Assembly (NCBI GenBank): GCA_964648335.1
Contig: CAZYLZ010000002.1
Span: 13,637-77,636 of the forward strand
Source of the DNA: an uncultured Candidatus Saccharibacteria bacterium
GTDB taxonomy: Bacteria > Patescibacteriota > Minisyncoccia > Phycocordibacterales > UBA2100
Length of the DNA stretch: 64,000 bases
Direction of reading: 5' to 3'
In this document: in pieces, positions 1-64,000 of the stretch
How the letters are laid out: each line of letters begins with the position of its first letter
How positions within the stretch are numbered: the stretch's first letter is position 1
Made by a program: the position numbers and the translations under genes
The notes under the pieces: model-generated
Seen by the model: the letters and a program-made list of their open reading frames with translations, nothing else
The model's database searches: none
Told to the model about the DNA's origin: nothing

Positions 1-76
1 TCACCGCGAACGTCATAGTCGGGCTCGATAGGTACACGATGAGAGAGACGGCGGCGAACAATGCGTATCGTTTCAT
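1..76 (-). CDS. Partial CDS: N-terminus of a secreted/membrane protein (MKRYALFAAVSLIVYLSSP...) that continues beyond the left edge
   Basis: Reverse-strand ATG at 76, 1 nt after the stop of the downstream pilin-like gene; hydrophobic N-terminus. Only 25 codons are visible. Confidence 0.3.
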   Translation of the reverse strand, partial: MKRYALFAAVSLIVYLSSPTMTFAV

Positions 77-77
77 A

Positions 78-1460
78 TTAGTTGCTGATCCAGCTGAGCT
101 GCTGATAACCCGATGCGGAGAGAGGAAAAGATGGCGGGGGTCCGTACAAAAGATTACTGTCGTACGTTCCATTGGTACTCGTGTATCCTGAAACAACCTG
201 ATTTGATCCGTTTACCCATGTCCACGTCCATTGTCCGTAGGTCATGATAGATCCGTAGACGGTGATCGATGATTTAACGGTGTTCGGGTAATAAAAGAAC
301 TGCGCACTTCCATTTTGTGAGACGATAGCTGCATCGATTTCCAGTGTCGACGGCGCTCCGTACGAAACAACGAAATCATCCTGCGCGATGAGTCCAAGGA
401 CGTTTGTACCGTCTTTGGCTGCATAAACTATGTTGTTGGGCACATAGATAGTTGGCGCAGTAGCGGCGTTATAGGGGAGCTTTGCGGCTGCAACCATCGC
501 GCGGCCTTTGACGGTGCCTTCGACCCACACCTTATCCTCGACATAGATGATCCCATTTGCTGGTATTGCCTGCGTAAACTGAAGCGAGCGATTCCGGTAA
601 TCAGTACTCTCGTTATGTGCGGTGCCGTTTACATCCCAACCTGTCGGGTCGTTCTGCAGGCTCGTTACTTTGTATACACTCACGGTACCTGCAGCATTGA
701 AGACGAGCGAATACCCCTGAGCATTCGAGGGCGACAGATAGATGCCACCTGCCTGTGCGCTCGCTTTCATGGTTGCGAGGTTTGATGTAAGGGCCGAAAA
801 ATCCACCGCGGGCACAGGGAACTGCCAGAAGTTCTTTACTGCTTGCGATGCGTTTCCCCATACACCGTTTTTGGTAGTGGGGCACGGACTGCCTTGCGAC
901 GATGGACAGGTGTATGTCGACTTCGCCGATTGTATCGGAGCGTTGCCTGAACCATCGAAACGAATTCCGTTGTTGGACTGCATCTGACCATTGACGGTTT
1001 CGCCAGTACCGATCCAGATGATGTCATTGCTCAAGAACGAATATTGTGCCAAGGACGGGATCCCATACTTTGCTGTTACCGTGCGTTTGGCGTTCGGGCT
1101 GTTCGTCGTCCATCCGGTCGATTTGATCGTGACGATGGTCGAACCAGTTTTGGGTGGCGTTATCTCAAGACTGTAGTACCCAATGACGTTTTGCGTATCG
1201 AGATCGATGTAGGTGTGGACGTACGGGCCGGGCGTCGTAGTGCCGTCTTTGTAGTCATCTGCGAAATGTGCGAGATGCCACTGGTAGTAGTTTACGCCCG
1301 CTTCCGCTATCTGGAGGGCTTGCTCGCGGTCGCTACGCGTCCGCGCCACGCGGTTCTGCTTTGCAAGCAGATCGAAGTAGGGGACAACGATCAGGACGAA
1401 CAACGCCGATACAAGCAGCAGCATCACGATAGTGTCTCCTCGTTGGTGCGTTCGTTTCAT
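78..1460 (-). CDS. Type IV pilus minor pilin/pseudopilin, PilX/GspK-like (460 aa)
   Basis: N-terminus MKRTHQRGDTIVMLLLVSALFVLIVV resembles the QRGxAL... start of GspK/PilX-class minor pseudopilins; large Ser/Thr/Gly-rich extracellular part; last gene of a three-gene pilin-like operon. Confidence 0.5.
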   Translation of the reverse strand: MKRTHQRGDTIVMLLLVSALFVLIVVPYFDLLAKQNRVARTRSDREQALQIAEAGVNYYQWHLAHFADDYKDGTTTPGPYVHTYIDLDTQNVIGYYSLEITPPKTGSTIVTIKSTGWTTNSPNAKRTVTAKYGIPSLAQYSFLSNDIIWIGTGETVNGQMQSNNGIRFDGSGNAPIQSAKSTYTCPSSQGSPCPTTKNGVWGNASQAVKNFWQFPVPAVDFSALTSNLATMKASAQAGGIYLSPSNAQGYSLVFNAAGTVSVYKVTSLQNDPTGWDVNGTAHNESTDYRNRSLQFTQAIPANGIIYVEDKVWVEGTVKGRAMVAAAKLPYNAATAPTIYVPNNIVYAAKDGTNVLGLIAQDDFVVSYGAPSTLEIDAAIVSQNGSAQFFYYPNTVKSSITVYGSIMTYGQWTWTWVNGSNQVVSGYTSTNGTYDSNLLYGPPPSFPLSASGYQQLSWISN

Positions 1461-1462
1461 GA

Positions 1463-2089
1463 TCAGTTGCCCAGGTTTGTTTTAAGGTTCCTCACTGCCG
1501 CCCCGGTTACGGCAGAATAGGTAGTAGTCGCTCCACGCAGGTCCTGTATCTGAGGCGTCAGGCTGATTTGCACGTACCGTATTTGATTAATATTAACAGG
1601 CTGCGTCAAAGGTGTGGTGCTTCCATTGAAGTTACCGTCGTAATAGAAGAAAACGGACGATGTCCCATTCATAATCTTAGTCGCGACTGTCGTCGTCGAT
1701 TCGTTCGCCGAGAGGTATTTTGGCGGATTACCAGAAGGCGCGGTCCGTCCTTTTATGAGCGAGGTTCCCGAAAGGTAATAGCGGATGCGGTCGGCGGTCG
1801 TGCTACCGGCCGACTCGAAGTTCGTGAAGAAGATTATTTCAGTCGTGCTCGCCTCGTAGATGGGGTACGAACCATCGTTGCCGGTAGCGGCGTTGCGCAA
1901 CTCGTTCGTGAAATCTGATGTAATGCTCTGGATCTGATCGACGGAATTCCCGCCGAGCGTCTGCTGCGAGGACGTGGCGAGCATGGTGCGCAAGAGCGTC
2001 ACGACACCCATGATGAGGAGTGTATAGACAAAAATGGTAACGACCATTTCGACGAGAGTGAATCCGCGGTTTGATGTTCGCATGCGCAT
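1463..2089 (-). CDS. Type IV pilin/pseudopilin with class III signal sequence (208 aa)
   Basis: Canonical prepilin motif NRGFTLVEMVV followed by a hydrophobic helix (G-1, F+1, E+5); 2-nt gaps to both flanking pilin-like genes. Confidence 0.75.
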   Translation of the reverse strand: MRMRTSNRGFTLVEMVVTIFVYTLLIMGVVTLLRTMLATSSQQTLGGNSVDQIQSITSDFTNELRNAATGNDGSYPIYEASTTEIIFFTNFESAGSTTADRIRYYLSGTSLIKGRTAPSGNPPKYLSANESTTTVATKIMNGTSSVFFYYDGNFNGSTTPLTQPVNINQIRYVQISLTPQIQDLRGATTTYSAVTGAAVRNLKTNLGN

Positions 2090-3898
2090 TTAATGACTAA
2101 GAAGCACCTGGAGCGTATTGTACCCTCCGATGGTGGCGTTCGAGATGGTCTGAGTCTGGTAGCCGGCCATACTCACCGTGAGCGTGTAGTCCGAAGCTGC
2201 GGTCACTCCAGCGAACATGGCTTGTCCTGGAGCTGCGCAGCCCGAGACATAGTTGAGACTCATACTGCTCAATACCGGAGAAACCGTAGTGTCTATCGTT
2301 GAGAGATACGCCTTGTACCGGACATACCGGTTTCCGGTCGAGGTCGCATGTATTGTGGATCCAGGAGTGGTGAAGTATGTCGCGCTCGTTCCATCAGGGC
2401 CCAGGTAATTCCATGTGGCGTCGTCGTTGTTCGTGGCTATCTGGAATCTAAGAGTCGTCGAGGCGCTCTGCGATGCTGGCGACCACGAAAGCGTTGTGTA
2501 TGACGTGGATGCCGTCCCTGTATCGAACGTGGATGAGACGAGAGATCCGCTCGCAGCATACGTACCCGCGAACTGCAAAAGACGGACGCCGGTCGGGACG
2601 CCTGTCACACTAAGATTGCCATCATCAGAAAAATACTCGGTGGCGTCCGAAAAGTTTCCTTGCCCTGCTCCCCCGCTCCAATCCTGCTGATTCCAGATAC
2701 TGCCCTGCGTATACTTGATCGAATCAAATCCTGTGCTCGGTCGCTCGAGTTCCACCGTCGCGTTCTCGATAGGATTGCCAGTCGCGGCGTCCTTAACTAT
2801 GACAAGGAGGCTGTTGGCCGTCGTCGGGCCAAGTATCAGCGTCGATTGCTGGCTGGTGTTGGGAAGTATACTTATCTGCTGTATAGGGGATGATCCGTAG
2901 ATCATGCTGCCGGCGCTGGTGATGATCGGCGTGTAGTTGTCCCATTCTATAGAAGAGGACGATACGCGGCCGTTCACATCGCTCGTATAGGTGTAGTCAG
3001 ACTTATAGACCGCCGGGGTTCCGACAAGCTTCGCTCCCCGAAGCTCTACGCCAATCCCGCTCAGAGGAGCGCAGATCTCGTTGACCGTGTTGACTATCAA
3101 GGAGCTGAGGGCGTCTATCGAAAAGCTGATCTGCGTAATCTGTCCGTTTGCAATCGTGGCGTTCGGCTTGGTGGGGTTTGGATTTCCAACAGTGACGGGG
3201 AGCGTCTGGTCTGACGAGTACCCGTTCTTTTTTACGGTGACATGGTAGCTGTTGTTGCTGTCGGGAAGTCCGACCTCGATCCAGTTTCCGTTGGCGTCAC
3301 TCGTTCGTGTGAGGTTGATCGACGGCACCAGGAGCGTGTTGGTTATCTGGATGGTTGCGTTCGGTACCGGCTGGCCCACCGCGTCGAACACCTTGATCGA
3401 AAGCGCGCCGCCGTTGGCGAGGCTCTCGAGCCCTTTGGGTACAGCATTGGTGATGAACGGGGTCACGACTCCGGTGCGAACATTCCGGATATCGAGTTTG
3501 ATCTGTTTGTAGTCGTTAGCTGCGTAATCAGTCGAACTTGCTATCGTGCCGTCGGCTGGATCGTCCACGTAGGTCACCTCGTAGTAAATCTGATATTGCG
3601 CATTGTTATACGTTATGGAAAGCGCGTTTGGTTCGTCCGGCAGGCCACCGGAGGGATTTCCATTTGTGGTCCCTATTTGTCCATAGGGAAGATTCCGCGC
3701 TATTTCGATATATTTGTCAGCAAGGGCCGCAAGAGTCGTCTTTTCGCGATACATGCGCGCACTTTTAGTTATCGCTGCAGATGCTGAAAACACTGCCATT
3801 GAAAGCATGGCAAAAATGCCAATAGCAATCACGGAAGAAAGTAGAGTGAATCCTCTTTTCGCGGAGCGCGCTCCCTGATAAGCAGATGTCTCTTTCAC
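2090..3898 (-). CDS. Large pilin-like protein with prepilin-type N-terminus (602 aa), PilW/PilY-like minor pilin candidate
   Basis: N-terminus KRGFTLLSSVIAIGIFAMLSMAV (prepilin-like but S rather than E at +5); long beta-rich Thr/Ser/Asn-rich body; first gene of the pilin operon. Confidence 0.5.
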   Translation of the reverse strand: MKETSAYQGARSAKRGFTLLSSVIAIGIFAMLSMAVFSASAAITKSARMYREKTTLAALADKYIEIARNLPYGQIGTTNGNPSGGLPDEPNALSITYNNAQYQIYYEVTYVDDPADGTIASSTDYAANDYKQIKLDIRNVRTGVVTPFITNAVPKGLESLANGGALSIKVFDAVGQPVPNATIQITNTLLVPSINLTRTSDANGNWIEVGLPDSNNSYHVTVKKNGYSSDQTLPVTVGNPNPTKPNATIANGQITQISFSIDALSSLIVNTVNEICAPLSGIGVELRGAKLVGTPAVYKSDYTYTSDVNGRVSSSSIEWDNYTPIITSAGSMIYGSSPIQQISILPNTSQQSTLILGPTTANSLLVIVKDAATGNPIENATVELERPSTGFDSIKYTQGSIWNQQDWSGGAGQGNFSDATEYFSDDGNLSVTGVPTGVRLLQFAGTYAASGSLVSSTFDTGTASTSYTTLSWSPASQSASTTLRFQIATNNDDATWNYLGPDGTSATYFTTPGSTIHATSTGNRYVRYKAYLSTIDTTVSPVLSSMSLNYVSGCAAPGQAMFAGVTAASDYTLTVSMAGYQTQTISNATIGGYNTLQVLLSH

Positions 3899-3981
3899 AT
3901 CAGTAGTGTAACAAGATGCGACAGAATGCCGGCTTTGCCATGTGCATGTCTCGGATACTCGACGTGATACAATCAGCGTTC

Positions 3982-4731
3982 ATGAACCCTCTTGTCGTGG
4001 CAAACTGGAAGATGAACCCGGAAACCTTGTCTGAAGCGAAGCGGCTCTTCGATGCGACCAAGAAGGTTGTCGCAAGCATTCGCGGATCGACGGTGATCGT
4101 CGCACCTCCTGCTATCTTTTTGCCGACCTTGGCCTCAGGATATCGCGGCGCAAGCATCAAATTCGCTGTCCAGCACGCGCGCGGAGAATTGCATGGGTCA
4201 TACACCGGGGAAGTATCGATGATCCAGGCTAAAAACGCGGGTGCAACCTATGCCATCATCGGACATGCCGAATGTCGCTCCAGAGGAGAGACCAATGACG
4301 ACGTGCGTACGCAGGTAGCAGGAGCACTTTCTTTGGGAGTGAAGGCAATTGTCTGCGTCGGAGAGAAGTCGCGCGACAAGATTGGGACCCATTTCGCTGC
4401 TATAGAAGAGCAGGTACGTGTCGCCCTAAAGGATGTTTCGAAAAACCAGTTCAAAGATGTGATAATCGCGTACGAGCCCGTGTGGGCCATAGGGGCACCA
4501 CAGCCGATGCATCCGCACGATATTCATGAGACGACTTTGTATATCCGAAAGGTCGTTGCTGAGCAATTCGATACCAAGCCAGCGCTCGCGATGCCGATAC
4601 TCTATGGCGGATCGGTAGATGACACCAATGCGCTCTCTGTTTTGCGCGAGGGCACCACCCAGGGACTTTTGGTTGGCCGAGCCAGCACCGACGCGACCAC
4701 CTTCACAAAGCTCTTACTTTCGATACGGTAG
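3982..4731 (+). CDS. tpiA: Triosephosphate isomerase
   Basis: VANWKMN, IGHAECR and YEPVWAIG motifs. An ATG at 3982 gives a typical 249-aa TIM; the upstream ATG at 3916 is an alternative start. Confidence 0.85.
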   Translation: MNPLVVANWKMNPETLSEAKRLFDATKKVVASIRGSTVIVAPPAIFLPTLASGYRGASIKFAVQHARGELHGSYTGEVSMIQAKNAGATYAIIGHAECRSRGETNDDVRTQVAGALSLGVKAIVCVGEKSRDKIGTHFAAIEEQVRVALKDVSKNQFKDVIIAYEPVWAIGAPQPMHPHDIHETTLYIRKVVAEQFDTKPALAMPILYGGSVDDTNALSVLREGTTQGLLVGRASTDATTFTKLLLSIR

Positions 4732-4742
4732 CTCCTTCATCG

Positions 4743-5954
4743 TTGCTTGCCCAGGTCGTTCGCTATTCAGATGTTTCATATTACAATCCATACGTGCATA
4801 CAGGATCGACCCATACGTTCAGGAGCATCAGGCATCTCCCGGTATCCAAGCTCGATGGCACGCGTGTCATATTGCGTGCCGATCTAAACGTTCCGCTCGA
4901 GAACGGCGTGGTGACGGACGACTTTCGGATAAAGCGAGTAACGCAGACCATCGAGTACCTCAGGCTCCATAAGGCGAAAGTCATTATCATCTCGCATATC
5001 GGGCGCGACCCCAAAGAATCGCTGCGCCCCGTATACGAATACATGAAGGCGCACTCGAGCGGACTCGTGTTCGTGCCCGATATGCTCGGTGCTGCAGTGA
5101 CTTCAGTCGTCGACTCGATGGAAGAGGGTGACGCCATATTGCTCGAGAACCTGCGGCGCTATCCCGGGGAAGAGGCCAATGACATGTCATTTGCGAAGTC
5201 TCTTGCATCGCTTGCAGACATTTATATCAACGATGCGTTCTCTGCTGCACATCGTGAGCATGCTTCTATAGTTACACTACCGAAGCTCTTGCCGTGTTAT
5301 GCCGGTCTCTTGCTCGAAGACGAGGTGACGCACCTCTCCGTTGCTCTTAATCCTCCGAAGCCTGCGCTCTGCATCATAGGTGGAGCGAAGTTCGATACCA
5401 AAGAACCGCTCATCCGCAGGCTTCTCGAGGCATACGGGTTCGTCTTTATTGGCGGAGCATTGGCCAACGATGTCTTCAAAGCACGCGGTTTCCCGGTAGG
5501 GATCTCAAAGGTTGGGGACCGACCACCAGCGGACGATGTGCTTGCACATCCAGGTCTCATCGTTCCGACCGATGTGATAGCAGCAAAACCCGACAAGCAG
5601 TCGAAGCGCAAGCTTCCGCGAGATGTCGAGGATGACGAGACCATCGCAGACATAGGACCCGATTCGATAGCAAACCTGGTGCCGCGTATCATGGAAGCAA
5701 AATTCATATTATGGAACGGACCGATGGGTCGCTACGAAGACGGTTTCGACGTGGCGACCGAGATGCTCGCCGAAGCAGTGTCGCAAAGCTCTGCACGAAC
5801 GGTAGTCGGCGGTGGCGACACTATCGCAGCGATAAAGAACAAAGGCCTCGATAAGAAGTTCTGGTTCTTGTCGACGGGTGGAGGAGCAATGCTCGAGTAC
5901 CTCTTGCAAGGCACGCTCCCTGGAATCGAAGCGCTCAAGCAGCCACACCACTAA
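4743..5954 (+). CDS. pgk: Phosphoglycerate kinase
   Basis: RADLNVPL, hinge and C-terminal GGGDT-type motifs. The ORF starts on TTG; the true start may be slightly downstream. Confidence 0.85.
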   Translation: MLAQVVRYSDVSYYNPYVHTGSTHTFRSIRHLPVSKLDGTRVILRADLNVPLENGVVTDDFRIKRVTQTIEYLRLHKAKVIIISHIGRDPKESLRPVYEYMKAHSSGLVFVPDMLGAAVTSVVDSMEEGDAILLENLRRYPGEEANDMSFAKSLASLADIYINDAFSAAHREHASIVTLPKLLPCYAGLLLEDEVTHLSVALNPPKPALCIIGGAKFDTKEPLIRRLLEAYGFVFIGGALANDVFKARGFPVGISKVGDRPPADDVLAHPGLIVPTDVIAAKPDKQSKRKLPRDVEDDETIADIGPDSIANLVPRIMEAKFILWNGPMGRYEDGFDVATEMLAEAVSQSSARTVVGGGDTIAAIKNKGLDKKFWFLSTGGGAMLEYLLQGTLPGIEALKQPHH

Positions 5955-6007
5955 CGGTGCTCCTTCGAACACGTGCCGCATGTCACCGTGCGGTAGTATG
6001 TTTATAT

Positions 6008-7564
6008 ATGAAACGAACCATAGTGGGCGTGCTTATGTTGATGAGTCTTGGTTTGCCAGCGATTTCCGTTGCTGCGACGCTCGATGAGCTCAAGAGTACC
6101 CTCGAGGCGCTCACGCGGCAGATGCGCGCTATACAAGGAGCGGCGACAAGGATGTCGGCCGCCGATTCGTCAAGCGCAGCATCGGTCTGCACGATCGCAC
6201 GTGCCGGGTTTGGTCGCGGGCGCTCAGGAAGCGATATCACAAAACTCCAGTCGTTCTTGGTCAGCACAGGATACCTCTCGGCGGCTCCGACGGGGTACTT
6301 CGGTTTGCAGACTCAATCGGCGCTCGCTCGGTATCAACTGAACCAAAAACTGATTGCATCGCTCGAAGGGGGTGGGTACTTCGGGAACCTCACCTGGAGA
6401 CATATCTATGAACATACGTGTACTACGACCGCTTCTGTTTCATGCAAACCTCTTACATACATGGCGATGGCTTGCAAAGATGGAACCGCGTCAGTGGCGG
6501 AGCGTGATGCGGCAGGGTGCATCACCGGATACCGTTGCCCGAATGATCCGTACATGCCGCCTTCAGGGTGCATCGAGTGGAGCGATGGGTGCAACATCTG
6601 TCATCGCGATAACGATGCTTCGAGTGCAGTTTGTTCGGCAAACACATGCGCAACGAGGACTGCCGGTATATGCAAGTACTACCTTGTGACGAACAGCGGA
6701 AACATACCGCCGATCATCCAGAGTGTCGCGGGCCCGCTTTCGATCGCAAACGGACAAAGCGGAACGTGGTCTTTTGTTGCCAAGGATAGTGATAACGCAA
6801 ATCTCACGTATTCGGTCGACTGGGGCGACCGCGCTATCCAGGGGGCTGCGGTAAGCGCCGATCAGACGGTAGCGGCTGGTCAGGTGGCAGAATTTACCCA
6901 CACATATTCGGTTTCAGGCGCGTATGCGATCACATTCATTGCACAAGACCCATCGGGGGGCATCTCACGCAGTACGGCTTTGGTTAAGGTAGGTGCAGTC
7001 GATGCGCTCTGTGCGCTCGATTACACTCCGGTATGCGGACAGCCGAGCGAGCCCGCGTGCCGTAAATCCATCCCTGCATGCATGATTGCCACGCCCGGCC
7101 CGACGACCTATACCAACCGTTGCTTCATGGATACTGCGGGAGCCTCGCTGTTGTACACGGGCGTGTGTGCTAGTTCGGCCACGGCCTGCACTGCCGAAGT
7201 CCGTCAGTGTCCCGACGGGACGTATGTCGGGCGCAGCGGTCCCTTGTGCGCGTTTGCGAGTTGTCCGACAGCGGTCACCTCGTGTACGACTGCAAGCGGT
7301 TCGACGGTAGCCAATGGTCAGACCGCTACTGGTTTTTGTGCCGACGGAACCATGAGCAGCCTCTGTACCGGCATAAAAGTATGTCAGAGCGGACAGTGGA
7401 CCTACCAATCGGGCGATCCTGCGGGAATAGCACGCTGCCGCGTATGGACCGGGAATTGCTCGACGTGTACGCGCTCGTCATACGGTGGACCCTATTCCTG
7501 TGCGGCGAGCCAATGCGATAGCTACAATGGCGCCTCGGGCATGTTCTGTTCGACCTATTTCTAG
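6008..7564 (+). CDS. Secreted multidomain protein: signal peptide, coiled coil, PG-binding-like module, PKD-like module, Cys-rich Kazal-like modules
   Basis: Signal peptide MKRTIVGVLMLMSLGLPAISVAA; GSDITKLQSFLVSTGYLSAAPTGYFGLQTQSALARYQ resembles the PG_binding_1 fold; YSVDWGD resembles the PKD signature; CALDYTPVCGQ...TTYTNRCFMDTAGASLLYTGVC resembles a Kazal core (PVCG...TY.N.C...C). Confidence 0.6.
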   Translation: MKRTIVGVLMLMSLGLPAISVAATLDELKSTLEALTRQMRAIQGAATRMSAADSSSAASVCTIARAGFGRGRSGSDITKLQSFLVSTGYLSAAPTGYFGLQTQSALARYQLNQKLIASLEGGGYFGNLTWRHIYEHTCTTTASVSCKPLTYMAMACKDGTASVAERDAAGCITGYRCPNDPYMPPSGCIEWSDGCNICHRDNDASSAVCSANTCATRTAGICKYYLVTNSGNIPPIIQSVAGPLSIANGQSGTWSFVAKDSDNANLTYSVDWGDRAIQGAAVSADQTVAAGQVAEFTHTYSVSGAYAITFIAQDPSGGISRSTALVKVGAVDALCALDYTPVCGQPSEPACRKSIPACMIATPGPTTYTNRCFMDTAGASLLYTGVCASSATACTAEVRQCPDGTYVGRSGPLCAFASCPTAVTSCTTASGSTVANGQTATGFCADGTMSSLCTGIKVCQSGQWTYQSGDPAGIARCRVWTGNCSTCTRSSYGGPYSCAASQCDSYNGASGMFCSTYF

Positions 7565-7617
7565 GAATTCATGAAGAAGAGAAGGGCCGACCTGCCGTAC
7601 TGTTGTGCGGTGGTAGG

Positions 7618-9234
7618 ATGAAATGTATTAGAAGGCAGAACGTCATCATCTTTATGCATACATTTACACGTCGTTTGCGAACGTACGGTGCCGCAATTGC
7701 ACTCACTTCAGCGTTGGTCCTCCCGCTCTCTGCCTCGGCCGTGACGATAGACGAGCTCAAGGCCCAAGTTGCAGCTCTCATGGCTCGCATATCAGAGATG
7801 CAAACACAGACTCGTGTGGCAGATCCTTCCTCGAGCCAATCCTCACGCATGATGCCTGATACTTCGCGGAGCGTGTGCTCGTACCTTAACCGCAACCTTT
7901 CTCTCGGCAGCCGTGGGGATGATGTTCGTAGCCTGCAAGAGTTTTTGCAATCAAATGGCTACCTTTCGGCACAAGCCACTGGCTATTTTGGGTCTCTTAC
8001 CCGGGCGGCACTTAAAACCTGGCAGGGGACGCAGGGACTGAGTGCCATCGGAAGCATGGGACCACTCACTCGTGCCAAGCTTGGCGTATGGTGTAAGAAC
8101 AAGGTCGATCTGGTGGCGACGCCTTCGTCTGGCGCAGCACCGCTTTCGGTCACGTTCTCGACGATGCTGAGCGGATTCAGGATTCCATCGGTGACCTACA
8201 TTCTCGACTACGGAGACGGAGTTCAGGAAAAGCCCGCAGACTGCCTCGCTCCGGCCGACGCATGCATAGAGCCAGGAAAGAATACGCATACCTACTCGGG
8301 CACGGGGGTATATACCGCCACCTTGAGCATGATTACGAACCCATGTGCGGGAATGGAGCTGACCTGCAAGGCCGCTATCCACACCGAGGTCGTGGCGCAG
8401 ACGGTCATCAAAGTCGGAACTGACGGACCGGTCGCATGCACCATGGACTACAATCCGGTGTGCGCAGCTAAGCAGGTGACCTGCATCCGCGCGCCGTGCA
8501 ATCCAATCCCGACCACCTACAGCAACAAATGCGCCATGACGGCAGACAATGCAGCATATCTGTACCAGGGTGCGTGCAAGGATCCGTCGTACGATCCGGC
8601 AAGCGATGCACAGTGCAAATCGTGGTTCGATGGATGCAATACCTGCTCGCGCTCATCTCCGGGTGGCATGGCGGCTTGTACACTCATGTACTGCGAGAAT
8701 CCGCAGACGCGCTATTGCAAAGCGACCTTCACCGATAATCAACCACCGACCGTCTCGTCGTTCTCGGGACCTACCGTTCTTGCTCAAAACCAGAGTGGTA
8801 CGTGGACTATCAGCGCGAGCGACCCCGAGAACGGGCAGCTTACGTATCAGGTGTGGTGGGGTGATGAAAATGTACCTACGCCCGCAAACGCACCTTCTGC
8901 GTTGTCAGCGCGCGAATTTACGCAGACGACCACGTTCTCGCATTCGTACGCAACGCCCGGAACCTACACGGTCTCGATGGTGGTTCGCGACATCGTAGGT
9001 CAAGAAACAAAGACGACCACGACAGTACAGGTGAGTGGTGCTACGGCGTGCGCCACGATTTACCAACCGGTCTGCGCACGTCCTTCGGGCTGCCTCAACA
9101 CCTGCGCTCCCGGTATGTACTGCACCATGCAGTGTATGCTCGCGACCCCGGTTACCTATGGAAACTCATGCGAGATGAATCGCGTCAGTGCCACCTACCT
9201 GCATGACGGCCAGTGCACGTCGGGCGACTACTAG
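7618..9234 (+). CDS. Paralog of the preceding secreted PG-binding/PKD/Kazal-like protein
   Basis: Same architecture: signal peptide; VTIDELKAQVAALMARISEMQ coiled coil; GDDVRSLQEFLQSNGYLSAQATGYFGSLTRAALKTWQ; YILDYGDG (PKD-like); two Kazal-like cores (YNPVCAAK...TTYSNKCAM...LYQGAC and YQPVCARP...VTYGNSCEM...LHDGQC). ATG at 7618 follows a GGTGGTAGG SD-like element; the ORF track's TTG at 7603 is an alternative start. Confidence 0.6.
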   Translation: MKCIRRQNVIIFMHTFTRRLRTYGAAIALTSALVLPLSASAVTIDELKAQVAALMARISEMQTQTRVADPSSSQSSRMMPDTSRSVCSYLNRNLSLGSRGDDVRSLQEFLQSNGYLSAQATGYFGSLTRAALKTWQGTQGLSAIGSMGPLTRAKLGVWCKNKVDLVATPSSGAAPLSVTFSTMLSGFRIPSVTYILDYGDGVQEKPADCLAPADACIEPGKNTHTYSGTGVYTATLSMITNPCAGMELTCKAAIHTEVVAQTVIKVGTDGPVACTMDYNPVCAAKQVTCIRAPCNPIPTTYSNKCAMTADNAAYLYQGACKDPSYDPASDAQCKSWFDGCNTCSRSSPGGMAACTLMYCENPQTRYCKATFTDNQPPTVSSFSGPTVLAQNQSGTWTISASDPENGQLTYQVWWGDENVPTPANAPSALSAREFTQTTTFSHSYATPGTYTVSMVVRDIVGQETKTTTTVQVSGATACATIYQPVCARPSGCLNTCAPGMYCTMQCMLATPVTYGNSCEMNRVSATYLHDGQCTSGDY

Positions 9235-9644
9235 AGCTCGGCCTTTATCTTCTCTACCGCTTCTTCGGTCTGTTCTTTGTTGAATGCTCCGTGCGGCCAA
9301 AGCTTTAAGCCGTCGTTCTTGTAGCGCGGAATAAGGTGAACGTGCGCGTGGTCGACAACCTGGCCCGCATGTTCGCGGTTGTTCATCATGAGGTTGATCC
9401 CGTCACATTCCATCCCTTTTTCCAAGGCACCTGCGACCTTACGCACCGTCTCTTGAACCTGAGACCAGCTTTCTTTCGATATGGAAAAGATATTGGCAGC
9501 GTGCACTTTGGGAATCACTAGCGTGTGTCCGGGCGCGACCGGATGAATATCCGAAAAAGCGATAGTATGCTCGTCTTCGTAAACGATAAATGAAGGAATC
9601 TCGCCTTTAACGAGCTTACAAAAGATACAGTGTGAAGTGTCCAT
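9231..9644 (-). CDS. HIT-family (histidine triad) nucleotide hydrolase
   Basis: HIT motif DHAHVHLIPRY, N-terminal CIFC zinc-binding pair, 137 aa. Confidence 0.85.
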   Translation of the reverse strand: MDTSHCIFCKLVKGEIPSFIVYEDEHTIAFSDIHPVAPGHTLVIPKVHAANIFSISKESWSQVQETVRKVAGALEKGMECDGINLMMNNREHAGQVVDHAHVHLIPRYKNDGLKLWPHGAFNKEQTEEAVEKIKAEL

Positions 9645-9679
9645 AGAAGGGAGTATACCAAAAGTGATACAATCGCTCG

Positions 9680-11359
9680 ATGTCTACCGTTCAGTTCGGC
9701 GCGTTTGCTCCTATTATCGAAGCGCTTTTGGCCAAACGCTCAGTGAGCGAAGCTAATGTACCGACATTCCTTTCTCCCGACTACCACATCCATACACACG
9801 ATCCATTCCTGTTTGCCGACATGGGTGTCGCGATGGAGCGACTCTTTAGAGCGCTTCGTTCGAACGAGCGTATCGCTGTGTACGCTGATTTTGATTGCGA
9901 CGGCATACCCGGTGCCACCGTGATGCATGATTTTTTTAAAAAGATTGGGTATGCCAACTTCGAGATCTACATTCCTCATCGCGATCTCGAGGGGTATGGC
10001 ATACACACCGATGCACTCGATGAGCTTAAGGGCCGCAACGTAAGTCTCATGATTACCGTAGATGTCGGCACCGTCGCGATCGAGGGAATCGCCTACGCGA
10101 AGTCACTCGGTATCGACACTATCGTCACCGATCACCACGAGATAGGGGATCGGATGCCGGATGCCGTCGCGGTGATCAACCCGAAGCGCGCGCCGTATCC
10201 TTTCGGCGAGCTCTGCGGAACGGCAACGGCATTCAAGTTGGTGCAAGCTGCGATCGCGCACGGAAAGAAAATAAAGTACCTGCCCTGCATGTCGATTCCC
10301 GAAGGGTGGGACCGATGGCTCTTGGACCTGGTCGCAATCGCGACGGTCGCTGACATGGTCCCACTTATCGGCGAGAATCGCGTGCTTGCGCGCTACGGAC
10401 TGCTCGTGCTGCGCAAATCGCCTCGTCCGGGGATTGCTGCTCTGTGCCGGGCACTTCGCATATCGCAGCGAGATCTCACCGAAGACGATATTGCGTTTTC
10501 TATCGCGCCGAGGGTCAACGCCGCGTCGCGCATGGATAAGCCCGAGCTGGGCTTGGCTCTGTTGTCTACAAAGGACGTCGCAGTTGCCGAGCAGACGGCC
10601 GAAACGCTCGAGCGTCTCAATAAAGAACGCAAAGGAGTCGTCGCGAGCATAGTGAAAGAAATCAAGAAGCGGCTCGAGCACCGAGCCGACGCAGCCATGA
10701 TTGTCTTGGGTGATCCCGACTGGAAACCGGCGCTTCTGGGACTTGTTGCTACATCTATCGTTGGGGAATACGGCAAGGCGGTATGCCTGTGGGGACGCGA
10801 CGGCAAAGGCAAGCTCAAGGGTTCGTGCCGCTCTGACGGAACAGTGAACGTAGTCGAGCTTTTTGGGGCTGCGGAGCATGCACTCATCGAATACGGCGGG
10901 CATAAGATGTCCGGAGGTTTTTCGGTTTCTGGCGAGTCGGTGCATACGTTACCCGAAGTTCTTTCGGCATGTGTCGAGAAGGCGCGCATTCCCGATGTCG
11001 TTATGGCGGATGCCTACGACCTCGATCTGGCAATTTCTGCCATAACCTGGGATTTTTATGACGCCCTGTCACATCTGGCGCCGTTTGGGCTTGGTAATGC
11101 AAAGCCGATCTTTCGCTTTTCGGACGTGACCGTCGTCGATGTGAGGCAGTTTGGCAAGACGAAGGAGCATCTCGAGGTAACGATCGAGGATAAGGAGGGC
11201 GGACGAGCGCGCGCCATATCGTTCTTTTCGACCCCGGCATCGTTTACAGCTCCTTTAGTGATGGGGGAATCCACACATATCATGGCGTGTCTCGAAAAAT
11301 CGACCTTCGGGCGCGCTCCCGAGCTGCGACTCCGGCTTGTGGACAGTGTGAACAACTAG
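9680..11359 (+). CDS. recJ: Single-stranded-DNA-specific exonuclease RecJ
   Basis: DHH-family motifs (YADFDCDGIPGA, VTDHHEIG), DHHA1-like C-terminal region, 559 aa. Confidence 0.85.
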   Translation: MSTVQFGAFAPIIEALLAKRSVSEANVPTFLSPDYHIHTHDPFLFADMGVAMERLFRALRSNERIAVYADFDCDGIPGATVMHDFFKKIGYANFEIYIPHRDLEGYGIHTDALDELKGRNVSLMITVDVGTVAIEGIAYAKSLGIDTIVTDHHEIGDRMPDAVAVINPKRAPYPFGELCGTATAFKLVQAAIAHGKKIKYLPCMSIPEGWDRWLLDLVAIATVADMVPLIGENRVLARYGLLVLRKSPRPGIAALCRALRISQRDLTEDDIAFSIAPRVNAASRMDKPELGLALLSTKDVAVAEQTAETLERLNKERKGVVASIVKEIKKRLEHRADAAMIVLGDPDWKPALLGLVATSIVGEYGKAVCLWGRDGKGKLKGSCRSDGTVNVVELFGAAEHALIEYGGHKMSGGFSVSGESVHTLPEVLSACVEKARIPDVVMADAYDLDLAISAITWDFYDALSHLAPFGLGNAKPIFRFSDVTVVDVRQFGKTKEHLEVTIEDKEGGRARAISFFSTPASFTAPLVMGESTHIMACLEKSTFGRAPELRLRLVDSVNN

Positions 11360-11449
11360 TCCAAGGGGGTGCTCCCGGTGATACGATTGTAGTACTGCAG
11401 AGGACTCTCGGGTCCTGCAACGTTTAATCTTACTTTTTATCTCGATCAT

Positions 11450-12112
11450 ATGGACACTGTCTCTCACGAAGGAACTTCGATTGCGGTCAAAGACATGCTC
11501 TCGTTCGGCTGGGCGACCTTCGAGCGACGCCCTTGGTTCTTCATAGGAATCATCATCATCCTCATGGTGGCAAGCGGCATCGTTAATGCCATCATCACTG
11601 CCATCTTTGGAGCTCAAGGAGCGGGATCCCTCTTCGGTAACGTCGCGAGCTTTTTGGTGAATACGCTCGTATCGATGGGTATCGCGAATGTATTCTTGAA
11701 GGCGCACGAGAATGTGTATTCGGTGCAATTTGCCGATATCTGGCACCCACAGCCATTTCTTAAGTTTTTGGGTGCGTACTTCTTGCAGAGCATCATCATT
11801 TTGGTCGGATTCATTCTCTTGGTCGTGCCGGGCGTCATCGCGATGGTCATGCTCGCGTTCACTTCATACTTGGTGATGGAAAAGGGATTGGGACCTATCG
11901 ACGCCATCAACGAGAGCATCCGCCTGACAAAGGGGGAGCGCTGGAACCTCCTTATCCTCTTAGTGGCACTCATCTTCGTGAACCTGATCGGGCTCTTGGC
12001 ACTTTTGGTAGGACTCTTGGTGACAATCCCTGTTTCTGTCCTTGCTATCGTTCATGCGTATAAGACGTTGTCGCTCAAGAACCCGATGCCAGCGTCATCG
12101 GTCGCAATCTAA
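11450..12112 (+). CDS. Polytopic membrane protein, function unknown
   Basis: Five or six hydrophobic helices, short soluble N-terminus; no catalytic motif recognised. Confidence 0.5.
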   Translation: MDTVSHEGTSIAVKDMLSFGWATFERRPWFFIGIIIILMVASGIVNAIITAIFGAQGAGSLFGNVASFLVNTLVSMGIANVFLKAHENVYSVQFADIWHPQPFLKFLGAYFLQSIIILVGFILLVVPGVIAMVMLAFTSYLVMEKGLGPIDAINESIRLTKGERWNLLILLVALIFVNLIGLLALLVGLLVTIPVSVLAIVHAYKTLSLKNPMPASSVAI

Positions 12113-12188
12113 GCATCAATTTCTTTCTCCAAACGGCGCCTCACGGCGCCGTTTGGTTTTATAAAGATCAGTCCTGTATACTCGTTTT

Positions 12189-12602
12189 ATGCTAGAAAAC
12201 ATCACGATATTCACCGATGGCGGTGCGCGCGGGAATCCTGGGCCGTCGGGCATCGGGGCGGTGATTTACGAGGGGAAGACGCGCCTTGCCGAAGTGTCGG
12301 AATTCATAGGACACGCCACAAATAACTGGGCCGAGTATCAGGCGGTCATTCGAGCCCTCGAGACCGCGGTGCACTATGGGCTGTCGGGAAGAACCATCGA
12401 GTTCCGTCTCGATAGCAAGCTCGTTGCCGAGCAGCTTATGGGCAACTGGCGGGTCAAAGAAGAAACGCTCAAGCCGCAGTGGGCTCGCGCGCGAAGCCTT
12501 ATCGAAGAGCACTTTAAGGACGCCGGTTTCACGTATATCCCGCGCGAGAAAAACAAAGAGGCGGATCGTCTGGCTAATGATGCCATGGACAAAGGTGCGT
12601 AA
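12189..12602 (+). CDS. rnhA: Ribonuclease HI
   Basis: ITIFTDGGARGNPGPSGIGAVIY, NNWAEYQAVIRALE and DSKLVAEQLMGNW carry the D/E/D RNase H catalytic residues. Confidence 0.8.
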   Translation: MLENITIFTDGGARGNPGPSGIGAVIYEGKTRLAEVSEFIGHATNNWAEYQAVIRALETAVHYGLSGRTIEFRLDSKLVAEQLMGNWRVKEETLKPQWARARSLIEEHFKDAGFTYIPREKNKEADRLANDAMDKGA

Positions 12603-12662
12603 GGGTGGCGCTGGCTCGAAACCGATGATATACAGGACATAGTCAGCAACAAGGAGTGAGCG

Positions 12663-13484
12663 ATGAATCTCATCACCCTTTTCAGACGGGCCTTTTGGGA
12701 CTCGTCCGAGTTCGCTACCTATGCGCCGTCCGAACTTTCACGACTTGAATCGCTTAAGGAAGAGACAAGAAAAAAGTTCGTCTTCGCATGGCAAGAGCGA
12801 TATTCGAAAGAAAGCATCGTGAGACAGATGCTGTTTGTGGAGCGACATGACCTGATTGAGCTGAAGTTGCGCCAAATCTCCCAATCCATACGGGAGATCG
12901 AAAGCGGTGTAGGAGACCGCAGTAGGATCGGCGCGCTCAAAGACGCACGGCTCAAGTGGCAAAACCAACACGCTGATCTGATTGCACGGCGATCGGAAAC
13001 TGCGACCGCTCCCGCGAAGATTTTCGATAGAATCTTCACGGTTCCTCGGGTCGTCGCGTGCGAGATGGATGGTACCTGCCTCGTTGTCTATACCGACACG
13101 CTGTACTCGTGCGTGGTAGACCAGCGAAAGCGACGTTGGTACAAGATCGGCCGCTTCCGTATTGCAATAGATCTCGTAGGAAGGCCGAACACGCCTCATA
13201 ACGATGAACGGATTGGCGTCCAGTGGCACAATCTCGATCGAAACCAGTTCTCGTTCAGTATGTGTGCGCCGCAAATCCCGCGTAGCGGGACGGTGAGCTG
13301 CCTCGGTACGACATATTCGCAGATAATGCGAGATGCAGTCGTCTCGGGCGAAACGAATACGCTCGTCGCTGCGGCCATCCGATTCGCGGAATGCCCGTCG
13401 AAATCCAGGAACATGGCCAACTGGCACCGCGTCTCGGAAAACAAAGTACCGAAGTGGTATCTTAATGCCCCACTTGAGTGGTAG
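12663..13484 (+). CDS. Hypothetical protein: N-terminal coiled coil plus a C-terminal domain with a UBC/E2-like H-x-N...C motif (candidate E2-like partner of the downstream E1)
   Basis: Good SD (AAGGAG) before the ATG. Residues 180-205, ERIGVQWHNLDRNQFSFSMCAPQIP, resemble the HPNIDSNGxICLDIL active-site loop of UBC folds (H189, N190, C201), and predicted beta-strands precede it. Own terminator hairpin follows at 13490-13515. Confidence 0.35.
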   Translation: MNLITLFRRAFWDSSEFATYAPSELSRLESLKEETRKKFVFAWQERYSKESIVRQMLFVERHDLIELKLRQISQSIREIESGVGDRSRIGALKDARLKWQNQHADLIARRSETATAPAKIFDRIFTVPRVVACEMDGTCLVVYTDTLYSCVVDQRKRRWYKIGRFRIAIDLVGRPNTPHNDERIGVQWHNLDRNQFSFSMCAPQIPRSGTVSCLGTTYSQIMRDAVVSGETNTLVAAAIRFAECPSKSRNMANWHRVSENKVPKWYLNAPLEW

Positions 13485-13570
13485 TGCAAGCACCGCGCGC
13501 TGCGCGGTGCTTTTTGTTGCCATATGCCCGTTTTGCGATACTCTGCAGACAGAGGAAATGGAGGTGATAC

Positions 13571-14299
13571 ATGACCATACTACTATCGTCCGATCTGCAG
13601 ATTACTGAGTTCGATCCGAGGCACACACGCGGACGTGCTGTCTGGATTCTTGGCTGCGGAACGACTGGCTCTCGTATTGGCGAGGCGCTGGCACGAATGG
13701 GTATCGACCCGGCCCAGATCCATCTGGTCGACGACGATCATGTCGAGTCTGTGAATATCAAGCCACAGCGATACACCCAAGATGACATCGGCCGGCTCAA
13801 GGTAGATGCTTTGGCCGATCATATCAATAAAATCGCACGCTCGCGGCCGCATACCCATGCGAAGCGGTTCAACGGCTCAGAGAAGCTCTCGGGCTATGTG
13901 TTCTTGTGTCTAGACACGCTCGAGGATCGCAGTGCGATCTGGCACCGTGCCATCAAAGACAATGACGATGTCATCATGATGTTCGATGTCGGTATCGGTA
14001 ACTTCAATGGCAAGTACTTCGGCGTGCGACCATGCAATCCTATCCATATCGATCGGTACGAGGCGCATCGTGCAGGAGACTTGGCTGCACAGAAAGAGAT
14101 CCAGGCGATATTGGCGGCACACAACATGTGTGCAACCAAAGCGAACAGGGGTCCGACAGCTGACATCATGTGCGGCATTGTCGAAACTCAGTTCATCAAG
14201 TGGATCGAGGTCGAGAATGGCAATACCGAACCCTTCGAGAATCTGATCGCGTTCTCGATGCGGGGGCAGGCGATGCCGGCCAACGAGATCTGGGGATAG
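13571..14299 (+). CDS. E1-like adenylyltransferase of the ThiF/MoeB/HesA family (242 aa, minimal Rossmann domain)
   Basis: VWILGCGTTGSRIG (GxGxxG), LVDDDHVESVNIKPQRY (matches the DxDxVexSNLnRQ motif), RLKVDAL, YVFLCLDTLEDR (matches DCTDNxxxR), VIMMFDVGIGNFNGKYF. SD GGAGGTG precedes the ATG. Confidence 0.75.
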   Translation: MTILLSSDLQITEFDPRHTRGRAVWILGCGTTGSRIGEALARMGIDPAQIHLVDDDHVESVNIKPQRYTQDDIGRLKVDALADHINKIARSRPHTHAKRFNGSEKLSGYVFLCLDTLEDRSAIWHRAIKDNDDVIMMFDVGIGNFNGKYFGVRPCNPIHIDRYEAHRAGDLAAQKEIQAILAAHNMCATKANRGPTADIMCGIVETQFIKWIEVENGNTEPFENLIAFSMRGQAMPANEIWG

Positions 14300-14410
14300 A
14301 ACCTCGCACCGGGCTTGACTGCCCGGTGCTTTTCTTTACACTCTCGTAAGGCAGGTACTCGTCGCCTGCATAATGACGTTCGAACTGAACAGACGAGAAG
14401 AGGAGAGAAC

Positions 14411-14548
14411 CATGTCGATGAATGCATCGGTGAACACGACTGGCGCCACGCCCGTCTCGTTCGATGTCGTTCGCCAAGCACTCGGCCGCGGCGGGCACGC
14501 TCCGTCGACCCAAGACCGGGCCCGGTACGGACTCGCTGTCGAGGGCTA
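14411..14548 (+). CDS. Small ORF (45 aa) ending in Gly, bracketed by two terminators; candidate peptide or UBL-like partner of the E1, or non-coding
   Basis: SD AGAGGAGAGAA seven nt upstream of the ATG; product MSMNASVNTTGATPVSFDVVRQALGRGGHAPSTQDRARYGLAVEG; terminator hairpins at 14306-14337 and 14561-14591. Not in the six-frame track because it is under 60 aa. Confidence 0.25.
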
Positions 14549-14655
14549 ATCCTCGCTACCACGCTCGATCGGCGGCACGCATGTGCCGCCGGTTTCTTTT
14601 ACATAGGCTCAAACCGCGATAGAATGGCTCTTATTTCGTTACCAGAACACATTCT

Positions 14656-15060
14656 ATGATCAAGGGATTCCAGCAATTTATTCTCCGCGGCAACGTTGTC
14701 GATTTGGCAGTCGGTGTGGTGATTGGAGGAGCCTTCGGTACCGTCGTAACTGCCCTCGTAAAAGACCTGCTTACTCCCTTGGTCGGAGCTATCGTGCAGG
14801 CCCCCGATTTTTCGAGTCTCGCCTTTACTATCAACGGCAGCCAATTCATGTACGGCGACTTCATTAACGCGGTGATTGCGTTTCTCCTCGTTGCTTTCTC
14901 TATCTACTTCTTCGTCGTAACTCCGATGAACGCCATGATGGCCCGCATGAAGAAGGCAGATGTTCCGGCTGACCCGACCACTAAGAAGTGTGGCGAGTGC
15001 CGAAGTGAGATCCCAATGGATGCCAAGCGCTGCGCGCACTGCACGCAGGTTCTTGCGTAA
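14656..15060 (+). CDS. mscL: Large-conductance mechanosensitive channel MscL with C-terminal CxxC-x11-CxxC tail
   Basis: RGNVVDLAVGVVIGGAFGTVVTALVKDLLTP is the MscL signature; C-terminus KKCGECRSEIPMDAKRCAHCTQVLA looks like a zinc ribbon. Confidence 0.85.
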   Translation: MIKGFQQFILRGNVVDLAVGVVIGGAFGTVVTALVKDLLTPLVGAIVQAPDFSSLAFTINGSQFMYGDFINAVIAFLLVAFSIYFFVVTPMNAMMARMKKADVPADPTTKKCGECRSEIPMDAKRCAHCTQVLA

Positions 15061-15067
15061 TAGAGGT

Positions 15068-15433
15068 ATGGCAGATGATGTAAAAGCGGTAGTCGAAGAA
15101 AAGAAAGAAGACGCCCCTCCGGCGCCTCCTAAGACGGCAGTACAAGGATTTCTCGATTTCATACGAGAGCGCGGTGTCGTCGGGCTCGCTATTGGATTCG
15201 TGGTCGGTGGCGCGGTTACCAAGACGGTAACTTCGCTCGTCAACGACGTACTCAATCCGCTCATGGGTCTCGTTCTCGGGTCTCGGCTCAACCTGAGCGA
15301 CATGTCCATCGGTGTCGTAAAGGTCGGCAGCTTCGTGACGAATCTCATCGATCTTGTGATGGTCACTGCCGTGATCTACTTCTTGTTCTACAAAGCGCTT
15401 CGTCTCGACAAGCTCGAGAAGCCGAAGACCTAA
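15068..15433 (+). CDS. mscL: Second MscL paralog
   Basis: GFLDFIRERGVVGLAIGFVVGGAVTKTVTSLVNDVLNPLMG; ATG at 15068 after an acidic/Lys-rich N-terminal tail; strong 17-bp hairpin downstream. Confidence 0.8.
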   Translation: MADDVKAVVEEKKEDAPPAPPKTAVQGFLDFIRERGVVGLAIGFVVGGAVTKTVTSLVNDVLNPLMGLVLGSRLNLSDMSIGVVKVGSFVTNLIDLVMVTAVIYFLFYKALRLDKLEKPKT

Positions 15434-15502
15434 AAATCCTACGCACACAAACGGCCCCGTGATCACTGGTTGACGGGGCCGTTTGTGTGTTAGGGTGCAG
15501 CC

Positions 15503-16846
15503 GTGAAAAAGGCGAAGGTAATACGAATTGCAGGTTGGGCGTTAGTAGTTCTCGCCCTCGTCTGTGCTCGGACGGCCATGATCGCACCGGTGCGCGTAAG
15601 CGAGCTCGATCGTGCTCTCGATACGCGGCTCACTGTCGAAGGAATCATCGACGACGAGCCCGATGTCCGTGAAAACACGCAGCATATCGTCGTCCGAATA
15701 AGCCAGCCGCGCGATACCAAGATCCAAATTGCCACTTCGCGCTACCAGCATTTTTCGTATGGAGACCGGGTTCGGGTCGAAGGAGAGCTCAAGCTACCGC
15801 AAGCGTTTGCGAGCGACGCCGGTCGCGAGTTCGACTACCCGCACTTTCTTGCAAAAGACGGCATAGGGTATCAGATGTCTTTCGCTCAAGTGCATGTCAT
15901 AGACACGAACAACGGGAATCCGGTATGGGCGCTTTTGTATAGAATAAAACAGACGTACACCGACGGTTTGGCCGCGGCACTGTCTGAACCTGAAGCAGGG
16001 CTCGCAGCTGGCATCACTGCGGGAGACAAGCGCGCGATGGGTGGGCGGCTCTTGGAAGACTTCCGCACCGCAGGTGTCGTCCATATCGTCGTTTTGTCGG
16101 GGTATAACATCGCCATTGTATCGACCGCGGTCCTTTTTATGCTCGGCCGACTTTCGCGCAAAGTGGGTTCCGGACTCGGCGCGCTTGCTATCGTGCTCTT
16201 TGTCATAGCTACCGGCGGATCGGCTGCGGCAGTCCGTGCGGGCGTGATGGCCTGTCTTGCGCTTTTTGCCTATGCGACGAACCGTACTTACGACGTATCG
16301 CGTGCTCTCATTGTCGCGGCAGTTGCGATGGTGCTCTGGAATCCACTTACCTTGCTCTACGATCCTGGGTTCCAGCTCTCGGTCATCTCGACAATCGGTA
16401 TCATCTACGTGTCGCCCTTGTTCGAGCAGTGGTTCGGCTCGGTGACCGAAGCATTCGGCATCCGATCCATTCTTGCTACTACGGTCGGCACCCAGATCAC
16501 CGTCATGCCGTTTTTGCTGTATCAGACCGGCATCCTATCGATCGTGGCGCTTCCGGTAAATCTCCTCATCGTTCCTGCCGTGCCGCTCTCGATGCTCCTC
16601 ACCTTTATCGCGGGCGTTTCGGGGGTTGTCGCTCCGTCGGTATCGGTATTCGTGGGTGCTCCCGCATATCTCGTGCTCTCGTACATTCTCGCCGTAGTCG
16701 ACTGGGCCGTGAGGATTCCATTTGCATCAGTGCAGGTACCGGCCTTCCCGCTGTGGTCGGTTTTTATCACGTACCTTATCGGAATCGCGGCGTATTTCTC
16801 GCTCGTGCAGAAGGCGAACTACGTGCGGCACGTGAGCGCAATCTAG
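15503..16846 (+). CDS. comEC: ComEC/Rec2 DNA-uptake channel, membrane portion (DUF4131-like N-terminus plus Competence domain), lacking the metallo-beta-lactamase domain
   Basis: GTG start; N-terminal TM helix plus OB-like region; GLAAGITAGDKRAMGGRLLEDFRTAGVVHIVVLSGYNIAIV is the Competence-domain signature; multiple TM helices. Confidence 0.75.
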   Translation: MKKAKVIRIAGWALVVLALVCARTAMIAPVRVSELDRALDTRLTVEGIIDDEPDVRENTQHIVVRISQPRDTKIQIATSRYQHFSYGDRVRVEGELKLPQAFASDAGREFDYPHFLAKDGIGYQMSFAQVHVIDTNNGNPVWALLYRIKQTYTDGLAAALSEPEAGLAAGITAGDKRAMGGRLLEDFRTAGVVHIVVLSGYNIAIVSTAVLFMLGRLSRKVGSGLGALAIVLFVIATGGSAAAVRAGVMACLALFAYATNRTYDVSRALIVAAVAMVLWNPLTLLYDPGFQLSVISTIGIIYVSPLFEQWFGSVTEAFGIRSILATTVGTQITVMPFLLYQTGILSIVALPVNLLIVPAVPLSMLLTFIAGVSGVVAPSVSVFVGAPAYLVLSYILAVVDWAVRIPFASVQVPAFPLWSVFITYLIGIAAYFSLVQKANYVRHVSAI

Positions 16847-16847
16847 C

Positions 16848-17441
16848 TTATGCCTGCACGGGCGCGAAGCGCTCTTCGAGCACGCCCCAGTTGATCGCCT
16901 TGAAGAATGCAGCGACATACTTGGCCTTGCCCTGTGCTCCGTAATCGAGGAGGAACGCATGCTCCCAAACGTCGAGCGCGATGACGATAGGAAGCGACGC
17001 GAAGTGGCCCTGGTGCTGCTCGCCGGCAAATCCGATGTGGAATCGGCCGCCCTCTGGGTCCCAATAAAGAATCGACCATCCGGGTCCGCGCATGAGTGCC
17101 ACGGCGGTCATCTGCTCGATCATCATCTCAATCGTGCCGTACTGACCGGCTATTGCGTGGCCCAATACCGAATTGTCGGTGGGATTCATTCGCTTGCCGG
17201 TAAATTGTTCAAAGTAGATCTCATGCAAGCGCATGCCGTCGAACTCGAACGACTTGCGACGCGTGAGTTCTGAAAGAGCGTGTGCATGCTTTGCCGAGTC
17301 TTGCATGTACTCGACGATCGCCGCTTCTATCGCATTGAAGTTCTTGACGTAGCCGTTATAGAGGCCGATGTGCTCTTCGATCGATTGAGTGGAGATGCCG
17401 TCGATCGCGGGAAGTTCGAATGTCTTTGGTGCATAAATCAT
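16848..17441 (-). CDS. sodA: Fe/Mn superoxide dismutase
   Basis: N-terminal helical hairpin and C-terminal DVWEHAFLLDY metal-ligand motif; 197 aa. Confidence 0.85.
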   Translation of the reverse strand: MIYAPKTFELPAIDGISTQSIEEHIGLYNGYVKNFNAIEAAIVEYMQDSAKHAHALSELTRRKSFEFDGMRLHEIYFEQFTGKRMNPTDNSVLGHAIAGQYGTIEMMIEQMTAVALMRGPGWSILYWDPEGGRFHIGFAGEQHQGHFASLPIVIALDVWEHAFLLDYGAQGKAKYVAAFFKAINWGVLEERFAPVQA

Positions 17442-17566
17442 ACTAGTTTCTGGTTATGTGGTAATCGGTTATTCGTTTCAAGTATACACAAGCCCCGGGG
17501 CGAATCTATGAACGACCGGGGTAGGATGGGGTTTGCTATCTTCCTGCCGTCTGGCACAGTGCGGGG

Positions 17567-18427
17567 ATGGAGTCGTTTGCGCGTCGCACACTTCCGTTTG
17601 CCTGTTTTGCCCTCGCCATCATTGCTGCAACCATCTGGTGGCAGGTCTATCGGCTTGAGAGTCCGCATGCGCTCGTAGTCTCGTTTTTAAACGTGGGACA
17701 GGGCGACGCCATCTTCATCGAGAGCCCAACGGGGAGGCAGGTCCTCATCGACGGAGGCCCTGATGCCTCGGTATTGCGCGAGCTCGGAGGCAGTATGGCC
17801 TGGTACGACCGACATATCGATGTCGTAATGGCGACGCATCCCGATGCCGATCACATCGCGGGCTTGGTCGACGTGCTGCAGCGCTATTCGGTGGACTATA
17901 TCTTTACTAACGGAGCCACCAAGAACACCGGTCCGGCAGAGTCTCTGTTGCTCTCGGTGGCACACGAGGGCGCGCGCGAGCTCGTGGCGCGTCGCGGCGA
18001 GGTGCTCGACCTGGGCGCTGGCGTAAGGCTTACGGTGCTCTACCCCGACCGGGATGTGTCGCAGTTTAAGGACACCAACGACGGTTCTATGGTGGCAAGG
18101 CTTACCTACGGCGACACAGCGTTCTTGCTTACGGGAGATGCTACGCAGCCTGTCGAGGACTACTTGGTGTATCTCGACCACGAGGGGCTCAAAAGCGACG
18201 TGCTTAAGCCTGGGCATCACGGCTCGAAAACTTCGTCAGCGCCGGATTTTATCGGCTTTGTGGACCCGCAGTATGCTGTTTTATCGCGTGGGTGTACCAA
18301 CCGATATGGGCACCCGCATGCGATAACCCTGCAAACGCTGGCCCGATTTAAGGTGACTACCCTCGACACATGCAAGGATGGGAGGGTAGTTTTTGAGAGT
18401 GATGGCAAGACGGTGGTTCGGAAATAA
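17567..18427 (+). CDS. Metallo-beta-lactamase-fold protein corresponding to the C-terminal domain of ComEC, with N-terminal TM anchor
   Basis: FLNVGQGDAIFIESPTGRQVLIDGGPD, HPDADHIAGL and GHHGSKTS MBL motifs, as in the ComEC C-terminal nuclease domain. Confidence 0.7.
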   Translation: MESFARRTLPFACFALAIIAATIWWQVYRLESPHALVVSFLNVGQGDAIFIESPTGRQVLIDGGPDASVLRELGGSMAWYDRHIDVVMATHPDADHIAGLVDVLQRYSVDYIFTNGATKNTGPAESLLLSVAHEGARELVARRGEVLDLGAGVRLTVLYPDRDVSQFKDTNDGSMVARLTYGDTAFLLTGDATQPVEDYLVYLDHEGLKSDVLKPGHHGSKTSSAPDFIGFVDPQYAVLSRGCTNRYGHPHAITLQTLARFKVTTLDTCKDGRVVFESDGKTVVRK

Positions 18428-18453
18428 ACAGGTAATAAGCCATTTGTATGCTC

Positions 18454-18482
18454 TTGCAATATACACAATAGTATGATATAAT
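18454..18482 (+). promoter_or_regulatory. Sigma70-type promoter with extended -10 (TTGCAA, 17 nt, TGaTATAAT)
   Basis: ttgcaa at 18454-18459; tataat at 18477-18482 preceded by tg; SD AAAGGAG before the ATG at 18531. Confidence 0.5.
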
Positions 18483-18530
18483 ACAAGCAGGTAAGACTAG
18501 AGACTAAAAAGCAGCAAAAAGGAGCGCACC

Positions 18531-18860
18531 ATGCGCAACTTCATCGCCTTCGTTTGCCTCATCCTCGCATCGTTCACCTTCGTCGGGCCGGCTTCGGCCC
18601 AGCAAGGTGTGCACCCGCATAACGTCACCGGCGGCACCCTGCGTATGGCGCCCGATCGTCCCCACCACATACACCGCATGCCGAGCATGCAACGTCACAT
18701 GGAGGCACGCGGCGTCGGGCGACCGAACGGTCATTCGACCGTCATCCAGTCCTACCAGTATTGGATGAATCGGCCGCTCGGCGGGTACGCTCGTCCGAAG
18801 ATCCGCGAGCACATCATCATCCTCAGGATGCGGATGCGCCCGGAACGTCGGATGTTCTGA
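18531..18860 (+). CDS. Small secreted His-rich protein (109 aa)
   Basis: Signal peptide MRNFIAFVCLILASFTFVGPASA; mature part rich in His/Arg/Met (HPHNVTGG, RPHHIHRMPSMQRHMEARG). Confidence 0.5.
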   Translation: MRNFIAFVCLILASFTFVGPASAQQGVHPHNVTGGTLRMAPDRPHHIHRMPSMQRHMEARGVGRPNGHSTVIQSYQYWMNRPLGGYARPKIREHIIILRMRMRPERRMF

Positions 18861-18984
18861 GTTCTTTCGAGGCCCCGATTCACGCTTGCGTGGACGGGGT
18901 CTCTTCTTTTATGGCGCGAAAACAGAGTTGCTCGCAGATATTAGTGATGTTACAACCAAACAAGACAGTTTAGAGGAGAACGAC

Positions 18985-19479
18985 ATGTCATCGAAAGCAG
19001 ACTACTCTCTGCATCAGAGACTTACTCTTGCTCAGCATATAGTGAGTATCTACCAGCATCCTTGGTTTGGATATCATTCAGCTCGCGAGCATGTCACCAA
19101 AGGGAAGATGCTGATGGTGATTTACATCACCGACGGCGAAGAAATAATTACTCAAGCCGATGTTGGTAGGCTTGTTGGTGTCAGCAACCCTAATACGCTC
19201 AAAAGAATAGTCACGAGTGTTATAGCTGATGGATATATAACGTATGGTCCGCACCCGACCGATCGGCGTAAGAAAGGTCTTTTTGCAACCGATAAGCTTC
19301 GTTGCCGGGCCTCGGAGGAGCTCGAATATTTGGCGCGACTGTCTAGGACGACCATGACGGAAATGTTGATGAAACAACCACTACCACAAACAGGCGCACC
19401 ACAATTTAAGCTTCGTGTGCGAGTAAAGGCAAAACGCATGATAAATGCGAAAGACCCGCGCAAACAAGAGCCCTCCTAA
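18985..19479 (+). CDS. MarR-family winged-helix transcriptional regulator
   Basis: GAGGAG SD before the ATG at 18985; wHTH core ITQADVGRLVGVSNPNTLKRIVTSVIADGYITYGPHPTDRRKKGLFATDKL (includes the DRR motif typical of MarR). Confidence 0.6.
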   Translation: MSSKADYSLHQRLTLAQHIVSIYQHPWFGYHSAREHVTKGKMLMVIYITDGEEIITQADVGRLVGVSNPNTLKRIVTSVIADGYITYGPHPTDRRKKGLFATDKLRCRASEELEYLARLSRTTMTEMLMKQPLPQTGAPQFKLRVRVKAKRMINAKDPRKQEPS

Positions 19480-19508
19480 CGGAGGGCTCTCACATTTCCC
19501 ATCATTAT

Positions 19509-19751
19509 TTAAATGAGACCGGCTTTCTTGAGGGTAGCAAAAGCACCATTCTTCTGGATGGTCTTGATACCCTTGGCAGATACAACAATAGTGACGGTCT
19601 TGTTGAGCTCGGGGACGAAGACCGACTTCTTCTGGAGGTTTACGCGGCGCATGCGCTTGCCGGTAGGGTTAAACTGCGTCGCACGGGTGCGGTTCGAATA
19701 GCCACCTCCCATGGTGGGCTTTTTTCCGGTTATTGCGCAGTGCTTTGCCAT
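19509..19751 (-). CDS. rpmB: Ribosomal protein L28
   Basis: MAKHCAITGKKPTMGGGYSNRTRATQFNPTGKRMRRVNLQKK is an L28-family sequence. Confidence 0.8.
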   Translation of the reverse strand: MAKHCAITGKKPTMGGGYSNRTRATQFNPTGKRMRRVNLQKKSVFVPELNKTVTIVVSAKGIKTIQKNGAFATLKKAGLI

Positions 19752-19864
19752 AGGCCACGAACTATATCCTATATTCTAAAAAATGCCAATAGCGAGGCCT
19801 CTGACGCGTATGTATAGAGTTCTTGTGCTCGGACAGGCAGTTTTCGCCGTGCTACGATTGTGCG

Positions 19865-20494
19865 ATGCAGCTCGAAGACGTCTTTCTGGTTATCGTTATC
19901 GTTATGTCGGTTGTCCTTCATGAGGTGGCTCATGGCTACATGGCAAACTGGCTCGGCGACCCGACAGCGCGCCTGCAGGGGAGACTCACCCTTAATCCCA
20001 TCAGCCACCTCGACCCAATAGGATCAGTGCTCTTGCCGGCCTTGTTCGCTTTTACGCACTCGCCGTTCTTCTTTGGTTGGGCAAAGCCCGTCCCGTACAA
20101 CCCCTACAACCTTAATGGCAAGTACGGCGAACTGTTAGTTGCCGCAGCAGGACCTGCTACCAACTTCTTGCTTGCGATCATCTTTGCGATCTTTATACGG
20201 CTCACTCCGTTTGTCCCGGTATCGGCCGAGGTGATACTTCTTATGTTCATCATCATAAACGTCAATGTAATGCTCGCGATATTCAACCTCATCCCGATCC
20301 CACCTTTGGATGGCTCCAAAATTCTCTCGGGGATCTTGCCGACGAGCCTCGCGCAAAGCTACGACGACATCCGTGCAAAGCTCGAAGCCAATCCCATTAC
20401 CGGCTTTCTCATCGTCATAGTGCTCGTGAACATCTTTGGCGGCGCATTCTCGGGTATTGTGCTGCTGGCGTCACATGTCCTCGCCGGTATCTAG
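19865..20494 (+). CDS. M50-family (site-2-protease-like) integral membrane zinc metalloprotease
   Basis: HEVAHGYMANWLGDP (HExxH) within a TM helix; LNPISHLDPIGSV (LDG-like) motif; several TM helices. Confidence 0.75.
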   Translation: MQLEDVFLVIVIVMSVVLHEVAHGYMANWLGDPTARLQGRLTLNPISHLDPIGSVLLPALFAFTHSPFFFGWAKPVPYNPYNLNGKYGELLVAAAGPATNFLLAIIFAIFIRLTPFVPVSAEVILLMFIIINVNVMLAIFNLIPIPPLDGSKILSGILPTSLAQSYDDIRAKLEANPITGFLIVIVLVNIFGGAFSGIVLLASHVLAGI

Positions 20495-20511
20495 GTCACC
20501 AAACCTACCGT

Positions 20512-21453
20512 ATGAGCACCTTTGAAAGACTGAGTACGACTCGCGAGAGCATCCCACTCATACCTGCCCGTGAACGGCTTATAGGACCAGAGGGTTTTGT
20601 GCGGAACATCGACGCAGAGATCGAGAAGGGCTCCCATACCCCGTATCCTGGCTACCCTGCATACGAAGTGCGCATCAGGATGACACCTGGGCAGATCAGT
20701 GCGTGGCGCGAGAAGGGGAGCAAGGGTGCCGACCTTCCTGTCGCGATGGTCTTCGATCACCCGAATTATCTGAAGGGCGTCGAAAATGGAGTCGCACACA
20801 GGGCAGACATCGATTCATTCGTACCGAACGTCGAAAAGATGCTTTCGAGCGGCAGAATCGGCGGCAACGGCTTCTATTACGAAGGTGGTATCAACGAGAC
20901 AGCCGATCCAGTGCTTCTTGTCGAGGACGAGGGATTCCTCAAGGTGTGCCTTATCGAGCGAGCGGACGTGACCGCTGACAACCCATGGCGCTGGGCACTG
21001 CCGGGCGGCATGAAGGACGCGACCGAGACATCCGTATCGGCGCTCTTACGGGAGTTTCAAGAAGAGACGGGCGAATCGCTCTTTGACGAGACCGGCGTGC
21101 TCGACACGAGTAAATTCGATCTCGAGATGTTGACTGACGAGAATGGTAATGAGCAGTTCGTCATGTATGGCGATCCGCGAGGCACTATCAATGCGATACC
21201 GGCCGGTAAAGCGGCGCTCATTACGCCGAAGAATACCGAGGTTGCCCGCATACTCTTGAATATGCGACTCAAGCCCAAGCTCGAGTCCGAGCCCGAAGTT
21301 CGATCTATTCGATGGAAAGTCGCCAGCGCCGACGTGATCGAAAGTACCTTTTCCTCGCACCCAACCCTTATCATGCGTGCCATAGAGCAGTGGCAAAAGA
21401 GGCATCCCGGGATGGTCGTGGGGAAGGATGGCACAGTGGGCAGAAGTGCCTAG
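20512..21453 (+). CDS. NUDIX hydrolase with an N-terminal extension of about 130 aa
   Basis: Nudix box GGMKDATETSVSALLREFQEETG (Gx5Ex7REUxEExGU). Confidence 0.7.
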   Translation: MSTFERLSTTRESIPLIPARERLIGPEGFVRNIDAEIEKGSHTPYPGYPAYEVRIRMTPGQISAWREKGSKGADLPVAMVFDHPNYLKGVENGVAHRADIDSFVPNVEKMLSSGRIGGNGFYYEGGINETADPVLLVEDEGFLKVCLIERADVTADNPWRWALPGGMKDATETSVSALLREFQEETGESLFDETGVLDTSKFDLEMLTDENGNEQFVMYGDPRGTINAIPAGKAALITPKNTEVARILLNMRLKPKLESEPEVRSIRWKVASADVIESTFSSHPTLIMRAIEQWQKRHPGMVVGKDGTVGRSA

Positions 21454-21521
21454 GGTACAGCATTCGCAGAGCAGAAAGCCGACTGATTCCGTCGCCCTAT
21501 CGAGCCGTTTCGGGCCCGTTC

Positions 21522-21550
21522 TTGCAAACTCAAGCATTACGTAGTAGTAT
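21522..21550 (+). promoter_or_regulatory. Candidate sigma70 promoter for rpsL-rpsG (TTGCAA, 17 nt, TAGTAT)
   Basis: ttgcaa at 21522-21527; tagtat at 21545-21550; about 35 nt upstream of the rpsL ATG. Confidence 0.4.
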
Positions 21551-21585
21551 CCCAAAGCGCCGATTGCGCGATTTTTTCTACACAC

Positions 21586-22008
21586 ATGTCAACCATAAAC
21601 CAGCTCGTAAAGAAGCGCCGCCGCGACAAAATCACCAAGACCAAGACCACTGCTCTTGGCCGTGGCTTTAATGCGCTCGAAAACCGCCCTACCTTCTATC
21701 CGGCACCGTTCAAGCGCGGCGTCTGCACCAAGGTGACCACCAAAACCCCTCGTAAGCCGAACTCAGCTATCCGCAAGATCGCTCGTGTCCGCCTTACCAA
21801 CGGCATGGAAGTCACCGCCTACATTCCGGGCGAGGGACATAACCTCCAGGAGCACTCGGTCGTACTTTTGCGCGGAGGTCGCGTTAAGGACATCGGTGTT
21901 CGCTATACTATTGTCCGTGGAAAGCTCGACGCAACCGGAGTAGAAGCGCGCCGCCGCGGCCGTTCTCGCTACGGTGCTAAGCGCCCTAAGGCAGGAGCCA
22001 AGAAATAA
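21586..22008 (+). CDS. rpsL: Ribosomal protein S12
   Basis: [48 protein letters not shown] is the S12 signature. Confidence 0.95.
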
Positions 22009-22019
22009 TCCCATACTAT

Positions 22020-22481
22020 ATGCGACGCCCAGTAAAAAACCGCAACATGCCAGATCCAGACGAGAAGTTTGGTTCGGTTAAGATTGCAAAGCTCATCAAC
22101 TACGTCATGATCCGCGGCCAGAAGGACACTGCGCGCAAGATCGTCTACGGAGCATTCGATATTTTGGCTAAAGAAGGCGATCCGGTGATCATCTTTGACG
22201 AGGCACTTGCCAACGTCGAGCCACAGGTAGAGGTCCGCTCACGCCGCGTGGGAGGTGCTAACTACCAGGTTCCGCGCGAGGTCAACCCAGGACGCAAGAT
22301 GTCTTTGGCCTATCGCTGGATCATCCAGGCTGCACAGTCCAAGAAAGGAAAGCCGATGATGGAGAAGCTTGCAAACGAGCTCTTGGCAGCACGCAAGGGA
22401 GAGGGTGAGGCAGTCGCCAAGCGCGACAACACGCATAAGATGGCAGAAGCTAATAAGGCCTTCGCCCACTTCGCCTGGTAA
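22020..22481 (+). CDS. rpsG: Ribosomal protein S7
   Basis: S7 family sequence along its full length (MRRPVKNR...ARKGEGEAVAKRDNTHKMAEANKAFAHF). Confidence 0.95.
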   Translation: MRRPVKNRNMPDPDEKFGSVKIAKLINYVMIRGQKDTARKIVYGAFDILAKEGDPVIIFDEALANVEPQVEVRSRRVGGANYQVPREVNPGRKMSLAYRWIIQAAQSKKGKPMMEKLANELLAARKGEGEAVAKRDNTHKMAEANKAFAHFAW

Positions 22482-22660
22482 GTACCGCGCCGGTTCGGCG
22501 CATTGCTTTGTCGCGTGCGGCAGAATTTCTTTCACAATACGTTAAGTATTGCTCAAGAATATTCTGCCTTCGCTTCGCACACTGCATCCAAACCAGCGCG
22601 GTACTTGAAACTCCAGTCCGCCTCGTTCTCTATCTCAAACTAAACGTCCGCAAATACAGC

Positions 22661-22717
22661 CGATACAAAAATGCCGCTCACAATACTTCTAGTATTGTGA
22701 GCGGCATTTTTGTATCG
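22661..22717. terminator. 57-bp perfect palindrome (27-bp arms, 3-nt centre), ending in a T-run; probable bidirectional terminator or a protein/recombination site
   Basis: cgatacaaaaatgccgctcacaatact-tct-agtattgtgagcggcatttttgtatcg; lies between the rpsG stop and the stop of the minus-strand gene at 22748; the surrounding 0.7 kb is markedly AT-richer than the flanks. Confidence 0.55.
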
Positions 22718-22747
22718 CGCCTGTCACCGTATCTCAAATCTCGCGTT

Positions 22748-23140
22748 CTAGCGGATGAAATTTGGGGAAATAAAATTATGTGGATGCAAAGTAAAATCCG
22801 TCAAATAGAGAAAATAGAATGAGATACCAAATACGACGAAGGTACATATCAGTTTTAGAATACGAACTACGCTTGTGTCGCGCGCCCAATCGTATTCCCA
22901 CAAGAATAGAATGCCCCAAAGTATCGCAAAAACCGGTGCGTATATTACGCTAAGTAGTAACACATCGAAGAGCCCAGATCTTCCTTGGCCGACAACGAGT
23001 AGAATAGCGGAAATAATCGGCGAGAGTGCAAGGAGGCCACTTACGTCACGAATGATTTTTGGGACTCTGCTCATTTCGTTCAAAATAGTAACACAGGTGA
23101 GAGATTGGAGGTCATCAAAAAATGACACGACCCATCGCAT
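22748..23140 (-). CDS. Hypothetical small membrane protein (130 aa, about 4 TM helices)
   Basis: Hydrophobic helices; lies in an AT-richer patch inserted between rpsG and fusA. Confidence 0.45.
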   Translation of the reverse strand: MRWVVSFFDDLQSLTCVTILNEMSRVPKIIRDVSGLLALSPIISAILLVVGQGRSGLFDVLLLSVIYAPVFAILWGILFLWEYDWARDTSVVRILKLICTFVVFGISFYFLYLTDFTLHPHNFISPNFIR

Positions 23141-23351
23141 AACAGAATCCAGCCCTCAGCTCTGCACTTTTTTCCTGGTGTCTTTTGCTGCGACCATTCC
23201 TGCTTTGCAGTACTCCACATTAGTTAAAACACACTCGAAAGCACCCTCTGATGTACTCGTTATTTCGCGGTGTGCCAAACAGCAAGAGGTGGCGGTTTGT
23301 TTGTTGAAGGCCTGTATACTATTTGCATAGTAAGTAATCGCTTTTTTCTGT

Positions 23352-23579
23352 ATGAAAGGACCAAGGTTCGAGGTGTACCACGACAAGGCAAAGAAATTTC
23401 GTTTTCGCTTATTGGCTGCAAATGGCGAGCCGGTCGCAATGTCCGAGGCCTACGAGTCTAAAGCGAGCGTCATGAGCACCGTAAAGAGAATCGGTGCTAT
23501 GGCAGCAAAGGCTGCGATCGTCGACATGACTGTCGCTCCAAAAGCGGCACCGGCAAAGAAGGTCGCAAAAAAGAAGTAA
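23352..23579 (+). CDS. DUF1508/YegP-family small protein
   Basis: FEVYHDKAKKFRFRLLAANGEPVAMSEAYESKASVMSTVKRI matches the YegP/DUF1508 repeat (FE.Y.D..G.FRFRL.A.NGE.IA.SEGY.SKA). Confidence 0.7.
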   Translation: MKGPRFEVYHDKAKKFRFRLLAANGEPVAMSEAYESKASVMSTVKRIGAMAAKAAIVDMTVAPKAAPAKKVAKKK

Positions 23580-23604
23580 TAGATACTTTCTTCTGATGTA
23601 AGAA

Positions 23605-23630
23605 AAAGACCGGCCTCATGGCCGGTCTTT
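23605..23630. terminator. Bidirectional rho-independent terminator hairpin (aaagaccggcc-tcat-ggccggtcttt)
   Basis: 11-bp GC-rich stem with A-run/T-run flanks, between convergent genes 23352-23579 (+) and 23636-24127 (-). Confidence 0.6.
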
Positions 23631-23635
23631 GGTGT

Positions 23636-24127
23636 TTAGATAGGGGCATCGCTTGCGAGAATCCCTCCGAGATCCTCGATGAGAAGCTCATAGAACGCCC
23701 GAATCCCATCATCGAGCATAAGAGGTGCACCCTCTCTTTCTTTCGATGCGCAGCCGGAGCTGTCGATGACAATCGCCTGGCCCGATCCTGTGGCGCCGAT
23801 ATCCGTGTACACGTATGTGCAGGCAATCGGTTCGCGAAGTATTTCGGAGCTACCGTTCGGGGCGAAGATCTCCCGTTGGCGGATGACTATCGCATGGTCG
23901 GTCACGACCAACACCGGGACTCCGTTGCGTAGACGATAGTCGACGACGGCCATGGGCTCTTTCGTCTCGGGGTGCTTGATCGAGAGGGTCATCGTGTCGG
24001 ATCGCTTCCCGACGTGCTGAGCCATCCCTCGGAGCAGCTTTTCCACGTTTCGCGCGGGCTCTGCGGCGATGCCTGTGGCACCCAGGAAGATTCCTGACAG
24101 GGCCAGTGCACTCACTATTTTCATCAC
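23636..24127 (-). CDS. Secreted hypothetical protein (163 aa)
   Basis: Signal peptide MMKIVSALALSGIFLGATGIAA; no recognised catalytic motif. Confidence 0.5.
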   Translation of the reverse strand: MMKIVSALALSGIFLGATGIAAEPARNVEKLLRGMAQHVGKRSDTMTLSIKHPETKEPMAVVDYRLRNGVPVLVVTDHAIVIRQREIFAPNGSSEILREPIACTYVYTDIGATGSGQAIVIDSSGCASKEREGAPLMLDDGIRAFYELLIEDLGGILASDAPI

Positions 24128-24296
24128 TTCCTCCTGACAAGTTGCTCAGTACTAGATGCGATACTGCACCCATATCGGGGTTCTGTCTACGGGGAGCGGA
24201 AGGAGCTCTGGCGCTTTTGCATTTTGGGGCTTTTCTGGTACTCTTTCGCAACGAGCTCCGCGCTCCTTTATTTGTTATTCATTGATTGTTTTACGT

Positions 24297-26441
24297 ATGG
24301 AACGAGATTATCCACTGCAGAAAGTTCGAAACTTCGGTATCATCGCGCACATCGATGCGGGCAAGACGACCACGTCCGAGCGCATCCTCTTTTATACCGG
24401 CGAAAGCCACAAGATCGGCGAGGTGCACGAGGGTGACACCGTCACCGACTGGATGGAACAGGAGCGCGAGCGCGGAATCACCATCACTGCAGCGGCGATA
24501 ACTTGCTTCTGGAACCCTACCTACATGGGAACCGACGTCACCTTGAAGCACCGCTTCAACATCATCGACACGCCGGGCCACATTGACTTCACCTCAGAGG
24601 TGCAGCGCTCAATGCGCGTGCTCGACGGAGCAGTCGTCGTCTTTGATGGTGTTGCGGGCGTCGAACCTCAGACCGAGACGAACTGGCGCTATGCCGAGGA
24701 CGCAAACGTCCCCCGCCTCTGTTTCGTAAACAAGCTCGACCGAACCGGAGCATCGTTCGAACGCTCGTTTGGCATGATATTGGAGCGCCTTTCTAAGGAT
24801 GCTGTGCGCATGCAGCTGCCTTTGGGCGAAGAAGACGGATTCGACGGCATGGTGGACCTTTTGACCATGAAAGCTTTCAAGTTCGAAGGAGAGAAGGGAA
24901 AGAACGTTTCGACCTATGATTGCCCGGCAGACAAAGTAGAGGAGGCAAAGAAATATCGCGCCATGCTCGTAGAGAAGATTGTCGAGACCGATGACGCAGC
25001 CATGAGTGCCTACCTCGAGGGTACCGAGCCATCTGTCCCTGAGCTCAAGGCGATCTTGCGCCGCGCAGTCATCGCAAACAAGATCTTCCCGACCTTCTGT
25101 GGATCTGCTCTCAAGAACCGCGGCGTGCAGCTGGTGCTCGACGGCGTCGTTGACTACCTTCCGTCGCCACTGGACCTTCCTCCTGCAAAGGGAGTGAACC
25201 CCGATACCGGCGAAGCGATTACGCGCTCAGCTGATGACAAAGAGCCGTTCTCTGCACTCATCTTCAAGCTGCAGGTAGATCCGTTCGTGGGGCAGCTCTC
25301 GTTCTTCCGTGTGTACAGTGGTACGTTCACCGCGGGAAACTCGGTGTACAACGCGACTACCGGCAAGAAGGAGCGCGTCGGACGCATCGTCCGCCTCCAG
25401 GCAAACAAACGCGAAGAGATTAAGACCGTATTCACCGGAGAAATCGCGGCATTGGTCGGCGTTAAGGAGTCCAAGATCGGACACACCATCTGCGACGAAG
25501 ACAAGCCGATCATTTTGGAAGAGATCGAGTTCCGCGAGCCGGTTCTCCGCGCCCGCATCGAGCCTAAGACCAAGGGCGATCAGGAGAAGATGGGCATGGC
25601 GCTCAACAAGCTTTCAGACGAAGACCCAACATTCCGTGTCTCGAGCGACGAAGAGACTGGCGACACCATCGTAGCAGGCATGGGAGAGCTCCACCTCGAG
25701 ATCATGGTGGACCGCATGAAGCGCGAGTTCGGTGTCGAAGCTACTTTGGGCAAGCCACAGGTGGCGTACCGCGAGACAATCACTGGCTCTGCTGATGTCG
25801 AGAACAAGTACATCAAGCAGACCGGAGGTCGCGGACAGTATGGCCACGTCAAGATCAAGATGAAGCGCCTCGAGCCGTTGGTAGAGGGCGAGAAGATCAA
25901 GAACAACGTCAAGCGCGAAGACCACTTCGAGTTCACCAACAACATCAAGGGAGGAGTCATCCCGCAGGAATTCATCCCAGCAGTGGAGAAGGGAATCCGC
26001 GAGGCTATGACCCGTGGCATCCAGGCGGGGTACCCGGTCGTCGATATTGCAGTCGAGCTCTACGACGGTTCCTACCACGACGTCGACTCATCCGAAATCG
26101 CATTCAAGATCGCGGCATCGCAGGCATTCCAAGAGGCAGCTCGCCAGTCGAAGCCGGTACTCCTCGAGCCGGTCATGAAGGTGGTCGTGGTTACCCCAGA
26201 CAAGTTCATGGGCGACATCACCGGTAACTTCAACTCGAAGCGCGGACAGATCCAGTCGATCGACGACCGCTCGGGAGGCCTCAAGGTCATCTCGGCATTC
26301 GTGCCACTTTCAGAAATGTTCGGCTACACGACGACCCTGCGTTCGATGACCGAAGGCCGTGCAAACAACACCATGACCTTCGACCACTACGAGGTCGTTC
26401 CTAAGAACGTCGCAGACGAAGTCATCGCATCGCGCAAGTAA
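24297..26441 (+). CDS. fusA: Elongation factor G
   Basis: [23 protein letters not shown] and NKLDR GTPase motifs; 714 aa from the ATG at 24297 (the ORF track's upstream extension is spurious). Confidence 0.95.
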
Positions 26442-26464
26442 AAGAAAGAAATGTCTTTAATGAC

Positions 26465-26496
26465 AACCACCGGCTCAAAGCCGGTGGTTTCTTTCC
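26465..26496 (+). terminator. fusA rho-independent terminator (aaccaccggc-tcaaa-gccggtggtt plus TTTCTTTCC)
   Basis: 10-bp GC stem immediately after the fusA stop, followed by a T-rich run. Confidence 0.55.
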
Positions 26497-27035
26497 TGCC
26501 CTGCATCCGCAGGGCTAGAACAAGGTCGGGAGCTCTCTCTGATAGTGGCGTTGGTTGTTAATGTAGTTACGAATCTGGTGTTCATTTGTTCCGATGGTGG
26601 ATATGAAGTAACCCCGTGCCCAAAAAGGCCCCTGAGGTAGCTTTTTCGCTTTCTTCTTGAGCCACATGGATGTCTTGCCTTTCATCACCTGCACGATGTA
26701 GGCAGCGGAGTACTTCGGTGGGATTGAGAGAAACAGGTGTATATGTTCGTCTCCTACATGCCATGCGTGGATGGAGAGCTCTTTCCACTTCGCGATGTAC
26801 TTGAACATACGCTTCAATTCGAGTTTAATGAACTTGTCCGTCAGTATCTTTCCGCGGTACTTCGGACACCAGACTAGGTGGTAGTCACAGACCCATGTCG
26901 CATGGGACTGTTTATACAGACGTCTATTCATGGTCGGTTCTGTCACCGTTGGTTAGTAATATCGACCACCGGTGATTGTACCGAGGGCTCCGCCTTGAAA
27001 CGCACACCCCAGCTACGCTGGGGGTTTATGTTGTT
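26497..27035 (-). mobile_element. IS200-like insertion sequence (tnpA only, no tnpB) with subterminal hairpins; boundaries approximate
   Basis: tnpA flanked by imperfect palindromes (gccctgcatccgcagggc at 26499-26516; ccccagctacgctgggg at about 27010-27026), inserted immediately downstream of the fusA terminator. Confidence 0.5.
26515..26931 (-). CDS. tnpA: IS200/IS605-family transposase TnpA (HUH Y1 transposase)
   Basis: HLVWCPKYRGKIL (HuH) and the catalytic-Tyr region ...GYFISTIG...; 138 aa; AT-richer than the flanking DNA. Confidence 0.85.
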   Translation of the reverse strand: MNRRLYKQSHATWVCDYHLVWCPKYRGKILTDKFIKLELKRMFKYIAKWKELSIHAWHVGDEHIHLFLSIPPKYSAAYIVQVMKGKTSMWLKKKAKKLPQGPFWARGYFISTIGTNEHQIRNYINNQRHYQRELPTLF

Positions 27036-27037
27036 AA

Positions 27038-27071
27038 GCAAGAACCGCACGAAGTGCGGTTCTTGCTTTTT
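27038..27071 (+). terminator. Rho-independent terminator (gcaagaaccgcac-gaa-gtgcggttcttgc plus TTTTT)
   Basis: 13-bp stem followed by a T5 run. Confidence 0.6.
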
Positions 27072-27129
27072 ACTTTTGCACAGGCCATTCCATCGAGAGG
27101 CGAGCTTGCTGATACAATCAACGGTGTAT

Positions 27130-27522
27130 ATGGCAGATCAAGCCGTGCTCGGCGATGACGTGATTCTTAAGAAAGCGCTCTTGGCGGCGGCGTTGTTTGC
27201 ACTCGCCAGTGGTCTCGCGCTCCTTATGTACTGGTTACAGGTCCCCCAACCAGAAGGTCCTGGATCGCTGCAGCTGCGGCCGACGACAATCGAAGAAAAA
27301 GCCGATGTACTGCGGTCGGTGAGCGAGAGCGGTTCGCGAACCAGTGCGAATGGAGATGAAAAGCTCAAGATACTGGAGAGTCTTTCGCAGACACAACCTA
27401 TAGATGATGTGCGCGAAGCTACCACGACGGTTCCTGCCATGCCGAGATTGGACACGCAGGCATCCGGAGGTATGAGCGAAGAAGAGAAGCTCAAGATCCT
27501 GTCGGGGCTCAAGGCTCGTTAA
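27130..27522 (+). CDS. Membrane-anchored hypothetical protein (130 aa)
   Basis: ATG at 27130; TM helix ALLAAALFALASGLALLMYWL; acidic Ser-rich tail with repeated EEKLKIL. Confidence 0.45.
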   Translation: MADQAVLGDDVILKKALLAAALFALASGLALLMYWLQVPQPEGPGSLQLRPTTIEEKADVLRSVSESGSRTSANGDEKLKILESLSQTQPIDDVREATTTVPAMPRLDTQASGGMSEEEKLKILSGLKAR

Positions 27523-27525
27523 CCT

Positions 27526-28428
27526 ATGACTGCAGCAATAAAAGAATACGGCGTAACCACGATTGCATCGGTCGTGGCGATTCTCATGATAGTCGTGGCC
27601 GTCTTCGCTAAGCCTACCGATGTCCTTTCACAGAGCGCAACCGCAGTCACCGGCTGGGCGTGGAGTGATACCATCGGATGGATTTCGCTCAACTGTTCAG
27701 ATCTCGGCACATGCGCCACATCGAATTATGGGCTCTCGAAGGCGGCAAACGGGACGTTGAGCGGCTATGCGTGGAGCGACAACGTCGGGTGGGTAAGCGC
27801 CAATGCAGCCGATCTCGTCGGCTGTCCGTCGGCGCCCTGCACAGCAGTAGTCTCGGGCACCAGCTATATGGGTTGGCTCAAGGCGGTCTCGGGCGGTTCG
27901 GCGCAAAGCGGAGGCTGGGATGGTTTTATAAGTCTGAGCGGCACCGGTTATGGACTCACACAATCGGATGCGATAGTTCTCGGGTACGCATGGGGAAGCG
28001 ACAACCTCGGCTGGCTCGATTTCTCGGCCGCATATCCTTGCGCCGCGACGGCAGGATATTACTGCTCGGGTAATACACAGATGTATCGCGACAACGCATG
28101 CAACACCTCGACTATCCAATCATGTTACTCGTGTGTAGCCGGCACGGGCCAGTGTCTTCCGCCCCCGGTCGTCACCGGTACGTTTACCATACATCCAGTT
28201 CTTGTTCATTCGGGTGCGACCACAACCGTGACATGGACCACGCAAGACGCGTACTACTGCATCGTATCAGGAACAAATGGCGATACCTGGACGGCAACCG
28301 CCGGAACGCGGACATCAAGCGTAATCACGTCGCCCGTCACCTTTACTCTTACCTGTGGCGGACCCGCGGGTACTACCACCGTGAGTGCAGGCACTTCTAC
28401 GGTTGTCCCATCATGGCAAGAATACTAG
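27526..28428 (+). CDS. Secreted/anchored repeat protein with three G(Y/W)AWS(D)N(V/I)GW(I/V/L)S Trp-rich repeats and a Thr-rich beta-rich C-terminus
   Basis: N-terminal hydrophobic anchor; repeats GWAWSDTIGWIS, GYAWSDNVGWVS, GYAWGSDNLGWLDFS; C-terminal region TVTWTTQDAYYCIVSG...TFTLTCGG looks like an Ig/fibronectin-like beta module. Confidence 0.55.
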   Translation: MTAAIKEYGVTTIASVVAILMIVVAVFAKPTDVLSQSATAVTGWAWSDTIGWISLNCSDLGTCATSNYGLSKAANGTLSGYAWSDNVGWVSANAADLVGCPSAPCTAVVSGTSYMGWLKAVSGGSAQSGGWDGFISLSGTGYGLTQSDAIVLGYAWGSDNLGWLDFSAAYPCAATAGYYCSGNTQMYRDNACNTSTIQSCYSCVAGTGQCLPPPVVTGTFTIHPVLVHSGATTTVTWTTQDAYYCIVSGTNGDTWTATAGTRTSSVITSPVTFTLTCGGPAGTTTVSAGTSTVVPSWQEY

Positions 28429-28551
28429 ACTGTATGTGGAATGGCGAATCGTCGACAATGAATCCATGCTTTTCTACTACAAGTAGTTTGTCCGATTTGT
28501 GCACATTATCTGTTATTGCAAAACAGACGTCTGCCGTATCATGTGTAGTAC

Positions 28552-29769
28552 ATGCGGCCCCTCAATCTATCGATTGCAATCGCGATTTCTACGCTCCTTT
28601 CTGCCTCAGTAGCTTTTGCCTGGACCGGCCCAACACAGACCGCACCAGCAGGTAACGTCTCGGCACCCATAAACGTCGGCTCCACCGACCAGGTAAAGAG
28701 CGCATCGTTAGGCGTCAACGGCCTCGCGGTTTTTGGTAACTCGCTATTACAAGCAGCGAGCTATCTTAACTGGGGTGCAACAGCAGGATCTGGAGGATAC
28801 GGCATCCGCGACAACGGGGGCACCCTCGAGTTCAAGAACTCGGCAGGGTCGTGGTCCCCGTTTGGTACCGGTGCACTTACTGGCTCGGGTACGGCAAACT
28901 ACGTCACTAAGTTCGCGGGCGCCTCAACTCTCGGTAGTTCAATCATCTACGACAGTGGTTCGAACGTCGGTATCGGTGCTGGCACGAGTCCTGTGGGTAA
29001 ACTTGAAGTGCGTCACAGTATTGGTACGCAAACAGAAATGCTACGGCTACGATCAAATTTGGCAACGTGGCAATCGTACGGCCTGCTTACTTTTGTTGAT
29101 GATGCAACGGGTCTTGTCGAGTCGCAGATAAAGACGGAGCTGGTATGGGGTTCACCCGAGGTAAAGAGAACATTGACCTTGGGTACAAAAGAGAATCTCG
29201 ATACGTTGAATATTTATAATGGCGGTGTTGCTATAGGGACACGACTACCGACTGCAAAACTTACCGTGGGAACGGCAGGGAGTGCAGGTAGCTCGTACTA
29301 CGATATTGGTGCGGGGAAGATAGCTGCAGGGACTTCTATTTATTCGTACGGTAGCATCTGCGCGGGAAACAATGCAGGCGACTGTTCTGGAGCTGGAGGG
29401 GTCCTACTTACTGCAGCGGGCGCAGTCACTGCAGTTGGAAATGTTACCGCGGCCGCGTTTCTTTATAGCTCTGATCGCAGGCTCAAAGAGCGCATAGCCC
29501 CAATAGCAGACTCTCTATCGAAGACTTTACATCTTTCAGGAGTATCGTACGTTTGGAAAACGGGGCCACGAGCCGGACAGCGCGATATCGGTGTCATCGC
29601 ACAAGACGTAGAAAAAGAGCTGCCAGAAGCGGTCCATACCGACGAAATGGGGATGAAGTCCGTCGACTATCCAAAGCTCACCCCACTTCTCATTAACGCC
29701 ATCAAAGAACAGCAGGCCCAGATAGAACGGCTCGAGGCTCGCATAGAAGCTCTCGAGGCGAAAAAGTGA
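28552..29769 (+). CDS. Secreted fibre-like protein with C-terminal intramolecular-chaperone/autoproteolytic domain (Peptidase_S74, tail-spike chaperone type)
   Basis: Signal peptide; Gly/Ser/Thr/Ala-rich beta-rich body; C-terminus SDRRLKERIAPI...SGVSYVWKTG...GVIAQDVEKELPEAV...VDYPKLTPLLINAIKEQQAQIERLEARIEALEAKK matches the S74 chaperone-of-endosialidase signature. Confidence 0.65.
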   Translation: MRPLNLSIAIAISTLLSASVAFAWTGPTQTAPAGNVSAPINVGSTDQVKSASLGVNGLAVFGNSLLQAASYLNWGATAGSGGYGIRDNGGTLEFKNSAGSWSPFGTGALTGSGTANYVTKFAGASTLGSSIIYDSGSNVGIGAGTSPVGKLEVRHSIGTQTEMLRLRSNLATWQSYGLLTFVDDATGLVESQIKTELVWGSPEVKRTLTLGTKENLDTLNIYNGGVAIGTRLPTAKLTVGTAGSAGSSYYDIGAGKIAAGTSIYSYGSICAGNNAGDCSGAGGVLLTAAGAVTAVGNVTAAAFLYSSDRRLKERIAPIADSLSKTLHLSGVSYVWKTGPRAGQRDIGVIAQDVEKELPEAVHTDEMGMKSVDYPKLTPLLINAIKEQQAQIERLEARIEALEAKK

Positions 29770-29779
29770 CCGTACTTGT

Positions 29780-30193
29780 ATGAACGAACGATCGCATAGC
29801 GAGAGGACGAAGCTCGGCCGCTCGGTCGTGGCACTCGCGTTCGTCGTGGGATGCACGATCGCGCTTGCCGCTCTCGCACCGTCTGTTCGTGCCCCGCTTG
29901 CCTCTGCCGAGACGGATTTTTTTGATGCATCTGCGCGCGGGCTCGGGATATTGCCGGCATCGTGCGCGTCGTCGCCGATGTATTATCACTACCACTCATA
30001 TGTAGCACCCGGTAATACACGCGCGTTCGTCTCGAATACCGGCGAGACGGAATATGGCGCGACACTAGGCGCCGCCGGAACCTATGTTTGTATTACCAAT
30101 GCTACCGGCCTCAATTACTTCGTCCCGGCAAATACTGCAGCTGAGATAAATGCATTCAAGGCAAAAGTGATTCCTGGAATGTCAAAGTGGTAA
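29780..30193 (+). CDS. Secreted hypothetical protein (137 aa)
   Basis: Signal peptide VVALAFVVGCTIALAALAPSVRA; 4-nt overlap with the next gene. Confidence 0.45.
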   Translation: MNERSHSERTKLGRSVVALAFVVGCTIALAALAPSVRAPLASAETDFFDASARGLGILPASCASSPMYYHYHSYVAPGNTRAFVSNTGETEYGATLGAAGTYVCITNATGLNYFVPANTAAEINAFKAKVIPGMSKW

Positions 30194-31011
30194 TGCGAAT
30201 GTTCCGACGCTTCGGTGGAATCTTGCCAGTAGGAACCAATACAAGGGTACTTGTCGCGTTAGTGGGGGGAATGGTGGCTATGGCCCTCATCCTCAGACCC
30301 GTAATGCTCGTAAACGGGCACGAAGCGGTTATGCTCCGATACAACCCAACTGCCGACCGTGCATTTGCCTATGCTGAGCGCCATTTTGATGCCGCTGAAT
30401 CAGAATCGTACGATCTTGTGCGCGCCAAACACTATTTCACGCTCGCGCTTGCACTCGATCCCGCCTTTCCCAGCGTCCGCCACGAGCTCTCGAGGATTGC
30501 GTTTTTGGAAGGTGATTTCGGACGGGCACTGGCATTTATAGACAAAGAAATCATCTTAAATCCGGAACCATCGCCGGCATCGTATTACATACGCGCCCTA
30601 GTAAAGGGATATATGCAAGACTATGAAGGAGCGGCAAAAGATTACGAGACGTACTTTGCTGTCACGCCAGCAAACTGGGCCGCTATCAATGACTACTCGT
30701 GGGTCCTTATGAAGCAAGGACTCTCACAACAGGCGCTCGAAGCCCTCAATTGGGGTCTTGGGCAGTGGCCCGAGAATGCCTGGCTGCTTTCGAACAAGGC
30801 GACCGCACTCTACGATCTTGGGCGAGACGACGACGCTATCGAAACGGCCCGCAACGCACAGAAGGCCGTCAAACTCGTTACCAAGTACGATTGGCTCGTT
30901 GCTTATCCAGGAAATGATCCATTGATTGCAGAAGAAGGTCTCGCGGCGTTTCGCCAAGCGATAGATGAGAACTTAGAACAGATGGAGAAGAAACATCCTG
31001 CACAATACTGA
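30187..31011 (+). CDS. Membrane-anchored TPR-repeat protein
   Basis: N-terminal TM helix; helical repeats of TPR flavour (HYFTLALALDPAF..., YYIRALVKGYMQDYEGAAKDYETYFAV...). Confidence 0.5.
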   Translation: MVMRMFRRFGGILPVGTNTRVLVALVGGMVAMALILRPVMLVNGHEAVMLRYNPTADRAFAYAERHFDAAESESYDLVRAKHYFTLALALDPAFPSVRHELSRIAFLEGDFGRALAFIDKEIILNPEPSPASYYIRALVKGYMQDYEGAAKDYETYFAVTPANWAAINDYSWVLMKQGLSQQALEALNWGLGQWPENAWLLSNKATALYDLGRDDDAIETARNAQKAVKLVTKYDWLVAYPGNDPLIAEEGLAAFRQAIDENLEQMEKKHPAQY

Positions 31012-31092
31012 TTTGTCAGGTGCGTATGCGCCCTGTGCAAGTGATACTCAGACGGGTATACTGGGCCCGGTTCGTCAAAAAAGGAGAGGAAC

Positions 31093-31281
31093 ATGAATAG
31101 CGTTCGTACGATGATTGTTGCACTGTTCTTGGCCGGCGCAGGTGCGCTGGCCCTGACATCGTTCGGAGACTCGTGCCAAGCAGGCAGCTGCTCAACCGGA
31201 CAGCGCTCAACTTGTCTTGCGTGCTGTGGCGACAAGCCGAATTGCCGTCAGGCATGTTTCGGATATCCTGCCGGAACCTGA
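31093..31281 (+). CDS. Small secreted Cys-rich peptide (62 aa precursor, about 39-aa mature part with 7 Cys)
   Basis: SD AAAGGAGAGG; signal peptide MNSVRTMIVALFLAGAGALALTS; mature FGDSCQAGSCSTGQRSTCLACCGDKPNCRQACFGYPAGT; hairpin terminator directly downstream. Confidence 0.5.
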   Translation: MNSVRTMIVALFLAGAGALALTSFGDSCQAGSCSTGQRSTCLACCGDKPNCRQACFGYPAGT

Positions 31282-31290
31282 GTAACCACA

Positions 31291-31320
31291 AAAGACCCGA
31301 GCAGTGCTCGGGTCTTTTTC
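31291..31320. terminator. Bidirectional terminator hairpin (aaagacccgagca/tgctcgggtcttttt)
   Basis: GC-rich stem with A-run and T-run flanks between convergent genes. Confidence 0.55.
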
Positions 31321-31324
31321 ATGT

Positions 31325-31849
31325 TCAAACAGGACAAACCGGCGGCTTATCTATAGCGCGCGCGAGGTTAAATGCCGATAGTGCAAGGAGCCCCAGACCC
31401 AGATAGCCAATCTCGGCGCCGCGGTAGGGTAAGAGCGTCACGATGCCGATACCACCGGCGTTGGCCGCAAGCGACCAGGCAAGTATCGATCCACATGCGG
31501 CACAGCCAAGCCCGAGCATCCCTGCAAGTGCTGCCCCGAGCGACCCTGCGTATTGCATCTTCGAAGGGAGTGCACGGTTCATTCGTATAAAAAAGAGCGT
31601 GAGCGTGCTCGAAAGGCTAAGCAAAAGCGCGAACAAAAGGGGATACCAAGCCGTCTGAAGGTCGATATCGACGAGAGAAGATACGAAATAGGGACCGAGT
31701 ATCGCAGCTGCCGCGGCAAGCGACCCTGACTCGGTGGCTACGGCGTAGACAAGACGCGCATTCGGTACCCATATCGAGAGTGCATAGAACACGACCGAGA
31801 GTGTGATCAATATAAGCCAGGTCGATCGGCGAGAGAATGCGCGTCGCAT
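31325..31849 (-). CDS. Integral membrane protein with intramembrane CAAC (CxxC) motif (174 aa)
   Basis: Four or five TM helices; GLGCAACGSILAW sits inside a helix. Family not recognised; only three Cys in total, so a VKOR assignment is not supported. Confidence 0.5.
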   Translation of the reverse strand: MRRAFSRRSTWLILITLSVVFYALSIWVPNARLVYAVATESGSLAAAAAILGPYFVSSLVDIDLQTAWYPLLFALLLSLSSTLTLFFIRMNRALPSKMQYAGSLGAALAGMLGLGCAACGSILAWSLAANAGGIGIVTLLPYRGAEIGYLGLGLLALSAFNLARAIDKPPVCPV

Positions 31850-31862
31850 GCAAAAAAGTATA

Positions 31863-33599
31863 TCAGCCCGTACGGGGCTGCGGATCCGACTTCGCTATGC
31901 AATAAAGCTCGTTGGCGAAAGTGGATACGAAGAAGTTCTTGGTCGCAGGATTGTAAGCTGGACGGTTGGTTATGCGTTCGGTTGCCCTAAATACCGAACG
32001 CACGCTCCCGGTTGCAGGATCGAGCTCGGTTAGTCTCCCGGAATTAGCGCCGATATAGAGGCTGCCTTCAATGAGTACCGGAGAGGCGAATATGCGGGCT
32101 GCCGCATCCCATTTCCACAGCACTTTTGCCGAACGAGGATCGAGGCAGTAGAGATTCTTGTCCAGGCACGACACGAACACTTTTCCGTCATGTACAAGCG
32201 GCGTCGAAAAGAAGCCTGCTTCCGCCCCGAAACCAGCACGGAGGCTACCGCTTTTACGATCGATGAACAGTACCGTGCCGTGGGTGTTGGCTGCGACTAG
32301 TGTGTCGGACGACGGATCGTATGCGAGCGATCCTTTTATGTCGAACGAGCTGAACCCGGAATCGAGTTCGGCTTCCGTAGGCCTCCCAGTCTGATGTTTC
32401 CATTTGAGATGGCCAGTCTGTGCGTCGAAAAGATATACAGCCCCGTCGTTGCTTCCTATCGCGACCTCGTTATGAGCCGCAAGATAGAGCGGTGTTGCGT
32501 GTGTGTAGCAGGGCATATCGGTGTAGCTCCAACGTTTGGCGCCTGTTGCGGCATCGAGCGCGACGATACCACCGCGCTTTCTCCAGAGTCCGAACTCGAG
32601 TCCAATGAAGATGACCGTCCCATCTTCATTTGCAATCGGCGACGAGCCGACCCAATCAGCTTCGAGATACACCCATTTCTTTTTTCCGGTTTTGACGTCG
32701 AGCGCGTAGACATTGCCGTCGTATGACCCGAAGCAGACGGTATCGCCGATCACGAGCGGGGAAGAGAATATACCCTTGCCCGAAGCGCTCGATCCGGACC
32801 TGAATGACCAAGCTACCGATCCGTCCGCTTGGTTGAGGGCCCAAAGGATTCCGGTGTCGGATCCGATATAGACACGCTCTGTATCGATAGCAGGATCCGA
32901 TTTAGGTACGACATGCTGGTAGCTCGGGTTGTTGCTCGCGAACTTCCACAATACCTCGTACGAAGGACCAGGTAGGTGAGCGTGCTCGTGTTTCGGTGGG
33001 CTCACCCTGAGTTCTTTCGCAAAATCATCAAGCACGAAGGCTGATCGTACCGCGATGCCTTTGCTCGTGAGACCTGCATAAGCCCCTGTGTCGCGAAACC
33101 TGAGTATCGTCCATACTCCCGACACGGTATGCCCGAGCCTCTCGAGGATCTCGACCTGGCGAAGAATCGATTCTCCGGTGTTCATGAGGTCGTCTACCAG
33201 GATGATTGGACGATTGGGCACGAGCGTGCCTTCGATCATCTGCATAAGCCCGTCGCGCTTGCGGGATTTTCTAACGAAAAAACCGCTCATATCAGCGCGT
33301 CCCGAATCGAATCCTCTGGCGACGATTGCGGCAACGACGGGTATAGCTCCGCTTTCAAGGCCTCCAATCTGGACCGGACCCATATCGGTATGTGTCTCCC
33401 AGAATAGGGTAGCGATATCGCTCATCGACTCGCCGTCGAGAGAGAACTTGCGGAGATCGAACAGCCACCCGTCGTCGCGCACTGTGCCGTTCTTTCGCGA
33501 TATCTTTGCTGTATCCGAGGTAACAAACGCACGGCTTATAATTGCAGATTTGAGGCGTTCGGCTGCGGCTTTGGCATCGGTAGATGTCATAGAGCGCAT
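31863..33599 (-). CDS. Fusion protein: N-terminal type-I phosphoribosyltransferase (OPRT-like) domain plus C-terminal PQQ-like beta-propeller repeats
   Basis: PRPP-binding motif RPIILVDDLMNTGESI, followed by repeated GxxYALDxxTGxxxW and VYxxxxDGxxxxxD blades (e.g. GNVYALDVKTGKKKWVY, GAVYLFDAQTGHLKWKH). Confidence 0.65.
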   Translation of the reverse strand: MRSMTSTDAKAAAERLKSAIISRAFVTSDTAKISRKNGTVRDDGWLFDLRKFSLDGESMSDIATLFWETHTDMGPVQIGGLESGAIPVVAAIVARGFDSGRADMSGFFVRKSRKRDGLMQMIEGTLVPNRPIILVDDLMNTGESILRQVEILERLGHTVSGVWTILRFRDTGAYAGLTSKGIAVRSAFVLDDFAKELRVSPPKHEHAHLPGPSYEVLWKFASNNPSYQHVVPKSDPAIDTERVYIGSDTGILWALNQADGSVAWSFRSGSSASGKGIFSSPLVIGDTVCFGSYDGNVYALDVKTGKKKWVYLEADWVGSSPIANEDGTVIFIGLEFGLWRKRGGIVALDAATGAKRWSYTDMPCYTHATPLYLAAHNEVAIGSNDGAVYLFDAQTGHLKWKHQTGRPTEAELDSGFSSFDIKGSLAYDPSSDTLVAANTHGTVLFIDRKSGSLRAGFGAEAGFFSTPLVHDGKVFVSCLDKNLYCLDPRSAKVLWKWDAAARIFASPVLIEGSLYIGANSGRLTELDPATGSVRSVFRATERITNRPAYNPATKNFFVSTFANELYCIAKSDPQPRTG

Positions 33600-33622
33600 G
33601 ATACACTAGCGGAATATCGCGT

Positions 33623-34918
33623 ATGACCGCACTGAGCAAACGTATCTTCGATTCCGATATCGAGCAGAAACTCATCCGCTGGTACCGTCGCATCTTCTCG
33701 GTACACGAGCTTGAAGAAAGTACCGTCTTACAGTTCGTTTTCGGAGCGACACTCCTATCGCACCTGATCACGTTTTCACAGTGGAGTTCCTCTACTATGA
33801 CCACCGTCGACGCGTACCAGAATGGCATGCATCTCTGCTGGCCCTATTTCCAGGGCTGCGGGAGGCTTTTGTGGCTCCATACGCTGCCCGAAGGGTATTC
33901 GCAGCCCACCTTGTACATGATCTTCTTCGGGCTCTTTCTCTTCATTGCCTACTGCATGTACCGGAAGGATTGGCTCATGGCGCATATCGTTCTCGTTCCT
34001 GCATTTTTATGGCACACATATGTGATATTCGTCCTTACGCAGGCGATGACCGGCAATTACGAGTACTACCTCTTTGTCTTCACCGGGATCTTGCTGTTCT
34101 TGCCGCATAAGGAGTATTTTCTCAAGCTCTCGGTCGTCTCGTTCTATGTTATGTCGACCATGGCCAAGATCCACGAAGCGTGGATTCTCGGCACCTATTT
34201 TTCGGCGCTCAAGACAGGACTTCCGCTGTTCCCAGACTGGTCGATACCGCTTCTTACCAATACGGTCATCTTCATGGAGATGGTCGGATCGTGGTTTCTT
34301 ATGTCGAGGCGATGGCAGCTTCAGCGCTCCGTACTGGCGTTCTTCGTGTTCTTCCATCTCTATTCGGGCATCATCGTCGGTTTTCGATACCCTACTATCG
34401 TGCTTCCTACGATGTTTATCCTCTTCGGACCGCTCTACCGTCATACGGCTCCTCCCTCTACGCGGCGTTCGATAGCGGGTTGGTTGTGCATCGCGCTCCT
34501 TTTCACCATACAGTGCGTACCGAAGCTCATCCCGGGAGACGAGAAGCTCACACTTGAGGGAAATATGTACGGCCTCTACATGTTTGAATCCAATCACCAG
34601 TGTGTGTCCCAGGCGACCGTCCACCGCGCCGACGGCACGACAGAGAACCTTCGTGACGAGAGTACGTCGGCCCGCGATCGTTGCGACCCGTACAGCTACT
34701 GGTTCCGGATACATACGCTCTGCAGTAGGGACGAGAGCATCGACCATGTTGCTTGGACGTTCGACCATTCGATAAACGGCGGACCCTTCCTTCGTATCGT
34801 CGATGTGCAAGACGCCTGCATCCTCAAGTACCATCCGTTCAGACACAACGAATGGATTATGACCGAGAAAGATGCTCCCGAGATGAGGGGGCATCCGGTC
34901 GAGAATATCTATATATGA
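33623..34918 (+). CDS. HTTM-domain (vitamin-K-dependent gamma-carboxylase-like) polytopic membrane protein
   Basis: LQFVFGATLLSHLITF, CWPYFQGC, LPEGYSQPTLYMIFFGLFLFIAYCMYRKDWLMAHIVLVPAFLWHTYVIFVLTQAMTGNYEYYLFVFTGILLFLP follow the HTTM pattern (L.FRI.FG.L...; YR.S...F.L.Y.Y.FLLD.T..NNH.YL). Confidence 0.6.
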   Translation: MTALSKRIFDSDIEQKLIRWYRRIFSVHELEESTVLQFVFGATLLSHLITFSQWSSSTMTTVDAYQNGMHLCWPYFQGCGRLLWLHTLPEGYSQPTLYMIFFGLFLFIAYCMYRKDWLMAHIVLVPAFLWHTYVIFVLTQAMTGNYEYYLFVFTGILLFLPHKEYFLKLSVVSFYVMSTMAKIHEAWILGTYFSALKTGLPLFPDWSIPLLTNTVIFMEMVGSWFLMSRRWQLQRSVLAFFVFFHLYSGIIVGFRYPTIVLPTMFILFGPLYRHTAPPSTRRSIAGWLCIALLFTIQCVPKLIPGDEKLTLEGNMYGLYMFESNHQCVSQATVHRADGTTENLRDESTSARDRCDPYSYWFRIHTLCSRDESIDHVAWTFDHSINGGPFLRIVDVQDACILKYHPFRHNEWIMTEKDAPEMRGHPVENIYI

Positions 34919-35109
34919 ACCAATATACTGACATGATCTACGTTCTCGGAGGACTTGCTGGAAACGAACCGACGCATCTCGGACCGATACAGCTCTACCT
35001 TCTCGAGTATTTTCCAGCCGCCATGGTGTTCTGGTGGACTGTGCTCGCATGCACGCTCGCAACGGTCATAGCGTTGACCGTTCGGGATGTCATTAGGCAG
35101 CTCAGATAA
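34915..35109 (+). CDS. Small membrane protein (64 aa), translationally coupled to the HTTM gene (ATGA overlap)
   Basis: ATG overlaps the upstream stop (atatATGAac); hydrophobic helices VFWWTVLACTLATVIALTV. Confidence 0.4.
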   Translation: MNQYTDMIYVLGGLAGNEPTHLGPIQLYLLEYFPAAMVFWWTVLACTLATVIALTVRDVIRQLR

Positions 35110-35167
35110 GGCAGTGTTGTCCACACGAGCATATAATCGCACCGAGTCATCCCGGTATACTGGGCTC

Positions 35168-35641
35168 ATGCTTCCTAATCAGCGTGGCGTTGCGGCATAT
35201 GTAGTTGTCTCGATCGTAACGCTTATCGTGACAGCGGCCGTTATCTACCTCACACCGCTCAAAAACATCGCAATCATCGAGCCTTCGATACTCGACCAGA
35301 CGCCGCTCGCGTTCAATGCAGAATATACGTCCGATCCGACCCAGTACCTGTTTATCGATGTCCGCCCTTCAGATGCATATAATCGTGCCCATGCACCCGG
35401 CGCTATCAGTATGCCGCTCCATACCCTCTACAACACGCGACACTCGCTCCCTAAGTCGGAAAAGGAGATTGTGCTTATTTGCAACGAAGGCATCGCTTCC
35501 GGCGTTGGGTACCATTATCTGCAGCATTTCGGATTCTTCAATATCCGCCGTATCGGAGGCGGGATGGAGAAATGGATAGCAGATGGCCTTCCGGTTGAAG
35601 GGACGGCAGTGGCACCTACGGGCACTGCATCGACGCCATAG
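35168..35641 (+). CDS. Membrane-anchored single-domain rhodanese (sulfurtransferase) protein
   Basis: TM anchor; YLFIDVRPSDAYNRAHAPGAISMP...EIVLICNEGIASGVG carries the rhodanese active-site Cys loop. Confidence 0.7.
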   Translation: MLPNQRGVAAYVVVSIVTLIVTAAVIYLTPLKNIAIIEPSILDQTPLAFNAEYTSDPTQYLFIDVRPSDAYNRAHAPGAISMPLHTLYNTRHSLPKSEKEIVLICNEGIASGVGYHYLQHFGFFNIRRIGGGMEKWIADGLPVEGTAVAPTGTASTP

Positions 35642-35669
35642 CAACCCGTAGTTCGGGTATACTTACGAC

Positions 35670-35948
35670 ATGGAAGCTTTCCTTAAACGTTCTCTCAAAC
35701 TAATCTCGTACAGCGCGCTTGCGCTTGCTGGTGTCGTTGCGTCGGGTGTGTGGCACGACGCGGGACAGAAATCGGGTCATACGGTGACCCGCAAAGAAGA
35801 GATTAAGAACTCCTTGTTTGCCGGTATCGCTCATGCTGATGCGCCATGCAGCGGTTACGGATGTGCCTCCTTGTTCGGAACTTCGGGAGGAGGAGGAGAT
35901 GGGGGAGGTGATTGCGGTGATGGGGGAGGTGGGGACGACTGCAATTAA
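35670..35948 (+). CDS. Small secreted protein with Gly/Asp/Cys-rich C-terminal tail (92 aa)
   Basis: Signal peptide LISYSALALAGVVASGV; tail APCSGYGCASLFGTSGGGGDGGGDCGDGGGGDDCN. Confidence 0.45.
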   Translation: MEAFLKRSLKLISYSALALAGVVASGVWHDAGQKSGHTVTRKEEIKNSLFAGIAHADAPCSGYGCASLFGTSGGGGDGGGDCGDGGGGDDCN

Positions 35949-35985
35949 TCGGTATCTGTCCAATCCTTATTTTTCATAGAGCTGC

Positions 35986-37137
35986 ATGGATACACAAAAC
36001 CCCAATTTGATGGCAAAAAAGATGGTGTTGATTATCGTCCCCGGCATAGTACTCGGGGTATTGTTGTATGCAGGATACCTCTGGAACCAAAGAGCAACTG
36101 TGCCAGAGGTCTCTGACTTGCCGCCGATTGAAGCAAATGCTCATAATGGGCTTTCGTACCAAAATTTACTCGAGAACAGTATCTCGTTCGCTCGCGCGGT
36201 TCAGTACGCGAAGGACCGAAATTTCGCTCTCGCACGCGAGTATTACGAGAAGGCGAAACTCGAGACGACCGATCCGACCGCACAGGGCATCATCATGTTC
36301 CAAATGGCGATACTCACGGGCGACGAAGGGAAGTACCTTGAGTCGATCGATGCCCTCAAAGAGATAATCGCTAAGGCCGACGTAACCTCGCCGGTCACGC
36401 GGGCATACGCCTTTCTCGAGATGGGTCTTTTGTTCTATAAATATGCCGACAATGCCATTACTGATCGTATCTTCGCGGGCGATGTCTATTACAAGAAGCT
36501 CCGCGACGACGATGTGAAGGTCACCTACCGGCATCTCTTCGAGGAGTCTGCGCGCCTGTATCCGTTGTCGCTCTCGGAGCTGCGCATCGCTGATTGGTAC
36601 GTGAACGAAATAACGCTGGCCGAGAAGGGAGAGAAGGTGCTCGATCCGGTTAAGCGGCCTGAGTACGAGAAAATAATCGGAGACTCGCTCATCGCTGCCG
36701 ACGCAGATCTTGTGCGTATCCAGAATCTTCCGAGCGAATACGCTCGCTACGGATTGCCGGCACTCTTGCGTAAGGCAATCATCGTCGGGAAGCTGAATGC
36801 CATCGGTAATGGCAGTTTGGGGCCGGTGGAAGCAGTCTTCGATAAGGCGCTCAATGCCTATGCTACGCGCCCTGGTGCCGACGGCTACGTCCGCTACCAC
36901 TATGCCGACGCGCTCTCGAACCAGCCCGGGGAGATTCCTGTGGCTAAGATACGCACACTCTTGAGTCCGCTTTACGATCAGAAGGAGGTCTACAAGACGT
37001 CGTCGGTACTATCGTTTCTCAAGAACGAACGTGCAAACGTGCTTAACGTCAAGAAGGATATAGTGAAGCTCGCAAAAATCGATCCCAAGTTCAAGGAGCT
37101 CCTCATGTCCTATGGCTGGAAGTCGAGTGACTTCTAG
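35986..37137 (+). CDS. Membrane-anchored alpha-helical (TPR-like) hypothetical protein (383 aa)
   Basis: N-terminal TM helix MVLIIVPGIVLGVLLYAGYLW; helical repeat body. Confidence 0.5.
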   Translation: MDTQNPNLMAKKMVLIIVPGIVLGVLLYAGYLWNQRATVPEVSDLPPIEANAHNGLSYQNLLENSISFARAVQYAKDRNFALAREYYEKAKLETTDPTAQGIIMFQMAILTGDEGKYLESIDALKEIIAKADVTSPVTRAYAFLEMGLLFYKYADNAITDRIFAGDVYYKKLRDDDVKVTYRHLFEESARLYPLSLSELRIADWYVNEITLAEKGEKVLDPVKRPEYEKIIGDSLIAADADLVRIQNLPSEYARYGLPALLRKAIIVGKLNAIGNGSLGPVEAVFDKALNAYATRPGADGYVRYHYADALSNQPGEIPVAKIRTLLSPLYDQKEVYKTSSVLSFLKNERANVLNVKKDIVKLAKIDPKFKELLMSYGWKSSDF

Positions 37138-37150
37138 ACCTGATCCTCCT

Positions 37151-37864
37151 ATGAAAAAACTCATATCGTCTTTGCCAGCCTCGGCAGCGCCCTGGCGTCT
37201 CTGGGGTGCCATTCTCATACTTGCTGTCATGACGACTCTCGCAGCATTCTCGTATATGCGCATCGAGGCACCAAAGGTACAAACAGGAACGTCAGCTGTC
37301 GGGGGAGTGGGAGATCAGCGTGACCATGTACTCGGCGAAGCAGCAGCTGACGTCAGGGTCATACTCTATTCAGACACCGAGTGCCCGTTCTGCAACAGCT
37401 TCCATGACTATTCTCTGCCGAAGATCCTCGACGAGTACGGCTCACGGGTCGCGGTGGTGTACCGACACTATCCAATCGTAACCTTACATCCCAATGCACG
37501 CATCGAGGCAGATGCGACCGAGTGCGCGTATGAGCAAAAGGGGCATGAGGGTTTTTGGGCGCTCCTCGATGCGCTCTATACCGCTATCGACAAAGAGAAC
37601 ACGTTCGATATCGCCCAGATACCCCAGCTGGCTCAGGAGGTCGGACTCGATCCGGTACGTCTCGAGAAATGCATTGATTCCGGGCAGGGCGATGTCTGGG
37701 TGAAGAAAAACATGGATCAAGCGACGACCGTGGGCGTCTACAAGACACCTACGGTGTATGTCGAGAACGTACAGACTGGTAAGAGCGTGCTCATTGCTGG
37801 TGCCGGCTTTACGGCGACCAAAGCTGCTATCCAACTGCTTCTGACGCAAGTATCAGTCCAATAG
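37151..37864 (+). CDS. DsbA-family thiol:disulfide oxidoreductase, membrane-anchored
   Basis: Thioredoxin-fold active site TECPFCNSFH (CPFC) and the DsbA helical insertion; ATG at 37151 precedes a TM helix. Confidence 0.75.
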   Translation: MKKLISSLPASAAPWRLWGAILILAVMTTLAAFSYMRIEAPKVQTGTSAVGGVGDQRDHVLGEAAADVRVILYSDTECPFCNSFHDYSLPKILDEYGSRVAVVYRHYPIVTLHPNARIEADATECAYEQKGHEGFWALLDALYTAIDKENTFDIAQIPQLAQEVGLDPVRLEKCIDSGQGDVWVKKNMDQATTVGVYKTPTVYVENVQTGKSVLIAGAGFTATKAAIQLLLTQVSVQ

Positions 37865-37878
37865 CATCTGCGAGCTTC

Positions 37879-39069
37879 TTATAAGTGCCGAGCGATGGTT
37901 TCTGCGATGATGCGGTAACCTCCTACTATAGGGTGCCCGTTGTTGATGCGTTCGTAAAGCGGAATCGACTTATTGAGTTCAATCGCCATATCGCGAAGTG
38001 GAAATACGCAATCGATCTTTTCTGTAATGCAAAAATCAGTAACCGCCGATGAGAGGTTTCGTTCGGCCCATTCGTACTCTTCGAAGCCGGGTATGGTAGT
38101 ACTCGCCATTCGCGCAGATTCGAGATAGACCATTTCCTTTGTCGGTATAAATACAATCAAAAGCTGTGCACCGGCCTCCTTTGTTCCGTCATGCATCTCG
38201 CGTAAGAAAGATTTGGTGAGCCTCCATCCCTCCTTTGTTGTCGCGTTGGTGAGGTCGACTGCGGGGTATCGATATGACGGCGAAAGTATCGTTCCGGTGA
38301 TACCCTCGAGACGGATTCCGAGGCCCGGATGGCTCTGGAGAAGCGTATCGAATCGATTTTTCCTTTCCTCAGGAGTTTCTCCCAGAGGCGATTGCCACCA
38401 TGCGTATGCGAAGTCTGCATCGAGTATCTCGAAGATCCTGCTGTATCCACGGGCTATCTGTCTGAACCTGGTGAACTTGTTCCAAAAAGAACCCGGAGCG
38501 TACCCATCGTCGAGCGCGATGCTCGTATCGATGAGTGTGTCAGTGATATCTGTTGAATACACAAACGAAGAATCACGGTACGGCGTCCAGTACGCTAATC
38601 GATATACTTGATCAACAGAACCCAATAGATCGTTTCCGGCGTACAAGCCTACTACCACCGTCTTTGGCTTGAGCGATAGGGCGGTCGGCAAAAGTGCTCT
38701 GTATTGAGCAGGTCCCCAGCCGACATGTGCCAGTTGATACACCGCTTTCCCCGAGATGGTTTCGAGTTGTGCAGGCCACGATTCGATTCGAAGTGCCTTG
38801 TATCCGAACGTCTGCGAATCACCAATCGCTACTATATCTGCCTGATCGACGGCTTTAAGATTACGAAATCCCCGGCTGTCGTATTCTCCCCCGGGACGCG
38901 CCCGTACGTCGAGAACCGCATCTGATAAGGGTGTATTGGGAGATGGCAACCATATACGTAACAGCACCTCTGACGTCGTTAGTGCAAGCAGTGCTCCCAC
39001 AGCAATCGCGAAGTAACGCATCCGACACCGGAGGAGTCTGTGAATCATGCTTTTTTTGCTCGCGCCCAC
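37879..39069 (-). CDS. SGNH/GDSL-family hydrolase-like protein, membrane-anchored
   Basis: N-terminal TM; IVAIGDSQTFG (GDSx block I) and later DxxH-like region; start ambiguous, with several in-frame Met codons (39048 or 39021) overlapping the upstream MTase stop. Confidence 0.5.
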   Translation of the reverse strand: MGASKKSMIHRLLRCRMRYFAIAVGALLALTTSEVLLRIWLPSPNTPLSDAVLDVRARPGGEYDSRGFRNLKAVDQADIVAIGDSQTFGYKALRIESWPAQLETISGKAVYQLAHVGWGPAQYRALLPTALSLKPKTVVVGLYAGNDLLGSVDQVYRLAYWTPYRDSSFVYSTDITDTLIDTSIALDDGYAPGSFWNKFTRFRQIARGYSRIFEILDADFAYAWWQSPLGETPEERKNRFDTLLQSHPGLGIRLEGITGTILSPSYRYPAVDLTNATTKEGWRLTKSFLREMHDGTKEAGAQLLIVFIPTKEMVYLESARMASTTIPGFEEYEWAERNLSSAVTDFCITEKIDCVFPLRDMAIELNKSIPLYERINNGHPIVGGYRIIAETIARHL

Positions 39070-39659
39070 ACGTGATACGGGAGCTCAGGTTCGTTCACGA
39101 GACTGTGTTCTCCCGGTCGATACTCCACCCAGCTGGCTAGGTTATCGACGACGCACGCGCGGTTTCCCCATGAGCCGGTCTCGATATATTCGAGCGGAAA
39201 GCCGCCCTCGGCCAAGAGATGCTTGAGTCCGAGTTCTGTCCAGCGACTGCAGTCGACCGGGTCATTGTGAACCCGCACGAGAAACGGAGTAGACACTAAA
39301 AAATACCCCCCTGGCCTGAGCGAATCGTATACATTTTTAACGGCACGATATGGCCAGAACACGTGTTCGAGCACTTGTTCGGCAATGACGAGGTCGTATT
39401 GCTTGGGCAAAACGTCTTTGCAGAGATCGAAGGCGGGAAAGTGCACAGAATCGTACGACTTGAATCCAAAATCGCTCCAAGCGTTTCCCGATATCTCCAC
39501 GGTCTCCAGTGTCTCGACAGGCAGAGCGCGGACGAGCTGCTTTGTCGCGTCATTCATGATGACGCGGCTCCAATTCGTGCGATTTTCTTTTTTTGCTGTT
39601 TTCAGAACAGGCTTAGTTTGGTCATTTCCAAAAGAAAACCCCGGGAACCATGAGTGCAT
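39045..39659 (-). CDS. Class I SAM-dependent methyltransferase
   Basis: DLVIAEQVLEHV and LRPGGYFLVSTP Rossmann MTase motifs; the real start may be the internal MNDATKQ (about 39557). Confidence 0.6.
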   Translation of the reverse strand: MHSWFPGFSFGNDQTKPVLKTAKKENRTNWSRVIMNDATKQLVRALPVETLETVEISGNAWSDFGFKSYDSVHFPAFDLCKDVLPKQYDLVIAEQVLEHVFWPYRAVKNVYDSLRPGGYFLVSTPFLVRVHNDPVDCSRWTELGLKHLLAEGGFPLEYIETGSWGNRACVVDNLASWVEYRPGEHSLVNEPELPYHVWARAKKA

Positions 39660-39760
39660 GAGTGGATTCTGTGGGGCGATGATGCTGTTGTCAATTCGAC
39701 TTTGTAGAGAGTGATGTTCTCTGGGAGTGACGGTAAACGCTCCGCTGTATACTGGGGGCC

Positions 39761-41761
39761 ATGGAGCCGGCGATACGCTATTCGGTCATCGTTCCGACCT
39801 ACGACAGGGTCGACGATCTCGAGACCTGTCTCGAGTCGCTCGTCGTACAGACGGCGAAAAATTTTGAAGTGATCATTGTCGACGATTGTTCGGGTCCCGA
39901 GACGCGCGCATTTGTCGAAACGTTTATTGCTAAGTATCCGCATATCCCGTCCCGGTACGTGCGACAAGAAAAAAACGGTGGACATGGGAAGGCGCGCAAT
40001 GCAGGAATGGCCATTGCGCGCGGCGAGATACTCTTGTTTACAGACGACGACTGCATCCTTCCGCCCGAATGGGTCGCTACGCATGCCGATGCGCATGTGC
40101 GGTATCCAGAAGCTGCAGGAGTAGGGGGTTGGTACTGGCCGCCAGCAGATCGTCCCAAGAACGTGTTCGATCGCTTTTACGAGATCCAGTACCGGTACTC
40201 GTACCAAGGTATGCATGATTGCGAAGTGTGGACCAATACAATGAGTTCGCTTGCGGGCAATACCGCGAATATGTCGTACAAGACAGACCTCATCCGCGCT
40301 CTCAATGGTTTCGACGAGGCTATCTACTTTACCGGCGGCATAGACTGGGAGCTCAAGACACGCATGATCGCAACCGGACGTTCGCTCGTCTCGATTCCAC
40401 TTTCGGTTGTGCACACCAAAGCATTCACCCTCCGATCGTTTCTATCGAAGACGATCAAGCTGGGGAGAGGGATGGATTACATGGCAAGTAAATACAAAGT
40501 AGTACAGCGCCCAAGTCTCAGATTCGCTCTCGGTACCTATAGTACTTGGAAGACGAACCCGGTTATCGGCGGGGAGTGCGCGTGGGTCGCGCTGCTATGG
40601 ACTTTGGCGCTCATCCCCGGCAAATGGGTCAATCGCCTGCGACATTTTCGTCCGAGAGAAGTATTTGACATGCGGAGTCTCAAATATTTCACCTACCGAT
40701 ACAAGAATGCTGCACGTATTTCGATGCACGAGATTCGAAAATTTGACCTTGAAGCGTCGGCCGCTCAGCTGGAAAAAGTGTTGCAAGGAGCCGGTTCGAC
40801 ATTGCGGTACTCGGTGATCATTCCGACTTTTAACCGAAGGGAGTATCTCGTGGTCGCTATCGAAGCGGTCCTTTCGCAAGAGCGCGTGCCGACACAACTC
40901 TTCGAATTAGTGGTCGTTGATGATGGCTCTACCGACGGGACCAAAGAAGCTGTCGAAGCCATCATCGCTGCGCACCCTGAGCGCGCGATACGGTATCTCT
41001 ATCAGCCTAACGCAGGTGCTTCCGTTGCGCGAAATGCAGGTGCTGCCGTGGCGGTAGGTAACATCCTTTTCTTCACCGACAGTGATTGCCGCGTTCCCAG
41101 GCACTGGCTGTGGAATATGCTCCAGGCGTATGAACAGTATCCCGAAATAGTCGGCACCGGTGGTGGGCAGCTGACGCGGAGAAAGGGGGCAACGCGGCTC
41201 GATCATTTCAGGGCGACCGCATCCGACAATCGTTTCGTTGCTACGTATCGCGACGCGATCATTATTTCAAACGATACCGTTTCTGGTATCGTGGCGTACG
41301 ATTCGGCGAGCATGTCGATTCGCGCAGACGTGTACAGGGAAGTAGGGGGGTTCTTTCCGATAGGGAGTACCGCCGTCGGTTTTTATCATGAGGATGTCGA
41401 TCTTGCCTGCCGGGTGCAGCGCAGGGGTCCTATGGCTTTGGTTCCTGGTGCCTTTGCCATGAACCGTCGCCTCCTTTCTTTTTCCGACTTTCGGAAGGTG
41501 GCATACGTACGAGGAGCGACACTCCCATTTCTCATAGAGCGGCTTTCGCCGGCAGCGACCTCGGTGTGCGAAACGCCACTTCGAGAGCAGGTGTTCATTA
41601 CCTTACTGCTCTGCCTCATGCGTCCGTTCGATATCGGCAGCTGGCTCTGGCTCGTGAATCTTGAACGATATGCCGCCGGGTATCGCCGCGGGCTCGCGGT
41701 CCAAGCCCAAGAGCGCGACTTCTCGGTTGAGGAGACAAAAACGGCTAAAAGCACCAAATAG
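39761..41761 (+). CDS. Tandem double glycosyltransferase family 2 (GT2) protein
   Basis: Two GT-A modules: YSVIVPTYDRVDDLETCLESLVVQT...VIIVDDCSGPET...FTDDDC and YSVIIPTFNRREYLVVAIEAVLSQ...LVVVDDGSTDGT...FTDSDC. Confidence 0.8.
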   Translation: MEPAIRYSVIVPTYDRVDDLETCLESLVVQTAKNFEVIIVDDCSGPETRAFVETFIAKYPHIPSRYVRQEKNGGHGKARNAGMAIARGEILLFTDDDCILPPEWVATHADAHVRYPEAAGVGGWYWPPADRPKNVFDRFYEIQYRYSYQGMHDCEVWTNTMSSLAGNTANMSYKTDLIRALNGFDEAIYFTGGIDWELKTRMIATGRSLVSIPLSVVHTKAFTLRSFLSKTIKLGRGMDYMASKYKVVQRPSLRFALGTYSTWKTNPVIGGECAWVALLWTLALIPGKWVNRLRHFRPREVFDMRSLKYFTYRYKNAARISMHEIRKFDLEASAAQLEKVLQGAGSTLRYSVIIPTFNRREYLVVAIEAVLSQERVPTQLFELVVVDDGSTDGTKEAVEAIIAAHPERAIRYLYQPNAGASVARNAGAAVAVGNILFFTDSDCRVPRHWLWNMLQAYEQYPEIVGTGGGQLTRRKGATRLDHFRATASDNRFVATYRDAIIISNDTVSGIVAYDSASMSIRADVYREVGGFFPIGSTAVGFYHEDVDLACRVQRRGPMALVPGAFAMNRRLLSFSDFRKVAYVRGATLPFLIERLSPAATSVCETPLREQVFITLLLCLMRPFDIGSWLWLVNLERYAAGYRRGLAVQAQERDFSVEETKTAKSTK

Positions 41762-41813
41762 AGACGTGGTAGAGCCGCTTCGGGGCATATCCGACCCAGG
41801 GTTTTCAACAGTA

Positions 41814-41841
41814 TTGACGTAGGTGTCAGTTTTGTTAGTAT
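41814..41841 (+). promoter_or_regulatory. Candidate tuf promoter (TTGACG, 16 nt, TAGTAT)
   Basis: ttgacg at 41814-41819; tagtat at 41836-41841; the decamer TTGTTAGTAT recurs at about 41917 just before the tuf ATG. Confidence 0.35.
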
Positions 41842-41935
41842 TGTGCCCACGCAGCGGCGACTCTTTTATTTGTGGCGCCTGGTTACAAATTGCGTTGGCA
41901 GCAATTCATTAGTAGGTTGTTAGTATATTTAACGT

Positions 41936-43135
41936 ATGGCAGATTTTGCTCGAACAAAGCCCCACGTGAACGTCGGTACCATCGGTCACGTCGACCACGG
42001 TAAGACTACGCTCACTGCGGCAATCCTCCACACCCTCCACATGGCGGCTGGACAGGGATACGGCGCCACCGAGAAGGGTGTCGACGCTATCGACTCCGCA
42101 CCAGAAGAGAAGGCACGTGGTATTACTATCTCGCTCTCGCACTCCGAGTACGAGACACCGAAGCGCCACTACGCGCACATCGACGCTCCTGGTCACGCAG
42201 ACTATATCAAGAACATGATCACGGGTGCCGCTCAGATGGACGGTGCAATCTTGGTTATCGCGGCGACTGACGGTGTTATGCCTCAGACACGCGAGCACGT
42301 TCTCTTGGCTAAGCAGGTCGGCGTTCCAAAGATCATCGTCTTCTTGAACAAGGTAGACATGGTTGAGGACAAAGACCTCATCGACCTCGTCGAGGAGGAG
42401 GTCCGCGAACTCTTGGACAAGCAGGGCTTCGACGGCGCAAACACGCCGATCATCCGCGGTTCGGGCCTTAAGGCTCTCGAGTCAACCGACATCAACAGCG
42501 AGTGGTCTCAGAAGGTTCTCGAGCTTGCGAAAGCTCTCGACGAATACATCCCAGAGCCAAAGCGCGAACTCGACAAGCCATTCCTTATGCCAATCGAAGA
42601 CATCTTCTCGATCGAAGGACGCGGAACCGTGGTTACGGGCCGCATCGAGCGCGGAGTTGTGAAAGTTGGTGAGGAAGTCGAGATTGTCGGTCTTCAGGAC
42701 ACCGCAAAGACGACCGTAACCGGCGTCGAGATGTTCAACAAGTCGCTCCAGCAGGGAGAGGCAGGTGACAACGCAGGAATCCTCTTGCGCGGTACCAAGA
42801 AGGACGACGTCCACCGCGGACAGGTTCTCTGCAAGACCGGATCGGTAAAGCCACACACCGAATTCGAGGCAGAAATCTACATCTTGTCTAAAGAAGAAGG
42901 AGGTCGCCACACTCCATTCTTTAGCGGATACAAGCCACAGTTCTACATCGGTACTACCGACGTGACTGGCGAGGTTACCCTTAAGGAAGGTGTCGAAATG
43001 GTTATGCCAGGCGATACCGTTACCTTCAAGGTCAAGCTCGTAGCTCCGATCGCTCTCGAAGAGCAGCGCCGCTTTGCGGTTCGCGAAGGAGGCAAGACTG
43101 TCGGTGCCGGAGTCGTCACCAAGGTCATTGCGTAA
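41936..43135 (+). CDS. tuf: Elongation factor Tu
   Basis: [22 protein letters not shown] and NKVD motifs; 399 aa. Confidence 0.95.
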
Positions 43136-43157
43136 ATCTCTCTAGATTCAAGCAAAC

Positions 43158-43186
43158 AAAACCCCACCGAAAGGTGGGGTTTTGTT
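43158..43186 (+). terminator. tuf rho-independent terminator (aaaaccccacc-gaaa-ggtggggtttt)
   Basis: 11-bp stem with a T-run; a second hairpin (aaacgctcgac-tatc-gtcgagcgttt, 43210-43237) serves the convergent minus-strand gene. Confidence 0.65.
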
Positions 43187-43252
43187 ATGCACAGACCGGG
43201 TTGTGTATCAAAAAACGCTCGACTATCGTCGAGCGTTTGAATGCCGTCCAAG

Positions 43253-43762
43253 CTACTTGCATCTGCGCTTGATAGCCGCCGCATCTTCGAGAACGATGTC
43301 TGCGATATGCTCCCATTGCGAACGGAACGCTTCGTTCTTACCGTACCCATCGCTAATCGCTTCCATGCCGAAGAGGCCGCCTACGTCACACTCCATATGA
43401 CGTGCATTGAGAACGTTACCCGATTCCGAGAGCTCGATAGTAAATCGATTGCACCGATTACCGTTGATCAGATGGCGATCCTGTGCTCGTCCTTGCATGA
43501 CAAGTGTGCGATCGTTTTTGCGCGAGAGGTACAAGATTCTGATATCGTACCTCGTCCGGTCAGTGTCAGGGTAGAAATAGGCGCTCGTCGGCGTCGTATC
43601 GTCGTGCGGTCCGACGAAATACTGCACATAAGCGCAGTCAGGTGCGTCGTCGATGGCCTCGAGAAGACCCAGGAATCTCTGTAGTCGATTCGATTCGGAT
43701 GCTGGTGCCGAGGGTGTGCAGAGGCTCAGCGCACAACAAGCAATCAAAAATGTCTGTCGCAT
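43253..43762 (-). CDS. Secreted hypothetical protein (170 aa)
   Basis: ATG at 43762 after a GGGAGAGA SD; signal peptide MRQTFLIACCALSLCTPSAPA. Confidence 0.5.
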   Translation of the reverse strand: MRQTFLIACCALSLCTPSAPASESNRLQRFLGLLEAIDDAPDCAYVQYFVGPHDDTTPTSAYFYPDTDRTRYDIRILYLSRKNDRTLVMQGRAQDRHLINGNRCNRFTIELSESGNVLNARHMECDVGGLFGMEAISDGYGKNEAFRSQWEHIADIVLEDAAAIKRRCK

Positions 43763-43897
43763 CGGTCTCTCCCATGGTTTGGCATATTCTGCGGTGCATT
43801 GTGCATGCGGGGGAGGGTATGTCAATTTCGCGATCGTTTCTCGCACTCGGTATCATTTTCTGTTACTGTGCCCAAAGTTGTAACAGTGGAGGACCCG

Positions 43898-44350
43898 ATG
43901 AGGAACGAATTAGGCGCTCTCGCAGTTGGTGTTTTGATGGCCATAGGCATGGTTCGACCGGTGTGGTCCGAACCGGGCGATGCTACAAAAGCACGGACAA
44001 TGCTCGATCGTGTCGTTGTGGCGGTAACGAAAGATCAGGCCGCCGCAATGATGTCGTTCTCGACAGGGGCCGACGGATTCAAGGATGGCGACATCTATCC
44101 GTTCTGCTTTGGTCTCAAAGATGGCATCGTGATGAGCGGTCAAACTAAGGGGCGCGACATTCGTACCTTCGCGCCGTCGGACAAGGGCGGACAGCGGATG
44201 TACGATGCAGCACAGCAGCCCGAGGGAGTAGTCACACAAGTGACGTATCTCGCGCGTAGACCACCACCAGCCGGCGATACGCCGGTTACCAAAGTAAGTG
44301 TCGTGCGGCGCATCGGCGAAATCGCTTGCGGCGTCGGCTACTATCCATAA
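43898..44350 (+). CDS. Secreted single-Cache-like (sCache_2-like) sensor-domain protein
   Basis: Signal peptide; DRVVVAVTKDQAAAMMSFS...GDIYPFCFGLKDGIVMSGQTKGRDIRTFA...GVVTQVTYLARRP follows the Cache pattern (long helix, then F.YD.G..H......G.D.......Y.W). Confidence 0.5.
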   Translation: MRNELGALAVGVLMAIGMVRPVWSEPGDATKARTMLDRVVVAVTKDQAAAMMSFSTGADGFKDGDIYPFCFGLKDGIVMSGQTKGRDIRTFAPSDKGGQRMYDAAQQPEGVVTQVTYLARRPPPAGDTPVTKVSVVRRIGEIACGVGYYP

Positions 44351-44375
44351 TCCGAAAAGAGTGAAAGGAGGGAGT

Positions 44376-44684
44376 ATGGAGCGATGCGACTACCTGCTGC
44401 CCGATCATTTAGGGCACATAGCTATCGGCGATGATGTCCGGCCACAGTGCCTGCTCCCTCAAGAGCACGAAGGCACTCACCTGGTGCAGTTCTCTGGAGG
44501 GCAACACATCGAGTGGGAACACTCTCGTGAATGTATCGAGCCCGATGCCTGCGCCGACTATGCCCACTGCCAGCATTTCGACTATTGGGAGCTGACGAAA
44601 AAAGAAGCAAAAGAACGTATAGAAAAAGAATCCCCGCGAACTTACGTTCGCGGGGAGATCGTTTTTTGTCAGACTAAAAATTGA
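44376..44684 (+). CDS. Small Cys/His-rich hypothetical protein (102 aa)
   Basis: SD GGAGGGAG; MERCDYLLPDHLGHIAIG...HSRECIEPDACADYAHCQHFDYWE. Confidence 0.4.
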   Translation: MERCDYLLPDHLGHIAIGDDVRPQCLLPQEHEGTHLVQFSGGQHIEWEHSRECIEPDACADYAHCQHFDYWELTKKEAKERIEKESPRTYVRGEIVFCQTKN

Positions 44685-44756
44685 CACTGTATAAACTAAT
44701 GGTAAAATGTTTTTAGTGCAAAGCGTAGGGCGCTTTGCTGAACCAGGAGGTATAGA

Positions 44757-45860
44757 ATGAAAAGAAGCAGCACCATTGCAGCGATTCTTGCGGCTGTGAG
44801 TACCGTCTTCGCTGGCACGACTCACGCAAAATCCCCGATCGGAGAGCGGATGCTGGGATCGTACGTCGGGTTCAGTCCGATCGCGGCCTCAAACGGTGCC
44901 CTGTTCGAGGAAAATCACTTCGGGGTGACATTCGATACGCAGGGAGTCCTGCTATCCTATCGTATCGGCGGCCGGCCGTTTCAGATCCGCTATGGTAACG
45001 AATGGCTCTTCGACATCAGGGGTGGGGGTGTCGAGCCTTGTCTTGCTCTGCGACAACATCAGTCGTCGACTTTGGCGCGGTACATATTCTGTCAGACTGC
45101 GGAAGTGCCCGCTGTAGAGATGGATATCGTTATGTTTCTCGGCGAGGGCATGCCAGCGATTCTCGGCGTGTTCTACAAGCAAGATCGCGGCATCGACCTC
45201 GTCAGGCAGGCATACGATTCGGCCTATAGTCCCGCTCGACCAAACACCAACACCGTCTCGATCTTCTTGCGCCCCTTCGACGAACAACGTTCGCGAGACA
45301 CCATGAGGTCGGGGACTGCCGACGCAAAAGTAGCCCTGGTCGAGGCAGTAGCGCAGAACCTATGGGTTGCTCCCGAAGATGAGATCGCACAGCGCATTGA
45401 GCTCATCAAGCAAGCTGTCGCCGACAAAAACCCGCAGGTGCAACGGACTGCTCTCAACACGTTTGTCCTCGGCGGACGAGTCGTCCATGGGGTCGACATC
45501 GTATCGAGGGCCATCCATAAGCAAGACATCGACAGCGTCGTCTTAAAGGAAGCAGTTTACGCTGCTACCTGCCTCATGTTCGAAGCCTACCAGCGAGTGC
45601 AGAAAGCGAATCGTGTCGAGAAAGAATTCGGTACAACCGATATCGACCTCATACACCAGAGGACGGGCGGCGTGCTGAATGCCTTCGCGATCACTGATCT
45701 TGAGGACGTTACTCGCTCGGTCCCGCCGTCGCGACGGTGGACGCGCGATCATCTCGCGACTCTTCGTGCCGCGCTCAAGCAGGCTATCGTGAGTCCTCTG
45801 TTGAGTAGGGAGTCTCGTCAGGACGCCGAACAAGCGCTCGTGCAGTATCAAATTCCGTAA
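44757..45860 (+). CDS. Secreted hypothetical protein (367 aa)
   Basis: AGGAGG SD; signal peptide MKRSSTIAAILAAVSTVFAGTTHA; terminator hairpin at 45877-45910. Confidence 0.55.
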   Translation: MKRSSTIAAILAAVSTVFAGTTHAKSPIGERMLGSYVGFSPIAASNGALFEENHFGVTFDTQGVLLSYRIGGRPFQIRYGNEWLFDIRGGGVEPCLALRQHQSSTLARYIFCQTAEVPAVEMDIVMFLGEGMPAILGVFYKQDRGIDLVRQAYDSAYSPARPNTNTVSIFLRPFDEQRSRDTMRSGTADAKVALVEAVAQNLWVAPEDEIAQRIELIKQAVADKNPQVQRTALNTFVLGGRVVHGVDIVSRAIHKQDIDSVVLKEAVYAATCLMFEAYQRVQKANRVEKEFGTTDIDLIHQRTGGVLNAFAITDLEDVTRSVPPSRRWTRDHLATLRAALKQAIVSPLLSRESRQDAEQALVQYQIP

Positions 45861-45959
45861 TCTGCGCAACAACGACCGACCGCCGCTTCACAAGCGGCGG
45901 TCTCTTTTTACCTCGCGGATACGGCATGATACTGTACTCACAGCAAAAGGAGGTCCGAA

Positions 45960-46247
45960 ATGACGAATCAGCAGCACGACTACTCGAACCCGCCCGATTG
46001 GGCTACTCCCGAGGCGTGGGCCGCAGTCGAAAAAATAGTTGACCGCGCAAAGAAGAACTACGATCGACTCTTACGAGAATCGCAAGAAAAGCTGTTGCGC
46101 GATCATTGGGGTGAATACATAGTAATTGCTTCGTATTTACCCTTGCGATACGTGGTCGCAAAGAAAGAGCTCGACGCAGATAATGCATTCAAAGCCAAAT
46201 ACCCTAGGATCAAAAGTGCGGCGCTCTTTCAGATAGGATGTATATAA
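45960..46247 (+). CDS. Small hypothetical protein (95 aa)
   Basis: AAAGGAGG SD directly upstream; no recognisable motif. Confidence 0.45.
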   Translation: MTNQQHDYSNPPDWATPEAWAAVEKIVDRAKKNYDRLLRESQEKLLRDHWGEYIVIASYLPLRYVVAKKELDADNAFKAKYPRIKSAALFQIGCI

Positions 46248-46281
46248 GAAACCCGCCGAGCATGCGCTCGGCGGGTATTTG

Positions 46282-46944
46282 TTACGCAAAGATAAGTGGG
46301 GTGGGGTCGGGGCATTTGCGTGCCCAGAACATTATCTCGCTTTCTTTGACGTATCCGTCCATAGTGTTCGAAAAGTTTTCCCAGTCGGTCACGTCGTCGA
46401 TGTCGGCGAACAGATTGAGATGCAGGTGCGGACGCCACACGCCGTTGACCGTTGAGTTGCCGATGGTTCCGATCCAGACGCCTTTTGTTACTCGGACGCC
46501 AGTGGCGTGTGGCAGATGCTTTGCAAGGTGTGCGTACACCAATGCATGCGGTCTTCCGCGAAAATTGATGATCTGGATTACGTGATACCCCCATCCGCCG
46601 ACAAGCGGCGCATCGGTCCCTTGATACACAATCGGTCCATCGGCGAGGCTCAGGACGCGGATGCCGGGGTTGTGATTTACGTCGATGCCGGTATGTATCC
46701 AGAGCTTGTCTTTCTCGAGGTAGGTTCCTCGGCGTATGTTGCTGCGGTCTTCCATCCATCCACCGTACGACCAGTCGAGTCCGAGATACCGGTGGTACTC
46801 TTCTTCCATCTGGTGCGTGACGACCGGATCTTTGAATGGTCGGAGCTTCCGTGGGACGTCATACCTCTTCTCCCACCAGATTGATCCGGTGTTGAGGTTT
46901 GCGTACCCATGGCGCTCGGCCATGATCTTGCTCTCGAATATCAT
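46282..46944 (-). CDS. M23-family (LytM-type) metallopeptidase
   Basis: HTGIDV (HxxxD) and PHLHLNL (HxH) zinc-ligand motifs; AGGAGG SD before the ATG at 46944. Confidence 0.7.
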   Translation of the reverse strand: MIFESKIMAERHGYANLNTGSIWWEKRYDVPRKLRPFKDPVVTHQMEEEYHRYLGLDWSYGGWMEDRSNIRRGTYLEKDKLWIHTGIDVNHNPGIRVLSLADGPIVYQGTDAPLVGGWGYHVIQIINFRGRPHALVYAHLAKHLPHATGVRVTKGVWIGTIGNSTVNGVWRPHLHLNLFADIDDVTDWENFSNTMDGYVKESEIMFWARKCPDPTPLIFA

Positions 46945-47214
46945 AAGTGCCTCCTGTGTGTTTGGGACAAAACTTGGCGCAGGATACGGCAAAGGGAGGG
47001 GGTGTCAATATGAAAAGGCAAGCGTTGCCTAAAAAGAAAGCGCAGCCGGGTGGCGGCTGCGCGGTCGTGTTCGACGAAGCCTCTAACAACGTCGAGTACG
47101 TACTTTACTACGAACTGGGTGAGATGGCAATGAAGCAGCAAAGCAGCAAGCTACCTCGAGGGTAGCAAGCCGGCAGAAGGTTAGAGGCCATCTGCCGGCC
47201 CACCTGATCGCTAC

Positions 47215-47394
47215 TTAACGATCCTTCGAGCAGTCAGATACTGCTACCTGACTGCTCTTGGGCGCACCTGCCAGAGCAGGGGGTACGGTCTCGCACTCGT
47301 GACCGTACATCGCTACTGGAGCCAGTGCGATGCTACAGCTTGTGCCGGCGATCTGAGTCATCACCAGCACCGACGCGATCGTTCGTAGTCTCAT
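47215..47394 (-). CDS. Unlisted small ORF: secreted peptide (59 aa) with signal peptide and 3 Cys
   Basis: AGGTGG SD before the ATG at 47394; MRLRTIASVLVMTQIAGTSCSIALA-PVAMYGHECETVPPALAGAPKSSQVAVSDCSKDR; terminator-like hairpin (gccggcag...ctgccggc) shared with the convergent small ORF at 47009-47165. Confidence 0.3.
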   Translation of the reverse strand: MRLRTIASVLVMTQIAGTSCSIALAPVAMYGHECETVPPALAGAPKSSQVAVSDCSKDR

Positions 47395-47596
47395 AAGCCA
47401 CCTCGCTTATGTAGTACCCGAACTAAGCGGGTATCGGGCTTCACCCAGGCCGAAAGGCAGCCTGCGTGTATTATACTATATTTCATATTATAGGTCAATA
47501 ACGTTCGTTTACCACCGCTAACCGACCCAGACTATGTCCCCTCAGGGCCATACAAGTTGCTTTTTTTGGCAACGTAGTGCATACTGCGGTCGTTCT

Positions 47597-47965
47597 ATGA
47601 CAGCGAAGACAGCACGTAAGACCGCCTCGAAAAAGGCAAGCAAAGCCCTCACCGGCCTGCCTGAGCGTTTGCGCATCCGCGTACGTGCTTACGAGCACCG
47701 CGTGCTCGACACGTCTGTCAAGCAGATCATCGACACGGCAGTCCGCCTGGGTGCCACCGTCGTGGGTCCCGTTCCGCTTCCAACCGAAATCAAGAAGTAC
47801 ACGGTCAACCGTGCATCCTTCATCGACAAGGACTCTCGCGAGCAGTTCGAGATGCGCGTCCACAAGCGCATGATCGATATCATGAGCCCGACCCCAAAGG
47901 TCATCGAGGCTCTCACCAACATCGACCTCCCATCCGGTGTATCTATTGACGTCAAGATGATGTAA
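47597..47965 (+). CDS. rpsJ: Ribosomal protein S10 with Lys/Ala-rich N-terminal extension
   Basis: IRVRAYEHRVLDTSVKQIIDTAVRLGATVVGPVPLPT...HKRMIDI is the S10 core; about 20-aa basic N-terminal extension. Confidence 0.9.
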   Translation: MTAKTARKTASKKASKALTGLPERLRIRVRAYEHRVLDTSVKQIIDTAVRLGATVVGPVPLPTEIKKYTVNRASFIDKDSREQFEMRVHKRMIDIMSPTPKVIEALTNIDLPSGVSIDVKMM

Positions 47966-47981
47966 CCCTGTGGTTATTGGA

Positions 47982-48024
47982 AAAAGCCGTGGATTACCCT
48001 TGTGGTCATCCACGGCTTTTCTTT
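47982..48024 (+). terminator. Terminator-like hairpin after rpsJ (aagccgtggat...atccacggctt plus TTCTTT)
   Basis: 11-bp stem with a 13-nt loop and a T-rich tail. Confidence 0.5.
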
Positions 48025-48089
48025 AGTAGAGGTCGTGTTTTGTGCATAACCAGAATCAACGGGTTCTAAGCGCGCTATACTTTTCAGAC

Positions 48090-48527
48090 ATGAGACGTGC
48101 GCTTATCGCTTCCACCTTGGTGGCTTCACTTCTGCCCTTTATCGCCGTTGCACAGACGCAAGGGGATGATATGCGTTCGGTCATCGAGGCCGATCTCCAT
48201 GCCAAAGGGGTCGACTCTACTATGAGTGCAGCCGATTTCCGGGCTCTGGTCGACTCGCTTGCAAACGCCTCGCAGAAAGAGGGGATAACCCCGAAAACCG
48301 TGGTAGAGAACCAAAATGCCGAAAACTTCAAGAATACGCCCCCGTTGGCCTCGGGGAGCACCTTCGATCAGGCGGCGCAGGGTGTCGATGCGGACTTGCG
48401 CGCAGCGTCCGAACAGGAACTCGCCGTGATCGTTGCTGGCGTGGTAGCGCTCGCGCTCTTGTTCGGAATATGGCGCAGATACAAGCATTTGTCGGCTATC
48501 CGGGCGTCGTCGGCAAAGCTCCTCTAG
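48090..48527 (+). CDS. Secreted hypothetical protein with C-terminal TM anchor, inserted between rpsJ and rplC
   Basis: ATG at 48090; signal peptide MRRALIASTLVASLLPFIAVAQ; C-terminal helix LAVIVAGVVALALLFGIW. Confidence 0.45.
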   Translation: MRRALIASTLVASLLPFIAVAQTQGDDMRSVIEADLHAKGVDSTMSAADFRALVDSLANASQKEGITPKTVVENQNAENFKNTPPLASGSTFDQAAQGVDADLRAASEQELAVIVAGVVALALLFGIWRRYKHLSAIRASSAKLL

Positions 48528-48681
48528 CACGTATTCTGCGAGAGGGGACAGGATGCTTGCATTTTATGCAAAGTTCTATATAGTGCACGAACGCTACGTC
48601 CCAAGAAGGGACCAATGGTACGAGGCATTCGCCTCCGCCATCGAGTGGACGGCGTTTTTTCATTTTATGACAAACAAATTC

Positions 48682-49287
48682 ATGTTGGGAACCAAGGGTC
48701 GTATGACCCAGGTATTTAACGAAGACGGCAGCGTCAAGGCTGCTACGGTTGTTACTGCAGGTCCCCTTAAGGTGACCCAGGTAAAGACTGTCGAGATCGA
48801 CGGATACAAGGCTGTACAGGTAGGCTTTGGCGACCGCCGCGAGAAGAATGTTAACAAGCCGCAGTTGGGTCATCTTAAAGACCTTGGCACCTTCATGCAC
48901 TTGCGAGAGTTCCGCCTTACCGAGGGTTTCAAGACCCCGCTCGAGCGCGGTCAGTCGATCGACGTATCGGCGTTCGTTCCAGGCGACGTCATCACCGTTT
49001 CTGCAATCACCAAGGGAAAGGGCTTCCAGGGAGGCGTTAAGCTCCAGGGCTTCAAGGGTGCTCCTCGCTCGCACGGTCACAAGCAATCCGAGCGCCGTCC
49101 AGGTTCTATCGGTATGCGCTGGCCGCAGCGCGTCATCAAGGGAAAGCGCATGGCAGGACGCATGGGTGGCGACATGGTCACGGTCAAGAATCTCAAGGTC
49201 CTCCAGGTCGACATCGCAACCAATACCCTCGTCATCTCGGGTGCAATCCCAGGGAAGCCAGGAGCTCTCATCGAGATCATCGCATAA
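48682..49287 (+). CDS. rplC: Ribosomal protein L3
   Basis: MLGTKGRMTQVFNEDG... L3 N-terminus and full-length family similarity. Confidence 0.9.
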   Translation: MLGTKGRMTQVFNEDGSVKAATVVTAGPLKVTQVKTVEIDGYKAVQVGFGDRREKNVNKPQLGHLKDLGTFMHLREFRLTEGFKTPLERGQSIDVSAFVPGDVITVSAITKGKGFQGGVKLQGFKGAPRSHGHKQSERRPGSIGMRWPQRVIKGKRMAGRMGGDMVTVKNLKVLQVDIATNTLVISGAIPGKPGALIEIIA

Positions 49288-49294
49288 CCTTTAT

Positions 49295-49960
49295 ATGAAA
49301 ACAGACATCTACAACACACAGGGTAAGAAGGCAGGGTCAATCGACCTTCCCGAGACTGTCTTCGGACTTCCGTGGAACAACGACCTGGTCTATCAGACTG
49401 TCGTCGCTATGGAGGCAAACGCCCGAACCCCGGTCGCGCACACCAAGCAGCGTGGCGAAGTCCGCGGAGGTGGAAAGAAACCATGGAAGCAGAAGGGAAC
49501 CGGACGCGCACGTCACGGATCGATCCGCTCTCCTATCTGGAAAGGCGGTGGTGTCACCCACGGACCTCGCAAAGAGAAGATCTATTCGCAGAAGCTCAAC
49601 AAGAAAGCCCGCGCCAAGGCGCTCTATACCGTGCTCTCTCAGAAGCTTCGCGATGGCAAGATCCTCTTCGTCGATGAGCTCGCATTCGCGCAGCCAAAGA
49701 CTGCCGAGGCCAAGAAGGCTCTCGTAAACTTTGCCGGCGTCAAAGGCTTCGACACGATTGCTACCAAGAAGAAGAACAGCGCTCTCATCGCTATCGGCAC
49801 CTTGAACCCAGGAGCAGTAAAGAGCTTCAACAACATGGGTAACGTCGCTACCGTCGAGACCCGCAACCTGAACCCGGTCGAGGTCTTGCGCGCAAGCTAC
49901 CTGGTTATCGTGAACCCTGAAGAGTCGGTCAAGGTACTCGCCGCTCGCTCAACCAAATAA
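49295..49960 (+). CDS. rplD: Ribosomal protein L4
   Basis: ATG at 49295 (MKTDIYNTQGKKAGSIDLPETVFG...); the 377-aa ORF in the track is an out-of-register upstream extension overlapping rplC. Confidence 0.9.
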   Translation: MKTDIYNTQGKKAGSIDLPETVFGLPWNNDLVYQTVVAMEANARTPVAHTKQRGEVRGGGKKPWKQKGTGRARHGSIRSPIWKGGGVTHGPRKEKIYSQKLNKKARAKALYTVLSQKLRDGKILFVDELAFAQPKTAEAKKALVNFAGVKGFDTIATKKKNSALIAIGTLNPGAVKSFNNMGNVATVETRNLNPVEVLRASYLVIVNPEESVKVLAARSTK

Positions 49961-49963
49961 TAT

Positions 49964-50386
49964 ATGGCTATCTTCAAACGAACACCAAAAGCAGCTGCAG
50001 AGACCAAGACTGCAAAGACGACCAAAGAGCCTAAGGCAAAGAAGGTCGCTTCCAAGAAGACAGCGGTCGTAAAGACCGCAGCTCCTATCGAGATTTCTGC
50101 AGACGCACAGAGCATGGCGCACGTACTCATCCGTCCTCGTATCACCGAGAAGGCGAGCGAGAGCGCATCGAAGAACTGCTATGTCTTCGATATCCACCTC
50201 GATGCCACTAAGCGCGATGTCGTATCCGCGATACGCAGCGCGTACAAGGTCACTCCGGTGCGCGTCAACGTCACCTACATCCGTGCAAAGAACGTCGTTA
50301 CTCGCCGCGGTCAGCGCGGAGTGAAGCAGGGTGGAAAGAAGGCATACGTGTATCTTAAGAAGGACGACACCATCACACTGATGTAA
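49964..50386 (+). CDS. rplW: Ribosomal protein L23 with Lys-rich N-terminal extension
   Basis: L23 core HVLIRPRITEKASE...YVFDIHLDATKRDVVSAI...; about 45-aa Lys/Ala/Thr-rich N-terminal extension. Confidence 0.9.
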   Translation: MAIFKRTPKAAAETKTAKTTKEPKAKKVASKKTAVVKTAAPIEISADAQSMAHVLIRPRITEKASESASKNCYVFDIHLDATKRDVVSAIRSAYKVTPVRVNVTYIRAKNVVTRRGQRGVKQGGKKAYVYLKKDDTITLM

Positions 50387-50396
50387 CCCAATTTGT

Positions 50397-51239
50397 ATGA
50401 AGAGCTATAAACCAACAACACCGTCACAGCGCAACACCACCCGGGTCAACTACCGCGAGGAGTTGAGCGGAGACAAGCCGCATAAGGCTCTCACAGGCGG
50501 TTTTTACCGCGCATGGGGTCGTAACCACCATGGCCGCATCACCACACGCCACAAGGGAGGCGGACACAAGCGCAACTACCGCGATATCGACTTCATGTAC
50601 GACAAGCACGACGTCGAGGCCAAAATCGAGACCATCGAGTACGACCCGAACCGCTCTGCGTTCATCGGTCTCGCGCTCTATACCGACGGCGCGCGCCGCT
50701 ACGTCATCTTGCCAGCTACCGTCAAAGTCGGCGACACGTTTATCGTATCAGTCGAAGCTCCGGTAAAGGCAGGTAACCGCATGATGCTCAAGAACATGCC
50801 ACTTGGCACGTTCGTATACAACATCGAGATCAAGCCCAACGGCGGATCAAAGATCGCACGCTCTGCAGGCAACTACGCAGAAGTCGTCGCACAAGACAAC
50901 GGCAAGACCCATCTTAAGATGCCATCGACCGAAGTCCGCCAGGTAGTCGGTACTGCATGGGCGTCAGTAGGAGCCGTTTCTAACGACGAGCACCGCCTCA
51001 TGCATCTCGGAAAAGCAGGTCGCTCGCGTCACTTGGGTATCCGCCCAACAGTCCGCGGTGCTGCAATGAACCCGGTAGACCACCCACACGGAGGAGGAGA
51101 AGGACGCATGGGTCGCGGACACCGCCGCGCTCGCTCTCTCTGGGGCAAGCCAACCGGCAAGGGACAGAAGTCTCGCGCACCAAAGAAGTACTCGAACGTA
51201 TTCATCCTCAATCGCCGCAAGGTTGGCAAGAAGCAATAA
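50397..51239 (+). CDS. rplB: Ribosomal protein L2
   Basis: GRNHHGRITTRHKGGGHKRNYR and the L2 C-terminal GGGEGR motif. Confidence 0.95.
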   Translation: MKSYKPTTPSQRNTTRVNYREELSGDKPHKALTGGFYRAWGRNHHGRITTRHKGGGHKRNYRDIDFMYDKHDVEAKIETIEYDPNRSAFIGLALYTDGARRYVILPATVKVGDTFIVSVEAPVKAGNRMMLKNMPLGTFVYNIEIKPNGGSKIARSAGNYAEVVAQDNGKTHLKMPSTEVRQVVGTAWASVGAVSNDEHRLMHLGKAGRSRHLGIRPTVRGAAMNPVDHPHGGGEGRMGRGHRRARSLWGKPTGKGQKSRAPKKYSNVFILNRRKVGKKQ

Positions 51240-51246
51240 TCGATTA

Positions 51247-51274
51247 GAAAGCCCCACGTAAGTGGGGCTTTCGG
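51247..51274. terminator. Bidirectional terminator (gaaagccccac-gtaa-gtggggctttc)
   Basis: 11-bp stem immediately after the rplB stop; convergent with the minus-strand gene at 51278-51544. Confidence 0.6.
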
Positions 51275-51277
51275 TTT

Positions 51278-51544
51278 TTATACCAGCTCGATTTCGCGCA
51301 CCGTGCCGTCTTTCTTTCTCAGCAGGATCGTATCACCCTCTTGAATACGAGCGCGCAGCCATTTTCCGAGGCGTTGTATCTCATCGTTCTGATCGATCGA
51401 GCATTTTGCAAAATGCTCGATCGCAGCTCGAATCTGGTGTGCGTCTTTCATCAGGGCGGGGTGGCACTTTCGTATGATAGCGAGATGCTCAATGTCACGC
51501 TGTAATAGGGTAAAGGTCGAGCGAGTCCCGGGTTTCTTTGCCAC
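51278..51544 (-). CDS. Small hypothetical protein (88 aa)
   Basis: No recognisable family; inserted between rplB and rpsS. Confidence 0.4.
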   Translation of the reverse strand: MAKKPGTRSTFTLLQRDIEHLAIIRKCHPALMKDAHQIRAAIEHFAKCSIDQNDEIQRLGKWLRARIQEGDTILLRKKDGTVREIELV

Positions 51545-51813
51545 TGGTAACTCCTTGTTTCTTTTACGGGCGTACTATGAGGACTGTAACATAAAAAAGA
51601 TTACACTCTGCAGAAATGGGGGACATTATTCGTTGACCGACGAATTTGCGGAAAGTGGGATAATTGACAGTCTGATAAAAGAACGTAGTCTTGCAACAGC
51701 GCCACAGTCTCTGTTCTCGTCCAGGTAAACCCCTAACCCAGAGGAGCCCTGTATACGTAGCTACTCATGCCATCAGATGCGGCAATCATGCTGCGGATGG
51801 AATGGAGGACACT

Positions 51814-52248
51814 ATGTGGCACGAACAAAAATCCCTCGAAAAAATCGAGGCGCTGCTAGAACGGTCGATTATGGGTCGATCGGAGGCTGCGAGCCTGTTT
51901 CGACGCATTGCCGACCAGATCGAGCAGGGAGGTACTCTCGACGAGTCTCTCTTCGATCTGTCGCAAGCATGCGGCGAAGCGCTCCTTCGCGTAAGCGAGG
52001 CAGTATTCGCTCCGTATGCCGATCCTTTCGAAGCCTTTATAAAGGACTTCGAGGAGGTGCGCGAGACGAGTCCTGCGGCCCGTATGTATCGCGAGATTGC
52101 AGCAGCAGCCGAGCCCGAGTGGGACGGATATGCGGACTGTGACTGCGATGCATGCTGGGGTCGGGAAACACCTGGCGGCTATTGGGATGAACCGAGACCC
52201 TACTGCGATGGCTGTGGACACTGTGTCGACTGCCTCGGGTTCGGGTAG
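51814..52248 (+). CDS. Hypothetical protein with Cys-rich C-terminus (about 144 aa)
   Basis: GGAGGA SD; helical N-terminal part; tail CDCDACWGRETPGGYWDEPRPYCDGCGHCVDC. Confidence 0.45.
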   Translation: MWHEQKSLEKIEALLERSIMGRSEAASLFRRIADQIEQGGTLDESLFDLSQACGEALLRVSEAVFAPYADPFEAFIKDFEEVRETSPAARMYREIAAAAEPEWDGYADCDCDACWGRETPGGYWDEPRPYCDGCGHCVDCLGFG

Positions 52249-52353
52249 GTTCACCTCCACTCCCGGCGAGAATTCTCGCCGGTTTTCATTATGGATACCA
52301 AACGAATAAAAAAGGGACCGCACAAAGTAGGTGCGGTCCCGGGTCGTTGCGAA

Positions 52354-52809
52354 TTAATCCTTTGATCCATAGGAATCGCGTTTCGCGACCAATACGTGAA
52401 CCTGCTCCTTGAGTTCGTTCAGCAGATCCCAAAGTGTATCGTCGGATCTAATCTGTGCGCATATCCGACGATAGCCATGCATGATGGTAGTGTGATCTCG
52501 TCGGCCGATCCTCTGGCCGATCTGCGGGTAGGAAAGCGTGGTCAGCTCTTTGCAGGGCCATATTGCGATATAGCGTGCCTGGACAAGTCCGGGCTTTCCA
52601 TACTGACTCACCAGGAGTTGTCGAGAAATCTCGAAATGTCGACATACGACATAGAGAATGATCTCGAGGGTTATCTTTCCCCTATGCGGGATGAGGTACT
52701 CGAGCAGGGGACGCTCAGGTACCACACTATCGATCCCATATATGCGGATACTTTCGGTCGGATCGTTGCGGTTCGAGTCTTTCGACATCGGGTTCTCCTT
52801 GCGGGTCAA
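52354..52809 (-). CDS. Standalone DnaA C-terminal (domain IV, DnaA-box-binding HTH) domain protein
   Basis: ISRQLLVSQYGKPGLVQARYIAIWPCKELTTLSYPQIGQRIGRRDHTTIMHGYRRI matches the Bac_DnaA_C signature (...IG..FGGRDHTTV.HA..KI). Confidence 0.65.
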   Translation of the reverse strand: MTRKENPMSKDSNRNDPTESIRIYGIDSVVPERPLLEYLIPHRGKITLEIILYVVCRHFEISRQLLVSQYGKPGLVQARYIAIWPCKELTTLSYPQIGQRIGRRDHTTIMHGYRRICAQIRSDDTLWDLLNELKEQVHVLVAKRDSYGSKD

Positions 52810-52912
52810 TGCTCGTCCCAGTTAAGCATGGCCTGTGGCTGATGGCAAAGTGGCTTATTACCTAGCTTAAAATGGGCTCGGTCGGCAAATAACCGCAGAG
52901 AACCGCACTTTG

Positions 52913-52941
52913 TTGACATTTAAAGGTCCTTCGCGTACTAT
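52913..52941 (+). promoter_or_regulatory. Sigma70-type promoter (TTGACA, 17 nt, TACTAT) upstream of rpsS
   Basis: ttgaca at 52913-52918; tactat at 52936-52941; near-identical to the promoter at 59495-59523. Confidence 0.5.
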
Positions 52942-52991
52942 GCGGGCACGCCTTTCCGGCGTTTTGTTTTGCATATTTTGCACTAATACCT

Positions 52992-53324
52992 ATGTCACGA
53001 TCATCTAAAAAAGGACCTTATGTAGACGAGCGTCTGCTCGCAAAAGTCTTGGCTTCTAAGCCAGGCGCTTCTGTGATAAAGACGTGGGCTCGTGCATGCC
53101 AGATTCCGCCGGAATTCGTCGGTTTTAAGTTCGGCGTTCACAACGGCAAGCAGCATATTGAGGTTCTCGTTTCGGAAGAGATGATCGGACACCGTTTGGG
53201 CGAGTTCTCTCCTACTACCCGCTTCGGTAAGCACGGAGGTAAGATGCAGAAGGAGCTCGAGACCGCTAAGCGCGAGGCCGAAGTATCTGCAGCAAAGGCA
53301 GCTAAGGCACCCGCCACCAAATAA
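52992..53324 (+). CDS. rpsS: Ribosomal protein S19 with C-terminal Lys/Ala-rich extension
   Basis: GPYVDERLLAKV...HNGKQHIEVLVSEEMIGHRLGEFSPTTRFGKHGG is the S19 signature. Confidence 0.9.
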   Translation: MSRSSKKGPYVDERLLAKVLASKPGASVIKTWARACQIPPEFVGFKFGVHNGKQHIEVLVSEEMIGHRLGEFSPTTRFGKHGGKMQKELETAKREAEVSAAKAAKAPATK

Positions 53325-53326
53325 CC

Positions 53327-53722
53327 ATGAAAGCTACGCTCTCAGACTACCACCAGTCGCCGCGCAAGGTCCGCCTTGTCGCTAACCTCGTGCGCGGAAA
53401 GAACATCGAGAGCGCTCGTCGCATCCTCATGTTTGCCGACCAGAAGTCTTCTCCAATCTTGAAGAAGCTTTTGGAGTCAGCTATCGCAAACGCCAAGAAT
53501 GCTGGTATCGACACCAAGGACCTCGTCGTAAAGGACCTCCAGATAGGGAAGGGATTGGTGATGAAGCGCTTCATGGCACGCTCTCGCGGACGCGGAGCCC
53601 CTATCAAGCGCCGCACGAGCCACATCTTTTTGACGCTTGGAGATGCTACTGTAAAGGGAAAGAAGGGACGTCCCGACGGCCACACGATCACCAAGCGCAC
53701 CCCTAAGACAACCACTGCATAA
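53327..53722 (+). CDS. rplV: Ribosomal protein L22
   Basis: L22 family (SPRKVRLVANLVRGKNIESARRIL...). Confidence 0.9.
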   Translation: MKATLSDYHQSPRKVRLVANLVRGKNIESARRILMFADQKSSPILKKLLESAIANAKNAGIDTKDLVVKDLQIGKGLVMKRFMARSRGRGAPIKRRTSHIFLTLGDATVKGKKGRPDGHTITKRTPKTTTA

Positions 53723-53726
53723 TTTT

Positions 53727-54440
53727 ATGACACACACCGTACATCCATTCGCACATCGCCTCGGCATACTCCGCACGTGGAAGTCCCGTTGGATTTCGCA
53801 CAACCCGGCAGAGTACCGCAAGAACCTCGGTACCGACCTTGCAATCCGCAAGTTCCTTACCAAGCGCTTGCGCGGCATGTACGTCACCGCAGTCGAGATC
53901 GAGCGATCGCAGAAGGCGCTCCGCATCCTGATCAAGACATCACGCCCAGGACTCGTCATCGGACGAGGCGGAGAGGGTTCGACCAAGCTCGCCAAAGAAG
54001 TCGAGGCAGTAGTCAAGCTCCAGAAGCCTAAGGAGATGCCACAGGTCAAGATCGATATCGAAGAGATTCGCTCGCCCGAGAGCCAGGCGCCCATTGTTGC
54101 ATACATGATCGCCGAAGGCCTCGAGAAGCGCCAGACTTTCCGCCGCGTTATGAAGCAGACCATGGAGAAAGTCATGGCTAACCGCGACGTACAGGGAGTC
54201 GCTATTGGACTTTCGGGACGCTTGGGAGGAGCCGACATGTCTCGCGACGAACACCTCAAGATGGGACGCATCCCGCTCCAGACTTTGCGTGCAGATATCG
54301 ACTTCGCTCGCGAGAAGGCCTACCTTCCGTACGGAGTCATCGGTATCAAGGTATGGATCTACCGCGGAGACGTCTACGAGGCTACCAAGAAAGAAGAGCA
54401 GGCTCAGCAGGCACGCCGCGAATCCCGATCAAACCGCTAA
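53727..54440 (+). CDS. rpsC: Ribosomal protein S3
   Basis: KH-domain and S3 C-terminal domain motifs (GRGGEGSTKL...GIKVWIYRG). Confidence 0.95.
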   Translation: MTHTVHPFAHRLGILRTWKSRWISHNPAEYRKNLGTDLAIRKFLTKRLRGMYVTAVEIERSQKALRILIKTSRPGLVIGRGGEGSTKLAKEVEAVVKLQKPKEMPQVKIDIEEIRSPESQAPIVAYMIAEGLEKRQTFRRVMKQTMEKVMANRDVQGVAIGLSGRLGGADMSRDEHLKMGRIPLQTLRADIDFAREKAYLPYGVIGIKVWIYRGDVYEATKKEEQAQQARRESRSNR

Positions 54441-54449
54441 TAAATTTGT

Positions 54450-54875
54450 ATGTTGTCTCCTAAGAAACCGAAATACCGCAAGTGGCAGACTGGACGAAAG
54501 AATATTCGTCGCATCAATGCACCCGAGACTCGCGGACTCACCGTCGCGTTTGGTTCGCATGGGCTTAAGGCAACGACCGCCGCTCGTGTTACATCGAACC
54601 AGCTCGAGGCTGCCCGCAAAGTGATCATCCGCTCTGCGGGCAAGGTAGGCCGCGTGTGGATCCGTGTCTTCCCAGACCGTCCGTTTACCGCCAAGCCTGC
54701 CGAAGTGGGCATGGGTTCGGGAAAGGGAGACCTCCAGGGCTATGTCTTCGAGGTTCGCCCAGGGCGCGTGCTCTTTGAGGTCGAGGCTGCAAATCCTGCC
54801 ATGGCCCGCGAAGCACTTCGCAAAGGAGGAACCAAGCTACCGCTCCGCACTAAGATAGTCGAGAGAACCCACTAA
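54450..54875 (+). CDS. rplP: Ribosomal protein L16
   Basis: MLSPKKPKYRKWQTGR... is the L16 family signature. Confidence 0.95.
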   Translation: MLSPKKPKYRKWQTGRKNIRRINAPETRGLTVAFGSHGLKATTAARVTSNQLEAARKVIIRSAGKVGRVWIRVFPDRPFTAKPAEVGMGSGKGDLQGYVFEVRPGRVLFEVEAANPAMAREALRKGGTKLPLRTKIVERTH

Positions 54876-54880
54876 CCCCT

Positions 54881-55090
54881 ATGACAACCTTCAAGAACAC
54901 ATCCGAGGCTGACCTCAAGAAATTGGTCGCCGACAAGAAAGACGCGCTCCGCTCGTCTCGCTTTGGCGTCGCAGGAAGTCGCGCACGCAACGTAAAAGAA
55001 GCACGCACGACCCGCCGCGAGATTGCGCGTGCACTCACCGAGCTCCGTGCTCGAGTGCTCGGGCTTGCCAAGGAGGGTTCTGTCAAGTAG
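54881..55090 (+). CDS. rpmC: Ribosomal protein L29
   Basis: 69-aa helical protein in the conserved position after L16. Confidence 0.85.
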   Translation: MTTFKNTSEADLKKLVADKKDALRSSRFGVAGSRARNVKEARTTRREIARALTELRARVLGLAKEGSVK

Positions 55091-55110
55091 GATGCTCAAG
55101 CCAAAAACGT

Positions 55111-55362
55111 ATGGAAACAACAACTAACAAAACAACTCAGGGAAAGGTCCTCTCTGGCGTCGTCGTAAAGGCGGCCATGAAGGATACCTGCACCGTTGCA
55201 GTCATGCGTTTCGTAAAGCACCCTAAATACGAAAAGTTCCAGAAGCTCGTCAAGAAGTACCTCGTACACGACGCAGGTAACACCAAGGCGATAGGAGACA
55301 AGGTCACTATCAAGGAGACCCGTCCGCTCTCGAAGCGCAAGCGTTTCATCATCGTCAACTAG
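55111..55362 (+). CDS. rpsQ: Ribosomal protein S17
   Basis: OB-fold S17 motifs (GVVVKAAMKDTCTVAV...KYLVHDAGN...GDKVTIKETRPLSKRKRF). Confidence 0.9.
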   Translation: METTTNKTTQGKVLSGVVVKAAMKDTCTVAVMRFVKHPKYEKFQKLVKKYLVHDAGNTKAIGDKVTIKETRPLSKRKRFIIVN

Positions 55363-55366
55363 TTTT

Positions 55367-55738
55367 ATGATCCAGCCATCAACCATCGTCGTTATAGCGG
55401 ACAACACCGGAGCCAAGATCGGCCGCGTTTTCAAGGTGTTGGGCGGCTCTAAGCGCCGCTATGCTCGCATTGGCGACGAGGTGATCCTCGCGGTCCAGGT
55501 GGCAGAGCCACGCAAAGGCGTAAAGCGCAAGGATGTCGTGACGGCAGTTGTCGTACGCCAGGCGCAGCCATTTCGCCGCAAGGACGGATCGTACATCCGC
55601 TTCGACGAGAACGCAGTTGTCATCGTCGAGAAGGGAAAGCTCGAACCCAAGGCTAACCGCATCTTTGGTCCAATTCCACGCGAACTCGGAGACCGCGGCT
55701 ACCAGAAGATAATCTCGCTCGCCCCTGAGGTGGTCTAG
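55367..55738 (+). CDS. rplN: Ribosomal protein L14
   Basis: MIQPSTIVVIADNTGAK... is the L14 family signature. Confidence 0.95.
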   Translation: MIQPSTIVVIADNTGAKIGRVFKVLGGSKRRYARIGDEVILAVQVAEPRKGVKRKDVVTAVVVRQAQPFRRKDGSYIRFDENAVVIVEKGKLEPKANRIFGPIPRELGDRGYQKIISLAPEVV

Positions 55739-55746
55739 GAAGGATA

Positions 55747-55774
55747 TTGACAACACTTAAAAAAAGTGTATAAT
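55747..55774 (+). promoter_or_regulatory. Near-consensus sigma70 promoter (TTGACA, 16 nt, TGTATAAT) for the inserted gene at 55843
   Basis: ttgaca at 55747-55752; tataat at 55769-55774 preceded by tg; followed by an 8-bp hairpin plus T-run (55784-55806) in the leader. Confidence 0.55.
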
Positions 55775-55842
55775 TTCAATTAGAAAATGGCTCAGACGGC
55801 CATTTTTGATTTATAGTCCAATAGTGCAACAGGAGAAGTCAG

Positions 55843-56565
55843 ATGAACTTCGACAGTCAGATCGGTTCAAAGCTCTTGCTCACGGTGACTGCCGTTCAGG
55901 GACGATCGAAGCCCTCCAAGCTTTCATTCGGCGTGGAATTCGAGCAGTATGACATGCTGCTCGAAAAACATGCTTCGGACCCTGTTCCGGAGGAAGTAAC
56001 CAGCACCGATTACTGGGAAGCGGGTGGACGCGACGTTAGTCGCTGGTATGGTGTGTCGCCCAACAAGTCGATGCGTATCTATCACGTCAGCGGCGATTCG
56101 CGTGACCTTCTTGTTGAAGGTGACAAGTGGGAAGTCGAGGTGGTGAAGTGCTATCTCAATCCCAACGAAGCTCGTACTCGCGATAACCGCCGCAAAATTC
56201 ATTACACGGTCATGCCGATTCGGCGTGACGTGCATGTACATCGGGCGTCCGTTGATTTCGCTCGTAAGTCAGTCCTCACCACCTATCGTTGCGGAACTAA
56301 TACGCAGGAGGACCGGTCCGAATGCGATGTATATGTGCGCAGGTATCGTCTCGAAAACGGCTGGGTCGTTCAGGCTCTCGAAGCCTCGAAAGACGGCGTC
56401 ATCATCGAGGTTCGGGTGAACCAGATACTGGAACCGAATCAATATATGACGGCACTCCAGGCTGAATCTGGACACCATATGGACACCAAGAGCCTTCGCC
56501 GGATGTACGCCGCCGTGCCATCGGTGCCGAACGACTTTCTCAAGCACATGAACAAGGCTGCATAA
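55843..56565 (+). CDS. Hypothetical protein (240 aa) inserted between rplN and rplX
   Basis: SD AGGAGAAG; own promoter; terminator hairpin gaccccggc-atgagc-gccggggtc plus T-run at 56579-56612. Confidence 0.55.
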   Translation: MNFDSQIGSKLLLTVTAVQGRSKPSKLSFGVEFEQYDMLLEKHASDPVPEEVTSTDYWEAGGRDVSRWYGVSPNKSMRIYHVSGDSRDLLVEGDKWEVEVVKCYLNPNEARTRDNRRKIHYTVMPIRRDVHVHRASVDFARKSVLTTYRCGTNTQEDRSECDVYVRRYRLENGWVVQALEASKDGVIIEVRVNQILEPNQYMTALQAESGHHMDTKSLRRMYAAVPSVPNDFLKHMNKAA

Positions 56566-56723
56566 CGCGACAATCCCTGACCCCGGCATGAGCGCCGGGG
56601 TCTTGTCTTTTAAGGATAAAAATGTATACTGCGGCAACCATTTAGTGTTTCCAATCGCCCCTGCGGGAGTCAGGTACGAGTCTGAGTGGAACAATCTCCC
56701 ACATCATCAATTCAATATTTGCT

Positions 56724-57029
56724 ATGAAAATTAAAAAGGGAGACAAAGTAATAGTGGTGTCCGGCAAGGATAAGGGAAAGACCGGCACGGTCGCGAAGGC
56801 ATTTCCGAAGGAGCTCAAGGTACTCATCGAGGGTATCAACATGGCAAAGCGCCACATGCGCCCGAATGCAAAGAATCGCATGGGCCAGATAATCGAGAAG
56901 TCGATTCCGGTCCACGTAAGCAACGTCATGATCGCAGACCCGAAGGGCGGCAAGCCAACGCGCGTTGGTATCAAGAAGGATGCAAAGGGATCGTCGCGCA
57001 TCGCTAAGAAGAGCGGATCCGTTCTGTAA
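56724..57029 (+). CDS. rplX: Ribosomal protein L24
   Basis: MKIKKGDKVIVVSGKDKGKTG (KOW motif). Confidence 0.9.
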   Translation: MKIKKGDKVIVVSGKDKGKTGTVAKAFPKELKVLIEGINMAKRHMRPNAKNRMGQIIEKSIPVHVSNVMIADPKGGKPTRVGIKKDAKGSSRIAKKSGSVL

Positions 57030-57038
57030 AACAAATAT

Positions 57039-57599
57039 ATGGCTACAAAAACACTCACTCGCGTACAAAAGCAGAAGGCAACCTTCGAGGCGCTCAAGGG
57101 CGATTTCGGATGGACCAACCCCATGCAAGCTCCCAAGGTGACCAAGATTATCGTCGCTACCGGAGTCGGCTCTAAGTCAGACAAGAAGAAGAAGGAGTTC
57201 ATCGGCGAGCGCCTCACGACCCTTGCAGGACAGAAGGCGGTCGCTACCTTGGCCAAGAAGTCTATCGCTACCTTCAAGGTACGCGAGGGCGACGTCGTTG
57301 GTCACCGCGTCACCTTGCGCGGCGCTCGCATGGAAGCGTTCTTGGACAAGCTCGTTCACATCGTCCTCCCACGAACGCGCGACTTCCGCGGCATCACGCC
57401 TAATGCTATCGACGAAATTGGAAACATCACTGTGGGCATCAAGGAGCACACTGTGTTTCCCGAGGCTGCCGAAGAAGACATCAAGGACGTGTTCGGACTC
57501 GCGGTCACTATCGTGACCACCGCCAAGAACAAGGCAGAAGCAGAGGCATTTTTGCGCTCGATCGGCCTTCCGCTCCAGAAAGAAGAAGGAAAGAAATAA
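57039..57599 (+). CDS. rplE: Ribosomal protein L5
   Basis: L5 family over its full length. Confidence 0.95.
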   Translation: MATKTLTRVQKQKATFEALKGDFGWTNPMQAPKVTKIIVATGVGSKSDKKKKEFIGERLTTLAGQKAVATLAKKSIATFKVREGDVVGHRVTLRGARMEAFLDKLVHIVLPRTRDFRGITPNAIDEIGNITVGIKEHTVFPEAAEEDIKDVFGLAVTIVTTAKNKAEAEAFLRSIGLPLQKEEGKK

Positions 57600-57612
57600 T
57601 TTCACGATAAAG

Positions 57613-57644
57613 AAAAACACCTCACATCCCGTGAGGTGTTTTTT
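57613..57644. terminator. Bidirectional terminator (aaaaacacctcac-atcc-cgtgaggtgtttttt)
   Basis: 11-bp stem flanked by A-run and T-run after the rplE stop. Confidence 0.6.
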
Positions 57645-57660
57645 GTTGCGCATATCCCCA

Positions 57661-58044
57661 CTAGGCTAGTATCCATTGCAGCAGGGACTTTTCTCCGGGC
57701 GTCAGATGAATGATAGTTGCGAATTCCCATCGTGCATGGGCATGTTCACGCTCGGTGAGATCCTCCTTAAGTGCTATTCGTTGTTCCAGGGTTACGCTTT
57801 GTTCCCAACGGATCGCACAGAATGACCACCAGGGATTCTTGGCGCGGAGCAATGCCTTGACCGTACGCTCGGTCCCAATCTCGGCGCATGCGCGTCGGAT
57901 GATCTGACCTTGTCCGTACTTGCCGAGTCGTATCGCTGCCGCTGTCTTTTTGGCGCCGGTTTCCAGAGCAAGCCGATACGCGGCTTTTTGCTCGTCGTCC
58001 ATACGGATTCGTATCATGCCGTGAGTCGAACGTATACGTTTCAT
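57661..58044 (-). CDS. Small HTH-type protein, possibly a transposase/recombinase-like DNA-binding fragment (127 aa)
   Basis: ATG at 58044 after an AAAGGA SD; AAYRLALETGAKKTAAAIRLGKYGQGQIIRRACAEIG has HTH character. The longer 245-aa frame in the track overlaps the plus-strand gene at 58151 and is probably spurious. Confidence 0.4.
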   Translation of the reverse strand: MKRIRSTHGMIRIRMDDEQKAAYRLALETGAKKTAAAIRLGKYGQGQIIRRACAEIGTERTVKALLRAKNPWWSFCAIRWEQSVTLEQRIALKEDLTEREHAHARWEFATIIHLTPGEKSLLQWILA

Positions 58045-58150
58045 CGAGAATCCTTTCTGTGTACTTTCTCGGTACACCCTAGCCGAAAAGTGCCTAGGTA
58101 CCAAGCTATGGTATAACCAGCGAAGCTCAGATATATGAGGAGGTTTCGAA

Positions 58151-58522
58151 ATGATTGCAATCACTATCGATGCCGGTCCGGCATCTCGTATCAAGAAAAG
58201 GTATCGACTAAAGGAAGAAGTAGACGCTTCGAAGCTTTGCCCCGACGACCCCGCTGCTTTGGAGCTTGCGATGAAGATAGGGAAGGTCGAGGGATTGCTC
58301 GATGCGCTCGCATATATGCACTGTATCGATGCTAGTTTCTCGATATCGCTCGAGCATGGGGTGGCGGTCGCGGCAGGTACCATAGTGGTGTCGAGCAACG
58401 ATTCGTACCTCGGAGTCAGAGGCTTGGTGGCTTTGGTCGAGAACGATGCCGCGAAAATCGCGGCCGATTATCCCGGTGTCACAGTCCGGCTCACAGCCGA
58501 TATGACCGCAGAGATGATATAA
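58151..58522 (+). CDS. Hypothetical protein (123 aa)
   Basis: Strong SD GAGGAGG before the ATG; terminator ccccggcc-acaat-ggccgggg plus T6 at 58529-58563. Confidence 0.5.
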   Translation: MIAITIDAGPASRIKKRYRLKEEVDASKLCPDDPAALELAMKIGKVEGLLDALAYMHCIDASFSISLEHGVAVAAGTIVVSSNDSYLGVRGLVALVENDAAKIAADYPGVTVRLTADMTAEMI

Positions 58523-58561
58523 GAATACGCCCCGGCCACAATGGCCGGGGCGGTTGGTTTT

Positions 58562-59350
58562 TTAGCCCGAATCCTCTTCGACGGAACCGGCAAGCAGGGG
58601 ATGGTGGTGCTTGCGATACTGAGACAGGCGTCGGAAGTCGCGGATCAGAAGCTCTCGCCCCTTCACCTCTCCGTAGTTGCGGTATTCGTACCGAAACAGT
58701 CGCCAGCCAGTGAGGATGAACATGCGCAAGAGCCGTACCGGTCCTGCGAATGCGCGAAGGATACGGAACCGCTTCATGCACCGGATTGCCCACCTATGGA
58801 AGTGGCTCAGGTACCGGCGATACCACGTGCCCACAATCATATCAGCGATGGCCGCATAAGTACGACGGACGAGAGCGGAGGCGACGAACCCGATAGGGAA
58901 GAAGAGCAGCCAGAATCCGTGGGTAAAGTACGGCTTCAGGAAGTGCCAGAGCCAGAGCTGGATACCGACAATTCCTATCGATATGGCCAGCTTCGTAGCG
59001 AACGATCGGCGGTGCCATAGGCGACGGCTGAACCGGCAGAGGGTACGTACCCTCCATCGGGTCTGCCGTATGCGTGATATCTTCTTTTCGTCATCCAGCC
59101 AGTACTCGAGTGCCACGCCTGTGCCTGCGGCGGTCAAGGGCTGCAAGAGTCTGCGCGCTCCGACCGAAGTCATAAGCGGTGCCAGAGCTTCGGCGATCAT
59201 GCCGCCCAAGAAACGAGCCGAGACGGCGATCCACTCGACGAGCGCCCTGAAGGCGCCACCGATGAGCGGTATCTCGAATAGATAGTCGAGGATGGCTATA
59301 AGTGCGATGATGCTCGCGAGGGCTAGGTACCAGAGGCGATGTCTCGCCAT
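58562..59350 (-). CDS. Arg-rich polytopic membrane protein (262 aa)
   Basis: Six or more TM helices; many RR/RxR loops; no recognised family. Confidence 0.5.
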   Translation of the reverse strand: MARHRLWYLALASIIALIAILDYLFEIPLIGGAFRALVEWIAVSARFLGGMIAEALAPLMTSVGARRLLQPLTAAGTGVALEYWLDDEKKISRIRQTRWRVRTLCRFSRRLWHRRSFATKLAISIGIVGIQLWLWHFLKPYFTHGFWLLFFPIGFVASALVRRTYAAIADMIVGTWYRRYLSHFHRWAIRCMKRFRILRAFAGPVRLLRMFILTGWRLFRYEYRNYGEVKGRELLIRDFRRLSQYRKHHHPLLAGSVEEDSG

Positions 59351-59494
59351 GGTGTCTCCTTTCTTGCAATTACTTGCACGGATATACCTCGGTCAGATTA
59401 TACTATGTTTTAAGCCATTTTCAAGTATTCGCGAGCGACTGGTGTGTACATTGGCGCCACTGGGCACCTCCGATGGGCTGTAACCTGCAAGGGT

Positions 59495-59523
59495 TTGACT
59501 TTTAGCGGTACTTCGCGTATATT
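59495..59523 (+). promoter_or_regulatory. Sigma70-type promoter (TTGACT, 17 nt, TATATT) with about 165-nt leader before rpsZ
   Basis: ttgact at 59495-59500; tatatt at 59518-59523; 24 of 29 positions identical to the promoter at 52913-52941. Confidence 0.5.
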
Positions 59524-59691
59524 TGCCGAGCCTCGTAGGGGGCCTGGTATTTGAGCCGATTGAAGCACTTGCTGCGTAGATTACCCTCGAAACTCAGGTC
59601 ACGCGATGGAGTCTCTCTAATCTTGGCTGTGAGGCCTCGATGCAAGGACTCCAAAGTCTCCTTTGCGCGCGCACCTATTTTTCACCACCAT

Positions 59692-59877
59692 ATGGCTAAG
59701 AAATCAATGATCGTAAAGGCTAACCGCAAGCCTAAGTTCAGCAGCCGCACAGTGCGACGCTGCAAGAGCTGCGGACGCCCACGCGGATTCATGCGCGATT
59801 TCAACCTTTGCCGTATCTGTTTCCGCGAGCAGGCGCTCGAGGGCAACATTCCGGGTATAAAGAAGTCATCTTGGTAA
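59692..59877 (+). CDS. rpsZ: Ribosomal protein S14, Zn-ribbon (type Z)
   Basis: 61 aa; [20 protein letters not shown] zinc motif. Confidence 0.9.
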
Positions 59878-59884
59878 TATATTT

Positions 59885-60280
59885 ATGATCACCGACCCTG
59901 TAGCAGACTTCATAATCCGCCTTAAGAACGCATCTGCGGTCAAGAAGACCGTGGTTTCGACTCCGTACAGCAAGCTTGTCATGGCTATCGCCGAGAAGCT
60001 CAAGCAGGACGGATTCATCGCATCCGTCGAGAAGTCCGGAAAGAAGGTCCGCAAGAACATCGAGGTCACCCTCATGTACGAGAAGAACGGCCTCCCAACC
60101 ATCTCGGGCGTCAAGCGCGTATCTAAGCCAGGACGCCGACTCTACCGCGGATTCAAAGAGATCGTCCCTGTTCGCTACGGAACCGGCACACTCGTACTTT
60201 CCACACCCAAAGGAATCCTTACCGACACCGAAGCCCGCAAGGAAAAGGTCGGCGGCGAGACCCTGTTCGAAATCTGGTAA
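59885..60280 (+). CDS. rpsH: Ribosomal protein S8
   Basis: MITDPVADFIIRLKNA... is the S8 family signature. Confidence 0.95.
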   Translation: MITDPVADFIIRLKNASAVKKTVVSTPYSKLVMAIAEKLKQDGFIASVEKSGKKVRKNIEVTLMYEKNGLPTISGVKRVSKPGRRLYRGFKEIVPVRYGTGTLVLSTPKGILTDTEARKEKVGGETLFEIW

Positions 60281-60289
60281 TACATCTAT

Positions 60290-60829
60290 ATGTCACGCAT
60301 AGGAAAACAGCCAATCGCAATCCCCGCAAACACGCAGGTAACCGTGTCCGACAGCACTGTGTCGGTCAAGGGGCCAAAAGGGGAGCTCTCTAAGAAGTAC
60401 GCATCGTCAGCGATTTCGGTCGTCGTCGAGGGTACGGAGGTAATCATCGCTCCTCTCAAAGAGACCCGCGAGTCGAAGTCGCTCTGGGGCACTACCGCTG
60501 CTCATATCAAGAACATGGTCAAAGGCGTCAACGAGCCATACACCAAGCGCCTCATCCTTTTCGGAGTCGGTTACAAGGCAGAAGTAAAGGCAACCAATCT
60601 CGTCATGGCGCTCGGTTTCTCTCACCCGGTCATCGTCGAAATTCCGAAGGGACTCACGGTAACGACAGACAAGGAGGGTATTACCGTGGTAGGACCAGAT
60701 AAGGAGATGGTCGGACAGTTCTCGGCGACGGTACGCAGCCTCAAGAAGCCAGAGCCGTACAAAGGCAAAGGATTCCACTACTCCGACGAGACCATCTTGA
60801 GAAAGCAGGGTAAGAAGGCATCCGCATAA
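60290..60829 (+). CDS. rplF: Ribosomal protein L6
   Basis: MSRIGKQPIAIPANTQV... is the L6 family signature. Confidence 0.95.
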   Translation: MSRIGKQPIAIPANTQVTVSDSTVSVKGPKGELSKKYASSAISVVVEGTEVIIAPLKETRESKSLWGTTAAHIKNMVKGVNEPYTKRLILFGVGYKAEVKATNLVMALGFSHPVIVEIPKGLTVTTDKEGITVVGPDKEMVGQFSATVRSLKKPEPYKGKGFHYSDETILRKQGKKASA

Positions 60830-60835
60830 ACATAT

Positions 60836-61183
60836 ATGGCTACACTCACAAAATCAGAACAGCGAATCCGCAGGCACAACCGTGTCCGCTCTAAGGTCAT
60901 CGGTACTGCCGAGCGTCCTCGCCTGTCGGTCTACAAGTCGAACACGCGCATTTCTGCGCAGCTCATCGACGACGACAAGGGTGTCACGCTTGCAGCGGTG
61001 TCGTCTGCAACTGAAAAGGGAAAGACCCCACAGGAGCGGGCAGAGTCTGCCGCAAAGGCGCTCGTCGCAGCCGGAAAGACCAAGGGTATCTCGCAGGTCG
61101 TGTTCGATCGCGGCGGATTCCGATACATCGGTACTATCAAGGCGTTTGCAGAGGCGGCGCGTAATGCAGGTTTTCAATTTTAA
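60836..61183 (+). CDS. rplR: Ribosomal protein L18
   Basis: RPRLSVYKSNTRISAQLIDD...VFDRGGFRYIG is the L18 signature. Confidence 0.9.
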   Translation: MATLTKSEQRIRRHNRVRSKVIGTAERPRLSVYKSNTRISAQLIDDDKGVTLAAVSSATEKGKTPQERAESAAKALVAAGKTKGISQVVFDRGGFRYIGTIKAFAEAARNAGFQF

Positions 61184-61186
61184 TGT

Positions 61187-61774
61187 ATGTCTGAACCAGT
61201 AACCACAACAGCACCATCCACTCCATCGACCGGAGCACCACGCGACAGCCGCGGACCTCGCAGTAATGATCGCCGTGGACCACGCCCAGGAGGCGGCGGA
61301 GACCGCCGTGGAGGAGGCCGTGGAGGACGCCGCGACGACCGCCAGTCCGAGTTCGCTCAGAAGATGATCAGCATCCGCCGTGTGGCCCGTGTGGTCGCCG
61401 GAGGACGCCGCTTCAGCTTCTCGGTCACTATGGTATTGGGAGACAAAGCAGGACGTGTTGGCGTTGGTGTTGGCAAAGCAGGCGACACCCAGCTCGCTAT
61501 CGAGAAGGCATCGCGCGCTGCAAAGAAGCACATGATCACTCTCAAGCTCACCGAGACCAAGAGCCTTCCGTTCAATGTCGAGGCAAAGTACTGCGCGTCT
61601 GTCGTCGAGATCCGTCCGTCGAAAGGCCGAGGACTCGTCGCCGGTTCTGCAGTACGAACCGTGCTTGAGCTCGCCGGTGTCAACGACGTAACCGCAAAGC
61701 TCTTGTCGCGCAGCAAGAACCCTATCAACAACGCCCGCGCTGCTATCAAGGCGCTCGAAAGGATCGCCGCATAA
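61187..61774 (+). CDS. rpsE: Ribosomal protein S5 with Arg/Gly/Pro-rich N-terminal extension
   Basis: S5 dsRBD and C-terminal domains (IRRVARVVAGGRRFSF...VGVGKAG...); about 55-aa RG-rich N-terminal extension. Confidence 0.9.
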   Translation: MSEPVTTTAPSTPSTGAPRDSRGPRSNDRRGPRPGGGGDRRGGGRGGRRDDRQSEFAQKMISIRRVARVVAGGRRFSFSVTMVLGDKAGRVGVGVGKAGDTQLAIEKASRAAKKHMITLKLTETKSLPFNVEAKYCASVVEIRPSKGRGLVAGSAVRTVLELAGVNDVTAKLLSRSKNPINNARAAIKALERIAA

Positions 61775-61784
61775 TTTTATCTCT

Positions 61785-62243
61785 ATGACTCACGGACTAC
61801 ACTCACTCAAACGATCGGGACCTCGCAAAGCCGACCGCGTCGGACGCGGACAGGCGAGCGGTCGCGGAAAGACCTCTGGTCGCGGTACCAAGGGTCAGAA
61901 GGCGCGCGCGGGACACAAGATTCGCCCAGAATTGCGCGATATCATCAAGAAGATCCCGAAGCGCCGCGGATACGGAAAAAACCGCTCACGCACCGTCGAC
62001 GGAACGCGCCCTAACCACACTGCCGTCTCTTTGGAGCGCCTCGAGATCGCATTCGCTTCTGGCGAGACCGTCTCCAAGAACTCGCTCGTCGAAAAGAATA
62101 TTCTCACGATGCGCCGTGCAAACTCGGCCCCTATCAAGATCCTCGGAGACGGAACCATCACTAAAAAACTTACCGTAACAGGCATCGCTACGTCGGCTTC
62201 GGCCAAGAGCGCCATAGAAAAAGCAGGAGGTAGCGTCGCATAA
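61785..62243 (+). CDS. rplO: Ribosomal protein L15 (directly after S5; no L30 gene)
   Basis: GRGxxSGRGKTSGRGTKGQKAR is the L15 signature; rpmD is absent between rpsE and rplO. Confidence 0.9.
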   Translation: MTHGLHSLKRSGPRKADRVGRGQASGRGKTSGRGTKGQKARAGHKIRPELRDIIKKIPKRRGYGKNRSRTVDGTRPNHTAVSLERLEIAFASGETVSKNSLVEKNILTMRRANSAPIKILGDGTITKKLTVTGIATSASAKSAIEKAGGSVA

Positions 62244-62250
62244 CTCATAT

Positions 62251-63525
62251 ATGTTCGAGACATTCTTCCGAAAGCTCCAGATCGTTGTCTCAGATCCCTC
62301 GATCCGCAATCGAGTACTCTTTACTATAGGTGCGCTCGCACTCTTCCGTCTCTTGGCTACTATTCCGATTCCGGGCGTCAATCTCGTCGCACTCGAGAAC
62401 CTCTTCTCGCAAAACGCGTTCTTGGGACTCTTGAACGTCTTCTCGGGAGGCGGACTCTCTAAGCTCTCAATCGTCATGCTCGGCGTGGGTCCCTACATCA
62501 CTGCATCTATCATCATGCAGCTTCTGACGGTGCTCTCTCCGACCTTGAAGCAGGTGTACCAGGAAGAGGGAGACGCAGGCCGACAGCGATTCACCCAATG
62601 GTCGCGCATCCTCACTATTCCGCTCGCATTCATGCAGGCATTCGCATTCTTGCTCCTCTTGCGCCAAGAAGGTGTGTTGCTCCAGCTCACCACTCTCGGT
62701 CTCGTCGCTAATATCTTCGTCGTCGCCGCAGGATCTATCTTCCTCATGTGGTTGGGCGAGATCATCACTGAGTTCGGCATCGGCAACGGCATGTCACTCC
62801 TCATCTTTGCAGGCATCATCTCAGCAATCCCAGGCAGCATTTCTCAGCTCTTGTTCACGTTCGATGTATCTCAGATTCCTGTATATATCGCGCTTACGGT
62901 TGCTGTAATCCTCATGACGGCAGCAGTCGTCTTTATCACCGAAGCAGAGCGTCCTATTCCTATCACGTACGCGCGGCGCGTTCGCGGCAACAAGGTCTTC
63001 GGCGGCGTCTCGACCTACCTGCCGCTTCGCGTCAACCAGTCGGGAGTCATTCCGATAATCTTCGCGCTCTCGATCCTCCTGTTCCCACAGATGATCGCGC
63101 AGTTCTTGGCTCGTGCCAACATCGCTCACGTATCTTACGGCGCACAGAAGGTTGTCGCGTTCTTGAGTAACACGTGGGTCTATGGCATCGCGTACTTCTT
63201 GCTCGTGTTCGTCTTTACGTACTTCTACACTGCGATTACCTTCGAGCCAAACCAAGTCGCGAAGAATCTCCAGAAGAACGGAGCATTCATCCCGGGTGTC
63301 CGTCCTGGCAACACGACAGCCGAGTACCTGGGTAATATCATCACCCGCATTACCTTGGTCGGCGCGCTCTTCTTGGGCTTCATCGCAGTAATGCCGATAA
63401 TCCTTCAGGGCATCACGGGCATCACAGCGCTCACTATCGGCGGTACAGCACTTCTCATCGTCGTATCCGTTGTCCTCGACGTCGTCAAAAAAATCGACGC
63501 TCAGACCTCGATTCGCGAGTACTAA
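62251..63525 (+). CDS. secY: Preprotein translocase subunit SecY
   Basis: Ten-TM SecY topology and motifs (GLGNGISLLIFAGI-like GNGMSLLIFAGI), 424 aa. Confidence 0.95.
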   Translation: MFETFFRKLQIVVSDPSIRNRVLFTIGALALFRLLATIPIPGVNLVALENLFSQNAFLGLLNVFSGGGLSKLSIVMLGVGPYITASIIMQLLTVLSPTLKQVYQEEGDAGRQRFTQWSRILTIPLAFMQAFAFLLLLRQEGVLLQLTTLGLVANIFVVAAGSIFLMWLGEIITEFGIGNGMSLLIFAGIISAIPGSISQLLFTFDVSQIPVYIALTVAVILMTAAVVFITEAERPIPITYARRVRGNKVFGGVSTYLPLRVNQSGVIPIIFALSILLFPQMIAQFLARANIAHVSYGAQKVVAFLSNTWVYGIAYFLLVFVFTYFYTAITFEPNQVAKNLQKNGAFIPGVRPGNTTAEYLGNIITRITLVGALFLGFIAVMPIILQGITGITALTIGGTALLIVVSVVLDVVKKIDAQTSIREY

Positions 63526-63542
63526 CCACTATCGCGACTTCC

Positions 63543-63573
63543 AAAAGAGCGGCCGCACCGGCCGCTCTTTTGT
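63543..63573 (+). terminator. secY rho-independent terminator (aaaagagcggccg-cac-cggccgctctttt)
   Basis: 13-bp GC-rich stem flanked by A4/T4 runs. Confidence 0.65.
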
Positions 63574-63703
63574 ATTGCATTTCCTCCCACTCTTTTTAAG
63601 AGGGCTTGAAACTTTTGACGTTCAGTTTCAAGAAGGGGGAGTTGGTCGGTCCTAATTAACCAACTCTCCTTCAGTCCCTCTCTTGGAAAGAGAGGGAGGT
63701 AGG

Positions 63704-64000
63704 ATGGCGTGTGCTACGATTTGCTCCATGGTCAAACAGATAGACATCCATAAAGCCGCCGGGATCATCATTAAAGACAAAAAACTCCTTATAACGCGCT
63801 CAAAAGGCAAGACGGCATTCATCTCACCTGGCGGCAAGATCGAAGGAGGGGAAAGCGCCCCCGAAGCGCTCGTTCGAGAGTTGAAAGAAGAGCTTCAGAT
63901 CGATGTCGCTGTGAACGATCTAAAGGAATTCGGCACGTTTTATGCATTTGCCACAGGGAATGATGGAAAATACCTGCGCATGGATGTCTTTCTGGTCGAG
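63704..64000 (+). CDS. NUDIX hydrolase, partial (runs off the right edge)
   Basis: SD GGGAGGTAGG before the ATG at 63704; Nudix box GGKIEGGESAPEALVRELKEELQI; no stop within the window. Confidence 0.6.
   Translation, partial: MACATICSMVKQIDIHKAAGIIIKDKKLLITRSKGKTAFISPGGKIEGGESAPEALVRELKEELQIDVAVNDLKEFGTFYAFATGNDGKYLRMDVFLVE

Follow-up and report, generated by a model that had tools for sequence, protein, structure and literature searches.

A possible two-module peptide-maturation cluster with a VKGC-like membrane protein in the cell envelope of a CPR bacterium

The window, that is, the whole 64-kb stretch of DNA analysed here, belongs to a tiny CPR bacterium of the symbiotic type and carries six tightly packed genes, G1 to G6 (Table 1). 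As the initial annotation had stated, the six ORFs exist on the plus strand and the first two overlap, the stop codon of G1 (TGA, 34916-34918) and the start codon of G2 (ATG, 34915-34917) being directly readable as ATGA. The start of G3 at 35168, as in the JGI gene call, is more likely than that at 35087, the former leaving a gap of 58 bp after G2 and the latter an overlap of 23 bp with it; G6 likely starts at 37151, 13 bp after G5, with 37112 as the alternative, and the gaps between G3 and G4 and between G4 and G5 are 28 and 37 bp. Each of G2 to G6 has one hydrophobic anchor helix. A sequence scan of the six-gene block found no promoter- or terminator-like sites above chance, so a single transcription unit is compatible with the sequence but not proven. 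The order G1, mini protein (G2), rhodanese, peptide and G5, with DsbA further on, was found again in sister locus L034 and nearly so in L016, both of which, like the window, add a rhodanese to the order G1-mini-peptide-G5; this recurrence bears out the earlier expectation of a conserved gene order and argues against chance.

Table 1. Features of the six-gene block and its upstream flank
Feature	Position in window	Strand	Description
G1	33623..34918	+	431-aa polytopic membrane protein, predicted VKGC-type fold (TM core plus small extracytoplasmic alpha/beta domain)
G2	34915..35109	+	64-aa single-pass putative partner of G1
G3	35168..35641	+	Membrane-anchored single-domain rhodanese, PspE/GlpE-like
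G4	35670..35948	+	92-aa putative precursor peptide, TM/signal anchor plus Gly/Asp tail
G4 junction motif I-A-H-A-D-A-P (residues 53-59)	35826..35846	+	Between leader and tail
G5	35986..37137	+	383-aa all-helical TPR-like solenoid (predicted), N-terminal membrane anchor
G6	37151..37864	+	Membrane-anchored DsbA/BdbD-like thiol-disulfide oxidoreductase, CPFC
PRTase-like plus PQQ/BamB-type beta-propeller fusion	31863..33599	-	Pfam and NCBIfam matches
TPRc2-family membrane-anchored TPR protein	30187..31011	+	TPR Pfam matches
c26-family 174-aa four-TM protein	31325..31849	-	GCAACG and C-terminal PPVCP motifs, conserved in homologs

Three genes upstream deserve mention. The beta-propeller fusion protein is cytoplasmic, and its gene lies 23 bp from the G1 start and divergent from it; its family HMM was found in 52/65 CPR-type loci, making it the commonest CPR neighbour of G1-G2, either pointing away from G1 or following the mini protein on the same strand. 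The TPRc2 protein (family HMM, E 1e-88) has counterparts directly following c5 or DsbA in L085-L093, and is possibly part of the same system as peptide-G5(-DsbA). For the c26 protein no Pfam match was obtained; its Cys motifs are kept in four homologs adjoining G1, YcaO or adenylating-enzyme (c9) genes, a c26 gene also lies upstream of peptide-G5-DsbA in L086, and it is a possible membrane thiol-redox component whose membership of the system is uncertain.

G1 had been assigned to the HTTM, or vitamin K-dependent carboxylase-like, family, and the assignment holds for fold and motifs, not for curated profiles. Neither Pfam PF05090 nor NCBIfam matched G1 even at E<=10, none of 54 diverse members of its family matched the PF05090/NCBIfam HTTM models at E<=1, and HMMER scored G1 against human GGCX no better than shuffled sequences; placement in the HTTM family by HMM search thus failed, and homology between G1 and GGCX rests on predicted structure and a moderate hhalign score. 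In a Foldseek search of the PDB with the AF2 model of G1 (pLDDT 86), human GGCX accounted for each of the top 14 matches (E 1e-8 to 4e-6, TMq about 0.6). hhalign of the G1 family (A3) against GGCX gave E 6.8e-5 over 316 columns with a probability of 63%, pairing K182, W187, F244/H245 and C367 of G1 with K218, W223, F286/H287 and C450 of GGCX; each of these G1 positions is kept in 51-54 of the 54 diverse members. K182/W187, F244/H245 and N145 are invariant, as are six Cys, among close homologs, and the family comprises 709 representatives at 50% identity. We consider that fold, alignment and residues, all of them model-based or comparative, outweigh the HMM failure, and that G1 is probably VKGC/HTTM-like at the level of fold and motifs only. 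The roles of the GGCX catalytic residues, among them deprotonation of the quinol by the Lys218/Trp223 dyad, are taken from PMC12647623. Since the CO2-stacking Phe299 of GGCX perhaps corresponds to Val252 in G1, the His160 position holds Tyr, Phe or Glu in the G1 family and Asp263 aligns with an E/Q position, carboxylase chemistry is not assured.

The small membrane protein described earlier as coupled to G1 is real. The N-terminal segment of G2 faces outward and contains a GNEPT motif; a single TM helix (residues 36-54) and a basic C-terminus follow. The c4-family HMM matches G2 (E 1e-15), whereas DUF5819 and other Pfam models do not. Of 83 G1 copies, 51 are followed by a G2 homolog and 13 others carry one as a C- or N-terminal fusion; this adjacency, together with fusions at both G1 ends, suggests that G2 is an obligate partner subunit of G1. 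In the proteobacterial-labelled G1-G2 loci, where contexts vary (for example between rpoC and rpsL), the pair was accompanied by none of the other genes (17/17), and no G1 lies within 10 kb in L085 or in three long metagenome loci centred on G5. The block is thus no indivisible six-gene system.

G4 starts with a basic N-terminus and a TM/signal anchor (residues 9-27); a linker leads to the Gly/Asp tail, which ends in GGGGDGGGDCGDGGGGDDCN, as first reported. Signal-anchored or leader-bearing is a more fitting description of G4 than plainly secreted. The low-complexity tail and its four positionally conserved Cys (C60, C65, C82 and C91) are strictly kept in peptides 43-59% identical. Members of the family share the layout of TM anchor, AHAD(A/V)P junction and Gly/Asp/Ser/Cys tail, with a junction consensus [VI]-A-[HYS]-A-[DE]-[AV]-P across loci, and the junction is a candidate recognition or cleavage site. 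Among 20,001 six-frame ORFs, 30 had motif plus tail, 24 of them directly upstream of a G5-family gene, and several paralogous peptide-partner pairs are found per locus. Judged from sequence, G4 would belong to a peptide family not described before, and a G5-type protein appears almost always to be encoded just downstream of the peptide. G5 itself, which agrees with its first description as a helical membrane protein in its helical AF2 model (pLDDT 87) and N-terminal anchor, has no Cys and no significant Pfam match, although one homolog carries PF09976; Foldseek returned only TPR superhelices, weakly (E 7e-3, TMq 0.25-0.39). We identified no protease for the AHA|D site and found no leader peptidase or exporter for G4-type peptides.

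The two thiol-related enzymes were correctly recognised at the outset. G3 has a rhodanese domain (PF00581, E 2.6e-14), partial GlpE and PspE NCBIfam matches, a TM helix (residues 8-26) and a single Cys, located in the CNEGIAS loop; G6 matches Thioredoxin_4 (E 3.3e-22) and DSBA (E 5.3e-10) and has a second Cys pair besides its CPFC active site. In L085, L086 and L090, and also in L024 and L047, the gene right after the G5-family one encodes DsbA. The pair of rhodanese and DsbA recurs exclusively beside G5, which each locus with either enzyme contains, and exclusively with tails that have Cys: of such loci in which the peptide was identified, 11/11 have at least one tail Cys. Tails contain Cys in 22/24 cases where YcaO/SagB or DsbA/rhodanese genes are near, versus 1/8 where they are not (Fisher p = 8e-5). 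The thiol enzymes thus appear to follow the Cys content of the peptide substrate, and the covariation fits the earlier proposal of a dedicated surface peptide or thiol modification pathway.

The key context beyond the initial annotation seems to be an operon-like arrangement in sister loci that joins G1-G2 to a TOMM-type YcaO and SagB. In L025, L037, L038, L045, L050 and L052, YcaO, SagB, G1 and the mini protein are packed in this order, co-directional and divergent from peptide-G5, with a YcaO/SagB overlap of -4 and SagB-G1 spacings of -10 to +35 bp. The sister-locus SagB passes its NCBIfam cutoff (126.6 vs 78.4 bits), and the YcaO matches the TOMM SagD family best; a SagC or E1-like protein could not be recognised, and neither YcaO nor SagB is present anywhere in the window. 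The layout of these loci appears to be that of a TOMM-like RiPP cluster. In another group (L004, L007, L010 and L021), G1, mini protein, peptide and G5 are contiguous and co-directional, no YcaO, SagB, DsbA or rhodanese gene lies within +-8 kb, and the tails are Cys-free in the first three and carry a single Cys in L021.

We propose, with about as much belief as doubt, that the locus is a compact cell-envelope peptide-maturation cluster of two conserved, separable modules, G1 with G2, and G4 with G5 together with G3 and G6. In the first module, G1-G2 would be a two-subunit integral-membrane enzyme of VKGC/HTTM fold that retains the Lys-Trp dyad; in the second, G4 would be a ribosomal precursor tethered to the membrane by its N-terminal anchor or leader. 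After export of the G4 tail, G5 may act as a membrane-anchored scaffold that binds leader or junction and presents the tail, whose four cysteines would be oxidised by G6 to two disulfides, with the single-Cys, PspE-like G3 as a putative thiol or sulfane-sulfur helper of DsbA. The carboxylase-like G1, by analogy, probably tailors the acidic tail, with a membrane quinol, O2 and CO2 as reactants (or through the strong base that this chemistry produces); carboxylation of Asp (or Glu) would be the most likely reaction, as in GGCX and MloH, and a cut at AHA|D may free the product. In sister loci the same peptide family would be processed additionally or alternatively by the SagD-type YcaO and SagB-type dehydrogenase, and the window would thus carry a disulfide-type version, lacking YcaO, within a family of TOMM-like RiPP clusters in Paceibacteria-type CPR bacteria. 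Against one system stand the proteobacterial G1 loci without accessory genes and the G5-centred loci without a nearby G1, and most loci come from related Paceibacteria, so some of the synteny may be inherited rather than selected. CPR bacteria as a group are commonly regarded as unable to make quinones and often inhabit places free of O2, which counts against quinol/O2 chemistry. The cluster may represent a new kind of peptide modification and is directly testable.

The most serious competitor, though we consider it unlikely, is that G1-G2 is an autonomous membrane enzyme acting on something unrelated to G4, such as another envelope protein, a lipid or a quinone-related reaction, and merely shares a Paceibacteria envelope island with an independent RiPP-like peptide module. 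The solitary proteobacterial pairs in variable contexts, the peptide-G5 modules lacking a nearby G1, and a G5-family HMM match within 8 kb in just 29/65 CPR-type G1 loci would all be expected; what it leaves unexplained is the translational packing of G1 with YcaO and SagB in at least six loci, its position directly ahead of the peptide gene in at least seven despite extensive rearrangement elsewhere, and the loci with Cys-free or single-Cys (L021) tails, where no enzyme candidate stands beside the peptide except the c3 and beta-propeller genes. Clearly less probable is the idea that G4-type proteins are not processed natural products at all but permanent, membrane-anchored, polyanionic, cation-binding surface peptides, with G5/TPR proteins as assembly partners, DsbA and rhodanese doing no more than stabilising them, and G1 irrelevant or raising their charge. 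A TM anchor is unusual as a RiPP leader, the Asp/Gly-rich, often Cys-free tails resemble Ca-binding repeats, paralogous pairs share loci, and leader peptidase and exporter were not found; nevertheless, a bona fide SagB-family dehydrogenase and SagD-like YcaO adjoin many members, the tails beside them are Cys/Ser-rich like azole-peptide cores, and the AHAD(A/V)P junction resembles a processing or recognition site.

We give still less weight to G1-G2 as a quinone-linked thiol oxidase, analogous to DsbB/VKOR or MauE, that re-oxidises G6 or DCC1-like proteins. In its favour, the first outer loop of G1 holds an invariant CX6C pair (C72/C79), a further four outer Cys are conserved, DsbA (9/65) or DCC1-like (13/65) genes are present in G1 loci, 3/54 family members give MauE or DoxX matches, and no DsbB- or VKOR-like protein was noticed in the cluster flanks. 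On the other side, C367 corresponds to GGCX C450, the partner of C99 in a structural disulfide, conservation peaks at the Lys-Trp dyad that deprotonates the quinol rather than at a redox CXXC, and most G1 loci lack a thioredoxin-fold neighbour. That the six genes are an accidental packing of unrelated small-genome genes, with G2 and G4 spurious ORFs, is very hard to believe: short gaps are common because CPR genomes are compact, and the promoter and terminator scans were uninformative, but other genomes keep G2 and fuse it to G1, the G4 family keeps its motif and position, and recurring gene order and covariation already contradict it.

Returning to the two-module maturation cluster, its closest structural reference is human GGCX, the vitamin K carboxylase of blood clotting, which shares with G1 the overall fold over about 460 aligned columns (Foldseek), the Lys218/Trp223 dyad and Phe286/His287, an Asn at or beside Asn159, a Cys aligned to Cys450, an active side facing outward (lumenal in GGCX), and a substrate logic of N-terminal recognition segment followed by an acidic stretch. 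G1 differs in being only about 15% identical and missed by Pfam PF05090, in having only a small clamp-A-like outer domain without jelly-roll clamp B or C-terminal domain, in needing or using a separate 64-aa single-pass subunit, in its six conserved outer Cys and CPR host, and in not clearly conserving Phe299, His160 and Asp263. The earlier view that no function is established for bacterial HTTM proteins no longer holds: MloH, a bacterial VKGC orthologue of malonomycin biosynthesis, carboxylates an aspartyl residue (Law et al. 2018), a precedent for carboxylating the Asp that dominates G4-type tails, although MloH, likened to G1 by description, is recognisably HTTM and acts on a PKS-NRPS intermediate rather than a ribosomal peptide. 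A two-component bacterial HTTM(-DCC1) plus DUF5819 single-TM partner (bioRxiv 10.64898/2026.08.19.745780) likewise has an HTTM-fold core completed by a separate single-pass protein and associated DCC1-like thiol oxidoreductases, as in the sister loci with DCC1-like genes, whereas G2 is much smaller and G1 has its own outer domain.

TOMM, or linear azole peptide, clusters (microcin B17 McbBCD, streptolysin S SagBCD) resemble the sister loci in their Gly/Ser/Cys-rich precursor cores and in a SagB-family dehydrogenase and SagD-like YcaO directly beside the precursor, but the G4 leader has a TM anchor and AHAD(A/V)P junction, and the known clusters are without VKGC-fold enzyme, TPR partner, DsbA or rhodanese. 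SdpB of the SdpABC toxin system of B. subtilis is of HTTM type, and SDP carries a disulfide. Linaridin clusters also carry HTTM proteins (CrdG and others, PMC9927463). In both systems, likened to G1 by description, the maturation of an exported ribosomal peptide requires, or is associated with, a membrane protein of the HTTM family, while the precursors are unrelated to G4. Periplasmic PspE rhodanese together with oxidative folding of the DsbA type offers a parallel for the thiol enzymes: G3, a rhodanese with one domain and one Cys, lies outside the membrane and has a CN.G..S loop as in PspE, and G6 is a CxxC DsbA. The difference is that G3 and G6 each carry a membrane anchor, are inherited together and go with a single peptide family.

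The six plus-strand open reading frames of the proposed thiol/redox operon were all borne out by reading of the frames, and form a 4.2-kb block of G1 (a VKGC/HTTM-like membrane protein), G2 (a mini-membrane protein), G3 (a rhodanese), G4 (a 92-aa anchored precursor peptide), G5 (a helical, TPR-like membrane-anchored protein) and G6 (DsbA-like). The ATGA overlap of G1 and G2 was read directly (table), and the gaps from G1 through to G6 are -4, 58, 28, 37 and 13 bp, when the starts are taken from a separate JGI annotation of this very contig. One hydrophobic anchor helix is present in each of G2 to G6; the cysteines number one in G3 and four in G4, the latter confined to the C-terminal tail, and G5 lacks them. 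A scan of the block found promoter- and terminator-like sites not above chance. The G1 start codon lies 23 bp from that of a divergently transcribed PRTase-like/beta-propeller gene (hereafter the propeller gene), thus leaving no space for two conventional promoters. Neither a tRNA gene nor an Rfam family at gathering score was found in the 64-kb window.

On the downstream side, genes for a GDSL-like hydrolase, a methyltransferase and a double GT2 glycosyltransferase of 666 aa resemble an envelope glycan set and are not kept with the cluster at other loci. EF-Tu starts 4 kb downstream of the cluster, and the cluster adjoins the tuf-S10 operon in several sister loci (from other genomes or metagenomes) too. 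On the upstream side, a 174-aa four-TM protein has no Pfam match; its homologs adjoin G1, YcaO or adenylating-enzyme (family c9) genes in L027, L046, L065 and L086, and it may serve the DsbA/rhodanese pair as a thiol-redox relay in the membrane. A 405-aa protein, encoded directly upstream of TPR genes, is annotated with Peptidase_S74, a domain that acts as an intramolecular chaperone in endosialidase-type tail fibres.

Coordinates of the gene block, its surroundings in the window and the second peptide type of sister loci
Feature	Position	Strand	Remark
405-aa protein	28552-29769	+	PF13884 (Peptidase_S74) in precomputed annotation of the identical JGI contig
174-aa four-TM protein	31325-31849	-	GCAACG motif within TM helix and C-terminal PPVCP motif, both conserved
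Interval between propeller and G1 start codons	33600-33622		
Six-gene block, G1 to G6	33623-37864	+	
G2 start codon	34915-34917	+	ATG
G1 stop codon	34916-34918	+	TGA
GDSL-like hydrolase, methyltransferase, glycosyltransferase	37879-41761	-, -, +	
EF-Tu start	41936		
Second peptide type	L014:3381-3644		
Second peptide type	L035:3285-3614		
Second peptide type	L062:6426-6710		
Second peptide type	L064:6352-6663		

The initial annotation had described G1 as HTTM/VKGC-like, an assignment supported by predicted fold and catalytic dyad but not by curated HMMs. Profile searches for HTTM gave G1 no Pfam or NCBIfam match even at E<=10; PF05090 (HTTM/VKG_Carbox) matched none of 54 diverse family members at E<=1, and PF22777 (VKGC lumenal domain) matched six of the 54 weakly (best 1.3e-3) and the window protein not at all. 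The close homologs of G1, more than 500 and mostly from Kaiserbacteria/Paceibacteria-type CPR bacteria, all bear hypothetical-protein annotations and lack Pfam domains. On the other hand, an AF2 model of G1 with 41 homologs in the alignment (pLDDT 86, pTM 0.87) retrieved 14 chains of GGCX, the human vitamin K-dependent gamma-carboxylase, from the PDB with Foldseek (E 1e-8 to 4e-6, TMq 0.57-0.62) over about 460 columns at 15% identity, and the first non-GGCX match came at E 0.5. The modelled G1 has the TM core plus lumenal-domain fold of GGCX. At the sequence level, comparison with a GGCX sequence checked against the PDB gave E 6.8e-5 in hhalign (probability 63%, 316 columns) for A3, an alignment of 54 family members with identity down to 24%, and E 0.019 for the less diverse alignment A1. 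The HMMER score of the G1 profile against GGCX was not above that of 2000 locally shuffled controls, with collinear motif fragments only, and a PDB sequence search with this profile returned nothing at E<=10. An exhaustive profile search of 1.84 billion proteins yielded 709 representatives at 50% identity, of which 287 reached E<=1e-30, and by these searches the G1 family is a small clade isolated at sequence level. MauE (best 5e-7) and DoxX matches were seen in three of the 54 members, and P0219, a family member of 674 aa, has a pentapeptide-repeat extension at its C-terminus.

In two independent alignments, K182 and W187 of G1 correspond to K218 and W223 of GGCX, of which K218 is the catalytic base and W223 keeps it in position (PMC12647623). 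K182 is kept in 51 and W187 in all of the 54 members, and H245, C367 and C399 are likewise each kept in 51-54. As judged by alignment, the Lys-Trp catalytic dyad of GGCX is present in G1. In hhalign with A3, F244/H245 correspond to GGCX F286/H287 and C367 to C450, which in GGCX pairs with C99 as a disulfide; N145 corresponds to N158 or N159 and V252 possibly to Phe299. GGCX His160 faces Tyr, Phe or Glu in the G1 family, Asp263 faces an E/Q position, and the alignments gave no clear counterpart of Tyr395.

G2 was matched at E 1e-15 by an HMM of the small ORFs found downstream of G1 elsewhere. Of 83 G1 copies, 51 are directly followed by a G2 homolog; fusions join such a homolog to the G1 C-terminus in eight sequences (CPR-type or other) and to the G1 N-terminus in five alphaproteobacterial ones. 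With a TM segment at 36-54 and a basic C-terminus, the N-out/C-in topology predicted for G2 fits both kinds of fusion, and the outward segment of G2 bears a GNEPT-like motif that is kept across the range from CPR bacteria to Proteobacteria. Adjacency and fusion mark G2 as the predicted subunit or partner of G1; a comparable split architecture has been predicted for an HTTM-DCC1 protein and a single-pass DUF5819 partner (bioRxiv 10.64898/2026.08.19.745780). Duplicate G1 copies, tandem or nearby, occur within single loci (L028, L035, L042, L047), and the second copy in L047 bears domains of the G2-type mini-protein at both ends. G1-family proteins in Micavibrio, Rickettsiales, Caenarcanales and Bdellovibrio-like MAGs (L053, L057, L060, L071, L073, L042, L048) share ~45% identity with the CPR proteins, often have the mini-protein fused N-terminally and are sometimes wedged between rpoC and rpsL-rpsG-fusA. 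This distribution suggests horizontal spread of the family among host-dependent or predatory bacteria.

A homolog search with G4 found three relatives only, because the sequence is low-complexity and fast-evolving, and the family was therefore recovered through position and motif. Wherever a small ORF immediately precedes a G5-family gene, it is of G4 type, with a basic N-terminus, one TM helix, a linker of ~15-30 residues, a junction with the consensus [VI]-A-[HYS]-A-[DE]-[AV]-P and a tail of Gly/Asp/Ser/Cys, sometimes Glu. When the motif-plus-tail rule was applied to 20,001 six-frame ORFs, 30 conformed, and 24 of these immediately precede a same-strand G5-family gene; most of the remainder adjoin members of another uncharacterised family, about 410 aa long. 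The tail GGGGDGGGDCGDGGGGDDC is kept exactly, as is each of the four cysteines, in the nearest G4 relatives (43-59% identity), which argues for selection on the tail. Position and motif together establish a predicted family of G4-type peptides paired with G5. Pfam and NCBIfam searches with G2, G4 and G5 gave nothing useful, the best Pfam match of G5 being a weak one to TPR_Slam (E 0.14); a homolog search with G5 gave 17 matches only, and one G5 homolog bears PF09976. G5 was modelled (pLDDT 87) as a wholly helical solenoid with an anchor at its N-terminus; its Foldseek matches are all TPR superhelices and weak (E >= 7e-3, TMq <= 0.39). An enzymatic role of G5 was rejected, since the model consists of a helical solenoid alone, the protein has no Cys and no catalytic domain was matched. 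A second peptide type combines a T-[AV]-S-A-D junction with a tail of Ser/Gly/Asp and adjoins not G5 but the uncharacterised families c3 and c22 (about 410-430 aa); these may be paralogous peptide-partner modules.

The neighbourhoods were compared across 79 loci from species-representative genomes by ORF calling, clustering and HMM searches on six-frame ORFs. Among 65 CPR-type loci, the propeller gene occurs in 52, the G5 family in 29, YcaO in 24, a nitroreductase-fold dehydrogenase (SagB) in 22, a DCC1-like thiol oxidoreductase in 13, and rhodanese and DsbA-like genes in nine each. The sister-locus dehydrogenase scores above the cutoff of the NCBIfam SagB family TIGR03605 (126.6 vs 78.4 bits), and YcaO has its best match, below cutoff, in the TOMM SagD family TIGR03604. 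PaaK/F390-synthetase-like adenylating enzymes, often as a tandem pair, and a PP-loop ATPase lie beside the propeller gene in L025, L050, L005, L086 and others, hinting at further tailoring steps absent in the window. Searches of the 64-kb window with sister-locus HMMs found no YcaO, SagB, DCC1-like, adenylating or PP-loop gene.

Operon layouts are recurrent. G1, mini, peptide and G5 genes are contiguous and co-directional in L004, L007, L010 and L021, where the unassigned c3 and beta-propeller genes are close by and no YcaO, SagB, DsbA or rhodanese gene is found in the locus; the tails are Cys-free poly-Asp/Gly in the former three and have one Cys in L021. The order G1-mini-rhodanese-peptide-G5 is shared by L016, L034 and the window, and L034 repeats the window order with flanking YcaO and SagB in addition, so that conservation of the gene order, on which the initial reading had been staked, was found. 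YcaO, SagB, G1 and mini are tightly packed in this order in L025, L037, L038, L045, L050 and L052, with a 4-bp YcaO-SagB overlap in four of the six and a SagB-G1 junction between a 10-bp overlap and a 35-bp gap; the propeller gene usually follows, and the set is divergent from peptide-G5, which is a typical RiPP cluster layout. These arrangements speak for a connection of G1 with the peptide. An alternative is that G1-G2 is autonomous, as would suit the 17 loci labelled as proteobacterial or Bdellovibrio-like (Micavibrio, Rickettsiales, Caenarcanales, Pseudobdellovibrionaceae), in which G1 and mini alone are conserved, contexts vary and none of the accessory genes of CPR-type loci occurs. A single indivisible operon was rejected, given proteobacterial G1 standing alone and G5-centred metagenome loci without G1: among the 11 loci of that scan, the three long ones have no G1 within 10 kb, and L085 reads propeller gene, then rhodanese-peptide-G5-DsbA-TPR, without G1 in its 4.8-kb contig. 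These same loci speak against a connection of G1 with the peptide.

The calls of G3 as a rhodanese and G6 as DsbA-like were confirmed. G3 matches PF00581 (E 2.6e-14, 53.9 bits vs cutoff 22.2) and has its sole Cys in the CNEGIAS loop; it falls below the NCBIfam GlpE and PspE equivalog cutoffs and is thus a rhodanese family member, not an equivalog. G6 matches Thioredoxin_4 PF13462 (3e-22, 79.9 bits, cutoff 23.2) and DSBA PF01323 (5e-10, 39.8 bits, cutoff 25.6), with CPFC at residues 78-81 of the 237-aa form. Rhodanese and DsbA occur nearly always together and only at loci with G5. Tail cysteines covary with thiol enzymes, being present in 22 of 24 tails with YcaO/SagB or DsbA/rhodanese genes nearby and in one of eight with neither (Fisher p = 8e-5, for loci that are not phylogenetically independent), and each of the 11 DsbA/rhodanese loci with an identified peptide has at least one tail Cys. 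We infer that G6 and G3 work on peptide cysteines. In the proposed scheme, the tail of G4 would be exported, G5 would bind the peptide, G6 would make disulfides with the help of G3, G1-G2 would tailor acidic residues and cleavage would fall between AHA and D. Less probably, G4 might be a structural polyanionic surface peptide, or G1 might have a DsbB-like role.

Under the proposed scheme of peptide tailoring, Asp carboxylation is our most specific guess for the chemistry of G1-G2, because of GGCX chemistry and the precedent of MloH, a bacterial VKGC orthologue which, according to citing work, carboxylates an aspartyl residue (Law et al. 2018). An unlikely possibility is put forward in which G1-G2 would act as a carboxylase, dependent on quinol and O2, that adds CO2 to Asp (or Glu) of G4-type ribosomal peptides, within their exported Gly/Asp tail. 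If true, both a carboxylated RiPP and a bacterial protein carboxylation of vitamin K type would be on record for the first time, the work of an isolated enzyme clade that also spread to predatory or parasitic Proteobacteria. CPR bacteria are generally held not to synthesise quinones, and such a carboxylase would therefore need host-derived quinones.

The peptide family with its dedicated TPR-like partner appears to be undescribed, whatever the enzyme does; a limited literature search found no account of the family or of the partner, nor any of a TOMM-like operon with a VKGC-fold enzyme. Paceibacteria-type CPR bacteria, usually held to be biosynthetically poor, carry here a modular, fast-rearranging peptide-maturation island, which could mediate host interaction or metal binding. 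Vitamin K-type carboxylation is, as far as we know, an animal protein modification with MloH as the sole bacterial small-molecule precedent. The G1 clade shares the predicted fold and dyad of GGCX and lies in operons with ribosomal-peptide tailoring enzymes, beside Asp-rich precursors; if G1 acts on these precursors, a new RiPP modification and a function for bacterial HTTM-like proteins would follow. There is a realistic chance that a VKGC-fold enzyme with a TOMM-like or disulfide peptide cluster means new chemistry, and the small cluster size makes a direct test by expression and mass spectrometry possible.

Among known systems, the SdpABC toxin system has an HTTM protein. Linaridin clusters carry HTTM proteins as well (PMC9927463), and surveys of YcaO-type RiPP clusters in CPR genomes give antiSMASH counts only. 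TOMM/azole-type RiPP clusters combine a YcaO cyclodehydratase with a SagB-type dehydrogenase; the window has neither, but resembles them in that a small precursor, made up of a leader and a core rich in Gly, Cys and Ser, lies beside the enzymes, as seen for G4 and 29 related ORFs.
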